NCBI GenBank assembly: GCA_965223155.1
Contig: CBDCVR010000015.1
Span: 896,001-960,000 of the forward strand
Source of the DNA: Candidatus Multivoradales bacterium
GTDB lineage: Bacteria > Acidobacteriota > Thermoanaerobaculia > Multivoradales > JAHEKO01
Length of the DNA stretch: 64,000 nt
Direction of reading: 5' to 3'
Below, in pieces: positions 1 to 64,000 of this stretch (its first letter is position 1; the number at the start of each line of letters is the position of its first letter). The position numbers and the translations under genes were made by a program. The notes beneath the pieces are model-generated. The model made no database searches. It was not told where the DNA came from and saw only the letters and a program-made list of their open reading frames with translations.

Positions 1-547
1 GAGAAGGAATCGGGAGTCACGTTGACGATTGCCATCCACAGCGGGATGGGCGGCCGCGCGCGGCGAGCAAGCTCGAGAACCGTCGGTGCCGGACCGTCCT
101 TGGCGGTCCCGAGGGGCGGCCGCAGGCCGGGAGCCAGATGAGCCAGCGGGGTCAGAACAAACGACCGGGAGGCGAGATCGGAATGGGGCACGGTGAGGCG
201 CTCGGAGCGCGCGGCCCGATCGCCCCAGAGCAGGATGTCGACATCGAGCGCCCGTGGTGCCCAGCGCTCCGGACCGCGCTCGCCGGCCTCGGCCTCCACG
301 CTCTTGGCGACGTCCAGCCAGTGCTCGGGCGTGCCGTCGACCTCGCCCTCGACCACCAGATTGCGGTAGGGCCGGTTCCAGGACGAGGGCGAGCCCGCCG
401 GCAAGAGCGCGGGGGACTCGACAACCGGCGAGACACGGCAGCGCCGCAGTCCCGCCGCAATCAAGCGTTCGACGCCCAGGGCCAGGTGGCGGCGCCGGCC
501 GCCAAGATTCGAACCGAGACCGAGATACACCTTCACGCCGGCCGCGC

Positions 548-551
<4 letters not shown>
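1..551 (-). CDS. folKP: Bifunctional HPPK-dihydropteroate synthase (FolK-FolP fusion), runs off the window edge
   Basis: Not in the ORF track. Manual translation from GTG 551 (overlapping the NCS1 stop) or GTG 536 gives VYLGLGSNLG...ESPALLP...WNRPYRN...RWAPRALDVDILLWG...LTVPH...RSFVLTPL (HPPK motifs). It continues in frame to WMAIVNVTPDSF, the DHPS N-terminal motif. Confidence 0.9.
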
Positions 552-2002
<1,451 letters not shown>

Positions 2003-2030
2003 GGCCGGTCGAGGGAGGAGCGCCGCGACC

Positions 2031-3095
2031 CTATTCGGAGGGCCGCTCACCCACGACGGCCAGGTGTGTCCGCGCCTCCGACCGGGCAACAGACAGCCGG
2101 GAAATGCCGGCAATCCCGATCGAGGCCAGATCGACGACCTCCGTCCAGGCCTCTTCACCGCGAGCAGCGAGCAGCAGCTTCGAGCCCGAGCCCATCAGGA
2201 ATTGCCGGTCGCCCCACCAGGCGAAGTCCTCGACCTCGCCCGGGGTCCTTGTCAGAAGCTCGACTTCCCGGGACGCGAGATCGTAGGCGGCGATCGCCCA
2301 GGCGGCCGCATCGCGCTTGTCCACAAACGAGACCGCGCGCCGGCCCGGGACCCTGTGGAGCGCGCGCCCGATGTCGGTCGCCACGGTCTGACTCGTCCCC
2401 GAGCCGACCTCGGCCAGGACCAGCTCGTGCGGCGCCCCCAGAACGAAGAGAGCCAAGGTCTGCGGGTCGAGCCAGGCGTGATAGCCGACGGGCTGGATGG
2501 CCTCGAAGAGGAGCTCGGCTTCGCCGTCGCCCGGAAACCGCCACAGACGCTGGGTGCCATCCGCCTCGACGCGCACCGTCGAGAATCCGTCACCGTCTCC
2601 GGCGGGGGTCGGCGAGTACTCGCTCTCAGTGGTGTCGGTGACCCGGCTCACCTCGCCGTCCGCCAGCGAATACCTGAAAACGTCCGTCTGCTCGCCCTGC
2701 TGAGAAGTGAAGAGTAGGCTCGCGCCTCCGGGCTCGAAATAGGGCTGGTTGTCGTAGTGTGGCCGGTCGGTGATTCGTCGCGAATCGCGCACGCTCCAGG
2801 GCTGAGAGTTGGTATCGAGCTCGACCAGCCAGATGTCGGTCGTCGGAGGGGCGGGCGGTGCCTCCTCGGTTTCCTCCTGCGACCCGGCAGCCGAATCGGC
2901 AATGGACTCGGCAGCGGGCTCGGCCGTGGACTTTCCCTCTTCGGCCGGCTCGCTCGTAACCGCCGCTTGGTCCAGCACCGGGGTCGAAACCGCCGCGCCC
3001 TTCCCGGACGCCTCCGGAGAGTCCGAACCGGCACCGGCACACCCGGCAACGATCAGGGCCGCCAGAGCCAGTCTCCACGAGGTTCCGAGCTTCAT
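2031..3095 (-). CDS. Lipoprotein with TolB-like/PD40 beta-propeller
   Basis: Lipobox IVAGC, low-complexity linker, then YDNQPYF...QTDVFRY...ESEYSPTP...VGYHAW propeller blades. Confidence 0.7.
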   Translation of the reverse strand: MKLGTSWRLALAALIVAGCAGAGSDSPEASGKGAAVSTPVLDQAAVTSEPAEEGKSTAEPAAESIADSAAGSQEETEEAPPAPPTTDIWLVELDTNSQPWSVRDSRRITDRPHYDNQPYFEPGGASLLFTSQQGEQTDVFRYSLADGEVSRVTDTTESEYSPTPAGDGDGFSTVRVEADGTQRLWRFPGDGEAELLFEAIQPVGYHAWLDPQTLALFVLGAPHELVLAEVGSGTSQTVATDIGRALHRVPGRRAVSFVDKRDAAAWAIAAYDLASREVELLTRTPGEVEDFAWWGDRQFLMGSGSKLLLAARGEEAWTEVVDLASIGIAGISRLSVARSEARTHLAVVGERPSE

Positions 3096-3478
3096 GGAGT
3101 GCCTACCGCCTCGTCGGTATCGGTGACCGGCAGAACCTCGGCTCGCGCGGCGAGCAGGTACCCTTGGGCACGGATCGAAACCTCGGCTCCTTCGGGAATC
3201 TGATACCCACCGAGCTTCTTCCAGCCCACTTCCAGGGTGTCACCGGCCGCCAACTGCGCCTCCCGATGGGTAATCTCGCCGTTGGCGGAGACGATCATGA
3301 TCTCGAGCTCCGCCAGCGGTTCGGTGCCGAGATTGTGAATTCGCAAGATGTGCCCGGCCCCGAGTAACGAGTCCCGAACCGTAATCTCGACCGGCGGCGA
3401 CTCGGCGGCGACGCCACAGGCGAGAACGGCTCCGGCCAGGACGGCAAGCGCCACCACAAGACAAGCTCTAGATTGCAT
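3092..3478 (-). CDS. Hypothetical exported (lipo)protein
   Basis: Hydrophobic N-terminus with VLAC lipobox; stop overlaps the next start; -10-like TACGAT 6 nt upstream of ATG. Confidence 0.6.
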   Translation of the reverse strand: MQSRACLVVALAVLAGAVLACGVAAESPPVEITVRDSLLGAGHILRIHNLGTEPLAELEIMIVSANGEITHREAQLAAGDTLEVGWKKLGGYQIPEGAEVSIRAQGYLLAARAEVLPVTDTDEAVGTP

Positions 3479-3528
3479 CCTGGAATCGTAGCAAAGGGCT
3501 CGCGCCGCCGGGCTCGTGGCAGATTCTT

Positions 3529-3554
3529 GGAACCGTTTGGGTCAGATTGGCGTC
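3529..3554 (+). promoter_or_regulatory. Candidate ECF-sigma promoter (GGAAC-N17-CGTC)
   Basis: GGAAC 3529-3533 and CGTC 3551-3554 in the intergenic region upstream of the 66-aa gene. Confidence 0.3.
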
Positions 3555-3625
3555 CAAAGGACTAGAGGGACGTGCATGAACGGCACGATAGAGCTGCTCG
3601 GGTGCCACTGGAAGGCGGCTTCGCC

Positions 3626-3641
3626 GGGCAACTGGCTTGCA
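3626..3641 (+). promoter_or_regulatory. Candidate sigma54 (-24/-12) promoter
   Basis: gGGCAACTGGCTTGCA: GG (3627-3628) and GC (3639-3640) exactly 10 nt apart, with TTGCA, about 45 nt upstream of GTG 3685. Confidence 0.35.
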
Positions 3642-3684
3642 TAGAAATCCTCTTTGGACATCTGCCCTTGGCGAGTGAAGAGCG

Positions 3685-3885
3685 GTGCGCTACCCGGACA
3701 TCTCCGTGCAGACCGAAAGCGAGAACCCGCTTGCCTTGGTCGCGGCGGTGCGCCACGAGCTGCGCCAAGCGGGAATCGATCGCGGAGAGATCGAGCGGTT
3801 TTCCGAAGAAGCCCTGAGTCAGCCGCGCGATCAAGAAATCCGCGACGTCTGCCAGGCCTGGGTCAACCTGAGCAAGTCAGCCTAG
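3685..3885 (+). CDS. Small helical hypothetical protein (66 aa)
   Basis: Good codon usage; NPLALVAAVRHELRQAG...EIERFSEEA...VCQAWV pattern resembles a small conserved phage/bacterial helical family (recalled, not searched). Confidence 0.6.
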   Translation: MRYPDISVQTESENPLALVAAVRHELRQAGIDRGEIERFSEEALSQPRDQEIRDVCQAWVNLSKSA

Positions 3886-3900
3886 CCGGCCTCGCCCGGC

Positions 3901-4530
3901 TCAGTCCGACTGGAGGCCGTAGACGAAGGCCGCCAGCGCTCCGCCCAGGAGCGGCATGGCGATGTAGATCCAAAGATCGGCCAGGGAACCGCCCCCGAAC
4001 ATGGCCCGCACCAGGCTCGGCCCGACGCCAACCGCCGGGTTGAAGGCGGCGCCGGAGATGCCGCCGGCGGCGATCGCTCCCGCGGCCACGGTGAAGCCGA
4101 TCGCCAGGCCGTAGTACGAGTTGCCCTCGGTCCTCGGCGAGGTCGCGACCTGCAGGACCACCAGAGCCAAAGCGAAGGTAAAGAGGAGCTCGGCCAGCAA
4201 GACCGCCGAAGCGCCCGCTGCCGGGTTCGGAGCCGGCGCGAAGGTCGTGCCGGTCATTGCGTACACCGCCAGCGCGGCGGCTAGCGCTCCGACGATCTGG
4301 GCCACCACGTACTTGGCGAACTCGGCCCCCGAGAGCTTGCCCCGCATCATGACCGCCAGGCTCACCGCCGGGTTGTAGTGGGCTCCCGAGATGTGCCCGC
4401 CCATGTAGATCATCACCATCAGCGTCGCCCCGATGGCGATCGGCGCCAGCGAGGTCCCGCTCCAAGCGGTCAGCCCGATCGTCAAGACGAGAAAAAATGT
4501 CCCGATGGTCTCCGTCAGATAGCGCTGCAT
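3901..4530 (-). CDS. Aquaporin / MIP channel
   Basis: Two NPA motifs (ISGAHYNPAV, SGAAFNPAV), 6 TM segments, AGGAGG RBS before ATG 4530. Confidence 0.92.
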   Translation of the reverse strand: MQRYLTETIGTFFLVLTIGLTAWSGTSLAPIAIGATLMVMIYMGGHISGAHYNPAVSLAVMMRGKLSGAEFAKYVVAQIVGALAAALAVYAMTGTTFAPAPNPAAGASAVLLAELLFTFALALVVLQVATSPRTEGNSYYGLAIGFTVAAGAIAAGGISGAAFNPAVGVGPSLVRAMFGGGSLADLWIYIAMPLLGGALAAFVYGLQSD

Positions 4531-4747
4531 CGTCCCTCCTTGAGGCCTTCGGCCCCTGCGTTTGCTTGCGGCCATTGTCCCATGCTCACCGATGTAGCCT
4601 CAACCGACGAAACCGTTGAATCCAAGCAACTTAGCCGCCCACTGCCTGTGGTACGCTCCATAGCTCGCCCTCGTCGAGCCAGGGTACGCTTGTCTTTTCC
4701 GAGGCGAGGCGTGCCAGCTCCGCGACGGGCGTCCGCCCGAGGCCACG

Positions 4748-5914
4748 ATGACCCAAGCCCTGCCGAAGCAATATATCCAGGTGGGCGAGCACCAGGTTTC
4801 CTTGCCACCGGGCGTAACCGTAACGGACTGGGCGCTCGAGAAAGTCCGCATCCAGAACCCGCGGATTCGCGCCTATCTGGGCTCATTGCGACTCCTGGAG
4901 CAGACCAACGAGAGCAACTACGCCATCCTGCACTGTTCTCCGGGCCGCCTGCTCCAGATCTGGAGGCGAGTTCGCCGCGTCTGCAAGATGATGCAGACCC
5001 AGCTTGCGCCCACCCTCGGCGAAGCCTCATCGATCCCAGCGCTCGATACCGCCCGCCGCAACGCCGAGCTCTCGTACGTAGCTCTCAACAACACCGTCGT
5101 ACAGAAGCTCGAGCGCTACCCCTACAAGATCGAAGAAGACGATCTGCCGCAGGTGCGGCGGCTCTTATGCCGGTCGATCGGCAAGATCTACTCCTTCCTC
5201 CGGGATACCTTCGGAGAGATCGTCGCCGCGGACCCCCGCAGCCTGCACGACTCCGACTACTACCTTTCGAAACGGTTCCCCCAGGACATCGAGGAGGCCG
5301 AGTGGCTCTATGCCTCGGTCGACAAGCTCAACGACTACCTGCAAGAGGTCGGTCGTGTCCTGATGCGGGATCTCCAACGGATGGCCAAGCGCCTTCGCGA
5401 CGAGCCGCAGCTGCCCTCGCCCACGTCCTGGTACTACGTCGACCGTTTTCTGGTCGAGCTCATCGAGGGACTCTCTCCGATGCTCAAGGAGATGCTGGCG
5501 ATGACCGGCATCCGCTACGATGAGATGGAGCCACTCGACGACTACGCGTTCCGGATTCCGCACAACTGTCATCAGCTCAAGGACTCCTACCGCTTGGGCC
5601 GGCAGCTCATCGACGAGATCAAGCAGCGCGAGGTCAGCAGCTTTGCCGAGCGCGAGCGGCTGGTCGAGGACCTTCTCGCCTGCCATCGCGTCCTGAGCTC
5701 CCATCTTCTCGGCAGCATGCAGCGCGTCGAGCAAGCGGTCCAGGACCTTCTGGCCTACGTACCGATCTGGCTCGACGCCATCGAGAAACGCCGTGCCCTG
5801 ATGCTGACCAAGAGCCCGGAGGATCTTCCCCAGCGGGCGACCCGGCAGAGCCGCGCGGTGGCCGCCACCGAGCGGCCCAAACTCGTCGATCTGAATCAGC
5901 TCCAGAGCGCCTGA
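4748..5914 (+). CDS. Hypothetical all-alpha cytoplasmic protein (388 aa)
   Basis: Long ORF with strong GC3 bias and natural composition; no motif recognised. Confidence 0.75.
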   Translation: MTQALPKQYIQVGEHQVSLPPGVTVTDWALEKVRIQNPRIRAYLGSLRLLEQTNESNYAILHCSPGRLLQIWRRVRRVCKMMQTQLAPTLGEASSIPALDTARRNAELSYVALNNTVVQKLERYPYKIEEDDLPQVRRLLCRSIGKIYSFLRDTFGEIVAADPRSLHDSDYYLSKRFPQDIEEAEWLYASVDKLNDYLQEVGRVLMRDLQRMAKRLRDEPQLPSPTSWYYVDRFLVELIEGLSPMLKEMLAMTGIRYDEMEPLDDYAFRIPHNCHQLKDSYRLGRQLIDEIKQREVSSFAERERLVEDLLACHRVLSSHLLGSMQRVEQAVQDLLAYVPIWLDAIEKRRALMLTKSPEDLPQRATRQSRAVAATERPKLVDLNQLQSA

Positions 5915-5923
5915 GAGCAACCC

Positions 5924-7057
5924 TCAGGCGGGCTCGACCGCGAGCCTCAGGATCCGCACGCGGCCCGAACCCTCGAAATACAGCCCGGCACGGCCGACGT
6001 CGCCGGTGGCTTCGTGGCCGTGCACAACGACCTCGTCGCCGACCAACCCCTTGAGATGCTTGCCGACCGACGAGACGGAAAGCTCGAGGCGGCCGTCGGG
6101 GGCCGCGATCCGGCCCGAAGCCAGGGTCGTCCGATCACCTCCGTCGCGGGCAACCAAGGCCACGCCGCCGTCCGGGCCGAGCGCGAACCAGTGACCCCGC
6201 GCCACGCCCTCGACGTGATGCGCGAGCCCGATTGCCCCCCGGAAGGTCTCGACCTCCAGGGTCGCCTCGACCCGAAGATCACCGAATCGCTGCGGAAAAA
6301 GCAGCATGGTGGCGCCGGCAAAATCGACCACCAGGCCGTCGCGGACCGACCCCTGCCCCCCCACTTCGGAACCCGGCATCTCGGGCACCGCCGCCAGGGT
6401 TCCGCCCTCGGCGGCCAGCACCATGACCGAATCCAGAGCAACGACGTCGTTCGCCCGTGGCGTCCAGACCCAGCCGTCGCCCAGAGGGCGTAATCGATCG
6501 GCCGGGGTCGCCTCGGCGTCAAGAGCAACCGTGCCCGGCATGACCTCTTCGGACGGGCCGCCCTCCGGCAGCGCGCCCTGGACGCCCAGACCGTGTCGGT
6601 AGACCAGGCGCCCCCCGTGCTCGGCAGTCTCGAGCAGAAAGAAGAGGCCGACGCCCGCCGCGAGCAGCAGCACCAGCCGCACCGGGCGTAACGTGACCCG
6701 CGGGCTGGTGCGATCTCTGAGCGTCACCGCCAACCGCAGGACGGCCAGGCCGGCGAATAGGTAGATCGCACGGTGCGCCCAGTCGCTGTGGCTGGTGACC
6801 TCGCGCTCGATCGCGAGCGGCAAGCTGCCGAAGTCCTCGGCGGCGTGCTCTCCCGTTTCCATCGCCCACCAGCCGATCGCGGTTCCCAAGACATAGAACG
6901 GCAGCGCGACCCGATCGAACCAGCGCCGGGCGAAGAGCACGGCACCGGCATCCAGGAGGGCTCCGAGCGGCAACAGCGCCAGGGGAAAGTGCACCAGCAC
7001 TGGATGGATGTTGGGCAGAGCACTCTCGGCCAGGAACCGCTCGATGAGCTCGGGCAT
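5924..7057 (-). CDS. DUF2231-type membrane protein fused to a C-terminal beta-sandwich domain
   Basis: HPVLVHFPLAL, TGEHAA, H..WA and TAEHGGRLVYRHGLGV are typical DUF2231 His motifs, followed by a beta-rich C-terminal domain. Confidence 0.75.
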   Translation of the reverse strand: MPELIERFLAESALPNIHPVLVHFPLALLPLGALLDAGAVLFARRWFDRVALPFYVLGTAIGWWAMETGEHAAEDFGSLPLAIEREVTSHSDWAHRAIYLFAGLAVLRLAVTLRDRTSPRVTLRPVRLVLLLAAGVGLFFLLETAEHGGRLVYRHGLGVQGALPEGGPSEEVMPGTVALDAEATPADRLRPLGDGWVWTPRANDVVALDSVMVLAAEGGTLAAVPEMPGSEVGGQGSVRDGLVVDFAGATMLLFPQRFGDLRVEATLEVETFRGAIGLAHHVEGVARGHWFALGPDGGVALVARDGGDRTTLASGRIAAPDGRLELSVSSVGKHLKGLVGDEVVVHGHEATGDVGRAGLYFEGSGRVRILRLAVEPA

Positions 7058-7125
7058 GCTCTCCGGATGCTACTACGCTGTCTGAATCCGAGTCCGAATC
7101 CGAGCCGGCGCAGCCGATCGGCCGG

Positions 7126-7581
7126 CTAGAGCACTTCGAAGTCTTCGGTCCGGACCAATCGATCGAGGGCTTGCGAGAGCTTCGGAGGCGGCGCCACCAG
7201 CTTCCTCGCGGCCAGGTCCATCCAACCGCCGTCGGTGTGAATCGTCGCCGCCAGCGCGCCGTCGCGCCGGAAGATTCGGTGCGCCAGCCGGAACCGGCTC
7301 TGGTCCGGCCGCGCCGCCGCCAGCCGGTAGTCGACGGTAACGGTGTCGTCGATCCCGACTTCCTTCAGATAGTGAATCTCCTCACGCAGGATCACCGGGC
7401 CGAGATTCGCCCGCGCGAACTCGGCGGGCGGGAAGCCGTGGTCGGCGAGGAAGCAAAATCGCACGTGGGTCGCGAAGTCCATGTAGGCCGTGTTGCACAC
7501 GTGCCGGTTGGCATCGAGGTGAGCCCATTGCACCTCGAAGGACTCGGCGTACGGTTCGGGCTCCGAGTCGCTACCAGGCAA
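7126..7581 (-). CDS. Acyl-CoA thioesterase (4HBT/hot-dog fold)
   Basis: VQWAHLDANRHVCNTAYMDF motif; probable TTG start at 7581 overlapping the ggt end. Confidence 0.8.
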   Translation of the reverse strand: MPGSDSEPEPYAESFEVQWAHLDANRHVCNTAYMDFATHVRFCFLADHGFPPAEFARANLGPVILREEIHYLKEVGIDDTVTVDYRLAAARPDQSRFRLAHRIFRRDGALAATIHTDGGWMDLAARKLVAPPPKLSQALDRLVRTEDFEVL

Positions 7582-9451
7582 CGCCGTAGTCCTCGCCGAA
7601 GTCGCTGGCGGCGCCCCACAACGATCCGTGCTCGCGATCGAAGTAGATCGCCGTGATCGGTCCCGAGGTGCGTCGGCGGGTCTCGACCCGGTAGCCCCTG
7701 GCGGCCAGCCGTGCCCGCACCCAGGCGGGCACGTCGTCCCGCACCACCAGGCGGCCGGGCTCGGACTTGTGGGCACCGAACGACGACTGCATCTGATAGC
7801 TGGTGACGTTCGCGGCCTCGGCCGCCTGCTGCACGTTCATCCCGAACTCGACGACGTTCAAGAAGAACTGGAGCAGGTTCTGATCCTGGGTGTCGCCACC
7901 CTGGACGGCGAACGACAGGAAAGGCCGGCCGTCTTTGAGCGCCATGCCCGGCGTCAGCGTCGCCCGCGGCCGCTTGCCCGGAGCCACCAGGTTGTACGGG
8001 TTCATGCGCTCGTCCAAGACAAAGCTCTGCATGCGCTGGGACAGCCCGATGCCGGTCGAGCCCGCGATGAACGCCGGGATCCACGCCCCCGAAGGCGTGA
8101 TCGAGACCACCCAGCCCTCGGCATCGGCGGCCTGAATCGAAGTCGTTCCGGCCACGAAGGCCTCATCCGGCTCGAGTAGAAGCGACTGCTGGAATCCCTC
8201 CTCGCCCTCGGCCTCAGCCGACGGCGGGATCGGCGTCCAGCGCTCGAGAAGGGCGGGGAAGGGATGCTCGCCGGGCTGGAACTCGTAGGGGTTGCCCGGC
8301 TTCACGGTCTCGTCGTTTCTCTCCCAGTCGATCGTCTCGAAGCGGGCGCGCGCGTAAGCCTTCGAGAGCAGGCCTTGGATCGGCTCGTCAGGCGCAACGT
8401 AGGGATCGCCGTAGTAGAAGTCCCGATCGGCAAAGGCCAGGTTCATGGCCTGGTAAAGGGCGTGGATATAGGCCGCCGAGTTGTAGCCCAGGGCCGCCAG
8501 ATCCAGGTTCTCGAGGATATTGAGTGCTTGCAGCATCACCGGGCCTTGGACCCAATGCGTCAGCTTGTAGACGTCGACGTCCTTGTAACGGGTGTGGACC
8601 GGCTCTTCGACGTGAATGCGCCAGTTCGAAAGGTCGTCCTTGGTGATGAGGCCGCCGTGCTCCTGGGTCGCGCGCACAAGCTCTGCGGCGATGTCGCCGT
8701 GGTAGAAGCGGGCATAGGCCGCCTGAATCGCCTGCTTGCGGCTCTTGCCCGCGGCCAGAGCCTCGGATTCAGCTTCGACCAGCTTCTCCAGGGTGCGCTT
8801 GAGATCCGGCTGGCGAAAGATCTCCCCCGGCTTCGGCGCCGCCCGGCGCTCCGGATCTTCGTCGTCCCAGTGCGGCAGAAAGATCCGCTTCGAGTCGGGC
8901 CACTGCGCCAGGATCTCGCGCCGCCGCTCCATGTTGTCGGCCTGGGCCGCCTCGATCGGATATCCCTCGGCCATCTTGATCGCCGGTTCGAGCACCTCGG
9001 CCAGACTCAGGGTGCCGTACTCGGCCAGCATCAAGAGCAGACCGCCCGGGGTACCGGGCGTGACCGCGGCCAGCGGGCCGAACTCGGGAGGGTAGACCAT
9101 GCCGCGGTTCTTGAAGAACTCGACCGTCGCCCCGGTCGGCGCGACCCCGAGAGCGTTGATGCCGATGACCTTCTTCTCGCCGGGGTGGTAGATGAGTGCC
9201 TGGGTCTCGCCGCCCCATCCCAAGGTGTCCCACATCGTCGAAGTTGCCGCCAGCATGGCGCAGGCCGCGTCCACCGCGTTGCCACCCCGGGCAAACGTGG
9301 TCGCGCCGGCGGTCGCGGCCAGCGGCTTGCCGGTGATGGCCACCCAATGCTTGCCATGGAGTACCGGCTTGATCGTACGTTGCGCGAGGACGGGGGTCGC
9401 GGCAACGAACACCGCGGCCGCGATCCCAAAGATTTTCGTGGTTCGAGTCAT
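7571..9451 (-). CDS. ggt: Secreted gamma-glutamyltransferase
   Basis: Signal peptide; GGNAVDAA, VTPGTPGG, LAFADRDFYYGDP, nucleophile GTTSIQAAD, PGKRPR, GGDTQDQ. Confidence 0.92.
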   Translation of the reverse strand: MTRTTKIFGIAAAVFVAATPVLAQRTIKPVLHGKHWVAITGKPLAATAGATTFARGGNAVDAACAMLAATSTMWDTLGWGGETQALIYHPGEKKVIGINALGVAPTGATVEFFKNRGMVYPPEFGPLAAVTPGTPGGLLLMLAEYGTLSLAEVLEPAIKMAEGYPIEAAQADNMERRREILAQWPDSKRIFLPHWDDEDPERRAAPKPGEIFRQPDLKRTLEKLVEAESEALAAGKSRKQAIQAAYARFYHGDIAAELVRATQEHGGLITKDDLSNWRIHVEEPVHTRYKDVDVYKLTHWVQGPVMLQALNILENLDLAALGYNSAAYIHALYQAMNLAFADRDFYYGDPYVAPDEPIQGLLSKAYARARFETIDWERNDETVKPGNPYEFQPGEHPFPALLERWTPIPPSAEAEGEEGFQQSLLLEPDEAFVAGTTSIQAADAEGWVVSITPSGAWIPAFIAGSTGIGLSQRMQSFVLDERMNPYNLVAPGKRPRATLTPGMALKDGRPFLSFAVQGGDTQDQNLLQFFLNVVEFGMNVQQAAEAANVTSYQMQSSFGAHKSEPGRLVVRDDVPAWVRARLAARGYRVETRRRTSGPITAIYFDREHGSLWGAASDFGEDYGVAW

Positions 9452-9632
9452 ACCAGGGATTCTATGTCTCGACCGCCCGGTGGTGGTGCCCGGGCGCCCG
9501 GGATGCCGCGTTGGCTCGAGACGTCGGGCGGGTTGGCGCGGCGTGGCACCGATGCCAGCGCTCGACAGTCTCGGGCTGGGGCCAGTGCGTTTGCAACCGT
9601 CCGGTATCCTTGCGCGCCAAAGGAGGCCCTAG

Positions 9633-10985
9633 ATGCACTCGAAACCGCGCCGCGCCGCAGCCCTCGCGCTGCTCTTTAGTCTGACTCTCGCGTCGTCGCC
9701 CGGCGCCGCTCAAGGTCTCAAGGCACTGGTGGGCGGCACCCTGATCGACGGCTTTGGCTCTCATCCCATCTTCAACAGCGTCATCGTCATCGACGGCGAG
9801 CGCATCGCTGCGGTCGGCACCATCGACACCCTGGACATCCCCGAAGGCGCCGAAGTGATCTCGACCGAAGGCATGACCGTCTTGCCCGGCCTCTGGGACA
9901 TGCACGTCCACTTGATGATCAACGGCCACGCCGACTACGACCACTGGGACCGGACGTATCCGGACCAATTCGCCAGCGTCATCATGCCGGCTTCGGCCCA
10001 TCAGCTCTTGCTCGCCGGCGTCACCAGCGCCCGTGACTTAGGCGCGGGCCTCGAAGATTCGATCTCGGTACGGGACCGCATCAACCGCGGTGAGATCCCG
10101 GGTCCGACGATGTACATGTCTGGACCCTTCATCCAACACGAGCCTTACCCCGGCACCGAGCTTTTTCGCTGGGGCGTGTCGGGAGCCGCGGACGCCCGCG
10201 CCAAGGTCAAGAAGTTGGCCGACGCCGGGGTCGACGTCATCAAATTGATCGACCAGGACCAGATGACCATGGAGGAAGTGCGGGCGGTGGTCGACGAGGC
10301 CCACAAGCACGGCCTGCCGATTGCCGCGCACTCGCATCGGCCGGAGGAGATTCGGCGGGGGCTCGCAGCCGGCGTCGACTGCTTCGAGCACACCGGGCTC
10401 TCGACCGCACCCGAGTATCCGGCCGACGTCATGGAGAAGATCAAGGAGCGAACCGCTCAGATGAACATCGGACCGCTCTACTGGACGCCCACGGTCGAAG
10501 GTCTTTTCAACTACGACTACACCCGCGACTACCCGGAAAAGCTCGACGGGACTTCCTGGCACCTGGGCCTGCCCGAGGCGATCATCCTGGACATCAAGAA
10601 CTCCTTCAAGCACCCGGACCGCCTGCCGTACTTCCAGATCACCTCGGACCGCAAGCCGACGTTGAAGCGCAAGATCTCCCAGCTTCGGAAGGCCGGGGTC
10701 AAGCTCTTGATCGGCACCGACAGCGGCATCCCGATGAAGTTTCATTCCCAGTCCACCTGGAACGAGCTCGACATCTGGGTCCGGGAGATGGGAATCCCGG
10801 TCATGGAGGCGATCCGCTCGGCTACCTACTGGCCGGCCAAGCACATGGGCGTCGAAGCCGACTACGGCACGGTCTCGGAAGGCAAGTACGCCGACATCAT
10901 CGCCGTCCGGGGCGACGTCCTGCGCTACGTCAACCTGCTCCAGCGGGTCGATCTCGTCATCAAGCACGGCAAGCGCTACAAGTAG
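9633..10985 (+). CDS. Secreted metal-dependent amidohydrolase (Xaa-Pro dipeptidase-like)
   Basis: Signal peptide; LPGLWDMHVH, GVTSARDLG, AAHSH, FEH, IGTDSG, GKYADIIAV; AGGAGG RBS. Confidence 0.88.
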   Translation: MHSKPRRAAALALLFSLTLASSPGAAQGLKALVGGTLIDGFGSHPIFNSVIVIDGERIAAVGTIDTLDIPEGAEVISTEGMTVLPGLWDMHVHLMINGHADYDHWDRTYPDQFASVIMPASAHQLLLAGVTSARDLGAGLEDSISVRDRINRGEIPGPTMYMSGPFIQHEPYPGTELFRWGVSGAADARAKVKKLADAGVDVIKLIDQDQMTMEEVRAVVDEAHKHGLPIAAHSHRPEEIRRGLAAGVDCFEHTGLSTAPEYPADVMEKIKERTAQMNIGPLYWTPTVEGLFNYDYTRDYPEKLDGTSWHLGLPEAIILDIKNSFKHPDRLPYFQITSDRKPTLKRKISQLRKAGVKLLIGTDSGIPMKFHSQSTWNELDIWVREMGIPVMEAIRSATYWPAKHMGVEADYGTVSEGKYADIIAVRGDVLRYVNLLQRVDLVIKHGKRYK

Positions 10986-11007
10986 CACCGGCAGCGAGCG
11001 GTGACTC

Positions 11008-11043
11008 AAAAATTGGCGCCGCCGGGAAGTTTCCGGCGGCGCC
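11008..11043. terminator. Intrinsic terminator hairpin between convergent genes
   Basis: GGCGCCGCCGG (11015-11025) / CCGGCGGCGCC (11033-11043) perfect 11-bp stem; the adjacent AAAAATT gives a U-tract on the minus strand. Confidence 0.75.
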
Positions 11044-11074
11044 CTGGTGAATCCACCTTGCTCGGGGGGGGTTG

Positions 11075-12031
11075 CTAGCGATTCGAAAAGCCCGGGATCG
11101 AGTCGCAGTCCCGGCTCTCGCCGTTGACCGTGCACGAGCAGTCATCTTCCGATTGGCATTCGACCTTGACTTCGCATCGCTCCTCGCCGCCACAGTCGAA
11201 GTCTTCGAGGCCGGCGATGTCGATGGCCGTGTCGCAGTTTGCGTCATCCTCGTCGCACTTGACGACGACCTTGCGGACGCGTCCTTCCGAGTCCCCATGG
11301 TCTCCCATGTGGTGGAGCATGAAGTGACCCGGGCCCATGCCGCCGCGCCTCATGCGCATCATGCGCTGCGGCCCAAAGCCCTTGGACTCGTCCAGGGTCG
11401 CGGTGGCCGAAGTCGTGGCACCATCCCGCCAGATCCCGAGTGCAACCTCATCACCCGCCTCGCGGTGGTGCATCTCGCGCACCAGATCGCGGGGGGATTC
11501 GATTTCCTCGTCTCCAACCGAGGTAATGACGTCGCCAACCCTGACCCCCGCCGCGGCCGCCGGGCTGTCCTCGACAACTTTGGACACCATGACGCCCGAG
11601 CCTTCGGGAATGCCGAAATGAGCGCGAAGCTCGTCGGTCAACTCGGTCATGCGCACGCCCAGAAAGCCGCCACCGCTGTGCGCCATCCAGCGATAGCCGC
11701 CGTCGCCGGACAGGACCTCGAAGTCGCCGTCACCCAAGAAGAGTGCACGGTGCTTGCCGTCGTGGCCGTGCTCGCATTCCTCCTTGTCGCAGTGCATACG
11801 GCGGATATGGACGCGCTTGCGCCCCTCGCCATCCACGATCACCTTGACGCCGGCCTCGCCCATCTCCTCGACGATCTCGTCACACTCTTCGCCCTCGCAC
11901 CGAATGATCTTCTTCACATGGACCTCGTCCGAGTCGCCTTCGTGGCCACCCCAGACCGCGGGCGGCACCAGAGCCGCGATGGCCAGAAGACCGGCAATGC
12001 CGGCCACCAATCCGTATCGTTTCTTAGTCAT
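11075..12031 (-). CDS. Exported PDZ-domain protein with Cys/His-rich flanks
   Basis: Signal peptide; GFLGVRMTEL...GVMVSKVVEDSPAAAAGVRVGDVITSVG (HtrA-like PDZ) with no protease domain. Confidence 0.85.
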   Translation of the reverse strand: MTKKRYGLVAGIAGLLAIAALVPPAVWGGHEGDSDEVHVKKIIRCEGEECDEIVEEMGEAGVKVIVDGEGRKRVHIRRMHCDKEECEHGHDGKHRALFLGDGDFEVLSGDGGYRWMAHSGGGFLGVRMTELTDELRAHFGIPEGSGVMVSKVVEDSPAAAAGVRVGDVITSVGDEEIESPRDLVREMHHREAGDEVALGIWRDGATTSATATLDESKGFGPQRMMRMRRGGMGPGHFMLHHMGDHGDSEGRVRKVVVKCDEDDANCDTAIDIAGLEDFDCGGEERCEVKVECQSEDDCSCTVNGESRDCDSIPGFSNR

Positions 12032-12083
12032 TGGACGAAATCTCCCTTCAAAATTTGCGCTTCCCTTCCGCTCGTTCCCCTAT

Positions 12084-12108
12084 AACGCCCGGCCCGGGAA
12101 AAGGTTCC
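12084..12108 (-). promoter_or_regulatory. Candidate ECF-sigma promoter for the PDZ gene (GGAAC-N16-CGTT)
   Basis: Minus strand reads GGAAC cttttcccgggccggg CGTT, about 50 nt upstream of ATG 12031. Confidence 0.55.
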
Positions 12109-12121
12109 CCCGCAGGCTACC

Positions 12122-12577
12122 CTAGGCGTTCTCGGGTGCGAGCTTGCCCGCCACCCAACCCAGAGCCGCTCCTCCCGGCAAGAGATAGAGGAACTGCTCG
12201 AGGCCCCACCAGGTCCAGACCTTGTCGGGAAGATTGAAGACACCCGACCAGCCGGCCATCATGCAGCAGCCCACGATCGACAGGAGCAGGCCGTACTTCA
12301 GCCCCTTCTGCCAGGGCGCGCCGGAGAGCCCGCCCCGGATCCAGCCGAAAAGCGCCGCCTGGACCAGAGTGGCAAGCAGCCCCACGCCGATCCAACGCGG
12401 CATCAACGCCGCCACGTTCGGCGGATCCTCGTTCAGCTCCGGCCGCCAGAAGCCCGAGTTGGCGCGGTACGGACCGTCCAGCACTCCTTCGTGAATGATC
12501 GGTCCCGTCGCCATCGAAATCAAGAACATGACCATGTACATCACGAGACCGCCGATGATGACCAGCTTCCACTGCAT
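12122..12577 (-). CDS. Hypothetical 4-TM membrane protein
   Basis: ATG 12577 preceded by GAGGGGG; four hydrophobic helices; KGLKYGLLL motif. Confidence 0.7.
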   Translation of the reverse strand: MQWKLVIIGGLVMYMVMFLISMATGPIIHEGVLDGPYRANSGFWRPELNEDPPNVAALMPRWIGVGLLATLVQAALFGWIRGGLSGAPWQKGLKYGLLLSIVGCCMMAGWSGVFNLPDKVWTWWGLEQFLYLLPGGAALGWVAGKLAPENA

Positions 12578-12614
12578 GGGAACCCCCTCGTTGTTGGTTG
12601 CGGAGGCCATTGTC

Positions 12615-13343
12615 TCACGGCTCCGGCGAGGCAAGATCCAGGACCCAGGCCTCGGGGACCCGGGTTTCCACGACATGACGTGCCAAGTTCACCCAGCGCG
12701 CGCAGCGATCCAGGATCGCGCTGTCGGCCGTCGCCACCACCGCCGCCGACTCCTTGAGCGCGCGGTCCGTCTGCCGGCAAAGCTCGACTCGCCAGGGCAC
12801 GGTTGCAGACGCGGTGAGGTCCTCGACCAAGGTCTTGAGCCGCCCGCTGTTCGAGACCGGGCTGTCGAAGAGACACCGGACGCCGGCACAGGAAGCGGCC
12901 TCGAGGGTCTCCATTAAGAGGCCCAGAGCGGGCCTCGTCACTTCGAGCTTGCGATAGTGGCCACTTAGCCCGGCCAGATCCCGCACGGCGCCGTCCCGGG
13001 CCAGGAGCACGACGCCTCCAGACAGAGCCGCCTCCAGGGTCAGAAGCACGTTGTAGCCATCGACCGCCACTTGCTCCCCGGCCAATCCCTCGATCGGCAC
13101 CCGGCGAGCGGCCCGGGACCGGCAGGCGGCCTCGCTCGCCGCGCACCGCTGCAAGGCCCGGCGCTGGCGGTCGCGGAGCTGATGGCGATCTCCAACCAGC
13201 TTGAGCGCGGCCCTTGCGGAGTAGCCGCGGCCCCGGAGCCAGGAGAGGTCCGCCGCCGCCTGCCGTAGCCGCGGCACGTGCTCGGCGGCGAAGCACCGGG
13301 CGTCGTCCGGATGGGGTCCGCGGCGGGTGCGTCGGTCGGGCAT
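12615..13343 (-). CDS. DUF434 family protein (PIN/NYN-like)
   Basis: DLSWLRGRGYS...LKLVGDRHQL..RQR, VDGYNVL, DGAVRDLAG, DSPVSNSG, ATADSAILD. The real start is MPDRR at 13343, inside the longer shadow ORF. Confidence 0.8.
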   Translation of the reverse strand: MPDRRTRRGPHPDDARCFAAEHVPRLRQAAADLSWLRGRGYSARAALKLVGDRHQLRDRQRRALQRCAASEAACRSRAARRVPIEGLAGEQVAVDGYNVLLTLEAALSGGVVLLARDGAVRDLAGLSGHYRKLEVTRPALGLLMETLEAASCAGVRCLFDSPVSNSGRLKTLVEDLTASATVPWRVELCRQTDRALKESAAVVATADSAILDRCARWVNLARHVVETRVPEAWVLDLASPEP

Positions 13344-13463
13344 CGGAGGGCCGTCGGGGCTCGGCAAGCCCGATCGTACCCAACCGCGAACCGAATCCCC
13401 GAGATCCGAGCCTGTAGAATCCCGGCGCCGGCTGCCAGCGGAATCCGGCCCGAGATCCACCCC

Positions 13464-14711
13464 ATGCGCCGACCGACCGATTTCTCGAACCTGCCCGCCG
13501 CGGCCGCCATTCTCGGAACGGTTCTGGCCGGCACGGTTCTGACGAGCACGGCGCTCGCCGATCCCGCCGCCGACTCGAGCGAATCCGGTCCTCCGGAGTG
13601 GCCGCTCTTCTACGAATACGATCCGCCATCGACCCTGGTGGTTCCGGAAACCCCGGTCACTCGCGCCCGCTATCCCTTCGTGGACGTTCACGCTCATTTC
13701 TTCCAGATGGCCGAGCAGGATCTGGACGCGGTGGTCGAGCAGATGGACGCCATGAACATGGCGGTGGCGGTCAACTTGTCGGGCCGGAGCTTCCGCATCC
13801 TGGAGAACCCGGACGGCTCGCGGCGTTTCGTCCTGGGCGAGCCCGAGAACCTGACCCGAGCCCTCGCCAACGTGCGTGAAACCGCACCCGAGCGCTTCTT
13901 GGTCTTTACCAACGTCGATCTCGACAACCTGGGAGAGCGCGGCTGGATCGAGCGCACCCTGGCACAGCTCGAGGCCGACGTCGCGGCCGGCGCCATGGGA
14001 CTCAAGATCTACAAGAGCCTGGGCCTCGACGCCAAGGACTTCGAAGGCAAGCGCATCGCGGTCAACGATCCGCGCCTGGATCCGGTCTGGGCCAAGTGCG
14101 GCGAGCTGGGGATCCCGGTGCTCATCCACTCGGGCGAGCCGGCGCCTTTCTGGCTGCCCAAGGACGGTTCGAACGAGCGGCTGTTCGAGCTCATCGAGCG
14201 TCCCGAGCGCTACCGCCCGCCAGGAGCATTCGCCACCTGGGAAGAGATCCTGGCGGAGCAGGAGGCGGTCTTCGCGAACCATCGCGACACCACCTTCATC
14301 AACGCGCACCTGGGCTGGATGGGCAACGACTTGGCGAGGCTGGGAGAGCATCTGGACCGGAACCCGAACGTCTATACCGAGATCGGCGCGGTCCTGGCCG
14401 AGCTCGGGCGCCAGCCGCGCACCGCCCGGCGCTGGTTCCTCCGCTACCAGGACCGCGTTCTCTTCGGCAAGGACTCGTGGGCCCCCGAGGAGTATCACGT
14501 CTACTTCCGGGCCCTCGAGACCGACGACGAGTACTTCGACTATTACCGCCGCCGCCACGCCTTCTGGAAGATCTACGGCCTGGACCTCCCGGATGAGGTC
14601 CTGCGCAAGCTCTACTACGGGAACGCCCTCGAGATCCTTCCCGGCCTGGATCGGAACCTCTTCCCGGACGAGCCGGCCGGCGGGCCGGCGGACGATTCCC
14701 GGGACCCGTAG
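13464..14711 (+). CDS. Exported amidohydrolase_2 family protein
   Basis: VDVHAH, GLKIYKSLG, PVLIHSGEP, INAHLG, LFGKD, LRKLYYGNA; signal-like N-terminus. Confidence 0.85.
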   Translation: MRRPTDFSNLPAAAAILGTVLAGTVLTSTALADPAADSSESGPPEWPLFYEYDPPSTLVVPETPVTRARYPFVDVHAHFFQMAEQDLDAVVEQMDAMNMAVAVNLSGRSFRILENPDGSRRFVLGEPENLTRALANVRETAPERFLVFTNVDLDNLGERGWIERTLAQLEADVAAGAMGLKIYKSLGLDAKDFEGKRIAVNDPRLDPVWAKCGELGIPVLIHSGEPAPFWLPKDGSNERLFELIERPERYRPPGAFATWEEILAEQEAVFANHRDTTFINAHLGWMGNDLARLGEHLDRNPNVYTEIGAVLAELGRQPRTARRWFLRYQDRVLFGKDSWAPEEYHVYFRALETDDEYFDYYRRRHAFWKIYGLDLPDEVLRKLYYGNALEILPGLDRNLFPDEPAGGPADDSRDP

Positions 14712-14844
14712 CGCTCTCGGGCCAGCGACCGGCAGGCTCGATCGACCTCGCCGGTGCTCGTCTTCAGCGATCGGCGCGAAATCTCCCGCTAGCCGCTCGA
14801 CCCGTCCCCTCCCTGAGCCCGGCGGCTGTTAGACTGCGGCCCCG

Positions 14845-15366
14845 ATGGCCGCGGTCGACATCGAGGACAATCTTCAACACCACGACACGCAGGAGCTGGA
14901 CATGCGTCCAGCCCTCGAGCGGGGACTCGACCTGTGCCGGCGCGGGGAATGGAAGCCAGGCCTCGACCTCCTGTGGAAGCTCTCGCGCAAGGAGCATCCG
15001 GAGCTCAAGCTCCCGGCCACCTTCTTCGCCTACACCGGCTACGGCACGGCCCGCTACCATGGCAATCGCCAAGAGGGTCTGAGGCTCTGCCGGCACGCGG
15101 TCAAGCTCGACCCCACCGACCCGGAGACCCATCTTTGCCTGGCGCGGGTGTATCTCTCGATGCGCAACCGGAAGCGGGCCGTCAAGGCGCTCGAGCGCGG
15201 CCTCAAGATCCGTCCCGGGAGCAAGCTCCTTCGCGCTTTCCAGAAAGAGATCGGCTACCGACGACCGCCCGTCTTGCCGTTCTTGCCCCGCTCGAACGGG
15301 CTCAACAAGTGGCTCGGCATGCGACGCCACCTGCGCGAACTCGAGCGGGAATCGGCCGAAGACTAG
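14845..15366 (+). CDS. Tetratricopeptide repeat protein
   Basis: TPR-like helices (LCRHAVKLDPTDPETHLCLARVYL...ALERGLKIRP) and C-terminal GYRRPPVLPFLPRSNGLNKWLG. Confidence 0.75.
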   Translation: MAAVDIEDNLQHHDTQELDMRPALERGLDLCRRGEWKPGLDLLWKLSRKEHPELKLPATFFAYTGYGTARYHGNRQEGLRLCRHAVKLDPTDPETHLCLARVYLSMRNRKRAVKALERGLKIRPGSKLLRAFQKEIGYRRPPVLPFLPRSNGLNKWLGMRRHLRELERESAED

Positions 15367-15392
15367 CCTGCTTGTCTCGCTGGCGTTCGCGG

Positions 15393-17834
15393 CTAGGGGC
15401 CGCCGCCACCGGGCACGAGCTCGAGAGTGTGCGCCGGCTCTTGGGGCAGAAACGGCGTCGGCTCGCCGCGGACCCAGGCTTCGTGGCCGGCCCGGTAGAA
15501 GGGCGAGAGCGGGTGGCCGCTCTGGCCGGTGGGCATGTGGAAGATGCCTTCCTCCTCGCGGCCGGGTGACACCACGAAGCGCTCGGACGCCCCTTCGCTC
15601 GGCCCCTGGAAACGAGGCATGTTCTCATCCCCCGGCAGCTCGTCGGCGGGCATGTCCAGCCAGCGGCCCACGAAGCTGGGCAGGAACCGGCTCATGGGAT
15701 GCCGGATCGTCGCCGCGTTGCGCCGGCCCCAGGTCTGCTCGGCCAGCGGGCCGAGCTCGCTGAAGTAGGCGACGGTTCGCCCGACGGCAGCATCGATCAC
15801 GGACTCCCAGGAGGCGTGATCCGGATGCAGGAAATGCTCCGGCCGCTCGGTCACGAGCCGCCAGAGCGCTCCTTCCTGCTGAATCAAGTAGGTCGGTTCG
15901 AGCCGCGGATCGGCTCGCTTCGCCTCGGCCACGACGGCGCCCAAGACCTCTTCGGCAAAGTAGATCCGGAAGGCTCGCACCAGCCGGTACGCGGCCGAGG
16001 CGGTCGAGGCGCGGCCGTCCCAGTCTTCGAGCGCGGCGCGGAGTGCCGCCTTCCCGGTACGCTCATCGGCGGCACCCTCATCGGCGGCACCCCGGTCGGA
16101 GTCCGTCAGATGGGCCGCCAGCAACCGGCGCCAGGGCTCGAGAAAGAGCGCCCGGTCGTCGAGCTGAACCGACAGCAGCGAGCGCTCGTCGTAGCGTTCG
16201 AGCGCGCGCAGGGCGTCCCGGATCTGCTGCTGGCGGGCGCCCAGACGAAAGGTCCCGACGCCAATCCGCCGCATCATCTCGCCATCCACGAGGCGGGCAT
16301 TGGCGCTCCACAACATCCCCTCTTCGGGATCCAGGACCCGAGGGTACTCTTCGGGCGGGTAGTACCCATCCCACCCGGCGCCGCCATCCGCCCAGCTTGT
16401 CGGCGTCCTGCCGTCGTGGCCGTGGCGGCGAGGAATCGCGCCCATCACCGTCCAGCCGATGCGGCCCGAGGCATCCACGACGACGAAGTTCTGGGGCGGG
16501 GCGCCGATTCGATTGGCGATCACGATCGCTTCGTCGACGCTCGAAGCGCGCTCGAGCTCGAGGGCTCCGAGGTTCATCCCCTCCGGATCGTGCGCGATCC
16601 ACCGGTAGGCGCGCTCCCGGCCCTGGTGATCGACGTCCAGGACCGGGCCCCAGAGGGTCTCGCGCACCACCATCCGCTCGGGTTCGGCATCCCGCACGCG
16701 GATCTCTTCTTCGTGGAGCTCGAACTCGCGCAACCCCTCGGGGGTCCGGTAGCGATGCTCCGGCGCGTCCGGGTCGGGCTCGATCTCGACCAAGTCCTCC
16801 CAGTCGCCCCAGGTGTTGGTAAAGCCCCAAGCCACCTCGCCGTTCGAACCGGCGATGACGAAGGGCGTGCCCGGCAAGGTGACGCCGGCAATCCGCCGAA
16901 GGCCGCCGGGCGCGCCGCGGTCCGGAAACTCGAGAACCGCCCGGTACCAGATGTTCGGCACCTGGTGGCCCAGGTGCATGTCGTTGGCAAGTAGCGCCCG
17001 GCCGTCCCGGGTCAGGCCGCCGGCGACCGCCCAATTGTTGGAGCCACGAACGAGGGTCGTCGGTTCCGGATCCACCGCCTCCGTTCCTCCGTCTCGGGAC
17101 TCGACGTTGCGAAGGTCCAGGACCTCCGGGCCCGGCGTTGGCGGAACCGGAAGCGCCTCACCCAAGATGGGTGCATCCCAGGGCGTGCCCAGCGGGTCCA
17201 GGAAGGCCAGCATCTCGGCGCCCAGCACGTCCTCGACCACGCCTCGCGTCGACTCGCGCTCGCCGAAGCCGTCGTTGAGATCCAAGTACATGCTGAAGAT
17301 GACGAGCGCCAGGTCTTCGGCGGCCCAGGGTCTGGGCGGACTGCCCAAGAGCAGGTACTCAAAGGACGGCCCGGCCAAGGCATCCAGGCCGGCGTTGACC
17401 CCGGCGGTATAGGCCTCGATCAGGGCGCGCTCGGACGAGGTCAGCGCTGCGAGTGAGCGCGCGGCGCGGGCGCGGAATCGATGGAGCCGGAGCTTCTTGT
17501 CCAGGTCGACCGGGCCCGGGCCCAGAAGCTCGGCCAGTTCGCCGGCGGCGAAGCGCCGCGCCAGATCCATCTGGAAGAACCGATCCTGACCGTGCACGAA
17601 GCCCAAGCCGCGGGCGGCGTCGACGCGGCTGTCAGCCCGGATGGTGACCACCCCGGCGCCGTCTCGGGTTACCGTCACCGGCCGCTCCAAGCCGGCGATC
17701 GCGATCTTGCCATCAAGAACGGGCAGGCTGGCGCGGAGCTTGCCGCGGGCCCAAAGAAAGCCGGCCGCCGTCACCAGGATGAGAGCGAGGAGCGCGAAGG
17801 TCGCCACGCGCCGAAGTCGCCTGCCTGAGCTCAT
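15393..17834 (-). CDS. Penicillin acylase family Ntn-hydrolase
   Basis: N-terminal TM; RDGAGV, GFVHGQDRFFQMDL, beta-chain nucleophile GSNNWAV, LLANDMHL, PTGQSGHPLSPFY. Confidence 0.92.
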   Translation of the reverse strand: MSSGRRLRRVATFALLALILVTAAGFLWARGKLRASLPVLDGKIAIAGLERPVTVTRDGAGVVTIRADSRVDAARGLGFVHGQDRFFQMDLARRFAAGELAELLGPGPVDLDKKLRLHRFRARAARSLAALTSSERALIEAYTAGVNAGLDALAGPSFEYLLLGSPPRPWAAEDLALVIFSMYLDLNDGFGERESTRGVVEDVLGAEMLAFLDPLGTPWDAPILGEALPVPPTPGPEVLDLRNVESRDGGTEAVDPEPTTLVRGSNNWAVAGGLTRDGRALLANDMHLGHQVPNIWYRAVLEFPDRGAPGGLRRIAGVTLPGTPFVIAGSNGEVAWGFTNTWGDWEDLVEIEPDPDAPEHRYRTPEGLREFELHEEEIRVRDAEPERMVVRETLWGPVLDVDHQGRERAYRWIAHDPEGMNLGALELERASSVDEAIVIANRIGAPPQNFVVVDASGRIGWTVMGAIPRRHGHDGRTPTSWADGGAGWDGYYPPEEYPRVLDPEEGMLWSANARLVDGEMMRRIGVGTFRLGARQQQIRDALRALERYDERSLLSVQLDDRALFLEPWRRLLAAHLTDSDRGAADEGAADERTGKAALRAALEDWDGRASTASAAYRLVRAFRIYFAEEVLGAVVAEAKRADPRLEPTYLIQQEGALWRLVTERPEHFLHPDHASWESVIDAAVGRTVAYFSELGPLAEQTWGRRNAATIRHPMSRFLPSFVGRWLDMPADELPGDENMPRFQGPSEGASERFVVSPGREEEGIFHMPTGQSGHPLSPFYRAGHEAWVRGEPTPFLPQEPAHTLELVPGGGGP
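16062..16091. repeat. Perfect 15-bp tandem duplication (GAADE x2) inside the acylase
   Basis: CTCATCGGCGGCACC repeated at 16062-16076 and 16077-16091. Confidence 0.85.
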
Positions 17835-17966
17835 CCGCCCCCCAGTCGTTCCGTCAAGAAGAAAAAGTGCCGGGACCCCCCCGCTCGGGAGCTGCCGTCT
17901 CGATCGGAGCTTGGTGCCGGCTCCGAAGGGCTCCTGGTAGGTCGCCGCAACATCGCGCTCGGTAGT

Positions 17967-19280
17967 CTACGCGCGCTCAGCACCGGCGTCCCAGGCTTCG
18001 GCGGCCGCCCGGCCGCGCCCCACGTCGATCGTGGCAAGCGCCACGAGACCGATCAGGAAGAAGGCGCCGTTTACCAGAATGCCGGTCCGCTGGGATCCGG
18101 TGGCCGAGGAGATCGCGCCAAAAACAAATGGGCCGACAACATAGGCGGCTCGCAGGGCCAGGCCCCAGAAGCCGAAGAACTCCCCGCTCTTCGACACCGG
18201 CGAGAACAGGCCGACCAGGGCTCGGGACGCCGATTGGAGTGAGCCGATACCGAGGCCAGCGGCGGTCGCCACCACCCAGAACTGAGGCTGGGTCTGGCTG
18301 GCGAACGCACCGCCCGAGACCAGCAGCCAGAGAATCAGTGTCAGTACCAGGGTCCGCTTCGGACCCAGGCGATCCTGGATCCAACCGAAGACGATCGCCC
18401 CCAGGGCCGAGGTCACCTGGATGACGATAAAGAGGACGATGACGTCGGCGGCGCCGAAACCGATGGTGCGCTCGGCGTAGATCGCGGCGAACGCGATCAC
18501 CGAGGTCAGTCCACAGGTGTAGACGAAGAAGACCGCGAGGAAGCGGGCGAGCTCCGAGAACTCGGACAGGGACCGCCAGGTCGCCGCCAGCCGCCGGAAG
18601 CCCTCCCGGGCATAGGCTCCGAACGACGCCTCCCGCCTTCGCGGCGCCCGTTCCCGCAACACGGCAAAGGTGGGCAACGCGCCCAGAAAGAAGAAGGCCG
18701 CGGTCACAAGCCAGGCCAGCCGCAGGTTGGGCAGATTGGCCTCGGTGAAGCCGCCGGTCAGAAGCGGTTTGACCAGCAGCAAGCTGCCCAGCCCGCCGAG
18801 ATAGCCAAGCCCCCAGCCGAAGCCCGAGATCCGGCCGATGTTGCCCGCATTCGAGATCTCGGGCAGGAACCCTCCCGCCAGGGTTTCGCCGAAGGCATAG
18901 GCGACGTTCGAGAGGATGAAGAGAGCGAGGCCCAGAACGAGCGCTCCCGGCAAGACAAAGTAGAGCGCCGCCGTTCCCAGAACGCACAGAATCCACATCC
19001 AGGCCATCAGGTACTTCTTGCGTCCCGAGCCGTCGGCCACGGCGCCCAGAACGGGCGCCACGCCCAGAACGATCAGGTTGCTGGCCAGAACCCCCGTTCC
19101 CCACCAGAAATCCGCGCTCTCACCCGGCGCCACCATCTTGGTGAAGTAGATCGAGTAGGCAACGGTGACGATCACCGTCGTATAGGCCGAGTTGGCGAAG
19201 TCGAACATCGCCCAGGAGACGATCTCCCGCTTCGCGACCGGTATCGAGGCCGCCGGCTCCGCCAGGGTTGTGCCCGACAT
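17967..19280 (-). CDS. MFS transporter, UMF1/ATG22 family
   Basis: SWAMFDFANSAY, GAVADGSGRKK, GRISGFGWGLGYLGG, SASRAL...SGEFFGF; 12 TM segments. Confidence 0.88.
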   Translation of the reverse strand: MSGTTLAEPAASIPVAKREIVSWAMFDFANSAYTTVIVTVAYSIYFTKMVAPGESADFWWGTGVLASNLIVLGVAPVLGAVADGSGRKKYLMAWMWILCVLGTAALYFVLPGALVLGLALFILSNVAYAFGETLAGGFLPEISNAGNIGRISGFGWGLGYLGGLGSLLLVKPLLTGGFTEANLPNLRLAWLVTAAFFFLGALPTFAVLRERAPRRREASFGAYAREGFRRLAATWRSLSEFSELARFLAVFFVYTCGLTSVIAFAAIYAERTIGFGAADVIVLFIVIQVTSALGAIVFGWIQDRLGPKRTLVLTLILWLLVSGGAFASQTQPQFWVVATAAGLGIGSLQSASRALVGLFSPVSKSGEFFGFWGLALRAAYVVGPFVFGAISSATGSQRTGILVNGAFFLIGLVALATIDVGRGRAAAEAWDAGAERA

Positions 19281-19347
19281 CGGCCGAGTCTACCCGCGCC
19301 GTTCCGCTTTGAGGCTTTCCCGCCGGCAGTAGTACTCTCCCGGAGGC

Positions 19348-20271
19348 ATGAGCAAGACGCCCGCGTTCCATGTCGAGGTGTTGGACCTCGAGTTCCAGAG
19401 GACGCCGGGACTGATCGCCTCGTTTCTGATCTTCGCTCCCAACGGGCACTTCCTGATCGAGACCGGCCCTGACTCGTGCCGCGAGGCTCTTGTTGCCGGC
19501 CTCGAACGCCACGGCCTTACCCCCGAGGCCATCGACGCGGTCGTCCTGACCCACATTCACCTCGACCACGCCGGCGGCGCCGGCTGGTGGGCACGCCAAG
19601 GCACGACCGTCTACGTCCACGAGATCGGTGCCCGGCACCTGATCGATCCATCGAAGCTCCTCGCCAGCGCGACGCGCATCTACGGCGAGCGCATGAAGCC
19701 TCTCTGGGGCGAGATCCTGGCGGCTCCCGCGTCCCGGGTCGAAGCGCTCGAAGACGGCGACCGCTTCGAAGTCGGGGGGCTCCCGGTCGAAGCGCTCTAC
19801 ACTCCAGGCCACGCCCGCCACCATATAGCCTACCGGATCTGCGACGTCGCCTTCGTGGGTGACAGCCTGGGAATCCGGGGCGGCACGATTCCATGGCTCG
19901 ACCTGCCGGCACCGCCTCCCGAGTTCGATCGCGAGCTGTGGCAGACGAGCCTCGAGCGCCTGCGCTCGGAAGACCTGGCCTTGATCTACCGGACTCACTT
20001 CGGACCACGCTCGGACGTTGCCGAGGAGATCGATCGCATCGAGGGCTTGATCGAGCGATCGACCCGGACGATTCGCGAGCTGGTGGAAGCGGGCCGCGGC
20101 CGGGCAGCGATCATCGAGCATTTCGGCCGGTGGATGGTCGACGACATCGTCGCCCGTGGCCACGAGCGCGCCCTGGTCGAGCGCGAGGTCAAGCTCAATC
20201 CCCGCTACATGTCAGTGGACGGCATCCTGCGCTACTGGGCGAAGCGAGGCGTGGGGCCTCCGGGCGCCTAG
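19348..20271 (+). CDS. Metallo-beta-lactamase fold hydrolase
   Basis: THIHLDHAGG, TPGHARHH, VGD, THFG motifs. Confidence 0.9.
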   Translation: MSKTPAFHVEVLDLEFQRTPGLIASFLIFAPNGHFLIETGPDSCREALVAGLERHGLTPEAIDAVVLTHIHLDHAGGAGWWARQGTTVYVHEIGARHLIDPSKLLASATRIYGERMKPLWGEILAAPASRVEALEDGDRFEVGGLPVEALYTPGHARHHIAYRICDVAFVGDSLGIRGGTIPWLDLPAPPPEFDRELWQTSLERLRSEDLALIYRTHFGPRSDVAEEIDRIEGLIERSTRTIRELVEAGRGRAAIIEHFGRWMVDDIVARGHERALVEREVKLNPRYMSVDGILRYWAKRGVGPPGA

Positions 20272-20466
20272 CCGGGATCCCGGCAGGCCCTGCGGACGAG
20301 ACGGCAGGCCGGGAAACCCGGGGCAAGCCGGGAATTCTTGGCACGTCGCCCAGGCCCTGCCAGGCAACCTGGCCGCGCGGCTTGCGTACTAGAGGGGCAC
20401 TCACTCGTCTCGGAACCCCGGTGATCCGGGGAGCCGCCTCGCAATTTCTTAGCCTAGGAGAACTTC

Positions 20467-21615
20467 ATGAGAAAACCGTACCTCCTCGTAGCCCTGGCTC
20501 TTCTGGTCGCGGGCCCTCTGGCCTCGACCGCCGACGCTCAGCGACTGACCGTGCCGCCGCCCGGCGGCAACCAGCGATCGGTCGTCACCCAGTACATGGG
20601 CATGGTCTCGGTCACCGTCGACTACAACAGTCCGGACGTAACCAGCCCGGCCGGCGAGGACCGCACCGGCAAGATCTGGGGCCAGCTCGTGCCCTGGGGC
20701 ATCGCACCCAACCCGTTCTACCCCGGCTTCGGCAGCGCCGAGACCATGCCGTGGCGAGTGGGTGCCAACGAGAACACCACGATCGCCTTCTCTCACGACG
20801 TCGCGATCGAAGGCGAGCCCCTGGCCGCCGGCAAGTATGCGCTCTTCATGGCTCCGGGCGAGAACGAGTGGACGGTGATCTTCAATCGCAACACGTCGGC
20901 CTGGGGCAGCTTCTTCTACGACCCCGAGCTCGACGCCCTCCAGGTCTCGGTCAAGCCCGAGGCCACCGAGACTTTCAAAGAGTGGCTGACCTTCGAGTTT
21001 GAAGACCGTCAGCTCGATTCGGCCGTCGCGGTGATGCACTGGGAAAATCTCAGGGTTCCGTTTCAGATCTCGGTGCCCGGTTCCGCCGAGCTTTACCATC
21101 AGACGATCAGCGCCGAGCTGACCGGCGCCGTGGCGTTCACTTTCCAGAACCTCGTCGCCGCCTCGACTTGGGCCTCGCAGCAGGACGCCTATCATGAGGA
21201 TGCAATACGCTGGGCCGATGCCGCCATCGCCGCCAACACGGGCTGGCCGACGCTGTCCAACAAGGCTCAGGTCTTGAACCGCATCGGGCGCGCCGACGAA
21301 GCCATGGCGGCGCTCGAACAGGCGATGGACCATCCGACAGCCACACCGGTAGCCATTCACATGGCCGCCCGAGGCCTCCAGGCCCAGGGCCAGATGGAGG
21401 CCGCCAACGCCATCTTCCGCAAGAACTACGAGAAGCACTCCGGACAGTGGCCGGTCGACTTCGGGATGGCCCGTGTCTACTCGCAGGAGGGCGACTTCGA
21501 CAAGGCCCTCGAGCACGCCCGCATCGCCCTCGGCCGGGCGCCGGCGGGCCCTCAGATGCAGAACCTCGAGACCCAGATCGACCGCCTGGAAAAGGGCGAG
21601 AACATCAACCCCTAG
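20467..21615 (+). CDS. Exported DUF2911 domain protein with C-terminal TPRs
   Basis: Signal peptide; VDYNSP...IWGQLVPWG...WRVGANENTTI...AGKYALF...WGSFFYD; TPR helices; AGGAG RBS. Confidence 0.85.
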   Translation: MRKPYLLVALALLVAGPLASTADAQRLTVPPPGGNQRSVVTQYMGMVSVTVDYNSPDVTSPAGEDRTGKIWGQLVPWGIAPNPFYPGFGSAETMPWRVGANENTTIAFSHDVAIEGEPLAAGKYALFMAPGENEWTVIFNRNTSAWGSFFYDPELDALQVSVKPEATETFKEWLTFEFEDRQLDSAVAVMHWENLRVPFQISVPGSAELYHQTISAELTGAVAFTFQNLVAASTWASQQDAYHEDAIRWADAAIAANTGWPTLSNKAQVLNRIGRADEAMAALEQAMDHPTATPVAIHMAARGLQAQGQMEAANAIFRKNYEKHSGQWPVDFGMARVYSQEGDFDKALEHARIALGRAPAGPQMQNLETQIDRLEKGENINP

Positions 21616-21752
21616 CGAGTCTTTGTTCCCGATCGACTGCGGTCCGAGCCGGAACCGGGCCCGAGACCGAAATCGAACGGCAACAACGTGCCTCCGGCCG
21701 CCGAGGGGCCGAGCCGCCGGTCCTGCTTCCACAGCCGGGCCGCGCTCCTGGT

Positions 21753-23624
21753 TCAGCCGTCCAAGTACCCGAGTGCTTCCAAGAGCTGCCGGTCGCGCCG
21801 GCTAGGAGTACCCGGCTGCCCGGCATCCTCAGCGGTCCCGTCGGCCTTGACCCGCCTTTCCGCGAGCCAAGCTTCCAGCAACCGGTCGAAGTCGGCCGCC
21901 AGATCCGGCCGGGTCTCCACCAGGTTGACCGTCTGTTCCGGATCGCGGGCGAGGTCGTGCAGGTGTCCGCCCGCTGCCTGACCGGCCGGTCCGTTCGACG
22001 CCACATAGAGGTACTTGCGGCTCCGAACCATCGTGCCCATTCCGTTCATGTGCTCGGCAAAGACGAGCCGGCGGCCCGATTGGGGTGCCGTGGTCCACGT
22101 GGCCAAATCCCTGCTGTCCGTCGGCGGCCCGTCTACCCCGGTCGCCGCCAGCACGGTTGCGAAGACGTCCAGCGTCTGCGCCAAGCCCTCGAGACGCCGG
22201 CCCGCCCGCACTCGGCCGGGCCAGCGAACCAGCAGCGGAACGTGGGTCGTCGTGTCCCAGAGCCCAGCGTGGTTGAACAGGAGCCCATGCTCGGTCAGGT
22301 TCTCGCCATGGTCGGACACCACGACGAGCAAGGTGTCCTGGAGCATTCGCCAGCTTCGGAGAAACCCGACGAGCCGGTCGATCTGCCGGTCGAGATAGGC
22401 GACCTCACCGGAATAGAGCGCCTCGTGGCCGCCTAGGCCCGGCAGCCGAAAAGACACCGGCCCGGGTTCCCGAAACGGCTTCCAGGGTGCCGCGGGCGAA
22501 AGACCCGAGGCGTGCTCGTGGGCAAACCCGAGGGCGTAGTTCTCGGGCGGCGTGTGGGGAACGTGTGGATCGTAGAGGTGAAGCCACAAGAACCAGGGCC
22601 TATCTTGCTCGGCCAGCCACTCCAGGGCCAGGTCGGTCGACAGCTCGGCGCTCCGCAGCCGCTCCGGAACCAGGTAGTCCCCAAACCCCTGGTCGAGACC
22701 CGAGAATCGCCCGGCCAGGTGGCGCGCCGAGACGATGGCGTGAGTTGCGTACCCGGCCCGGCCCAGAAGCTCGGCCAGGGTCTCGTGGCGTCCGGCGAGC
22801 GGCGTTTCCAGATCGTAGATGCCGTGGTTCTTGCCGTAGAAGCCGGTCAAGATCGAGGCAAAGCTCGGGTTGGTGCCATTGAAGGTTGAATAGGCCCGGA
22901 GCCAGACGTCGCTCTCGCGACCAAGCTCGTCCAGAGCCGGGGTGACGCTGGGCTCGGCTCCATAGGCGCCCAGGGCGTCCGCCCTCAAGGCGTCGAGGCT
23001 CACCAGCAGGACGTTCGGAGCCGTGCCTTTGCGGCCTCGTAAGGCGCGGCCGAGCGGCCCGGGCTTGCCGAGCGCGGACCGAAAGTAGACCCCGGGGCTC
23101 CCCCACAGCGATTGCACCCTCCGGACCGGGCAATCCGCCACCGGTCCTTTCTTGGGCACTGACAGCGCCAACTGCATCGCGCGATCGGAGTAGGCGCCGA
23201 GATCCACGATTCGGTCCGCGGACGCAAACCAGGAGCTCCAGGTCACGGTTTGCTCGAACAGGCTGGTCCACTCGCCGCCGGTCTCCCGCGCCTCGACCCG
23301 GTAGGACACCGGGCACGAGGCGGTCCCGGGTACCAGCGGCCGGAAGCTCAAGTAGGGCTCGGATCCCAGCTCGAGCTCGAATTCGAGACGCTTGCCTTCG
23401 GGGATCCGCAACACGCGCAGATCTCCGGATGGAGCCTTGGTTCGCCGGCGCGGCGAGCCGTCCAGCTTGGCGCCGACCAGAGGCGCCAGCGAGCGCGCCC
23501 GCGGCGCGGAGGTCTCGCGCCACAGATCGATGCGAACCCAGCCTCCGGGCCCGGCCTCCGGGGCGCACGAAAGAGCCGGCAGGGTCAGCAAAACGGCGGC
23601 GCCGGCGACGAGGCCTTGCCTCAT
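21753..23624 (-). CDS. Sulfatase-like hydrolase/transferase lipoprotein (Thr at the nucleophile position)
   Basis: PNVLLVSLDALRAD, GTNPSFASILTG, HLYDPHVP, SDHGE, LEALGYL; ALSC lipobox. Confidence 0.85.
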   Translation of the reverse strand: MRQGLVAGAAVLLTLPALSCAPEAGPGGWVRIDLWRETSAPRARSLAPLVGAKLDGSPRRRTKAPSGDLRVLRIPEGKRLEFELELGSEPYLSFRPLVPGTASCPVSYRVEARETGGEWTSLFEQTVTWSSWFASADRIVDLGAYSDRAMQLALSVPKKGPVADCPVRRVQSLWGSPGVYFRSALGKPGPLGRALRGRKGTAPNVLLVSLDALRADALGAYGAEPSVTPALDELGRESDVWLRAYSTFNGTNPSFASILTGFYGKNHGIYDLETPLAGRHETLAELLGRAGYATHAIVSARHLAGRFSGLDQGFGDYLVPERLRSAELSTDLALEWLAEQDRPWFLWLHLYDPHVPHTPPENYALGFAHEHASGLSPAAPWKPFREPGPVSFRLPGLGGHEALYSGEVAYLDRQIDRLVGFLRSWRMLQDTLLVVVSDHGENLTEHGLLFNHAGLWDTTTHVPLLVRWPGRVRAGRRLEGLAQTLDVFATVLAATGVDGPPTDSRDLATWTTAPQSGRRLVFAEHMNGMGTMVRSRKYLYVASNGPAGQAAGGHLHDLARDPEQTVNLVETRPDLAADFDRLLEAWLAERRVKADGTAEDAGQPGTPSRRDRQLLEALGYLDG

Positions 23625-25024
23625 TCCGGCGCCGCGGCCGGTACGAGCTCTGGCAAGCGTCGGGCGATGCGCTCGGCCACGTACTCAAAGCCCCGGCGGT
23701 TGAAGTGACAACAGAGGTCTACGTAGAGCGGCTCTCGCACCCCCGCAAAGGCATCGGTCAAGTCTTCGAAAGCGACACCCGCGGCCGCCAGCTCGCGACC
23801 GGCTTCACGCAAGAGCGGATAGCCGTGCTCGGCGGACGGGCGAAACCCCTTCCCGGGCCCGGCGATGGCTCGCCGCTGTTCGTCGCGCGACAGCGGTTTG
23901 CTGCCGGCGAGATACTGATTCGGCTGGAGAGCGTGCAGGTAGACGATGCCGTTGGCTTCGCAAAGCCGGCGCATTTGCAGCGAGCCTTGCTTCCAGACCT
24001 CCACGCTGTCCGCGAGAACGCGATCCATCGATTCCGCTACGTAGCCGGGTCCTGACGCCTGCGCCCCGGTGGCCTTGACCGGCTGGACCGGCGAGGCCTC
24101 TAGGAAGCGACGCTCCCAGGACACCTCACGCTGGCGCCGCCGGACCTCGCCCAGCTCCCAGAACAACAGAGCGAGAGCGCTCCTGCCTAGCGGACTCGAC
24201 GCCAGCCGGGAGTGCCGTCGAAGTGCCCGCTCGCGGCTCTCCAGGATCCGTCCCAGAAGCTGAGCCTGGGTACGGTCCACGGACTTGGCCGCATACCATT
24301 GCCACGCCCTCGGGTAGAACGGATAAACGCCCGCCGCCACGTTCTCGGTCCAGGGCAGGGCGATTTCGTTGAAGCCATCCAGGTTGATCAAGTAGTCGAT
24401 CCGGTGCCCCAAGACTAGAAAGTAGTTGAGCACCATGAGTTGCTGCGGCTGCTTCATTCCGTCGAGCGCCAGGGAGACGAACCGGATCCGCTTGCCCGCG
24501 AAGCTCGCGTGTGCTTCGAGCGCTCGCAGGAAGTCCGGGTGGCGCAAGACGTGAAACCCGAAGCCCATGGCCACGGAGCCGCCCGTCATGGCCACGATCA
24601 CCTCGTCCTCGTCCGCAGTCACCGGGGGCGGTGCTCCGAAGAACCCAAACTCGTTGAGCTGGCCCCAGCCGAAGCCGGCCCGGAAGTCGGGATTCCCGGC
24701 AAAACCGAAGAACGGATGAAGCACTTTGCTCTGAATCCAGATCCCTCCAGACTCCTTGACCTCGAGCCGCTCGCCGCCGAGCTCGTCTACGTCGAAAGCT
24801 TCGCTGACCGGCTCCTCGAGCTCGGCTCGGACCTCGGCGAGGGCTCTGTGGGTCACGGGCCGGAACAACGCTCGTGCCGCCAGCTCGAGGCTCACCACGG
24901 TGACGAGCGCCACCCCCAGAACGGTCAGGATACGGGATGTTCGGAAGCTCAAGGGAGGGTAGGCGGCCCGGTCAGCGTTTCTGATTTCGGTCGTGGAGCG
25001 ACAGGCAACGCCTGTCGAGGACAC
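23621..25024 (-). CDS. Membrane-anchored SGNH/GDSL-like protein
   Basis: TM anchor, GGSVA, LDGFNE, LQPNQY, YVDLCCHFN (DxxH-like). Exact start uncertain. Confidence 0.6.
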   Translation of the reverse strand: MSSTGVACRSTTEIRNADRAAYPPLSFRTSRILTVLGVALVTVVSLELAARALFRPVTHRALAEVRAELEEPVSEAFDVDELGGERLEVKESGGIWIQSKVLHPFFGFAGNPDFRAGFGWGQLNEFGFFGAPPPVTADEDEVIVAMTGGSVAMGFGFHVLRHPDFLRALEAHASFAGKRIRFVSLALDGMKQPQQLMVLNYFLVLGHRIDYLINLDGFNEIALPWTENVAAGVYPFYPRAWQWYAAKSVDRTQAQLLGRILESRERALRRHSRLASSPLGRSALALLFWELGEVRRRQREVSWERRFLEASPVQPVKATGAQASGPGYVAESMDRVLADSVEVWKQGSLQMRRLCEANGIVYLHALQPNQYLAGSKPLSRDEQRRAIAGPGKGFRPSAEHGYPLLREAGRELAAAGVAFEDLTDAFAGVREPLYVDLCCHFNRRGFEYVAERIARRLPELVPAAAPE

Positions 25025-25036
25025 TATGATAGCGGC

Positions 25037-26433
25037 GTGAACGGCTCGCTTCGGTGGCTTCGATCGTTCTTCCCCTCGATCGGCCTCGGCCTCTGGATCT
25101 TGCTTGCTGGCTGCGGAGGGAAGACGCCGGTTGACCGGATCGTCCTAGTCACCATCGACACTCTCCGAGCCGACCATCTGGGTAGCTACGGCTATCCCGT
25201 GCAGGTTTCTCCCTTCCTGGACCGCTTGGCTCGGGAGGGCATCCTCTTTGAGAACGCGATCAGTTCATCCTCGCATACCTCGCCGAGCCACGCCTCGATC
25301 ATGACGGGTGTCTATCCGAAGCAACACGGTGTGCTTCAGAATCTGGGCCGGCTTCCCGAGGACAGCTTCACCGTGGCCCGATATCTCCAGGATGCAGGCT
25401 TCGAGACAGCCGGCTTCGCAGCAGCCCCCTTTCTGCTCGGTATGGAGGCCGGCTTCGAACACTTCGCCGCGGCGGAGCGGGCCCAAGGCTGGAGTGAGGC
25501 ATCGACGATCGTCGAGCGGGCAACGCACTGGCTCGAGCAACTGCCTCGCGACAGTCGCTATTTCCTCTGGATCCACCTGTGGGAGCCGCATGAATGGCCG
25601 CGAACCCCCGCCGGGGACCAGGATGGACTCGCCCGCCAAGCGGAGGGGCTTAGCGACGAGGCGTTCCTCGAGTTTCTGCGAACCCAGCACGGCACCGACC
25701 CGTCTTGGCAGACCGAGGTCCGAACCCTCGCAGCGATCGACCGCTACGATGCCTTGATCGCGGAAGCCGACCGCGCCTTGGAGAGTCTCTACTCCGAGCT
25801 AGAACGCAAAGGTCACCTCGATCGCTCGCTGTGGATCGTTACCGCCGATCACGGCGAGGGCCTGGGCAGCCACGGACATGGCGGGCACGGCGAGCATCTC
25901 TATCAGGAACAGATTCACGTTCCTCTGATCTTCCACTGGGGTGATCGGCGGCACTCGGGCCGGCGAATCGATACGCTCATACGACACATCGATCTTTTTC
26001 CTACCGTCGCTGCCCTCGCCGGCCTTCCGCTCGACGGTCAAGGCTTCAGAGGGAAGGCCGGTCTTTCGTGCCGCTTTTCGAGCGTCGCTTCCTGGCCGGA
26101 ACGACGGAGATGGACGAGCGATTCGCCGTCAGCCAACGCCGGCCCGCAGACGCCAAGAGAATTGCTAGGGGCTGGCATCCGGGGGACGTGCTGTCGATCC
26201 AGAATCATCGGGCCAAGCTGATTCTCCGAACCGAGGGTCCGGACGAGTTCTACCTGCTCGACACCGACCCTCTGGAAGGGGACGATCGGGCCGAGCAGCC
26301 CTCGCGAGAGTCCTTGCAGCTCCGGCGCAAGCTTCTGGCCTTGAATGCCCGCATGCTGAGCGAAGCTCCTGAGCCGGCCTATCTGGACGGTTCCTTCCGA
26401 CCGCTGCTCCGTTCGCTGGGCTACATCCAGTAG
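25037..26433 (+). CDS. Sulfatase-like lipoprotein with an apparent 1-nt frameshift at ~26051-26053
   Basis: GTG 25037, LLAGC lipobox, VTIDTLRADHL, HTSPSHASIMTG, ADHGE. One extra G in GGG joins it to ...EGRSFVPL...LRSLGYIQ, the same C-terminal motif as its paralogues. Confidence 0.8.
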
Positions 26434-27260
26434 CTTGATTGCCGCCGCCGGGCGGGTCTCCAACCCAGCCGGGCCGCGGCCGGACCGCAGATCTCGCCAA
26501 ACGCCTGCTTGTGCTCGATGCTCCACTCCCGGGCATGGCGGCCGATCGCGCTCGCAACCACCGGACCCAGACTCGAGAAGATCGGGCAGCGGGCGTAGTC
26601 GGGCCCCGACAGGACCTCGGCAAACGTCTCGTCTTCTCGGCTGTACGAGACGCCAAGGGACTCGAAGAGCTCACCCAAGGTGGTCTCGGTCTGAAGGCAC
26701 AGATCCTCGTAGGACAACTCGTAGTCGACCAGATTCCGGATCGGCGCGAATCGTTCGGCCAGGTCGCGCCAGACGCCGCACGCCTCGCGGTACCCGCCGC
26801 GAAACCATCCCCTCTTGGCGATGCTCAGGGTCGTATCGCGCGGGTCCCGGGTGATGTGTACGATTCGGCTCTCGGGGAAGTCGCGCTTGATCGCGTCGAG
26901 GTGGACGAGATGCCTCGGCGTCTTTTCGATCCAAGTCTTTCCGGGCGAATACTTGCGCACGGCTTCGAAGAAGCTGCCGACGAAGGCTCGACGGTCCGGG
27001 CACCGCTCGGCCAGCTCGCGCAGATAGGGCATCGAGTACTCCGGGCAGTCGGCGACGAGCTCGGTCGCGCCGCTCCGAGCGAGGTCGCCCAACATGTACT
27101 TCTCGATGGCTTCGAACCAGGCGGGCGTCCGATAGTCTTCGACGTAGAAGTTGGTCTCGTGCGCGCCGAAGAACTGCGGGTGACTCCACAGAATGTTGCG
27201 CAAGAGCGTCGTTCCGGTCGACGGGAAGCCGACGAGGAAGATGGGAGGACAGCAGGTCAC
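26421..27260 (-). CDS. PAPS-dependent sulfotransferase family protein
   Basis: PIFLVGFPSTGTTLL...SHP...ET, WIEKTP, HITRDPRD, SYEDL, IGRH. Confidence 0.85.
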   Translation of the reverse strand: MTCCPPIFLVGFPSTGTTLLRNILWSHPQFFGAHETNFYVEDYRTPAWFEAIEKYMLGDLARSGATELVADCPEYSMPYLRELAERCPDRRAFVGSFFEAVRKYSPGKTWIEKTPRHLVHLDAIKRDFPESRIVHITRDPRDTTLSIAKRGWFRGGYREACGVWRDLAERFAPIRNLVDYELSYEDLCLQTETTLGELFESLGVSYSREDETFAEVLSGPDYARCPIFSSLGPVVASAIGRHAREWSIEHKQAFGEICGPAAARLGWRPARRRQSSYWM

Positions 27261-27352
27261 TTGCGGCAGATATCTCGACAGGTCGCGGCGGAGGGAATCC
27301 CGAGCATACCGGGAACCCGCTGGCCGGGCTTCGGACTTCGAACCGAGCCTTG

Positions 27353-28696
27353 ATGCCCATCGCCCGACTCGTCGTCTTCGTCTTGCTCGCGAGCCTCTTC
27401 GCCGCAGCCTGCTCACGCCCGCGGCCTCAGGCTCCGGTGCGGCATCCCAATCTCGTCGTCGTCCTGGTTGACACCCTACGGGCCGACCACCTGGGGCTTT
27501 ACGGCTACTCTCGCGACACCAGCCCCGAGCTCGACCGCTTCGCTCAGGACGCGTTTGTCTTCGAACAAGCGACCAGCCAAGCCTCGTGCACGTTTCCGTC
27601 GGCAAACTCGATCCTCACGTCTCGCTCCCCGAGGCACTTCGTTGGCCAGCCCGACGGCGCAATGGGAATCCCCGACACCATCCATTCACTGGCCGAGATC
27701 CTCGAGCGGCAGGGCTACGCCACCGCTGCCGTCTCCGCCAGCCCCATCGTCCGCGCGACTCCCAGCCGCCACAATCCGCAAGGTGGCTTCGGGCGCGGCT
27801 TTTCGGTCTTCTCCGAGACCTGCCTCTGGAATCACGCCGGCTGTGTTACCGGTACTGCTCGGCAGCAGCTGGACTCGCTCGCCGAGCCGTTCTTCCTCTA
27901 CCTCCACTACATGGACCCCCACGATCCCTACAACCCTCCCGAAGAGCACGTCCGGCGGTTTCCCCGACCGTACTCGGGACCGGAGTTTGTCGCCGCCGGA
28001 GATCCCAATCCGATCGCCGAGATGCTCTTCGGCGACGGGCCCAAGCTCGAGCTCGGGCCGGAAGATCGGCAGCATCTGATCGATCTCTATGATGAGTCCA
28101 TCCGCTACTTCGATGGCCAGTGGGCTCGGTTCCTGGGAGCTCTCGAGGAGCGCGATCTCGCTGGAAGAACCGTCATCGCCCTCGTCTCCGACCACGGCGA
28201 AGAGTTCCTGGAGCACGGCAGCATCAAGCACTGCCGCACGTTGTTCGAGACCGAGATCCGGACCCCGATGCTTCTCCGAGTCCCGTGGGTGAAGGACGGT
28301 CGGAGGATCGAGCATCTGGCAGCCAACTTGGACCTCGTCCCTACCGTGCTCGACTACCTTGCACTCGGCGACGCCGATCTCGGTCTCGAAGGCCTCTCGC
28401 TGCGGCCGGCGATCGAAAGAAATGAGGCCGTCCGCCGGCACGCGACAAGCTGGCAAGCCTCCCGGCGGAGTGTGCGAGACGAGCGCTACAAGCTCATCTA
28501 CGAGCTGGGCCGCAAGCGAGGGGCCGCCTACGATCTCGACACGGACCCGCTTGAGACCCATGCTCTCGAGGAGGCTCCTCCGGGCGTCCTGGATAGGCTC
28601 TTTGAAGAGCTGTGGCGGCAGGACGGCGGTGCCACCGAGCTCGACGCCGGACGGAGCGCGATGGACCGGCTCCGAGCCCTGGGCTATCTCGAATAG
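27353..28696 (+). CDS. Sulfatase-like hydrolase/transferase lipoprotein (Thr at the nucleophile position)
   Basis: FAAAC lipobox, VDTLRADHL, CTFPSANSILT, HYMDPHDPY, SDHGEEF.EHG, LRALGYLE. Confidence 0.88.
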   Translation: MPIARLVVFVLLASLFAAACSRPRPQAPVRHPNLVVVLVDTLRADHLGLYGYSRDTSPELDRFAQDAFVFEQATSQASCTFPSANSILTSRSPRHFVGQPDGAMGIPDTIHSLAEILERQGYATAAVSASPIVRATPSRHNPQGGFGRGFSVFSETCLWNHAGCVTGTARQQLDSLAEPFFLYLHYMDPHDPYNPPEEHVRRFPRPYSGPEFVAAGDPNPIAEMLFGDGPKLELGPEDRQHLIDLYDESIRYFDGQWARFLGALEERDLAGRTVIALVSDHGEEFLEHGSIKHCRTLFETEIRTPMLLRVPWVKDGRRIEHLAANLDLVPTVLDYLALGDADLGLEGLSLRPAIERNEAVRRHATSWQASRRSVRDERYKLIYELGRKRGAAYDLDTDPLETHALEEAPPGVLDRLFEELWRQDGGATELDAGRSAMDRLRALGYLE

Positions 28697-28703
28697 GGAC
28701 AGG

Positions 28704-29951
28704 CTAGAACAGCCGCCGTGGCTTGACCGTCAGGTTCGCGAGCAAGAGGCCGGTCACCAGCGACAGCGCGATCAAGAGCATCGTAAAGGCGGTCTCGACG
28801 CCCGAGACGACGTCCTTGGCGAGTAGGGCTGAAAGACTACGGAAGCCCAGGCTTCCAGGTACCAGGAGCAGCATCGCCGGCAGCACCGGTATCGCCGAGG
28901 GAACGTCCCGCCAGCGCGAAATCCACGCTCCCGAGGTCCCCAGCAGCCAGGCTCCCACGCAGGTACCCAACTCGAGCCCCAAATACTCGGTGCCGAGGCG
29001 AGTGCCGAAGAAGGCCACGGCGATCATCGCCAGAAGAACCGGCGCATCCTTGGGCCGAGCCCGGAAGAGGACGGTGAGCGCCAGGGCGGTGACCACGAGC
29101 GCTCCCAGCACCACGCCGAACGGCACCGGGTCGGGCGGGGTCACCGCGGCATCGCCCACGAAGCGGCTCGCCACCGCCTGACCCAGAGCCACGCCGAAGG
29201 CGATCTGAAGAAAGGTGGTGAGCGCTCCGATCAGCCGCGCCGAGCCGCTGACGATATGGCGGTGAGCGAGCTCGTTGACCGCGATCGTGAGCGTCAGCCC
29301 GGGCAGGAGAACGATCAGGCCGGCAAGCGTCGGAATGAACGGAAAGAGACGGCCAACCAACGGCTGCGCCAGCGACGCACCGGCCGCGCAAACAATCCCG
29401 GCGACCGCCGGAAAGATGAGAGCGAAGCGCTCCGAGCGGCCGGCGAACTGGACCAGAAGTCCGATGATCGTGCCCAGAACCGCCGCCACCGCGGCCTCGC
29501 GCCAGCTGCCGTCGAAAAAGAGCGCTACCGTGGTCGAAGCGGCGGCGAAGCTCGCCACGCTGGCTGCGGCGCCGTAGAGCGGCGGCCGCGAGGCCAGGGC
29601 CTCGAGCCGCAGCGAGGCATCCTCGAGCGCCAGCGTCCGGCTCAGGACGCCACGGACGACTTCGTGGACCTCGGCCAGCTTGGACAGGTCGGCCTCCTCC
29701 TGGTCGACCCGCAAGAGGGAAGTCTCGGCCCGCCCTTCCTCTCCGATCGAGGTAACGATCGAGGTCGGCGTCACCAGAAACTGCGCCGGCACATCCAACC
29801 GGGAGGCCACCTCGCCCAGAGCCCGCTCGATGCGATGCACCGGCGTGCCGTACCGGTGCAGGGCCCGAGCCAGACGCCGCAGGAAGCGGGCGGCAAGCTC
29901 CCGATCGGCGCCGTTCGAGCCTCCGGAACGGCCTGCCCCCGGCTGGATCAA
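28704..29951 (-). CDS. Threonine/serine exporter (ThrE family)
   Basis: LARALHRYG...IE, DLSKL, LLPGLTLTIAVNELA...VSG.ARL, LLVPG; about 10 TM segments. Confidence 0.85.
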   Translation of the reverse strand: MIQPGAGRSGGSNGADRELAARFLRRLARALHRYGTPVHRIERALGEVASRLDVPAQFLVTPTSIVTSIGEEGRAETSLLRVDQEEADLSKLAEVHEVVRGVLSRTLALEDASLRLEALASRPPLYGAAASVASFAAASTTVALFFDGSWREAAVAAVLGTIIGLLVQFAGRSERFALIFPAVAGIVCAAGASLAQPLVGRLFPFIPTLAGLIVLLPGLTLTIAVNELAHRHIVSGSARLIGALTTFLQIAFGVALGQAVASRFVGDAAVTPPDPVPFGVVLGALVVTALALTVLFRARPKDAPVLLAMIAVAFFGTRLGTEYLGLELGTCVGAWLLGTSGAWISRWRDVPSAIPVLPAMLLLVPGSLGFRSLSALLAKDVVSGVETAFTMLLIALSLVTGLLLANLTVKPRRLF

Positions 29952-31162
29952 GGCAAGAAGGCTTTCGTGTTCGCCATCTTTTGCGGCAGGTACTCGTCGA
30001 GGACGTAGTTCAGTCCGTGCTTGGCGAGCGCCTGTTGCTCGACCCGGACGCCCATCTTGATCTGGCGCTCGAGGGCGTCCCGCCAGGGCTTGTGATGGCG
30101 GATGAAGGGATCGTTCTTGAGGGCGTCCTTGGCGCGCTTGACGTCGACGTCTTTGAGCGGATGAGTCGGCAGCTCGTAGTCGACGATGTCCTGCGGGGTC
30201 ACGCCCAGGAAGCGCGCCTGGGGCACGCAGAAGAACTCGTTCAAGTGCGCGGCGTTGCCCGATCCGACCTTGAGCGTCCGGTAGATGTTCGAGTAGCCGT
30301 AGGGATCACCATCCACGAAGACGTAGACCGGGAGCTTCTTCTCGTCCGCCAGCCGCCGGATGAACCGCCGGCAAGCCCGGGTCGGCACGCCGCCCAGGGA
30401 AATCAGGATGCAGTTGGCCTTGCGCCAGTACGCGTGCTTGACCAGGCGCTGGAACATGCCGGCGGTCTCGATCGCCAGCACGAACTCGGCGTCGGTCTCG
30501 AAGCCCAGCTCTTCGACCGAGATCGGAATCGAGTAGGCCCCGCTTCCGAACTTGGTGCAGTCGATCCGCAGGGTCTCGCCGGTCTCGCGGTCCCGGTCGA
30601 CGACCACCAGTTGACCGGCGACGGCGCCCCCTTTCTCCTCCGGGATGAAGCCGAGCTGTTCGCGGTTGACCTCGAACAGGGCCTCGACGTCTTCCATCAC
30701 CGCGTCCGACTCGGGCTGCTCGTTGAACCGGCACTCGTCCCAGTTCTTCGAAACGTAGTACGCCTCGCGCTTGGTGGCGATGTCGTCGGTCTCGACCAGC
30801 TCTTTCGAAAAGGCCATCATGCGCAGCGTCTGGGCGAAGGTCTTGACCGTGCCCACGGTGAGCGTTCTTTCCTTCTTCTTGCCCTTGATCCGGAAGTACC
30901 CTTCCTTGGGCCGGTAGATGACGTTCGAGAGGCTCCGGACCGGGAAGCGCAGGGACGGCGTTGCCTTCTTCAAGATCTTGGCGTGCACGGTCTTGGCCTG
31001 GCCGCGAATGCGCTCGACCACGCCCGCCGCCGAGACCGCCTCGGGCCGGGCTTTCCGAGCCTTCCGAGTCTTCCGGGCCTTTCCGGCCGCAGCCTTCTTG
31101 GTCTTCGTCCTGGAACCCGCTCCGGACCGGGCCTGGCCGCGGGTGGTTCGCTTCTTCGCCAT
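29948..31162 (-). CDS. top6A: DNA topoisomerase VI subunit A
   Basis: KREAYY catalytic-Tyr region, Q.ESD...EDVE, TOPRIM LAIETAGMF, GGVPTRACR, VDGDPYG, VEQQAL. Confidence 0.93.
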   Translation of the reverse strand: MAKKRTTRGQARSGAGSRTKTKKAAAGKARKTRKARKARPEAVSAAGVVERIRGQAKTVHAKILKKATPSLRFPVRSLSNVIYRPKEGYFRIKGKKKERTLTVGTVKTFAQTLRMMAFSKELVETDDIATKREAYYVSKNWDECRFNEQPESDAVMEDVEALFEVNREQLGFIPEEKGGAVAGQLVVVDRDRETGETLRIDCTKFGSGAYSIPISVEELGFETDAEFVLAIETAGMFQRLVKHAYWRKANCILISLGGVPTRACRRFIRRLADEKKLPVYVFVDGDPYGYSNIYRTLKVGSGNAAHLNEFFCVPQARFLGVTPQDIVDYELPTHPLKDVDVKRAKDALKNDPFIRHHKPWRDALERQIKMGVRVEQQALAKHGLNYVLDEYLPQKMANTKAFLP

Positions 31163-31169
31163 GGGCGGG

Positions 31170-31175
31170 ATTCTA
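31170..31175 (-). promoter_or_regulatory. -10 hexamer TAGAAT 7 nt before the top6A ATG (leaderless-type promoter)
   Basis: Minus strand TAGAAT-CCCGCCC-ATG with no Shine-Dalgarno sequence. Confidence 0.55.
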
Positions 31176-31396
31176 GCCTCGGCCGGCCCCTTCTCACCAA
31201 GGTTCGGCCGCTAGGCCCGCCCGAAACCCCTGCACACCGAAACCGTCTGAGCTTCCTTCATTCCACTCCGTCGGTCTCCTCGACGTCGCTACGGCTACGC
31301 CATTGTCATCCCCGGTCACAAGCCTCGAATCTCTCGCGAGTCGCGACCTCTGGACGCAAACCCCGGGGACGACGTGCGGGCTAGAATCAGGCCGCC

Positions 31397-32686
31397 ATGG
31401 ACTCCTCGGTCGAGCCTTCGGGACCGTCGGCGCGCCCCTCTCAGAGCACGGCGCGCAAGCTCGCGATCCTATGGGCGATGTATTTCGTCCAGGGACTGCC
31501 GTTCGGCTTCCAGGCGACGGCGCTGCCCGTCTACCTGCGCGAAGCGGGCATCTCGCTCACCGCCATCGGCTTTGCCACCGTGCTCTCGCTGCCCTGGATG
31601 CTCAAGGCCTTCTGGGCGCCGCTGGTTGACCGCTACGGTGGCGGCCGCCTGGGCCGGCGCCGTTCCTGGATCTTGCCGCTGGAGCTGGTCCTGGCCGGGC
31701 TCTGCGCCGCAGCCGCCTTTCTCGAACCGACCTCTGGGCTGGGCGCTCTCCTGACACTCGTCTTCCTGATGAACCTGGCGGCGGCGACCATGGACATTGC
31801 CGTCGATGGCCTGGCGGTCGATCTCCTCACCCTGCCCGAGCTGGGCAAGGGCAACATCGCCCAGGTGGTCGGCTACAAGATCGGCATGCTGACCGGCGGC
31901 GGCGTCCTGCTCTGGGCGAGCTCCCGCATCGGCTGGCAGGGCCTCTTCCTGACCATGGCGGTCCTCATCCTGCTCGCCACCGCCATCACCAGCACCTACC
32001 GCGAGCGCCACGTCCGCGACCCCGAAGAGCCGTCCTCGCCGCTCGAGCACCCGACCATCGGCAGCGTGCTGCGGCTCTTGAAGCGGTCCTTGCTCAACCG
32101 CGGAACGGCCTGGCTCATCCTCTTCATCGGTACCTACAAGCTGGGCGAGAACATGGCCGACACGATGTTCAAGCCCTTCCTCGTGGACGCTGGCTACTCG
32201 GGTCAGCAGATCGGCCTCTGGGTCGGCACCTGGGGCATGCTGTTTTCGATCGCCGGCTCGATCGCTGGCGGACTGCTGGCGAGCCGCATCCGCCTGATCC
32301 ACGCGGTCGGCATCACCGCACTCTTCCGCGTCGGCCCGGTCGCCGGCGAGTGGTGGCTGGCGATGGTCGAGCCGACTCCCGAACGCGTCCTTGCCGTGAC
32401 CTGCGCCGAGCACTTCTTCGGCGGCGCTCTGACCACCGCGCTTTTCGCCTACATGATGTCCCGGGTCGACAAGCGCATCGGCGCTAGCCACTACACGCTT
32501 CTGGCTTCGGTCGAGGTCTGGGGCAAGGTCCCGGCCGCCGCGATGTCGGGGGTCATCACGCAGGCCACCTCCTACGCCTTCATCTTTGGTCTGGCCACGA
32601 TCCTGTCGCTGGCCTTCTTGAGCCTGCTGGTACCGGTCAAGCGCCATGAGGGCGACCCGGTGCCGGGCTCGACCCCGGATCCGTGA
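31397..32686 (+). CDS. MFS transporter, AmpG/RhtX-FptX family
   Basis: [52 protein letters not shown]. Confidence 0.88.
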
Positions 32687-34053
32687 CGCCCCGGCCGCTC
32701 GCCATTGTCGCCGGGGCCGGCATCTTCGGGGTGACCGCGGCCCTCGAGCTCGACCGGCGGGGCTGGGCGGTGACTCTCATCGATCCGGGCCCGATCCCGC
32801 ATCCGCTGGCGGCTTCGACCGACATCTCCAAGGTCTGCCGCATGGAGTACGGTCCCGACGAGCTCTACACGGAGCTCATGGAGCGGGCTCGTGATGGCTG
32901 GCTCGACTGGAACCGGCGCTGGCGCCGCGACGGCCGCGATGCTCTCTACCACGAGACCGGCGTGCTCATGGTCTGCCTCGATCCGATGGCGCCGGACGGC
33001 TTCGAGTACGAGAGCTTCCGCGCGCTCGAGCGCCGAGGGCACGCTCCGGAGCGTCTCGGCGGCCCGAGTCTGGTCGAGCGCTTCCCCGCGTGGTCCGAAG
33101 CCTTCGTCGACGGCTTCTTTCATGCCGTCGGCGGCTGGGTCGAAAGCGGCCGGGTCGTGGCGCGCCTCGCCGCCGAAGCCCGGCACCGGGGCATCGCATT
33201 CGCCGAAGGCCAGCGGGTGGTCGGGGTCGAGCCCGCCCGTGGCGGCGGAGCGAAGCTCCGGGTGACTCTCGGTCCTGGCTCGCCCAGCCCCGGTTCGATC
33301 GTCCGCGGTTCGATCGTCGATGGCTCGTCCGCTCGTGGTTCGACCGGCACCAGCGCCGACGACCCGACTCCGATCTGTCTCGAAGCCAACGCCGTCGTCC
33401 TGGCCGGCGGCTCGTGGGTGGGTGGCGTCCTTCCCGAGCTCGCCGGCTCCCTGGTCCAGACCTACCATCCGGTCTGGCACCTGCGGCCGCGTGACCCTGA
33501 AGCCTTCCGGGCCGACCGGTTCCCGGTCTTTACCGCCGACGTGGCGCGCACGGGCTTCTACGGCTTTCCGCTCCATCCACGCGAAGGCGTCGTCAAGATG
33601 GGCCATCACGGTACCGGGGTCAAGCCCGTGCCGGAGGAGTCCAACCTCGGCGGCAATCCCGCTGTCTCGCCAATGCCTCCGTCAACGTCTCCGCCAGCGT
33701 CGCTGACGGTACCGGCCGAGATCACCGAGCGGCTTTTCGCCTTTCTGGCCGAGAACTTTCCCTCCCTCGCCAACGCCGAGCTGGTCGGCACCCGCCTGTG
33801 CCCGTACTGCGACACCCCCGATGAGGACTTCTGGATCGCGCGGCACCCCGAGCTCCCGGCGCTTACCGTCGCTTCCGGCGGCAGCGGCCATGCCTTCAAG
33901 TTCGCTCCCGTCCTGGGCACTCTCGTCGCCGACGTGGTCGAGGGAACGTTCGGACCAGATTCGGGGCGAGTCTCCGAGCGCTTCCGCTGGCGACCGGACC
34001 TCAGGCTCGAGCGCGGCCGCGAAGCCGCTCGCTGTCACGAGACGAGCTGGTGA
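32683..34053 (+). CDS. FAD-dependent oxidoreductase (sarcosine/fructosyl-amino-acid oxidase family)
   Basis: GAGIFG Rossmann motif, AASTDISK, FYGFP, CPYCDTPDEDF, GGSGHAFKFAP; GTGA coupling to the MFS gene. Confidence 0.88.
   Translation: MTPRPLAIVAGAGIFGVTAALELDRRGWAVTLIDPGPIPHPLAASTDISKVCRMEYGPDELYTELMERARDGWLDWNRRWRRDGRDALYHETGVLMVCLDPMAPDGFEYESFRALERRGHAPERLGGPSLVERFPAWSEAFVDGFFHAVGGWVESGRVVARLAAEARHRGIAFAEGQRVVGVEPARGGGAKLRVTLGPGSPSPGSIVRGSIVDGSSARGSTGTSADDPTPICLEANAVVLAGGSWVGGVLPELAGSLVQTYHPVWHLRPRDPEAFRADRFPVFTADVARTGFYGFPLHPREGVVKMGHHGTGVKPVPEESNLGGNPAVSPMPPSTSPPASLTVPAEITERLFAFLAENFPSLANAELVGTRLCPYCDTPDEDFWIARHPELPALTVASGGSGHAFKFAPVLGTLVADVVEGTFGPDSGRVSERFRWRPDLRLERGREAARCHETSW
33289..33348 (+). 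repeat. Degenerate 15-bp x4 tandem repeat (xGSIV-like) in an oxidase loop
   Basis: CCCGGTTCGATCGTC CGCGGTTCGATCGTC GATGGCTCGTCCGCT CGTGGTTCGACCGGC. Confidence 0.7.
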
Positions 34054-34204
34054 CGCGGAAATATCGAGGGATCGAATCGGAAATGACTCGGAAATGAACT
34101 GCCCTCTTAGGTTCGGGCAAATAACGAAATAGACCCAGTTTCTTTGCGCTGTTGCTCCTATCCTGCGTGATACAAGTCGGAAATGAACATGATATCGTCG
34201 GCGC

Positions 34205-35383
34205 ATGATCCCCTATCGGAAGCCCGATTCCTGGATCCGATACGACGCCAGCGCGGTGCTTGCTCCACTAGCAGCCGCCAAGGCGGCAGTGCTTTCGCTG
34301 ACGACAATCCCCTACCAGAGAAGCTGGGCCGAGGAGCTGCAACACCTTCAGCTCAAGAGAGAGGTGGCTGGCACCTCCAGGATCGAAGGCGCCGACTTCA
34401 CCGAGCGCGAGCTCGACATCGCCCTCGGAGAATCTGCGGGCGAGCTCGCCACGCGCTCCCAGAGGCAGGCCGCGGCGGCGGTCAAGACCTACCGCTGGAT
34501 CGCAACGTTGCCGACCGACCGGCCGGTCGACGAGCGCCTGATTCGCGAGATTCATAAGTTGATCGTCCGGGACGCAGACGACGATCATTGCCCTCCGGGT
34601 GAGCTCAGAGGCCCTGACCAGAACGTCACCTTCGGTTCTCCGCGACATCGTGGCGTCGAGGGCGGAGACTCCTGCCGGGAGGCTTTCTCCGAACTCTGCT
34701 CGGCGATCGGGCAAGAGTTCCGAGAGCACGACCCTCTCGTTCAGGCTCTTGCCCTCCACTATCACCTGGCGGCAATGCATCCGTTTCTGGATGGCAACGG
34801 CCGCACCGCCCGTGCCGCGGAGACGCTGCTCCTTCAGCGCACGGGTCTCAAAGACACTTTGTTCATTGCGATGTCCAACTACTACTATGAGGAAAAGACC
34901 GCGTATCTAGAAGCCCTTGCCCGGGTCCGCTCGAGCCAGGGAGATCTGACGGAGTTCCTGAGATTCGGCCTGCGGGGCATCGGGTTCCAATCCCAGCGCC
35001 TGTTTCAAGACATTCGAGTCCATGTCTCGAAGGCTCTCTTCAAGGTCACGATGTACGACCTCTTCGACCGGCTCCAGTCACCCAGAAAGCGCGTCCTGGC
35101 CGAACGCCAAGTTCAGATTCTGAAGCTCCTGCTCAAGAAGGACCGCAAGTGGTCGGAGGTCTACGATCGGACTCGCGAGCACTACACGTCTCTGAAGAAT
35201 CCCACCCGAGCACTCGACCGCGATCTCAGCAGCCTCCTCCATCTCAGAGCGATCGAGCTCTCGGGCGAAGAAACCGACCCTGTGTTCTCGATCCGCTTGG
35301 ACTGGCCAGGTGAGATCAGCGAGACCGAATTCTTCGCCCGGGTCAAGGAGCTGCCGCGGGCCAAGACCCATCGCTTCCTGTAA
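34205..35383 (+). CDS. Fic family protein with N-terminal inhibitory motif and C-terminal helical/wHTH-like domain
   Basis: Canonical HPFLDGNGRTAR; TSRIEG matches (S/T)xxxE(G/N); TGnTATCGT 6 nt before ATG. Confidence 0.92.
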   Translation: MIPYRKPDSWIRYDASAVLAPLAAAKAAVLSLTTIPYQRSWAEELQHLQLKREVAGTSRIEGADFTERELDIALGESAGELATRSQRQAAAAVKTYRWIATLPTDRPVDERLIREIHKLIVRDADDDHCPPGELRGPDQNVTFGSPRHRGVEGGDSCREAFSELCSAIGQEFREHDPLVQALALHYHLAAMHPFLDGNGRTARAAETLLLQRTGLKDTLFIAMSNYYYEEKTAYLEALARVRSSQGDLTEFLRFGLRGIGFQSQRLFQDIRVHVSKALFKVTMYDLFDRLQSPRKRVLAERQVQILKLLLKKDRKWSEVYDRTREHYTSLKNPTRALDRDLSSLLHLRAIELSGEETDPVFSIRLDWPGEISETEFFARVKELPRAKTHRFL

Positions 35384-35419
35384 TCCCGGTCGCTCATTTC
35401 GGGCTGACTGACAACCCAC

Positions 35420-37021
35420 CTACATCTTGCGGCTGCGCCGCAGGGTGTCGGTCAGGGTGGCTACGACCTTGGTTTCCTCGGGCTCGGACAGGTCCAGGAT
35501 CTCCTGGAGGGCGATGCCGATGTGCGGGATGTATTTTTCGATGTACTGCTGCTTGCGCTCGGCGTCCCGGGCGCGCGCGGCGCGCTTCAGAAAGACGCCC
35601 AACCGGCGGCCCACGTGCTGGAGCGCGAGCTTGGTCTCCTTGACGATTTCGTCGTAGGCGGCCACCGCCTCCTTCGACTCCGAGGTAAACGGCACCCAGA
35701 CGCTGGCGATGTGGACCATGAGAACCAGCGGACCGGTGGGCAGCGCGCCGCGGGCCTTCTGCAGCCCATAGCTCCTCCAGTTGGTGCCCAGAACGCTCTT
35801 CGACAGCGCGCAGGCGCCCGCCTGATAGAGGAGCGGCACCCGGTTGGCAAAGCGGTAGACGGCGGCCAGATCCTCGGCTCCGAGCTCGCCGCCGTAGGCC
35901 AGGCCGACTTCGACTTGAAAGGGGTTGCCCCGGTAGACCGAGGGCGAGCGCGTCACCGCGTCGTAGTAATCGGCCTCGACCTGCTCGTTCAGACTCGCCA
36001 GGATGCGCTCCTCGCCGATTGGCGAAAGGCAATCGGTGGGCGGAGCCGGAATCCGGGTCTCGCGAATCACCGCCAGGAGCTTCTCGGCCCGCTCGGGCGA
36101 GACTCGCCGGGGCGAGGTGCGCGAGGTCAGTCCTGAACCCTCGGCAATCCGCCGGGCGAGCGTCGGGCCGACCCGGCTGAACTCGGTCTGGAAAAACGAC
36201 TTCAAGGTGGTCGCGCGGGTGTCCTTGAGCATCCGCAGGAGCAAGCCGATCTCGACTCCGTAGGGATGGGGTTGAATCTCGAGGGCTTCCTTGGGCAGGT
36301 CTCGATTCGCCCGCTTGAAGACGACCGGCTCGGCGTCTTCGTCGGCCCCCGGCGCCCGGAAGGCGATCTCGACGTGGGGGTTGGCGAGAGCCGTCTGGCG
36401 CAGATAGGTCTCGACCCCGTGCTTGCCGCCGCGATAGGTACCTTCGAGCTCGATCGTCACCCGGGTGCCGTGCGCCGCCTCCCAGCTCACCGTCGTGTCC
36501 TTCTTCACCACCGGCTCGTTCTTCTTGGTATCGATCACCAGCTCGTAGCGATGCGCGGGGCGGCGCTTCGAGGTGCGGCTTTCGATCACCACCGGCTTGC
36601 CGGTCGTCAACTGCCCGTACATGCCGGCGGCCGAGATGCCGATGCCTTGCTGGCCCCGGCTCTGGCGCAAACGATGAAACTTCGAGCCGTAGAGGAGCTT
36701 GCCGAAGATACGCGGGATCTGGTTCTTCAAGATTCCCGGGCCGTTGTCGGTGACCGTGACCCGGTAGCGGTTGTCGGTCCCCTCGACGGCCGCGATTCCG
36801 ACCTCGATCGTGGGCAGGATGCCGGCTTCTTCGCACGCATCGAGCGAGTTGTCGACCGCCTCCTTGATCGTGGTCAGAAGCGCCTTGGTCGGACTGTCGA
36901 AACCCAGCAGGTGACGGTTCTTGGTGAAAAACTCCGAGACCGAGATCTCGCGCTGAGCCGCGGCCATGGACCTGGCCGTGGCTCGCCGTGGCCGGGCCGG
37001 CTTGGAGGTTCGTTTCGCCAT
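35420..37021 (-). CDS. top6B: DNA topoisomerase VI subunit B
   Basis: ISVSEFFTKNRHLLGF, KEAVDNSLDACEE, DNGPGI, LYGSKF, SRGQQGIGIS (GHKL), PHPYGV, RFANRVPLLY, VPFTSESKEA. Confidence 0.95.
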   Translation of the reverse strand: MAKRTSKPARPRRATARSMAAAQREISVSEFFTKNRHLLGFDSPTKALLTTIKEAVDNSLDACEEAGILPTIEVGIAAVEGTDNRYRVTVTDNGPGILKNQIPRIFGKLLYGSKFHRLRQSRGQQGIGISAAGMYGQLTTGKPVVIESRTSKRRPAHRYELVIDTKKNEPVVKKDTTVSWEAAHGTRVTIELEGTYRGGKHGVETYLRQTALANPHVEIAFRAPGADEDAEPVVFKRANRDLPKEALEIQPHPYGVEIGLLLRMLKDTRATTLKSFFQTEFSRVGPTLARRIAEGSGLTSRTSPRRVSPERAEKLLAVIRETRIPAPPTDCLSPIGEERILASLNEQVEADYYDAVTRSPSVYRGNPFQVEVGLAYGGELGAEDLAAVYRFANRVPLLYQAGACALSKSVLGTNWRSYGLQKARGALPTGPLVLMVHIASVWVPFTSESKEAVAAYDEIVKETKLALQHVGRRLGVFLKRAARARDAERKQQYIEKYIPHIGIALQEILDLSEPEETKVVATLTDTLRRSRKM

Positions 37022-37164
37022 TCGTGGATGCCCGCCCGGGACGTCCCGTGCTCAGGCGGCGCCGATGATATCGTCGCGCCACTTTTGCTGAACGCCGTCG
37101 TCCCGAGCCCGGCCCGTCCGGGTCTTCGGAGCTGGCAACCCCGGGACTTCCAGGAGACCGTGCC

Positions 37165-38490
37165 ATGAACCTCAATCGCCTTGCCGTTCGCCCCTGTTTC
37201 CGATTCTCCACGGTAGCGCTTCTCACCTGCCTGGCCCTTGCGCTCGCGGCGCCCGCGCCAGCGGCCACCTTGATCCATGCCGGCCACCTCATCGACGGCG
37301 TCTCGGGCGAGCGGCACGCCGAGCGCACGATCGTGATTGAAGGCACGACCATCACCGCCGTCGAGGAAGGCTTCCGCGCGCCTGGAGACGGCGACACGGT
37401 GATCGATCTCTCGGCCGCGACCGTCCTCCCGGGCTTGATGGACATGCACGTGCACTTGACCGGCGAGCTCAACCCGAAGAACTACCTCGACCGCGTGCAG
37501 CTCAACACCGCGGCCTTCGCGATCAAGTCGGTCGAGTACGCCCGGCGCACGCTCATGGCCGGCTTCACCACCGTGCGCAATCCCGGAGACGACGGCACGA
37601 TCACGGTGGCGCTGCGCGAAGAGATCGCCAAGGGGCTGATCCCGGGGCCGCGGATCTTTACCGCTGGCAAGAGCCTGGCGACGACCGGTGGCCACGCCGA
37701 TCCGACCAATGGCCTCCGCGCCGATCTCACCCGGGACGCCGGTCCCGAAGACGGCGTCGTCAACGGTCCCGAAGACGCGGCCAAGGCCGTGCGCCACCGC
37801 TACAAGGAAGGCGCCGATTTCATCAAGATCACCGCCACCGGTGGCGTTCTCTCGGTCGCCAAGAGCGGCCAGAACCCGCAGTTCTCGGAGGCCGAGCTCG
37901 TCGCCATCGTCGAGACCGCCAACGACTACGGCTTCCACGTCGCCGCCCACGCGCACGGCGCCGAGGGCATGAAGCGGGCGGTGCGCGCCGGGGTCCGGTC
38001 GATCGAGCACGGCACCCTCATGGACGAGGAGACCATGGCGCTCATGAAGCGGCATGGCACCTACTACGTGCCCACCATCCTTGCCGGCAACTTCGTGGCC
38101 GAGAAAGCCGCGATCGACGGCTACTTTCCGGACCTCGTGCGGCCCAAGGCCGCCGCCATCGGCCCCAAGATCAAAGAGACCTTCGCCAAGGCCTACAAGG
38201 CCGGCGTCAAGATCGCCTTCGGCACCGACTGCGGGGTGTCGCCGCACGGCGGCAACGCCGAAGAGTTCGTCCACATGGTGGACGCCGGCATGCCGCCGAT
38301 GGAAGCCATCCGCTCGGCCACCGTCACCACCGCCGAGCTCCTCGGCATCCAGAGCCAGGCCGGCTCGATCGAAGCCGGCAAGCTGGCCGACCTGATCGCG
38401 GTCAACGGCAATCCCCTGGACGACATCGCCCTCCTCCAGGACGTGACCTTCGTCATGAAGCACGGATCCGTCTACAAGGACGTACGCTGA
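37165..38490 (+). CDS. Secreted amidohydrolase (Xaa-Pro dipeptidase-like)
   Basis: Signal peptide; [52 protein letters not shown]. Confidence 0.9.
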
Positions 38491-38552
38491 CGGCGGCGGT
38501 AAGCGAGCTCCGAGCCTGAGCTCAGCCGACGCGAAGCCCGCACCGGCGGGCG

Positions 38553-39046
38553 ATGCGGAGACGCCCTGGTACCACGACGGCCTGCGCTTTTCCTGCCAGG
38601 GCTGTGGCCACTGCTGCACCGTCGAGGGCTACGTCTGGATCGACCGAACGGAGATCAAGCGCCTGGCGAAGCACTTGGGCCTCTCCATCGACGAGTTCGG
38701 CAGGGGCTATCTGCGCCGAGTGGGCCGCCGCTACAGCCTGATCGACAAGCCGAACCCGGCGCTGCCCGGTTCCCGTCCCTGCATCTTCTGGGACGAAGAG
38801 GGCAAGGGCTGCTCAGTCTACGAGCTCCGGCCGAAACAGTGCCGGACCTACCCGTTCTGGAAAGAGATCCTGGCGAGCGAAGACGCCTGGCGGAAAGAGG
38901 CCGACGCTTGCGGCGGCATCGAGCCCGGCGGGGACCGGGGTCGTCTCTACGACCGGGCGGAGATCGAAGAGCTCAAGACGTACCTGCGGGAAACCGAGGC
39001 CGGCTCCGGGAGCCCTTGCTGCGACTCCCGCGGGGCAGCTCCCTAG
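38553..39046 (+). CDS. YkgJ family cysteine-cluster (Fe-S/Zn) protein
   Basis: The reading frame extends upstream of track ORF 38675: PWYHDGLRFSCQGCGHCC...CIFW...CSVYELRPKQCRTYPFW...CGGI. Start is either CTG 38516 or ATG 38553 with one C missing at 38564-38566. Confidence 0.85.
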
Positions 39047-39161
39047 TCGGCCCGCTCGCGCCGAAGCCGGCTGGCGGTGCTCCACTTTCCGCACGGCACA
39101 CGAACGACCAGGTGCCTACCCGCTGGGGATCGAGCACGAACGCAGCTCTGTCGGGGCGGGC

Positions 39162-42100
39162 CTAGTCGTCCGGCTCGCAGCCGTCATCGCTGTCATCGCC
39201 GTCGTCGCTGTCGTCACTGTCGTCACCGGAGCAGCCCAGGTCGTCGTCGTCCAGGATCAGCCCCAGCGCCTGATGCGGCTCCACGATCACGCCGCCCGTC
39301 GAGGTCCCGATGCCCAGGAAGAAGGCCTCGTCGGCCTCCGTCAACGTGTCGCCAAGAACCGGCACCGAGATAACGGCGGACGTTTCCCCCGGCGCGAAAG
39401 CCAGGGTGCCAGAGGTCGCGACGTAGTCGATACCGGCGATTGCGGTGGCATCGGTAGTCGCAAAGGTAACGTCAATCTCCTGGGGCAGCGCACACGACAG
39501 GTTCACGCCGAAGGCGGCAGCGGTCGTACCGCTGTCTCCTTCGACGACTTCCGCGCCGGAAATCGACAGCACCGGCGTACGCAACGAGTGCAGGGACAGG
39601 TCATCAAAGTAGCCGTCCGCGGTCTGGCCGGAGCTCAGGCGACTGGTCACGAGACGAATTCGGATCCACCGGGTGCCCGAAGGCGCTGAACGCAAATCGC
39701 TCAGGTAGCTCCAGGCTAGGGGGCTCACCATCTCTCCCGTGTCGTAACTGTCGAGGACAACGGTGTTGGACGCGTCGCGATACTCGACGACTACCCGAGC
39801 GGTATCGGCGGGGAACTCGTCAAAGGTGTGCACCAACCCTTCGAACAAGAAGGCCTGGCCGCCGCCGTCGATCTCGGCAGCATAGGCCGAGACATCGACG
39901 TCTTGCCGCAGCTCCGCAAAGTCGGCCTGACCCGCGAAGAAATAGGCGGACCCTTCGCCCGGAGGTGGATCGGCGAAACGCTGCTGCCAATCGACACCGG
40001 CCGCTTCGGTCCAGCCTGGGATCTCGGTGATTACGAAATCCTCCGCTCCGGGGTTCTCGATCAAGTTCGGACCCTGGCACAGCTCGTCGTCCAGGATCGC
40101 AACGTCCGCGGACGGATCGGCCAGCTCGCCGCTCGACGGGTTGCTCAACACCACCGCGAAGAGCTCATCGCTTTCGAAGATCAAGTCGCCGATCACCGAC
40201 AGCGAAACCGTGGCCGAGGTCGAGCCGGCGGCGATCGTGACCGTCCCCGAGTCGGCAACATAGTCGCTGCCCGCAACCGCGTCGCCGTCGACCGTTCCGT
40301 ACTGGACGGTGATCGGCACCCCAACCGCCCGATCCAGTTCCACCGCTACGTTGACGGTTGTCAGACCGCTGTCCCCTTCTTCTATCGACGTGTCGCGGAT
40401 CGAGATCTGAACCGGATCCAGGTCGTCGTCCAGGATCGTGACGACACCGGTGGCGTCCGCCAACGTCGCGTTCACCGCTCCAGCGAGCTGCACGACAAAG
40501 GTCTCATCCGGCTCGGGCGCACCATCATCGACAATCGCGACGGCGATCTCGCCTTCCACCTGGCCCGCCGCGATCGTCAACGACCCACTCACGGCCAGGT
40601 AGTCCGCGGCCGCCTCTGCCGAGCCATCCGCGGACGAGTAGTTCACTGAGACCTCGAGGCTCGAGGCCGAAGACAGGCTTGCGGTCAGGATCGCCGTCCC
40701 ACCGGCCTCGTCGATCGAAACGTCGTCGATGGTGAGAACGGGCGCTGCATCGTCGTCAAAGATCGTGCCCACCGCGGAGCCGTCTGAGAGAACGGCATTG
40801 ATCGGACTGGCCAGACTTGCGAGGAAGGTCTCCGTGCTCTCATCCAGGGTGTCACCGAGCACGCTGACGACGATCGTGCCCTCGGTAGCCCCTGCGGGAA
40901 TGGTGATCGTCCCGGCCGCCGCCAGGTAGTCGATGCCCGCAAGGGCTGCGCCCGCTCCCGCGCCGTCCGACGTGGCAAATGAGACCGTGACATCCAAGCC
41001 GCTTGCCGAAGAAAGTGAAACCGTGAAGATCATCTCCACGGTGCCGGCATCCCCCTCGGTCACCATGGCGTCGGCAATCGAGATCGAGGGCGCCAGGTCG
41101 TCGTCGAGAATCGTCACCACGCCGGCCAGATCGGACTCCTGCGCGTTGACGAGACCCGACAGTTCCACCGAAAGGGTCTCGTCGGTCTCGTCGAGGACGT
41201 CACCCAGAACCGGCACGGCGATCTCGGCGGAGAGCTCTCCGGCGGGAATCACGAGGCTGCCGGCGACCGCCGTGTAGTCCGCACCGGCGGTCGCCGTCCC
41301 GTCGGTGGTCAAAAATGCGGCTTCCACATCCAGGCCACTGGCCGTGCTCAGCGTCACGGCAACGAGGGCCGTCGAGGTTCCCGAATCGCCCTCGACCACC
41401 GAAACGTCCGCGATCGCAAGAAGCGGAGGGTCGTCGTCATCCACGATGGAGCCAATGCCTTGGGCATCACCCAGAATGGCGTTCTGGACGCTCAGAAGAT
41501 CGACGACGAACATCTCGTCCGTCTCGTCGAGCAGATCCCCGAGAATCGGCACCTCGATCGATCCGTCCATCGAGCCCGCCGCGATCACCACGGCACCGGA
41601 AGTCGCTTCGTAATCCGCGCCCGCGGTCGCTCCGCCGATCCCGATGCCGTCGGCCGTCGCGAACTGAACCGTGACGTCCTGACCGCTCGGCTCCGAGAGG
41701 ACGAGGGCGAAGGTGGCTAGGGTGGCCCCCGCATCGCCTTCAATCACCGAGACATCGCTCAGAGACACGATCGGCGCCGCGTCGTCATCCAGGATCGTGC
41801 CGGGTACTTGCGCCCGATCGAGCACCCCGCCGACGGCATTCGAAAGCTCGAGAACTACGGTCTCGTCCGCTTCGTCCAGTGCGTCGTCGATCCCGATGAC
41901 GACGATCTGGGCCGTGGTCTCGCCTGGAGCGAAGGTCACCGTCCCGCTCTGCGGCTGGTAGTCGGCCCCGGCCGTGGCGCTGCCGTCCGCGGTCGTAAAG
42001 TCGAAGGCGACCGTCCGGTTCGGCGCCTCGGAAAGGCTGATCGAGAAGACCAGTCCCGTGGAAGAGGACTGCGCTTCGAGCTCCGAAGGCTCGCTTACGG

Positions 42101-45100
42101 CGACGGTCGGGGTAACAAAGACGTCGGTCGCGGTCGGATCCGAGGCTTCGGCGGTCGCCGGGTCGTCCGAAATCACCGGCGCCAGCTCGGCACTGGCGAC
42201 GCTCGCCTGGTTCTGGATAGCCAATGCAAGAGCCGGGAACGGATCGTCGACGACCACCTGGAAGCTCACGGTCTGGGTGGCGCCGGCCGCGACCGAACCC
42301 ACTTGCACTTCGATCGGATCTTCGCTCGTGACGCTGCCGGCCGAGGTCTGAACCGAGCCCGCGACTAGAGCCGTGTTGAGCGGAGTCGTATCGGTGACGA
42401 CGACGGCGGTGGCGGCGGTGTTCCCCAGGTTCCGAAGAACGATGCAGTAGAGGATGGTGTCTCCGGGTGAGACCTGTCCATCCCCGTCCGCGTCCACCAG
42501 CAAGAGGCCGGTCTTCTCGACCACAAGATCCGGTGCGGCCGACACCGCGGTAACCGTCGGGTCGGCCGAGCCTCCGAGGTCTGGATCATCCGTCGGCACG
42601 AGCGGTAGCTCGATGCTGGTCACCTCGCCCTGATTCGAGATCTCGGCCACTCCGGCCGCTACGGGGTCGTCCACGACCACCTCGAAGAACACCGCCGCCG
42701 TTCCCATCCCGCCTAGGATCTCTCCCAAGGCGATCCGGACCGGATCCTCCGAATCGATCGAACCCTGGCTCGCGGAGATCGATCCCGGAACGAGGGTGGT
42801 GTGAGCCGGGATCGGGTCTTCGAGAACCACTCCGCTCGCCGCGGTATTACCGTTGTTCTTGATCTCGATGCCGTACCGGATCGTGTCGCCCGGACTCGGG
42901 ACGCCGTCGCCATCGGCATCGGCGGCAAGCGCGTCCACCTTCTCGGCCACGAGGTCGGGGAGCGCGACGACCGTCGTCACCGTGGGATCCGCATCTCCAC
43001 CCAGATCCGGGTCGTCGCTCAGGACCGCGGGCACCTCCGCCGAAGTCACAACTGCCTGATTGACCACCGCATCAAAGCCCGCGGGCACGGGATCGTCGAC
43101 GAGAACCCTGAAGGCCACGGTCGCGACCGCGCCGTTGGCCAGATCGCCGATGTTGACCGTCACCGGATTCTCGGAAACCACGATTCCCAAGTCCGACGTC
43201 ACCGAGCCGGCAACGATCCTGGTCCCCTGCGGCACCTGGTCGGTCAAAACGACGTTCGTCGCCAGGCCCCCCGCATTGGAAACCACGATCGAGTAAAGCA
43301 GCTCGTCTCCTGGGCTTGGGACGCCGTCTGAGTCGTTGTCGGCCGAGAGCTCGTCGACCTTGGTGACGCCGAGAACCGGCGCAGCCACATCGTCGTTCAG
43401 GATCGTCCCGGTCCCGGCGGCGAAGAAGATCGCGGCGTTGACCGGATTCGCGAGCACGAATCGAAAGCGCTCGTCGATCTCCACGTCCTCGTCACCAAAG
43501 ACGTCGATCGCGACGGTCTTCGAGGTCTCCCCCGGGGCGAACGTAAGACTGCCCGAGGCCGCCGCGTAGTCGATGCCGGCGCTTGCTTCCTCGTCGGCCG
43601 TCGCGTAGTCGACCGTCACCGTCAGCGAGCTGGGTGACGAGAGGCTCACGGTGAAGACAAACGAGGTCGTGCCCGAGTCGCCCTCCAGGGCTTCGACGTT
43701 CCCCACGAGGACCACCGGCAGGGCCTCCACGTCCCCGGTATCGGCGCCCACGTTATTCGACAGATCGGTATCGGTCTCCGCGGCCGACACCGTAGCCAGG
43801 TTCTGGACGCTCATCGGCGCGTCCGTTCCCACGGAAACCTCGAGGGTCAGGGCGGGAAGCGTTGCGCCCGCGCCGAGCGGCCCGGCATGCTCGCAGCTCA
43901 CGACTCCAGCGGCCTCCGTGCAGCTCCAGCCGGAGCCGAAGGCTCCGAGGAAGACCTGGCCCACGGGCAGCTGGTCCACAATCTGGACGGGACCGAGCGC
44001 CACGGCCGGCCCGAGATTGGCGACGTCCAACCGGTACTGAACCTGCTGGCCTTGGATCAAATCGCCAATCCTGGTCTTGGTGATCGCCAGATCCGCAGAG
44101 GCTTGGAGGATGGTGGTGTCCGTTGCCGTATTGTTGGCCGGGTCGGCATCGCCGCCCGCGACCGGCGAGACCGTCACGGTCGCATCCAGCGTGCCGCGCG
44201 CCTCCGGCGCGATCTCACCGAACACCGTCAGCACAACGCTCTGCCCTGTGTCGAGATCCAGACCCGACCAGACGCCGGTGCCCGGATCGAACGAGCCGAT
44301 CGACGGCACGTAGCCTGTCGCGGCCACAGCCGCGGGAACAAAATCCGTGAGAACCACCGAAGGAGCCAGCCCGGAACCGAAGTTCGTCACCACGACTTGG
44401 TACTGGGTCGAAGTACCCGCCAGAGCGATGTCGAGCCCGTCGTCGATCGCCACCGCGAGGTCCGGACTCACTTCCCTTCGGATCTTCTGGAACAGCGCTT
44501 CTTCGGCCTCGGGGACACTGTCCACAAGCACCACGAAACCTTCCGGGCCACCCGGCGGTTGCGGCCGGACGAACTCCTCGAACGTCTCCTCGAACGTCAT
44601 TGCCCGGGCGCCGACGCCAATCCCGTTGATGACGTCGATGCCCGCGGCGACGGCGTCGTCCGCCGCCAGCCCTACCGGCCCGCCAAAATCCTCCCCATCG
44701 GTCGAGATGTCCAGGATGCGCTTCTCGCTCGGCGGATGCGCCGTCATGATGGTCGAGGTCATGAGCCGGATGCAGGTGGCCACGGCCGTACCGCCGTCCG
44801 TCTGCGGAATCGAGCGCACGGCGTCGGCCAGGGCCTGCGCGTTGGCGTCCGTGACGATCACCGGCGCCAGATCGACCCTGGCGTAGGACTGGAACTGATA
44901 GACCGAGAGACGCAATGTCCCGTCTCTGGGGATCACCGTCGGGTCTTCGAGCGCCCGAGCCACGGCCTCCAGTTGCAACTGCCACTGCTGCGCGGTGATG
45001 CTTCCGGAGGCATCGAAACAGATGCCGAGATCCACCTTCGGGCCGTCGTCGTTGACGATCTCCACCTCGGCCGAGGACCCGGCGATCGGCGCGCCCGCGG

Positions 45101-48100
45101 GCTCCGCCAACGTGACCGCGAACACTTCGTCGGGCTCGCCTACGAGATCGCCGACGACCTCGGCCGGAACGTCGACTCGCTCCTGCCCCGCGGGCACGGT
45201 GACCAGGGTCGTAGTGGCGACGAAGTCCGAGCCCGCGATCGCGGTCCCGCCTTGGGTGGCGAAGGTCACGTCGACCGGGGCCGGCGCGGCGCACGAAGCT
45301 CGGACGGGAACGTTTGTCGTCGTGAGACCAGTGTCACCTTCGAGAGTACGGCCGCCATCGACCGAGAGCGTCACCCGCCCCTTGATGCGCAGCGCCAGGG
45401 CGTCGAACCGGCAGCCGCTGAATGTGGGGTCGCCCGAGCACTGGAGCCGCACGCGCGCCGTCCGGGTGCCGGCCGGCGCAAGACGCTCGTCGGCGACCGG
45501 CGTCCAGACACTCGCGTTCCCGGTCTGGGCGCCGGTATCGAAAGCGTCGAGGAGCACTCCCGCGCCGTCCAGGTACTCGACCAGAATGCGGTAGGCGTGG
45601 GGCGGCGACTCGTAGCTGGTGCCAAATGCCCCGGCAAACGCCATCGTCAAGGCTCCGGCATCGGCCAATGCCGCATAGGCGGCCAGATCCACGTCCTGCG
45701 CGAGCTCCGGCACTCCGGCCTGGCCGCCATCGAGGAATGACAAACCGCCGTAGGGCACCGGGCCGAAGGTCACGGCATCCGGCTGCGCCCAGCTGCCCGC
45801 GGTCACGTCCCAACCCAAGATCGTGCCGCCGTCGAGCGGCTCCTCGCCGCTCCCGTTGACGAGGAGGTTGGCGCTCAAGCACGAGCCGTCGTCGTCGTCG
45901 TCCTCGATCCGAACCATCGAAAGCGCCGTCCTGAGTACCGCGTTGACCGGGGCGTCCCAGCGCACCAGAAACTCTTCCGGAACCTCGTCCAGGGTGTCCC
46001 CGACGACCGTCAGGTCGAGGGTCTTGACCGTCTCGCCGGGAGCAAACGTTAGAGTCCCGGCCGCCGCCACGAAGTCTTCGACCGCGCGAGCGGTTCCGTT
46101 CCACGTCTGATAGTCGACCGACACGGTCTGGTACTCGGCCGCGCTGAGCTCGACCGTCAGGGTCGCGGTCACACTGCCGGCGTCGCCCTCGACGACCTCG
46201 AGGAATTCGGTCACGGCGATGCTCGGCATCGGCTCGTCGTCCAGGATCCTGCCCTCGCCCTGCCCGTCGAGGATGACGGCGTTGTGCGGCGACGGAGCGC
46301 TCAGATCCACGAAAAAGGTCTTGATCGGACCCGGCTCGAGATTGCCGAAGACGGCCACCTCGACCGTGGTCGCGATCTCGCCGGCGAGAATCTGGGCCGT
46401 ACCCGAGGCCGCCTCGTAGTCGAGCCCGGCGATCGCGGTGCCGTCCGCGGTTGCCCAGGCGACCTCGACGTCGTGGACCACCGGAGAGGCAATCGAGATC
46501 TCGAAGATGGCGAGGTTGGTTCCCGAGTCGCCCTCCACGACCGGAGCATCGGCAATCGAGATCTGGACCGGGAGATCGTCATCTCTGATGGTCCCGGTCG
46601 CGGAGCCATCCCCGAGCGCGGCGTTCGCCGGCGCGGACAGAACCACTTCTAAGGTCTCATCGCCCTCGCCCGCCAGATCCGCCAGGACCTCGACCGGAAT
46701 CGTGCTCGCAGTTTCGCCAGCAGCAAAGACCAGAACGCCTGACGTGGCAACGTAGTCGCTGCCCGCGGTCGCCGTGCCATCTACGGTTGCGAACTCCACC
46801 ACCACCACTTCGCCGGTCGTGTTCGTGTGAACGACCGGAAACTCCAGGAAGATCGAACCGCTGTTGCCTTCCACCGCCTCGGCGTCGCCGATGCTCATCA
46901 GGGCCCCATCGTCGTCCTGAATCGTTACCACTCCTTCGCCGTCGCCGACGCCCACCAAGGTCGAGGAGGTCGCGATCTCGACTTGAAAGGTCTCACCCAA
47001 CTCCGCCAGGAGATCGTCCACGATGCCGACCGCAATCGTCGCATCCGTCTCCCCGGGGGCGAGCGTGATCGTTCCCGCCGCGGGCAGAAAATCACTTCCC
47101 TCGAGCGCGGTGCCGGGCACGCTCTGGTAGTCCACAACGACCGGCACCGACACCGGCGCGGAGAGCGAGACCTGCAGATCGACGCTGCCGTCTCCCTCAA
47201 CCACCGCCGCGTCCCCGACCGACAGGAAGACTCCGTCCTCGTTGCGCGTCACCACCTCGTTGGTCTCGGCCGTCGCGCCGATCAGGGGGCCATTGTCCGC
47301 CTCTCGATAGCGATAGCTCCAGGCGGCACGGTTGCGGAACTCGCCGTACCAAACCGATCCTGTCGAGTCCAAGACCTCAACGTCGAACTCGACCAGCACC
47401 AGGGCTCCGGCCGGGATGGCGCCGATCGCGACGCCCGCGGCGGGATCGGCCCCGGCCACTGGCACGCCGTTGACCCGAAACGAACCCGGCACAAACACCG
47501 TCCCCGGCGGCGGCGGGTCGGCAAAGACCACATCTTCGGCGCTCGAGGCGCCTTGATTGAAGAGTTCGACCGTGTACCCGAGCAGCTCGCCCTCCTGCAC
47601 AAAGACCTTGTCCACGGTCTTTGCCGGATCCGGGAAGGCGGCTCCGGCCGCCTCGATCTCGAACGCCAGGACATTGGGATAGTCGGCTCCGGCGCAGGAC
47701 CCATAGATCCAGGCCTCGGACAGGCCCGGCGCGAGCGCGTGGCTGGCGTCAACCTCGGTGATGTCCCACCCTTGCCTGGCGCCGGCAACCGGCGCGCCGG
47801 GCGCGTGGTTGAGCGAACCGAAGGTGCCGCGGCTGTCGAGCTGCCCGGCGCCGTCGTTGATCTGGGACGACCAGAAGAGGCCGGCGGGATTGTTGGGGCC
47901 GGAAAGCTCGAAGAACGGCCGGTTGGGCGAGTTGCCGGGGTCTTCGGGGAACAGACGCACTCGCGTTGCGTCAAGCGGATCGCCATCGCCCGCCGAGATC
48001 GCGATCCTGCCGGCCAGGGGACGAAGGCCCGGGGTGTGAAGATCGATCGGCTCGCTGAGCGTACTTTGGTTCGTACAGGTCGCAAGGCCGGTAATGATGG

Positions 48101-51100
48101 ACAGATTCCGGACAGGATCGGCCGGATCGGCGTAGGCCACCGCCAGGGTCCAGCCCGCGTGTCTCTCATTGAGCGTCGGGCTCAACACCGAATAGACGCC
48201 CTCGACTTCGTACTCGCCGCCGTGCTTGCCGGCGACGAAATCCGTGACGTCGGCCGTGCGCATGTAGGCGCGCACCCAGCTGTGGCGCCCGGTTGCCGGG
48301 TCCGGGGCTACGAGAACCGACTCGCCGTCGGGAGCGATCAAGCGCACCGGCGTGTCGCGGCCCGGATCGGTCTCGAGCGCCGATCCGGCCCACACCAGCT
48401 CGGCGTAGAGAACGCTTGCTCCCGCGGGCAGATCCAGGACAGCAGCCGACGAGTTCTGCGTCCAGTCCTGAGTCGTTCCCGGAGGGTACGTTCCCACCTG
48501 TTGAGCGGTATCGGTCGTGGTGAAGACACCGATCGCGCCTTCGGTCCCGGCTCGGTGTCGGTGCCCCGAGCAAGACCCAGCGTGTTTCCAGTGAGCACGA
48601 CCCCACCCCGCGTGGTGGTCGCGTAGCGCCGGATGAAGCGATCATCCTCGAACAGGCTGCCCAGGGCCTGGGTGTCGCCACCGATCACGGCGAGCGGCGA
48701 GACCGGGGCGATGTCCACCGTGAACTGCGACCAGCTGGAACCCACGGGGTCTCCGTCCCATAGCTCGTCGCCGATGGTCTGGATCGTGATGGTTCCTTCG
48801 GTCTGGCCGGCCGGGATCACAATCTGGCCGGAACGAGCGACGTAGTCGAAGCCGGCGAGCGCGGTCAGGTCGCCGGTCCAGAAATCGACGGCAACGTCGG
48901 AGTAGACAACCGGTTTCGACAGGGACACCACGAAGTCCAGGTCGTGGAGTCCCCGGTCGAACTCCCGCCGCGACGCGTTGGCGATCGACACCGTCACGTC
49001 GCCGTCGTCGTCCTCGATCGTTGCCGCCGCGAAGTCTCCTCCAAATCCATTCCGAAAGCCCGCGCCGATCGCGTTGTTGACGTTGAGCCGGAAGCCTTCG
49101 GCCTCTTCGTCCTCGAGGTCTCCCAAGATCTGTACGGCCACGTCGGCGGTAAGCGCGCCAGCCGGAATCGTCAGGGTTCCGGTGGTCGCGACGTAGTCGA
49201 CTCCCGCCGTGGCGAAATCGAGCGGCTCGTTGCCCAGCGGTGCCGTCGCGAAATCGGCGGTCACATCGACGGACGCGGGCCGGTCCAGATAGACGGTGAA
49301 GAAGAGATTCCTGGTGCCCACGTCACCTTCCACGACCCGGGCCGGTGCTATGTCCAGCAATGCCTCCTCGCCGTCGGCGAGCACCACGACCCGCCCGCGT
49401 GCCAGGCCGATCGAGGTACCCACGGGGCCCGCCAGATCCAGGTAGAACTCCTCCTGTGCCGGCTCGTAGGAGGTGTCGTCCACCACCGGGACGGCGATCT
49501 CCTGGAAGGTCTCCCCGGGCGCGAACGTGACCGTCCCCGAGACCGCCGTGTAGTCCGAGGGGGCGACCGCCGTGCCGTCGGCCGTGGCATAGCCCACCGA
49601 AACCGTCGAGGTGGACGCACAGGACAACTTGACCGGAACGTTGGCTACCGCGTTCTCTTCGAAGACCGCGACCTCGCCCGCCGAGACCGTCGACGTGCCG
49701 ACCGCCCGGAGCGTCAGGGCGTCGTACAGAGCCGAGTGAAAGGCACCAATCGGCACCGCGCTGACCAGCCGGACGCGGAGGACCTCGGTGCCGGCAGGGG
49801 CGGACCTAATATCGACGACCTGCTCCCAGGCGAAGGGGTTGACGCTGTCGCTCGAATCGAAGGAGTCGAGAACCGTGCCGGAGCCATCTCGATACTCGAG
49901 AACGATCCGTGAAGCATCGTCTTCCAACGCCCGGACAAAGCCCTCGAAGAAAAAGGACACCGCGCCGGCATCGATGTCGGCCGAAAGCGCCGAGACGTCA
50001 ACGTCTTGAGCGAGCTCATGCGCCACGGCACCACCGATGGTCAAGATCGAGACGCCTCCCTCGACCGGCAGCGGACTGTTGCCGGTACGCTGGCCCCAGT
50101 TACCCAGGACTTCGGTCCAGCCGATCAGGTTCTGGGCTCCGAAGTTCTCCCGCTCCTCGCCGCCGCCGTTCTCGAACAGGTTGGCACCGACGCACGCGGC
50201 GTCGTCCTCGACCACGGTCACGAAGCCGATCGCTTCGGCCGGGTAGACCACCGCGTTTGTGACCGCCACGATCCGCACCGCGATGGCCTCGTCCCCTTCG
50301 GGCAGGCCGTCGCCCAGAACCTCGACCGGAATCGTCGTGCTCGAAGCGCCGGCTGGAATCGATACCCTGCCCTCCGCGGCAACAAAGTCCAGCCCGGCGT
50401 AGGCGGAGCCGTTGGTCAAGACCTCGTAGTCAACCACGACCGGAAGCGCGGCGGGCCCGGTAAGCGTGACCGGCAGCTGGGCGATGGTCGAGCCCACGTT
50501 GCCCTCGGCCACCGCGACCTCGCCGGCCACGACCCGGACCAGAGCGTCGTCGTTCTGAATCGTGCCGCGGGCCGCCAGGGTCCCGAGAGTGACGTTGTGC
50601 GGATCAAAGAGCTCGAGGTCGAAGAACTCGTCGCCCTCGGCGATCCCGTCTCCCACGATCTCGACTTGGATCGTCCCAGCCGCGCTGCCCGCGGGAATCG
50701 TCAATGTCCCGGCCGTGGCCACGTAGTCGGAGCCCGAAGCCAAGGCCGAACCGTCGCGGGTCGCATAGTCCGCGGCGACGTCGAACGGAAAGGTCGTATC
50801 GAGAGACGCGGCAAAAACGGCCATTGTCGTGCCGGCATCACCTTCCGCCACGGTGACGTCGGCCACCGTCAGCACCGGCGCCGACCGATCCACGATGGTC
50901 CCGGTCAGCACGGGGGTGGCGACGACCATCTCGGCGGTTCCCGTCAGGTCGACCGTGAAGGATTCGTCGATCTCGGTCTCAACGTCCGCCAGAACCGGCA
51001 CGGTGACCTGCTCGCTGACAGATCCCGCCGGAAAGAGGACGCTGCCGGCCGACGCGGTGTAATCAACACCAGCGGCGGCGGTGCCGTCCGTCGTTGCGTA

Positions 51101-53824
51101 GTTGACGGTGACGTCGTCGGCGAAGGCACAGGTGAGATTCAGGGTGAAGACCGCGTCCACCGGCACGCCATCACCCTCCACCACGCGGACGCCGTCTCCG
51201 CTCAGGCCGGCCCGCTTGCCCGGGCGCAGGACGAATCCGTCGTAATAGGTGTCGTTCGATCCACCTTCGAGATGCCGGCTCACCAGGCGCAGGCGGGCCC
51301 ATCGCGTGCCTACCGGGGCGATGCCCCGCTCCGTGACTTCCTGCCAGGCCGCCGTGGACGCGATCTCACCCGAATCGAAGGCTCCGAGCACAGCCGCATT
51401 GGCGGCATCCCGGTACTCGAGGATCACCCGGGTGCTGTCGGCGGGCGCAGTGCTCGCCGAGACCACCCAACCCGCGAGTTCGAGAGCCTGCCCGCCGGCG
51501 TCGATGGCCTGCGCGTAGGCGGAGAGATCCAAGTCCTGGAAGATCTCGGCGTCACCGGCGCCGGCGGTTCGCGCCACCCAGGAGCCGGCAACGGCCCCGA
51601 AGGGCGGCGAGGTCGTCGTCGACCAGGATCCCGAGGCGACGGTCCAGTCCGCGGGTAGCGTCGTCGCCTCGAAGCTTCCCGAGGTCACTAGATCTCCTCC
51701 GTAGCACGCACCGCCGGGCAGGTCGTCATCGCGCACCACCACCGCCGCCTCGCTCCGGTCCAGGCTCGCGTTGACGACGTTCGAGAAGCTCACTTCGAAG
51801 CTCTCGTCGCCTTCCTCCAGAACGTCGCCTTCGACCGCGATCGCGAGCACGGCGGAAACCGAGCCCGCCGGGATGATCAGGGTGCCCGCGGCGGCAACGA
51901 AATCCTCGGGCGCCGTCGCGCTTCCGGCCACCGTCGCGTAGTCGACCGAGACCGGCAGGTGCGAAGCAAACGCCAGTGACAGCTCGACCGCTCCCTGAAC
52001 GGTTCCTTGATCGCCTTCCGCCACGACCGCATCCGCTACGAACAGCACCGGAGGATCGTCGTTGTTGAGAATCGTGCCCTCGCCCTCACCGTCCGCCAGG
52101 ACTGCGCCCACCGGACTCAAGAGCACCACCCGAAACGTCTCGGGGGGCTCGCTCGCCGAGTCGCCGACGACCTGGACCACCAGCGTCTTCGCAACGACGC
52201 CGGGCTCGAAGTCGAGGACGCCGGACGCCGCCAGGTAGTCGGAGCCGGCCGTCGCCGTGCCGTCCGTGGTCGCAAACGCCACCGAAATCGGATCCAGGGA
52301 CGGCTCGGACAACGTCACGACAAAGACCGCGTCAACCGAGCCCAAGTCGCTCTCGGTCACGACCACGTCGCCGACACTCAGAGTCGGCGGCGTATCGTCG
52401 TCCAGAATCGTCGCCGACGCCTGCGAGCGCTCGATCGTCGCGTTGGCCGCCGCGGAGAGATCAAGGAAGAAGGTCTCGTCGTCTTCGATTGCGGTCTCGC
52501 CGGAGACCACGACGGCAACCTCCCGCACCGTCTCACCGGGAGCGAAGGTCAAGGTGCCAGCCGCGGCGGTGTAGTCCGAGCCGGCAGTGGCGCTGCCGTC
52601 CGAGGTCGCGAAATCGACCGTCACAGTGGCCGTCGTCGCGTGCGAGAGCTCGACCAGAAACAGCGCCTCGACCGTGCCGGCATCGCCCTCGACGAGCTCG
52701 ACGTCGGCGACACCAAGAGCCGGCGAGCCGGACACCGCCGTGCAGATCTCGAGCGCCACGTCATCGACAAAGAAGTTCGAGTGCGCCGGCGCCCCACCGG
52801 TCACGGCCTCGATGCGCACCGTGTGCGACAGGCCGTCGGCGAAGGCGGACAGATTGACTTCGACACGCCGGTAGCCGGCTCGGTACGTGATCTCGTCCGC
52901 GTTGACGGTGCGCACCGGCTGCCCATCGACCAAGACGTTCAAGACATCGGCGCCGTTGCCACTCGCCCGCGGAATCCAGAGGGAAAACGACAGCGAAGCG
53001 ATGCCCGCATCGAACACCATCGACTGCTCGACACTCGACACTTCCGAGCCGGTATCCGAGCCTCCCAAGAAGGCCCAGCCGTCGCCGCTGCGCGCCCCTC
53101 CAAAGCCGCAGGTCGCGGCCGTGCAGATCGGACTTCCGAACAGAGTCGAGCCCTCCGTCCAGGCGCCGCTCGGGCTGCCGGTCTCGAAGCCGCCGTCTTG
53201 GACCCGATCGGTGATCGGCGCCACCGAACAGGCCGGCGCGGCGTCACACAGGAGCCGAACGTCGTCTACCTGCGCGTACCAGCCGAAGGCCTCCGGATCG
53301 GGATCGGCGTAGCGCCAGCGTAAGCGGACGTCGGCCGCTCCGGCGAAGGCCGTCAGGTCCACCTCGGCCGCCTCTCCGGGCAGCGCGCGCATGCCGCCCA
53401 GGTCCGCGCTCCCGGCGGCAACCGCCGCCCAGGAGACACCGGCATCGACGCTCGCTTCGAGCGCCAGAGCATCCGAGCCGGCGAAGCTTTGGTAGTTGAC
53501 CCGGTAGCGCAAGAGCGCCGAGCCGGCCGTGGAAAGATCGAGAGCGGGAGTCGCCAGTACCGCGTCGAAGGCTCCGGGTCCGGCCAGATCGCTCGACACG
53601 CAGGCGCTGTCTCCGCCGCCGCCGGTGTAGTTGAAGCTCTCGCCGCAGCCCGAGCGATCACCCCAGCTCAGGGTCCCGAGCTCCGAGGACGTCGTCCAGC
53701 CCGCCGGCAGGCCGCCCTCGAAAGCGACCGGAGCGCCGTTGCACTCGAGTGTCGCTGCCGCCGGTCCGGCGGCCAGAGTTGCCACCGCCGTCAACAGCAG
53801 ACTGGCGAGAAGGCACCTACTCAC
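39162..53824 (-). CDS. Giant (~4,900 aa) Calx-beta/DUF11/vWA surface adhesin-like protein; apparent 1-nt frameshift at 48546-48548
   Basis: Joins track ORFs 48338-54001 and 39162-48497. Signal peptide from GTG 53824; ~22 Calx-beta repeats (T.DGTA.AG.DY...TI.DDD) counted by eye; ~6 DUF11-like Ig units; vWA MIDAS DASGS; several jelly-roll glycan-binding-like domains. One extra G restores GNTLGL...PGTEGAIGVFTTTDTAQQVGTYPPGTT. Confidence 0.88.
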
Positions 53825-54027
53825 GCGGTCACGACCGCGGACTTCATGACTCGCTATCGCGCCGCTACCGGCCGATCGAGCCACCACGCTGCCAACCAAT
53901 TCCCATGAGATTCTGAACCCTTCGAACGTCCGAATCGCCGAGCGATTCCAACGAAAGTCGAAATGAGAAGCTACCGCATGGTAACATATTCGCAGCTTCA
54001 CTCACGACGGACGATAGGGGATGCTGG

Positions 54028-57000
54028 TTGGCACGGCAGAACGAACGGTTGGCACATCGGCTTGGCGTAGCTTTTAGGGATCGTTCCGGAGACGGCTCGA
54101 TCGCATCGGTTGGGCTCATCGGCCCGCTCAAATCCGGTGCCGCATTCGCGCTCATTGCGGCATGGGGGCTTTTCTTCCTCTGGGCCACCCCGGCGGCGGC
54201 CCAGAACAACTGCTTCGGGGACGTCACCTGGGGCGGCGACGTCGACTCGACGATCGCAAAGCCCGAGAACTGCACCGCGGACACCCGCTGCTATCCACCC
54301 GAGCTTGCCGGCTCGGGAGTTTCGTTCGCTCCGGGCTGCGACCCATCGGCCGGGCCCTGCGACGTCACCGTCACGGCCCAGCTCCGCTTCCCCGGCAACC
54401 GGGACAACGAAGACTTCGTCGATGCCTCGGGCCTCGCCTACAGCTTCGCGACCTTTGCCGTCTTCGACAACACCGGCTCCGGCGTCGGCGGCTGCGGTGT
54501 TGCCGGCGCGGTCATCCAATGGGACACCGGCACCGCGACCATCCGCGGCCAGGCCAAGAAGGGCGACATCTTCACCATCGTCGCCCGCGCCTGCCCGTGC
54601 TCGCCCGAAGGCCTCTGCCCCCTGTGCGAGAAGACCGAGTCCTTCGTCATCCCGATCGGCAGCCCGCCGCCCCAGGACGACTGCGACGACTGCAAGGCCT
54701 GCCCGCTGCCGGGCGCTTCGGCCGGCGGCGGCGGGCCCAAAGGGACCACCGAAACCAACTCCGGCCCCGAGACGCTCGTCTACTACACGGCCGGCGGCAC
54801 GGGCGCACCCGGCACCCCCGGCGCGGACGAGCACGCCGCCACCCTCGGCCACGGCTTTGCCCACAACTTCTCCGAGCGGCTCGTCGCCGTGCCCGACGAC
54901 CCGTACGACGCCGAGCGCGTCTGGATGCTGACCCGCAAGGGAACCTTCCGCCAGTTCTGGAACCTCCAGGGCGGCGAGTACCTGGGCACCGCGCCCTCGG
55001 ACGAGTACCGCACGCTCTTTGCCACGGCCGCGGGCTACGAGCTTCGCGGCCTCGACGGCACGGTCCAGAGCTTCGATGCGGCCGGCGTCTGGACCGGCAC
55101 GGCCGACGCCTCGGGCAACGCCACGACCCCTGCCTACGACGCCTCCGGTCTTCTCACCGCGGTCGCTCTCCCCGACGGCAGACAAGAGACCTTCACCTAC
55201 CACCCGGCCGGCTCCGGCCAGGACGGCAAGCTCGCCACGATCACCGAGGTCGGCATCGACGGCACCTCGACCTTGACCTGGACCTACACCTGGTCCGGAG
55301 ACACCCTCGTCCGGATCGACGCCCCGGACGGCACCGCTCTCGCCTACGGCTACGACGACCCGCGCCACCCGGGCTTTCGAACTCTGACCGAACGGATCGG
55401 CACCGACGCGAGCCGCCGCGTCGAGCGCGGCTACGCCTACGACGACGAAGGCAACGTCGTCCAGACCTGGAGAGGCGATACCGTCCCCGCCGTTGCCGGA
55501 GTGAGCGCTTCGCTGCCCGGATCGAACGCCGTCGATCACGAGACCTTCGCCTTCGACGACCCGGTCAACCCGACCGTCACCACCAGGACCGACGCTCTCG
55601 GCAAGATCGCGACCTACGCCATCGGCCGCGACCCTTCGAGCGGCAAGGCCCGCGTGACCTCGATTGCGGGCGACTGCCCGGCCTGCGGCCTCGGTCCCAA
55701 CAGCCAGATCTTCTACGACGACCCGGACCATCCGCTGCTTCCCACTCGCTCGATCGACGGCCGCGGCACGGTCACCGCCATGACCTACGACGGCAACGGC
55801 AGGATGACCTCGCGCACGGAGGCGCTCGGCACCCCCGAGGAGCGCACCACGACCTGGAGCTACGACGATCCCGCCTTCCCGGCCGTCGCGACCACCATCG
55901 AGGAGCCCTCCACAACTGCTGGAGCCAGCCGCACCACCACCCTCGTTCTCGGCGCCGACGGCCACCCCACCACCCGCACCGTCTCAGGGGTCGAGGCCGC
56001 TAGCGCCTTCTCGCTGACCACCGCCACCACCTACACCCCCGAGGGCCAGGTCGCAACGATCGATCCCCCCGGCTTCGGCTCCGACGACGTCACCGGCTTG
56101 ACCTATGACCCCGCCCGCGGAGGCCAGATCCCGCTTTCCCGCACCGACCCGATCGTCGGAAGCCTTCCCAACGGCGGCGCCACCACCTTCGGCTATGACC
56201 CCTTCAACCGCAGAACCTCGGTCACCGACCCCAACGGGCTCGAGACCGTCACCGCCTACGATGCCGCCGACCGGGTGACCTCCGTCATCCAGAAGGGCGC
56301 GACCGCCGCCGAGGATCTCGTCACCGTCCATCAGTACACCGCCTTCGGCGACTTGGAGCGCACCATCCTCCCCGAAGGCAACGCCATCGAGTACGCCTAC
56401 GACTCCGCCGGACGCCTGACCTCGATCGGGCGCGGCCCCGCCCCCGGGGCCCTCCTCGAAAGAACCCTCTACGAGCTCGACGCCGCCGGCAACCGCACCC
56501 GCGAGACGCTCCAGGGCTTCGACGGCTCGGCCTGGACCACCGCCTCCGAGACCGCCTACCTCTACGACTCCCGATGCCAGCTCGACAAGATCGTCCGCGC
56601 CCCCGGAACCCCCCAAGAAGCCATCACCGAGTACCGCTACGACTGCAACGGCAACCTCGAATCCCTCTGGGACGCCAACCACTCCTCGGCCTCCGATCCC
56701 CCGACCCAGAGCTACACCTACGACCGCCTGGACCGGTTGACCGCCATCGACCAGCCCTGGGCAACTGGGCAACCAGGAGAGATGGCAACCACCACCTACG
56801 CCTACGACGTCCAGGACCACCTCGTTGCCGTCACCGACGCCGAGGGCAACACCACCGCCTACGTCTACTCCGACCGGGATCTTCTGACCCGCCAGGACTC
56901 CCCCGTCTCCGGGGCCTCGACCTTTGCCTACAACGACCACGGCGAGCTCGTCTCCGAAACCGACGGCCGCGGGGTCACAACGACCCGGACCATCGACGCC

Positions 57001-58911
57001 GCCCGCAGGGTCACCTTCCTCGACTCCGACGAGAACGCCCTCGATACCGCCTACACGTACGACGACCCCGCGGTGCCGTTCTCGGCGGGCAGGCTCACGG
57101 CCATCACCCGAGACACCCAGTCGATCGACTACGCTTACGACCGCTTCGGACGCACCATCCAGGACGGCACCCTCGCCTACGCCTACGACACGAACGGCAA
57201 CCGCACCGCAGTCACCTACCCAGGCGGAGTCGCCGCCACGACCACCCACGACTACGCCGATCGGGAGGAGACCCTGGCCGTCACGGATGGCGCAACCTCG
57301 ACCAACCTCGTCACCGCCGCCGCCTATCTCCCCTCGGGCCCCCTCACCTCCCTCGCCCTCGGCAACGGCTTGGCCGAGACCCGATCCTTCGATGCCCGGT
57401 ACTTCCCGGCAGGCATCGCCGTCCCCGGACGACTCGACTGGACCTACTCGACCGACACGATCGGCAACATCCTAGAGATCGCTGACACCGGAGGAGGCGG
57501 CGACCGAACCTACACCTACCAGGACGTCCACTACTTCTTGACTTCAGGCACCGGCCCCTGGGGCAGCCTGGCCTTCACCTACGACAAGATCGGCAACCGG
57601 TTGTCTGAGACCCGGGACGCCGGCGGCTCTCCCCAGAACCGGCCCTACGCCTACCCGGCTTCGCCTTCAGGAGGCAACCTCCCCAAGCTCGCCTCGATCA
57701 CGGACCCCGCGGGAGACCGTCTCGAGCGCTTCTTCTTCGACGACGCCGGCAACCAGACCTACCGCGCCACTCAGACCGCCAAGCACCGGCTGAGCTACGA
57801 TGCCCTGGGACGGATGGGCCAGATCAAGACCGACTCGGACGAAACCGCGGGGGCTCTCGTCACCCTCGCCTACGACGGCAGGAGCTTCCTCCGGGAGGCC
57901 ACTCGAAGCCCCTTCCCCGGCCAGCCCGCCACCGTCACCACCAACCCAACCTACAGCTCCGACGGGCTTCTCATGCACAAGGCCACCAGCGAGGTGCTGG
58001 GACCGGACGACCCGAGAGGCGAGGGGAGTGCCACCAGCGACGCCTACGTCCTCTACTTCGCGGGCAGGCCCGTAGGCGTCCTCGACAATGAGACCGTGAC
58101 CCCGCTCGGTGGAACGCCGACCAGCACCTCGACCCTCACCTACCTCACCACCGACCACCTCGGCACCCCCGTCCTCGCCACCGACGACTCCGGCACCACC
58201 ACCTGGGCCGGAGGCTTTGAACCCTTCGGGGACGACTGGCAGGCGGAGACGGGTACCGGGGCGAGTGACGCCGGAGTCTTCCTGCGCTTCCCCGGCCAGT
58301 GGGACGACCCGGCCTGGGGTGGGGCCGGGACGGCGGGCACTAGCGCCTCAGACCCGGGCTTCTACTACAACGTCCACAGGTGGTACGAGCCGGGGACGGG
58401 GAGGTATGCGAGGGTCGATCCGCTGGGCAAGACAAGCATCGACGGCACGAGACATCTCTTTGCATACTCCGAAAGTCGGCCGCTCTTCTTTGTGGACCCA
58501 AATGGCCTCAAAGTAGTGATCGAGGACGGCGGCGTCCAAACCGCCTATGACAACCTAAAGGACTGCTTCCCGTTTTTCCGTAACTTGATGGACCACTACG
58601 AGACGCAGACAGGCTTCCGTGGTCGAGACATCACATGGTCTATCAAGCAGCCCGTGTGGAACCCTCCAAGCTGCAATGCTGGCGGCCTCCGAGGTGAAGA
58701 GCGGACGGCTTGGGTTCCAAAAGAACTTGATTGTGAACTCATGGCCAAATGCATGGTCCACGAGTTCTACGAACGATGGCTCATTGACGTCGGCGGACAT
58801 CCGCAGTCGAAGGGCGGGACTGGGAGCGCAAACGACATGGCCAAGGCGAAGGAATCAACCTTGCCGGCGGAGTGTTGCTGTCCGACTTCCTCTTCAAAGG
58901 AGAGTGAGTGA
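54028..58911 (+). CDS. RHS/YD-repeat polymorphic toxin with Sec-type signal peptide
   Basis: Hydrophobic stretch ending PAAA|Q, Cys-rich N-domain, many YD repeats, core YLTTDHLGTP...LRFPGQW...YYNVHRWYEPGTGRY..VDPLG...DPNGL, then a lower-GC C-terminal tip with HEFYE. Start codon uncertain (TTG). Confidence 0.92.
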   Translation: MARQNERLAHRLGVAFRDRSGDGSIASVGLIGPLKSGAAFALIAAWGLFFLWATPAAAQNNCFGDVTWGGDVDSTIAKPENCTADTRCYPPELAGSGVSFAPGCDPSAGPCDVTVTAQLRFPGNRDNEDFVDASGLAYSFATFAVFDNTGSGVGGCGVAGAVIQWDTGTATIRGQAKKGDIFTIVARACPCSPEGLCPLCEKTESFVIPIGSPPPQDDCDDCKACPLPGASAGGGGPKGTTETNSGPETLVYYTAGGTGAPGTPGADEHAATLGHGFAHNFSERLVAVPDDPYDAERVWMLTRKGTFRQFWNLQGGEYLGTAPSDEYRTLFATAAGYELRGLDGTVQSFDAAGVWTGTADASGNATTPAYDASGLLTAVALPDGRQETFTYHPAGSGQDGKLATITEVGIDGTSTLTWTYTWSGDTLVRIDAPDGTALAYGYDDPRHPGFRTLTERIGTDASRRVERGYAYDDEGNVVQTWRGDTVPAVAGVSASLPGSNAVDHETFAFDDPVNPTVTTRTDALGKIATYAIGRDPSSGKARVTSIAGDCPACGLGPNSQIFYDDPDHPLLPTRSIDGRGTVTAMTYDGNGRMTSRTEALGTPEERTTTWSYDDPAFPAVATTIEEPSTTAGASRTTTLVLGADGHPTTRTVSGVEAASAFSLTTATTYTPEGQVATIDPPGFGSDDVTGLTYDPARGGQIPLSRTDPIVGSLPNGGATTFGYDPFNRRTSVTDPNGLETVTAYDAADRVTSVIQKGATAAEDLVTVHQYTAFGDLERTILPEGNAIEYAYDSAGRLTSIGRGPAPGALLERTLYELDAAGNRTRETLQGFDGSAWTTASETAYLYDSRCQLDKIVRAPGTPQEAITEYRYDCNGNLESLWDANHSSASDPPTQSYTYDRLDRLTAIDQPWATGQPGEMATTTYAYDVQDHLVAVTDAEGNTTAYVYSDRDLLTRQDSPVSGASTFAYNDHGELVSETDGRGVTTTRTIDAARRVTFLDSDENALDTAYTYDDPAVPFSAGRLTAITRDTQSIDYAYDRFGRTIQDGTLAYAYDTNGNRTAVTYPGGVAATTTHDYADREETLAVTDGATSTNLVTAAAYLPSGPLTSLALGNGLAETRSFDARYFPAGIAVPGRLDWTYSTDTIGNILEIADTGGGGDRTYTYQDVHYFLTSGTGPWGSLAFTYDKIGNRLSETRDAGGSPQNRPYAYPASPSGGNLPKLASITDPAGDRLERFFFDDAGNQTYRATQTAKHRLSYDALGRMGQIKTDSDETAGALVTLAYDGRSFLREATRSPFPGQPATVTTNPTYSSDGLLMHKATSEVLGPDDPRGEGSATSDAYVLYFAGRPVGVLDNETVTPLGGTPTSTSTLTYLTTDHLGTPVLATDDSGTTTWAGGFEPFGDDWQAETGTGASDAGVFLRFPGQWDDPAWGGAGTAGTSASDPGFYYNVHRWYEPGTGRYARVDPLGKTSIDGTRHLFAYSESRPLFFVDPNGLKVVIEDGGVQTAYDNLKDCFPFFRNLMDHYETQTGFRGRDITWSIKQPVWNPPSCNAGGLRGEERTAWVPKELDCELMAKCMVHEFYERWLIDVGGHPQSKGGTGSANDMAKAKESTLPAECCCPTSSSKESE
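57073..58430 (+). repeat. RHS core segment duplicated at 61190-62547 (offset 4117)
   Basis: Near-identical colinear DNA; similarity ends at the DPLGK codons. Confidence 0.9.
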
Positions 58912-59543
58912 ACGCGCCAGCGCGGCATTCCGCAAACATGCTGTTGCTTGCCGTCTTCGTTGCGGGTCTTGGTACCTTCGCGATCTTTGCCAAGCACAAC
59001 CTCTTTTTCGGTGTCCTCTTGGTCTTGTGCGTTGTGGCCGACTTATGGGTTGCTGGCCAGTCTTCAACTTGGCGAAGATTCGTGGTCGTGCTGCACTATC
59101 TGATTCTGTCTGCTGTGCTCTTCGCGGCCTTCCTTCGGGTTGCCAGCTACGCTGGCTTTCCGACTGAACTCGGACCGTACTTCCCGGAAGTTGTTTTCTA
59201 CGAGTGGTCTCGACCCGGAGTGTACTTGGCAATACTTGGGACATGCGTGGGTTGTATCACTACCGTCGCGTGCATCCTCGCCTTGCTCCCGAAGTACAAG
59301 GAACACTGCGCGCGAAGCGATTTGTTTGGCTACCTTCTATTCCTTGCCAGTATTCTCGCAGTGCCGATCTGGCTAGCTTTTTCCAGCCCCATACGGAACC
59401 TGAGTGCCTATGACCAGGACGACCTGGCGGGCTTCGGACTTGTCTCTCTTGTCAGCCATGTTACGCCGGCGCTTGCAACTCATGGTCTAGTCGCATTTGT
59501 CCTCCTCTTCCAACGGAGTCGTTCGGCGCGATTGAAGGTCTGA
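58908..59543 (+). CDS. Putative RHS immunity protein (multi-pass membrane)
   Basis: GTGA overlap with the toxin stop, lower GC, about 6 hydrophobic helices. Confidence 0.7.
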   Translation: MNAPARHSANMLLLAVFVAGLGTFAIFAKHNLFFGVLLVLCVVADLWVAGQSSTWRRFVVVLHYLILSAVLFAAFLRVASYAGFPTELGPYFPEVVFYEWSRPGVYLAILGTCVGCITTVACILALLPKYKEHCARSDLFGYLLFLASILAVPIWLAFSSPIRNLSAYDQDDLAGFGLVSLVSHVTPALATHGLVAFVLLFQRSRSARLKV

Positions 59544-59898
59544 GACGTTGTAGTGAGGCGTTCCCTGTAAGCCGGTCTGACTCCCCGGCCGGCGCCTTCT
59601 TGGGACTGATTCAATGAAGTCAGCGAGATTCCTCTGCTCTTTTTCGGACCAGCAGCGGCCGTCGATATCCTGTTTCAAAAATAGAATCGACCAAACGGGG
59701 CTTTGGAGCCGTTTCCTGAATTGCGGTGAGCAATGCGGCCCCGACGAGCCGTGCTCAGGCCAGTTCGAGTCGATTGTGGCAGGAAACTAGGGTGGAATTC
59801 GGTGACAGATGAGATGAGTCGGTCGGTCTCCAGCTGGGACACTGTGCCAGTTGGAGATAACCAAGAATCGGCATCAGAGCCGAGAAAGGAGACCGACC

Positions 59899-60912
59899 AT
59901 GGAGTATCTTGGCATCGATGTTCACTCGAAGTACAGCGAGGTGTGTGGCGTATCAGAAGACGGTGAGGTGACGGTTCGCCGGCGGGTTCCGACGACCGAG
60001 ACGGGCCTGCGAAGGTTCTTCGCCAATCGGGAACGCTCGCAGGTGACGCTCGAGAGCGGTCCGGTCACACCCTGGGTCTATCGACTGCTGTCTGAGCTCG
60101 GCCATGAGGTGATGGTGGTCAATCCACGCCGGGTACGTCTGATCGCGGAATCGACCCTGAAGACGGACGGAATCGACGCCGAGATCCTGGCTCGTTTGAG
60201 CCGGTTGGATCTGGGTTTGCTTCGACCAGTCTACCAGCGCACAGGTGAGGCCCAAGAGCTTCGGACGCGTCTTCGGGTCCGAACGAGTCTGGTGAAGACC
60301 AGGACCTCGCTGATCAACTCCGTACGCGGAACGCTGCGGGCACAGGGCTACCGAGTGCCCTCATGTCCGGCGAAGAGCTTCGTGGCTCGGTACGCGTCGA
60401 TGTCGGTCGAAGCCGGCCTGTTGGGAGCGCTCGAACCTCTGGTAACGACAATCGGCGAGCTGACCGATCGGATCCACCATCTCGAAGACGACCTCATCTC
60501 CGAGTCGAGATCAAACGAGCTGGTCCGTCGGCTGCAGACGGTTCCTGGTGTGGGGCCTCTGGTGAGCCTTGCGTTCGTCGGCTGGATGGATCGTCCGGAT
60601 CGGTTCGAGAAAAGCCGCGACGTCGGAGCGTGTCTGGGCTTGAGACCGTCGCTTCGCAGCTCAGGAGGGCATGAGGTCAGGGGCCGGATCACTCGCGAGG
60701 GCGACTCGGAGATGCGCAGACTCTTGGTGCAGGCAGCTCATGCGGCGTTGAACTGTCGCAAAGAGTCGTCACTCAAGAGATGGGCTGAGGGCCTGGTCGA
60801 GAGGCTGGGTAAGGGCAAGGCCGTGGTCGCGCTAGCTAGGAAGATCGCGGTGTTGCTCCACAGGCTGTGGGTGACAGGTGAGAGCTTCCGAGCCTTTCCC
60901 AAGGCAGCGTAG
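59899..60912 (+). CDS. IS110 family transposase/recombinase (DEDD RuvC-like + Tnp20 domain)
   Basis: AAGGAG RBS; YLGIDVH, LESG, KTDGIDA, TVPGVG, CLGL.P...SSGG...GRITREGD...RRLLVQAA, VALARK. Confidence 0.95.
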   Translation: MEYLGIDVHSKYSEVCGVSEDGEVTVRRRVPTTETGLRRFFANRERSQVTLESGPVTPWVYRLLSELGHEVMVVNPRRVRLIAESTLKTDGIDAEILARLSRLDLGLLRPVYQRTGEAQELRTRLRVRTSLVKTRTSLINSVRGTLRAQGYRVPSCPAKSFVARYASMSVEAGLLGALEPLVTTIGELTDRIHHLEDDLISESRSNELVRRLQTVPGVGPLVSLAFVGWMDRPDRFEKSRDVGACLGLRPSLRSSGGHEVRGRITREGDSEMRRLLVQAAHAALNCRKESSLKRWAEGLVERLGKGKAVVALARKIAVLLHRLWVTGESFRAFPKAA

Positions 60913-60944
60913 AAGAGATAACTAGACGACCAACAAGCAAGGAC

Positions 60945-61095
60945 GGATTGAGAGGTTCGATGACTCCGAAAGTATCCTTGGTGGCCCCGACACCGTGTGA
61001 CAGATGGGAGCATCGATTCCTAAACGGACGCAAAACTCACCATGCACCGGTTCAAAGAAGAACCCTACAGAGTGCGAATAGAAGCTCGTCCCAAG
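60945..61095 (+). ncRNA. Putative bridge/seek RNA of the IS1111-type element (boundaries approximate)
   Basis: Stem TCGATG-a-CTCC (60957-60967) / GGAG-CATCGA (61007-61016) encloses an internal loop capped by a GGTG/CACC hairpin; the loop strands match both flanks of the insertion site. A second nested stem-loop lies at 61026-61091. Confidence 0.78.
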
Positions 61096-61189
61096 CCTCG
61101 ATCCAAACCTAAGGAAAACTACAAAAAGAAGAAACGAAACTCTTGACGCCAACCGACCGACTCATAGAAGGATACTTATCTCTTTCGCC

Positions 61190-63064
61190 GTGCCGTTCTC
61201 GGCCGGACGCTTGACCGCTATCTCCCGCAACGGCCACTCCATTGACTACGCCTACGACCGCTTCGGACGCACCATCCAGGACGGCACCCTCGCCTACGCC
61301 TACGACACGAACGGCAACCGCACCGCAGTCACCTACCCAGGCGGCGTCACCGCCACGACCACCCACGACTACGCCGACCGGGAGGAGACCCTGGCCGTCA
61401 CGGATGGCGCAACCTCAACCAACCTCGTGACCGCCGCCACCTACCTGCCTTCAGGCCCGCTCACTTCCCTCGCCCTCGGCAACGGCTTGGCCGAGACCCG
61501 ATCCTTCGACTCGAGGTACTTCCCGGCAGGGATCACCGTCCCCGGACGACTCGACTGGACCTACTCGACCGACACGATCGGCAACATCCTGGAGATCGCT
61601 GACACCGGAGGCGGCGGCGACCGCACCTACACCTACCAGGACGTCCACTACTTCTTGACTTCAGGCACCGGACCCTGGGGCAGCCTGGCCTTCACCTACG
61701 ACAAGATCGGAAACCGGTTGTCTGAGACCCGGGACGCTGGCGGCTCTCCCCAGAACCGGCCCTACGCCTACCCGGCTTCGCCTTCAGGAGGCAACCTCCC
61801 CAAGCTCGCCTCGATCACGGACCCCGCGGGAGACCGTCTCGAGCGCTTCTTCTTCGACGACGCCGGCAACGAGACCTATCGCTCGACGACTACCGCCAAG
61901 CACCGGCTGAGCTACGATGCCCTGGGACGGATGAGCCAGATCAAGACCGACTCGGACGAGACCGCGGGGGCCCTCGTCACCCTCGCCTACGACGGCAGGA
62001 GCTTCCTGCGTGAAGCCGCCCGAAGCCCCTTCCCCGGCCTGCCCGCCACCGTCACCACCAACCCCACCTACAGCTCCGACGGGCTTCTCATGCACAAGGC
62101 CACCAGCGAGGTGCTGGGACCGGACGACCCGAGAGGCGAGGGGAGTGCCACCAGCAACGCCTACGTCCTCTACTTCGCCGGCAGGCCCGTAGGCATCCTC
62201 GAAAACGAAACCGTGACGCCCCTGGGCGGCGGCACAACCTCGAGCTCCACCCTCACCTACCTGACCACCGACCATCTCGGCACCCCCGTCCTCGCCACCG
62301 ATACCGGGGGAGCCACCACCTGGGCCGGAGGCTTCGCACCCTTCGGGGACGACTGGCAGGCGGAGACGGGTACCGGGGCGAGTGACGCCGGAGTCTTCCT
62401 GCGCTTCCCCGGCCAGTGGGACGACCCGGCCTGGGGTGGGGCGGGGGCGGCGGGCACTAGCGCCTCAGACCCGGGCCTCTACTACAACGTCCACAGGTGG
62501 TACGAGCCGGGGACGGGGAGGTACGGGAGGGTTGATCCGTTGGGCAAAAACGGAGAGGTCATCAGCTGGCCAACCGACGCTGCTGGGCTCGTTGCTCTCC
62601 GGGCGGGCACGGAGGCATCTGCGGCGATTAGGGACCTACAGGTTGTCAGTTGGAGTGCGACATTGTCTCCTTGGTTCGGATACGCACATCAGAACCCACT
62701 GAACCTCGTCGATCCAAATGGTCTCCTAACTTGTCGAGGACAGTGGAAAAAGACCTCAAGCCGGAGAGCCTTCTTGCTGTGGCCGCCGTTGTTTTGGAAC
62801 GGATGCGTCTGTCGTTGGCGCTGCGAGTCATGCACGCAAGACGACATCCTTCCCGCCAATCCCTCTGATATGCCTCTCACCAAGGGCTCAATGATCAACA
62901 CCGGCAGAGGCGCCAAGTTCGGAGATACCTGTCTTTGCCCCCCTCCTGGTGACGAAACAGGATGTTTCGAGTGTCAACCTCCTGAACTGCCCCAGCTACG
63001 AACTCCCGGAACCGCAATATGTGATCAAGGTCGCATCTCGGTACCGGGCCGATCTTGTTCATGA
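61190..63064 (+). CDS. Orphan RHS cassette: duplicated C-terminal core plus a different Cys-rich toxin tip
   Basis: Begins mid-core (VPFSAGRLTAI) with no signal peptide or clear RBS; follows the main gene to DPLGK; new tip after DPNGL. Confidence 0.85.
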   Translation: MPFSAGRLTAISRNGHSIDYAYDRFGRTIQDGTLAYAYDTNGNRTAVTYPGGVTATTTHDYADREETLAVTDGATSTNLVTAATYLPSGPLTSLALGNGLAETRSFDSRYFPAGITVPGRLDWTYSTDTIGNILEIADTGGGGDRTYTYQDVHYFLTSGTGPWGSLAFTYDKIGNRLSETRDAGGSPQNRPYAYPASPSGGNLPKLASITDPAGDRLERFFFDDAGNETYRSTTTAKHRLSYDALGRMSQIKTDSDETAGALVTLAYDGRSFLREAARSPFPGLPATVTTNPTYSSDGLLMHKATSEVLGPDDPRGEGSATSNAYVLYFAGRPVGILENETVTPLGGGTTSSSTLTYLTTDHLGTPVLATDTGGATTWAGGFAPFGDDWQAETGTGASDAGVFLRFPGQWDDPAWGGAGAAGTSASDPGLYYNVHRWYEPGTGRYGRVDPLGKNGEVISWPTDAAGLVALRAGTEASAAIRDLQVVSWSATLSPWFGYAHQNPLNLVDPNGLLTCRGQWKKTSSRRAFLLWPPLFWNGCVCRWRCESCTQDDILPANPSDMPLTKGSMINTGRGAKFGDTCLCPPPGDETGCFECQPPELPQLRTPGTAICDQGRISVPGRSCS

Positions 63065-63552
63065 GTCCAACATCACGAAAGCGGCACCTCGTTCCCCTGA
63101 TTGGCGCGGTCACACTTCTCGTGATTCTTGTGGTCATCGGGTGGACAAGCTCCGCTTCGAAGGCCTATCTCAGCGCCATTCCGGTGCCTCCAAATGCGCA
63201 CTCTGTTTCTGAGATGTCTGGGCTTCTAGGCCTGCGGAGAACCATCTCGTTCGAACTAGACGAAGAATATCCCTCCAACACAGCGAGAACCTTCTATAGC
63301 AATTGGGCGGCTCGGGCCGGTTGGCGAGTAGTTCCCGAAAGCGAAGATGCTTGGAGTACGGATCGTTGGCAGTCTTTCGTAGACGCGTCAGGCCAACGCG
63401 AAGCCTCTGTTGACCAATGGCTCGTTCGTTGGATAAGCACCGATGGAAGATGGGATCTTAGACTAGCCTTGCGTTACGAACGTCCACTAACACAGAGAAC
63501 GAGACCAATACGACAAACGGCCTATTTGGCAGCTTCCAGAATCGGAATATGA
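63061..63552 (+). CDS. Putative immunity protein for the orphan tip (N-terminal membrane anchor/signal)
   Basis: ATGA overlap with the cassette stop, lower GC, one N-terminal hydrophobic helix followed by an IPVPPNA...GW soluble domain. Confidence 0.7.
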   Translation: MSPTSRKRHLVPLIGAVTLLVILVVIGWTSSASKAYLSAIPVPPNAHSVSEMSGLLGLRRTISFELDEEYPSNTARTFYSNWAARAGWRVVPESEDAWSTDRWQSFVDASGQREASVDQWLVRWISTDGRWDLRLALRYERPLTQRTRPIRQTAYLAASRIGI

Positions 63553-64000
63553 CGATTGCCGAGGTCGGCGTTGATAGCACCTTGACCCTGACTTGGGCCT
63601 GTACCGGAAACTAGCTAGACCGCGTGACCTCCGTCATCCAGAAGGGCGCGACCGCCGCCGAAGACCTCGTCACCGAGAACCGCTACAACGCCTTCGGGGA
63701 CCTCGCCCGCACCATCCTCCCCGAAGGCAACGCCATCGAGTACGCCTACGACTCCGCCGGACGCCTGACCTCGATCGGGCGCGGCCCCGCCCCCGGGGCC
63801 CTTCTCGAAAGAACCCTCTACGAGCTCGACGCCGCCGGCAACCGCACCCGCGAGACGCTTCAATCCTTCGACGGCTCGGCCTGGGTCACCACCTCCGAGA
63901 CCGCCTACCTCTACGACTCCCGATGCCAGCTCGACCGGATCGTCCGCGCCCCCGGAACCCCCCAAGAGGCCGTCACCGAGTACCGCTACGACTGCAACGG
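63552..64000 (+). pseudogene. Start of a further orphan RHS cassette (partial, runs off the window)
   Basis: 63552-63606 is a decayed copy of 55237-55291; in-frame TAG at 63612; 63618-64000 is a near-identical copy of 56269-56651 (offset 7349). Confidence 0.85.

Follow-up and report, generated by a model that had tools for sequence, protein, structure and literature searches.

The locus considered here raises the question of whether the right-end RNA of an insertion sequence spells out the site in which the element lies and, if so, which bases of that site, and of the element itself, are read. It is located in a 64,000-nucleotide stretch of the genome of a Candidatus Multivoradales bacterium (contig CBDCVR010000015.1, positions 896,001 to 960,000), hereafter called the window, in whose numbering all coordinates are given. 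Window positions 59809-61168 very probably hold an intact IS1111-type element of the IS110 family, here named IS-A, with a 337-aa DEDD/serine recombinase and a predicted two-loop bridge (seek) RNA of about 160 nt lying 3′ of the gene (Table 1). The class was described in 2024 and is already named "IS110 family RNA-guided transposase" by NCBIfam NF033542; the mechanism is not new. The value of the locus is that of a clean natural data set: one genome in which a 13-bp site occurs 15 times occupied and 17 times empty, plus a sister element in which guides and target have changed together.

The initial annotation had already recognized an IS110/IS1111-type element with an intact recombinase, and this assignment is upheld by the domains, the family score, the motifs and the IS1111 features. 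The recombinase matches PF01548 (8.5e-25) and PF02371 (4.5e-21), in a layout of an N-terminal DEDD and a C-terminal Tnp domain, and scores 241 bits against the equivalog model NF033542 (cut-off 140). Its catalytic-type motifs are GIDV (D7), LESG (E52), KTDGIDA (D90, D93) and GLRPSLRSSG (S255-G256). The last of these (residues 247-256) and the protein length agree with the 330-350 aa and the GL-P----S(t)G motif given for IS1111 in the available excerpts of PMC11187229. The protein aligns to IS621 and ISCro4 chains, and KTDxxDA and the Ser-Gly pair line up with the IS621 chain (the offset in PDB-chain numbering left aside). The sequence match with IS621 is weak (E 6e-10), and the nearest recombinases in a plasmid collection are at most 37% identical, a figure that describes that collection and not the named IS1111 elements. 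The subterminal inverted repeats, perfectly complementary over 14 bp, fall within the IS1111 range of 7-17 bp, and the longer non-coding side lies downstream of the gene (256 nt, 60913-61168) rather than upstream (90 nt, 59809-59898), as is typical of this group. The gene start context is AAGGAGACCGACC-ATG, and the hairpin in front of it may have a role in translation control. All 10 elements examined have TTGAC at a distance of 25-26 nt from the right end, where it might represent a junction or outward promoter; a sigma-70 promoter scan of the linear IS-A returned 0 sites.

Table 1. Features of IS-A and its insertion site (window coordinates).
Feature	Position	Strand	Description
Left target half (LT) GGTGAC	59801..59806	+	Flanks each of the 14 full copies on the left; also in 17 empty sites
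Core AG, left copy	59807..59808	+	From occupied/empty paralogue pairs
Insertion sequence IS-A	59809..61168	+	1360 nt, 1362 with one core; start ATGAGATGAG, end CTCATAGA
Left subterminal inverted repeat ATGAGTCGGTCGGT	59814..59827	+	14 nt, 100% complementary to 61152-61165; 5 nt inside left end
5′-UTR hairpin	59821..59898	+	Arms 59821-59831 / 59888-59898; 11-nt perfect inverted repeat; spans ribosome-binding region before ATG
Recombinase gene	59899..60912	+	337 aa; DEDD/RuvC-like domain and Tnp domain
Bridge/seek RNA (predicted)	60945..61104	+	About 160 nt; outer stem GGATTGAG (60945-60952) with CTCGATCC (61097-61104); ends approximate
Target-binding loop arm	60957..61016	+	Closing stem 60957-60967 with 61007-61016; cap hairpin 60980-60994
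Right-target guide	60970..60979	+	60972-60976 pair GATAC; 60977-60978 pair core AG; 60979 pairs last A of IS-A
Left-target guide	60997..61006	+	60997-61003 = GTGAC+AG, top-strand sense; 61004-61006 ATG = first 3 nt of IS-A (handshake-like)
Candidate donor-binding loop arm	61026..61091	+	Stem GGACG 61026-61030 with CGTCC 61087-61091; inner stem 61044-61047 with 61072-61075; hairpin 61049-61064
Candidate right-donor guide CTCACCAT	61036..61043	+	6/8 positions match complement of A-AG-ATGAG; read by eye
Left-donor guide ATAGAAG	61078..61084	+	Last 5 nt of IS-A + core; same 7-mer at 61164-61170
-35-like TTGACG	61143..61148	+	26 nt from right end
Right subterminal inverted repeat ACCGACCGACTCAT	61152..61165	+	14 nt, 3 nt in from right end
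Core AG, right copy	61169..61170	+	From occupied/empty paralogue pairs
Right target half (RT) GATAC	61171..61175	+	13/14 full copies, all 17 empty sites

The genome carries 14 full copies of IS-A and one interrupted by another IS. Over 59810-61165, 12 of the full copies are 100% and two 99.9% identical. Every copy is preceded by GGTGACAG and followed by AGGAT[A/G]C, and the sequences further out differ; the single full copy that departs from the rule at the right target half has GATGC, which would give an rU.dG wobble. Copies at unrelated sites, the outcome named beforehand as speaking against guidance by the RNA, did not occur, since all 15 insertions share the same short site. The exact definition of this site had to be corrected. 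Removal of the element had been thought to rebuild GGTGAC-AGA-AGGATACTT, with a 3-nt core AGA and a footprint of about 17 bp; the 16-mer core of that sequence, GGTGACAGAAGGATAC, has 0 matches at up to two mismatches in the 4.0-Mb genome, and variants with one base of the supposed AGA deleted have 0 matches as well. The true empty site is GGTGAC-AG-GATAC, and GGTGACAGGATAC occurs as 17 exact unoccupied copies; about half of the perfect sites are occupied. In two occupied/empty paralogue pairs with identical flanks (C11:2931 vs C14:574431(-), and C7:10446-13181 vs C14:366085), insertion duplicates AG and no other target base, as expected for the IS110 family. Because AG alone is duplicated in these pairs, the core is AG and the limits of IS-A are 59809-61168; A 59809 and AGA 61166-61168 belong to the element and not to the target. 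Thirteen bp are conserved in all sites and the guides read GTGAC+AG and AG+GATAC, which sets the footprint at about 12-14 bp. The boundaries, the core and the site specificity are in this way established in silico, and the ends of IS-A and its target can now be annotated exactly. Copies of a short, imperfectly palindromic repeat are dispersed over the genome, and the target forms their centre. The small contigs C2, C7 and C11 are 94-99.8% identical to parts of large contigs and, therefore, the 15 insertions may not all be separate loci of one chromosome. As a separate observation, in the contigs of four public runs the depth of the IS body is about 6- to 22-fold that of the left flank, with several different loose ends at both boundaries; among the sequencing runs listed, none is recorded as RNA.

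With the site defined, the matches between the RNA and the junctions can be read base by base. According to the initial annotation, AAGTATCCTT (60970-60979) is the exact reverse complement of the right flank (61168-61177), and GTGACAGA (60997-61004) is identical to 59802-59809, in a match that extends to 10 nt (60997-61006 = 59802-59811). Both matches are exact, but not all of their bases concern the target: 60970-60971 pair TT only in the window copy, other copies having AT, CT, TC or CC there, and the outermost bases pair with IS-A's own ends. The strand complementary to the top strand (60970-60979) precedes in the RNA the strand of top-strand sense (60997-61006). In the excerpted text of PMC11187229, IS1111 seekRNAs have the top-strand match 5′ of the bottom-strand match, both overlapping in the target, and PMC11208160, in its available part, places the RNA of IS1111 elements in the right end. 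The proposal of a right-end RNA loop that reads both half-sites fits this order and overlap and is maintained; the target loop had been correctly seen, while a second loop had been missed. When the 253-nt non-coding region was submitted to 20,000 mononucleotide shuffles, matches of at least 10 nt arose 14 times at the left junction and 13 times at the right one, and matches of at least 8 nt to both junctions arose once. The guide/junction matches are real, and a chance origin is unlikely.

The arm that presents these guides is present as first described, with the closing stem TCGATG-A-CTCC (60957-60967) and GGAG-CATCGA (61007-61016) and the cap GGTG-N7-CACC (60980-60994); the minimum-free-energy fold recovers both. 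The fold energy is not unusual with respect to shuffled sequence (z -0.72 and -0.41); the support for the structure comes from covariation and not from energy. In a consensus structure of 10 sequences, compensatory changes are found in 13 of 25 pairs, and 90.8% of the cells are paired vs 30-42% after a displacement of the partners by 1-3 columns, values that 0 of 500 shuffles reached; the compared sequences are related, so that the independent covariation events are fewer than the rows. Helix 1 is 100% paired with four compensatory pairs, and helix 2, in the target-loop arm, also has four. A search of Rfam gave no family match, its sole match being a chance-level snoRNA inside the coding region (E 0.69).

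The relatives of IS-A offer a natural experiment on the guides. They were drawn from a genome search, a single-protein locus search having yielded two loci; the tally of 49 of 401 genomes takes in unpublished genomes (the source of L028 and of the tallies for G152 and G024), on which no other claim rests, and G389 (two loci) and L062 were left out of the counts because their ends were not found with the motifs. The same genome contains a sister, IS-B, with 82% DNA identity to IS-A and two copies identical inside the element. It has IS-A's ends together with the loop strands GAAAAGGGTT and GTGCCAGATG, and its target is another repeat, GGT[T/G]CC-A[C/G]-CCTTT. In IS-C, from an Acidobacteria MAG record (85% aa identity), the guides match the element's own flanks with one mismatch. 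The ends ATG[A/G]GATGAG and CTCAT[A/G]GA are common to six families whose recombinases are 39-44% identical, and the loop strands of these families match their own flanks; the clade with these conserved ends is probably acidobacterial, and the end motifs of IS-A are also found in distant relatives. Across nine families, the longest match of the right guide has a mean of 8.0 nt for cognate flanks vs 3.2 nt (maximum 5) for 72 non-cognate pairs, and that of the left guide 5.7 vs 3.4. Single-copy relatives have guide matches of 11, 9, 7+7, 7, 6+7 and 6 nt. Some cases are less clear: the right-guide match is 4 nt only in the relative L023, and some families have a short or weak left guide (in G335 it matches only CAG and, beyond that, bases of the element itself, and in G209 its match is partial). 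The RNA signature was found in 14 of the 28 homologous loci examined. The covariation of guides with flanks, which had been put forward as a check, holds in IS-B, IS-C and the six more distant families, and, like that of the RNA structure, is established by comparison of sequences. The earlier description of the system as probably reprogrammable is to be taken in this sense, as backed by natural variation alone.

A second arm, also present in the predicted fold, follows the target loop in the RNA, and it would act as a donor-binding loop. Its helix 4 is compensatory in 5 of 5 pairs, and helices 3 and 4 are part of the consensus structure; the closing stem of the arm is found only in IS-A, IS-B and IS-C. 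In 7 of 11 rows (8 of 11 if IS-B is scored with its left-junction AG), the 7-mer of the left-donor guide reads as the final 5 nt of the right end followed by the core, and it is exact in 6 of 6 further relatives with the right end found. It varies in step with the right end and the core (ATAGAAG, ATGGAAG, ATAGAAA), and its spacing from its stems is that of the left-target guide in the first loop. The exceptions are G069 and G259a, with one mismatch each, and one G112 copy whose right end differs from its guide. The putative right-donor guide is the weakest part of the donor-loop model. Its reading depends on a 4-mer taken in a fixed register, which tracks left-end positions 2-5 in 6 of 7 families, with the register moved by 1 nt in one of them; in IS-A the guide is mismatched at the element's first base and the first core base, it does not covary with the core in the families with an AA core, and a strict search for the expected guide (up to two mismatches) found it in no family. 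The RNA would accordingly be complementary to target and donor, as in the IS110 family, with a right-donor guide that is only partial. A 3′ bulge of the second arm that seemed to track the left target (CTACAGA in IS-A, CGCCAGA in IS-B) was dropped as a candidate, given that IS-C, with the same target as IS-A, reads CGAGAGA.

The alternative that survives best is an RNA with a target-seeking loop only, in which the 14-bp subterminal inverted repeats would let the protein recognize the ends, with the second arm being a scaffold or a processing remnant. The imperfect right-donor guide is in its favor, as is the conservation of the ends across 39-44% protein identity, which is also compatible with recognition by the protein; moreover, the excerpted PMC11187229 reports that a short seekRNA of about 82 nt is enough for ISEc11, leaving the role of the long form open, so that the second loop may be dispensable. 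Against it, the second-arm 7-mer follows the right end and the core, with A/G changes in the former and G/A changes in the latter, and shares its stem spacing with the left-target guide, while manual inspection of IS1111-group elements is reported, in the available part of PMC11208160, to have revealed loops complementary to the donor. We regard this alternative as unlikely. In the IS-A clade, the "long seekRNA" may thus carry a true donor-binding loop in its second arm, a reading weaker than the one of unequal cores given below; if true, it would settle a point left open for IS1111 by the seekRNA paper.

A guide that acts as an RNA and is bound by the protein, a circular intermediate and the chemistry of strand exchange are inferred from the published mechanism of the family; by this analogy, IS-A would move as follows. 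The first loop would pair through its 5′ strand with the top strand of AG+GATAC and through its 3′ strand with the bottom strand of GTGAC+AG, and the AG core is where both guides overlap. The second loop would have the same geometry, its 3′ strand corresponding to ATAGA+AG and its 5′ strand being complementary in part to the bases with which the element begins. The element would leave as a circle that joins the right end (...CTCATAGA), AG and the left end (ATGAGATG...); the recombinase-RNA complex would align this junction with GGTGAC-AG-GATAC, and strand exchange at AG would leave AG on either side with no other duplication. It is also conceivable, if rather improbable, that the elements were recently amplified and are inactive now, or that the window copy is silent. 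In this sense, the contigs of the four public runs showed no circle junction and no empty form of the window locus, and the linear IS-A has no promoter-like site; on the contrary, the copies are identical with intact reading frames, IS-A is present in some paralogous regions and absent from their counterparts, and rare circles cannot show in contigs.

It is very improbable that the guide/flank matches are coincidental and that the protein alone picks the site, for example through the palindromic repeat. The target does lie in an imperfect palindrome, in which a mean of 5.9 of 9 flank positions pair in register vs 3.8-4.6 out of register, and in the ISPpu10 preprint, as excerpted (10.64898/2026.03.19.712850), a target stem-loop adds specificity. 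Nonetheless, the shuffle estimates, the contrast between cognate and non-cognate pairs in nine families and the joint change of loop and target in IS-B all argue against coincidence, and flank pairing is nearly the same in non-cognate combinations (5.6 of 9), which leaves little evidence of hairpin selection as such. A strict requirement for a target hairpin was likewise rejected on these values, a perfect 9-bp stem being present in only 2 of 31 sites. Finally, the notion that the shared flanks belong to a longer element, whose own ends and not a target would be matched by the loop, could draw on the presence of GGTGACAG and AGGATAC in all copies and on the absence of the formerly proposed empty site from the genome, but it is refuted, to the point of being negligible, by the 17 stand-alone GGTGACAGGATAC sites without the element, by the two occupied/empty pairs with identical flanks, and by IS-B, which has the same termini and different flanks, also between its two otherwise identical copies.

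The guides of IS-B, in turn, hint at a particular behavior of the core. The right-target guide is complementary to A-AC-CCTTTTC, whereas the left-target and donor guides both carry AG. Among the unoccupied repeats of the IS-B target family, 5 of 5 have AC or AT at the core and 0 have AG. The left junctions are AG (two copies and a solo left-end remnant), and at the right junction one copy has AC and the other AG. It is possible, though still doubtful, that IS-B recombines unequal cores, AG in the donor and AC in the target, a split that would be encoded in its RNA; if so, the junction pattern would be the one expected from a heteroduplex core resolved either way. Should this be true, the clade would tolerate, or even programme, non-identical cores, which would relax a design rule of bridge recombinases.

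Beyond this single possible case of unequal-core recombination, the clade contributes comparative evidence for donor reading by the second arm of IS1111-type RNAs: the target loop varies and the donor loop follows the ends. It also provides ready-made guide/target pairs for a compact 337-aa recombinase.

Several known systems resemble IS-A in the available excerpts of the corresponding papers. ISEc11, ISXne4, ISKpn4 and ISPa11 (Siddiquee et al. 2024, PMC11187229) share with it a recombinase of about 340 aa with GL-P----SG, subterminal inverted repeats, a long non-coding region 3′ of the gene, and the order and overlap of the RNA matches. The pair ISEc11/ISXne4 is comparable to IS-A/IS-B, as close relatives with the same stems and different guides and targets. 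Unlike those elements, IS-A has the target GTGAC-AG-GATAC and an evident second loop that matches the donor, the role of the long RNA being left open in the excerpted text. IS621 (Durrant et al. 2024, PMC11208160) has, like IS-A, two internal loops, each with two guides on opposite strands around a 2-nt core, a core duplicated at both junctions, and the same two-domain layout and catalytic motifs; its handshake guides (Hiraizumi et al. 2024, PMC11208158), in which extra guide-adjacent bases match the non-cognate partner, also have a parallel in IS-A. The two differ in that IS-A carries the RNA in the right and not in the left end, with the guide order in the loops reversed, long subterminal inverted repeats, and a core AG (AA in some relatives) instead of CT. 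As excerpted, the REP-targeting ISPpu9 (PMC12288879), ISPpu10 (10.64898/2026.03.19.712850) and ISPa11 likewise occur as many identical copies, in one orientation, in a short palindromic intergenic repeat; IS-A differs from them in using another repeat family, in which the recognized bases are the centre of the palindrome.

The finding of an RNA-guided element in the window is real, and its class is already known. Judged from its sequence, IS-A, the IS110-family element of the window, is by every testable criterion an IS1111-subgroup member of the bridge/seek-RNA elements, its RNA and circle junction being predicted. The recombinase scores 241 bits (cut-off 140) against the NCBIfam equivalog 'IS110 family RNA-guided transposase', contains the motifs GIDV, LESG, KTDGIDA and GLRPSLRSSG, and aligns weakly with the solved ISCro4 and IS621 recombinases. 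A perfect 14-bp inverted repeat is set slightly inward of both ends, and the non-coding DNA measures 256 nt 3' of the gene vs 90 nt 5'. Relatives of the recombinase (E <= 1e-30) occur in 49 of 401 genomes sampled from the phylum (two of the 49 are unpublished and enter this tally alone), the best outside its own genome being 39-44% identical, and the nearest in the plasmid collection reach at most 37%. To judge solely from the low identities found in this analysis, IS-A may be an undescribed member.

Locations of IS-A, its sister IS-B and associated features (G000, the window's own genome; contigs are marked C)
Feature	Location	Strand	Details
IS-A element	window 59809-61168		1360 nt; 1362 nt counting one core
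Recombinase ORF	window 59899-60912	+	337 aa; PF01548 + PF02371
11-bp perfect hairpin	window 59821-59831 with 59888-59898		part of left inverted repeat pairs with ribosome-binding region directly 5' of start codon
IS-B copies	C15:372323; C13:297860		termini as IS-A; interiors identical to each other
IS-B spans	G000:C15:372321-373690; G000:C13:297858-299227		in L016; in L017
Empty IS-B target repeats	C14:185511; C14:172055; C4:9445; C14:185569(-); C14:187777(-)
Further IS256-type copies	C14:571680-573051; C13:299686-301056; C15:374671-376045; C11:5664-7035

In G000, which comprises 4.0 Mb in 15 contigs, a search returned 14 full copies of IS-A, of which 12 are 100% and two 99.9% identical, a further copy that another IS interrupts, and the 82%-identical IS-B in two copies. 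Contigs C2, C7 and C11 match parts of large contigs at 94-99.8% identity, so some of these 'copies' may be variant forms of one region. The same site, ...GGTGACAGA on the left and AGAAGGAT[A/G]C... on the right, flanks 14/14 full copies, their outer flanks differing. The empty site rebuilt in the initial annotation, which opened with GGTGAC-AGA, has no match in this genome with up to two mismatches allowed. When the flank pairs of each copy were joined by script and compared with the genome, one pair matched C14:574279-574572 over its full length except for a 3-nt gap. The empty form there is GGTGACAGGATAC, of which the genome holds 17 exact element-free copies, and C7:10446-13181 (occupied) and C14:366085 (empty) form a second pair with identical flanks. 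Because these comparisons give GGTGACAGGATAC as the empty form, AG alone is duplicated, not the AGA formerly taken as the core, and the limits of IS-A are consequently those entered in the table. The part common to all sites is 13 bp, against the footprint of ~17 bp first proposed. GATGC, the sole variant among occupied sites, would pair via an rU.dG wobble; none of the nine one-mismatch sites (26 at <=1 mismatch minus the 17 exact) is occupied. The 13-mer lies within an imperfect palindrome, in which 5.9/9 flank positions are pairable in register vs 3.8-4.6 out of register, with barely any gain of cognate over non-cognate pairing (5.9/9 vs 5.6/9). An insertion hot spot at G000:C13:297-308 kb contains one IS-B, one IS256-type IS, two oppositely oriented IS-A copies and six empty GGTGACAGGATAC sites, including a tandem pair at 21-nt distance; the sites frequently form inverted pairs with 60-90 bp between them.

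Both guide matches of the initial annotation lie where it placed them: the reverse complement of 61168-61177 stands at 60970-60979, and the sequence of 59802-59811 recurs at 60997-61006. Their enclosing stem and cap are also present and are recovered by the minimum-free-energy fold, whose energy is unremarkable against shuffles (z -0.7 and -0.4). What did not stand is the reading of the outermost bases as target, as these match the element's own ends. On the 3' strand of loop 1, the target-binding loop, GTGAC+AG (left half and core in the sense of the top strand) runs on into ATG, with which the element begins. The complement of the 5' strand consists of the element's last base, A, then AG and the right half GATAC, an extra TT pairing being confined to the window copy. 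When the 253 nt of non-coding sequence were shuffled 20,000 times, each junction was matched over 10 nt in 13-14 cases, and both junctions at once over at least 8 nt in a single case.

The co-variation of guides with flanks, proposed earlier as a check, is seen in IS-B, in distant families and in the contrast of cognate with non-cognate pairs. IS-B has the loop strands GAAAAGGGTT and GTGCCAGATG and a different target repeat, GGT[T/G]CC-A[C/G]-CCTTT, of which empty members were found; compensatory changes are located in its cap stem and second-arm hairpin. IS-C, a relative with 85% aa identity from a record titled Acidobacteria MAG, has the left guide and target of IS-A and one mismatch in the right guide. 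The distant set comprised six families out of five of the genomes with 39-44% identical relatives, four being multi-copy among the loci fetched. All share the ends ATG[A/G]GATGAG and CTCAT[A/G]GA with an AG or AA core, and in 6/6 a loop between GACT[C/G]CG and G[G/C]AGC[A/G] has strands matching the family's own flanks. Over nine families, the longest match of the right guide averages 8.0 nt for cognate vs 3.2 nt (maximum 5) for non-cognate flanks, and that of the left guide 5.7 vs 3.4 nt, high non-cognate values of the latter arising because some families have a common target. Guide/flank matches in single-copy relatives are 11, 9, 7+7, 7, 6+7 and 6 nt, with just 4 nt in one, and the three-motif RNA signature is found at 14 of 28 homologous loci (one further locus, of an unpublished genome, left out). 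The interest of this material is that of a natural guide/target series. At locus L023 (G053:C5:117435-121442, 44% identical; RNA 2636-2770), where the right guide/flank match is 4 nt, the right flank instead repeats CACGGAGA from the loop 3' strand; the site is unusual unless the right end was mislocated.

The RNA consensus, derived from a 10-sequence alignment, includes a closing stem and a cap in loop 1 and an inner stem and a hairpin in loop 2, with compensatory changes at 13 of 25 consensus pairs. Paired cells amount to 90.8% vs 30-42% in slid registers, and the observed pairing values were reached by 0/500 shuffles, a count that overstates independence because the alignment rows are related. 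The second arm, a candidate donor-binding loop, mirrors the layout of loop 1: its inner stem is followed, after a two-base spacer, by a 7-mer identical to the right end's last 5 nt plus the core. This 7-mer is ATAGAAG in IS-A, IS-B and IS-C, ATGGAAG in elements ending ...ATGGA, and ATAGAAA in those with an AA core. It is exact in 7/11 compared rows (8/11 when IS-B is scored by its left-junction AG) and in all six further relatives whose right end was located; G069, G259a and one G112 copy, from other genomes, deviate by one base. The 5' strand of this arm is a probable candidate for the right-donor guide: in IS-A (CTCACCAT) six of eight positions match the complement of A-AG-ATGAG, and its first four bases track, by eye, left-end positions 2-5 in 6/7 families, one needing a 1-nt shift. 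The second arm may be dispensable, since a short RNA was enough for ISEc11 (PMC11187229).

Recombination across unequal cores may occur in IS-B, which would be a second point of interest. At the left junction IS-B has AG; at the right, one copy has AC and the second AG. The empty target repeats have AC or AT as core in 5/5. Of the IS-B guides, the right-target one would pair with AC, and the remaining ones carry AG. A solo left-end remnant resembling IS-A/IS-B (L019; G000:C13:299287-299325, minus strand, 39 nt, 97% identical), flanked by GGTTCCAG, is situated ~60 nt past an IS-B right end, where it adjoins the IS-B target repeat in inverted orientation.

A junction promoter is a recognised trait of the IS110 family, and one may be formed by IS-A. 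All 10 elements examined have a TTGAC whose distance to the right end is 25-26 nt, and the predicted circle junction would create a weak -10-like hexamer (GAAGAT or GAAAAT) 17-18 nt 3' of it. This hexamer was computed for five elements and read off the end sequences for the others; in the remaining five, a hexamer within the right end outscored it. A promoter scan of linear IS-A gave no promoter-like site. The 5' hairpin would hide the ribosome-binding site in transcripts entering from outside.

The window copy lies between Rhs-repeat ORFs of 1627 and 624 aa (PF05593/PF03527; window 54028-58911 and 61190-63064), the latter beginning 22 nt past the right end, with the outward-facing TTGACG of IS-A upstream of it. 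Repeats of the flanks, 5-8 in number and 87-97% identical (G000:C15:~950-982 kb, C2, C9), give the appearance of an array of rhs modules. In sequencing runs X1, X2 and X4, contig depth across window 59768-61174 is ~6 to 22 times as high over the IS body as over the left flank, and several distinct loose-end sequences abut both boundaries, as expected of a multi-copy element; X5, under another organism label, contains four short pieces of 99-100% identity. The interrupted IS-A copy holds an IS256-type IS of 1372 bp (G000:C7:11411-12782; L015 2466-3837). Its transposase has 435 aa and is of the Mutator family (PF00872, 1.8e-65), and the target sequence duplicated around it is 8 bp long, CGTCACTC. 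Each IS-B copy and one IS-A copy likewise have an IS256-type copy 0.5-1.4 kb downstream.

With the IS1111 subgroup, IS-A shares the recombinase, inverted-repeat and non-coding-region features that define it, inverted repeats and a longer downstream region included, in PMC11187229 and PMC11208160. Its loop 1 guides overlap at the core, the top-strand match lying 5' of the bottom-strand match, the same order and overlap as described for the IS1111 seekRNAs (PMC11187229). Finally, the extra guide bases corresponding to the ends of the element itself may be likened, by analogy, to the handshake guides of IS621 (PMC11208158).
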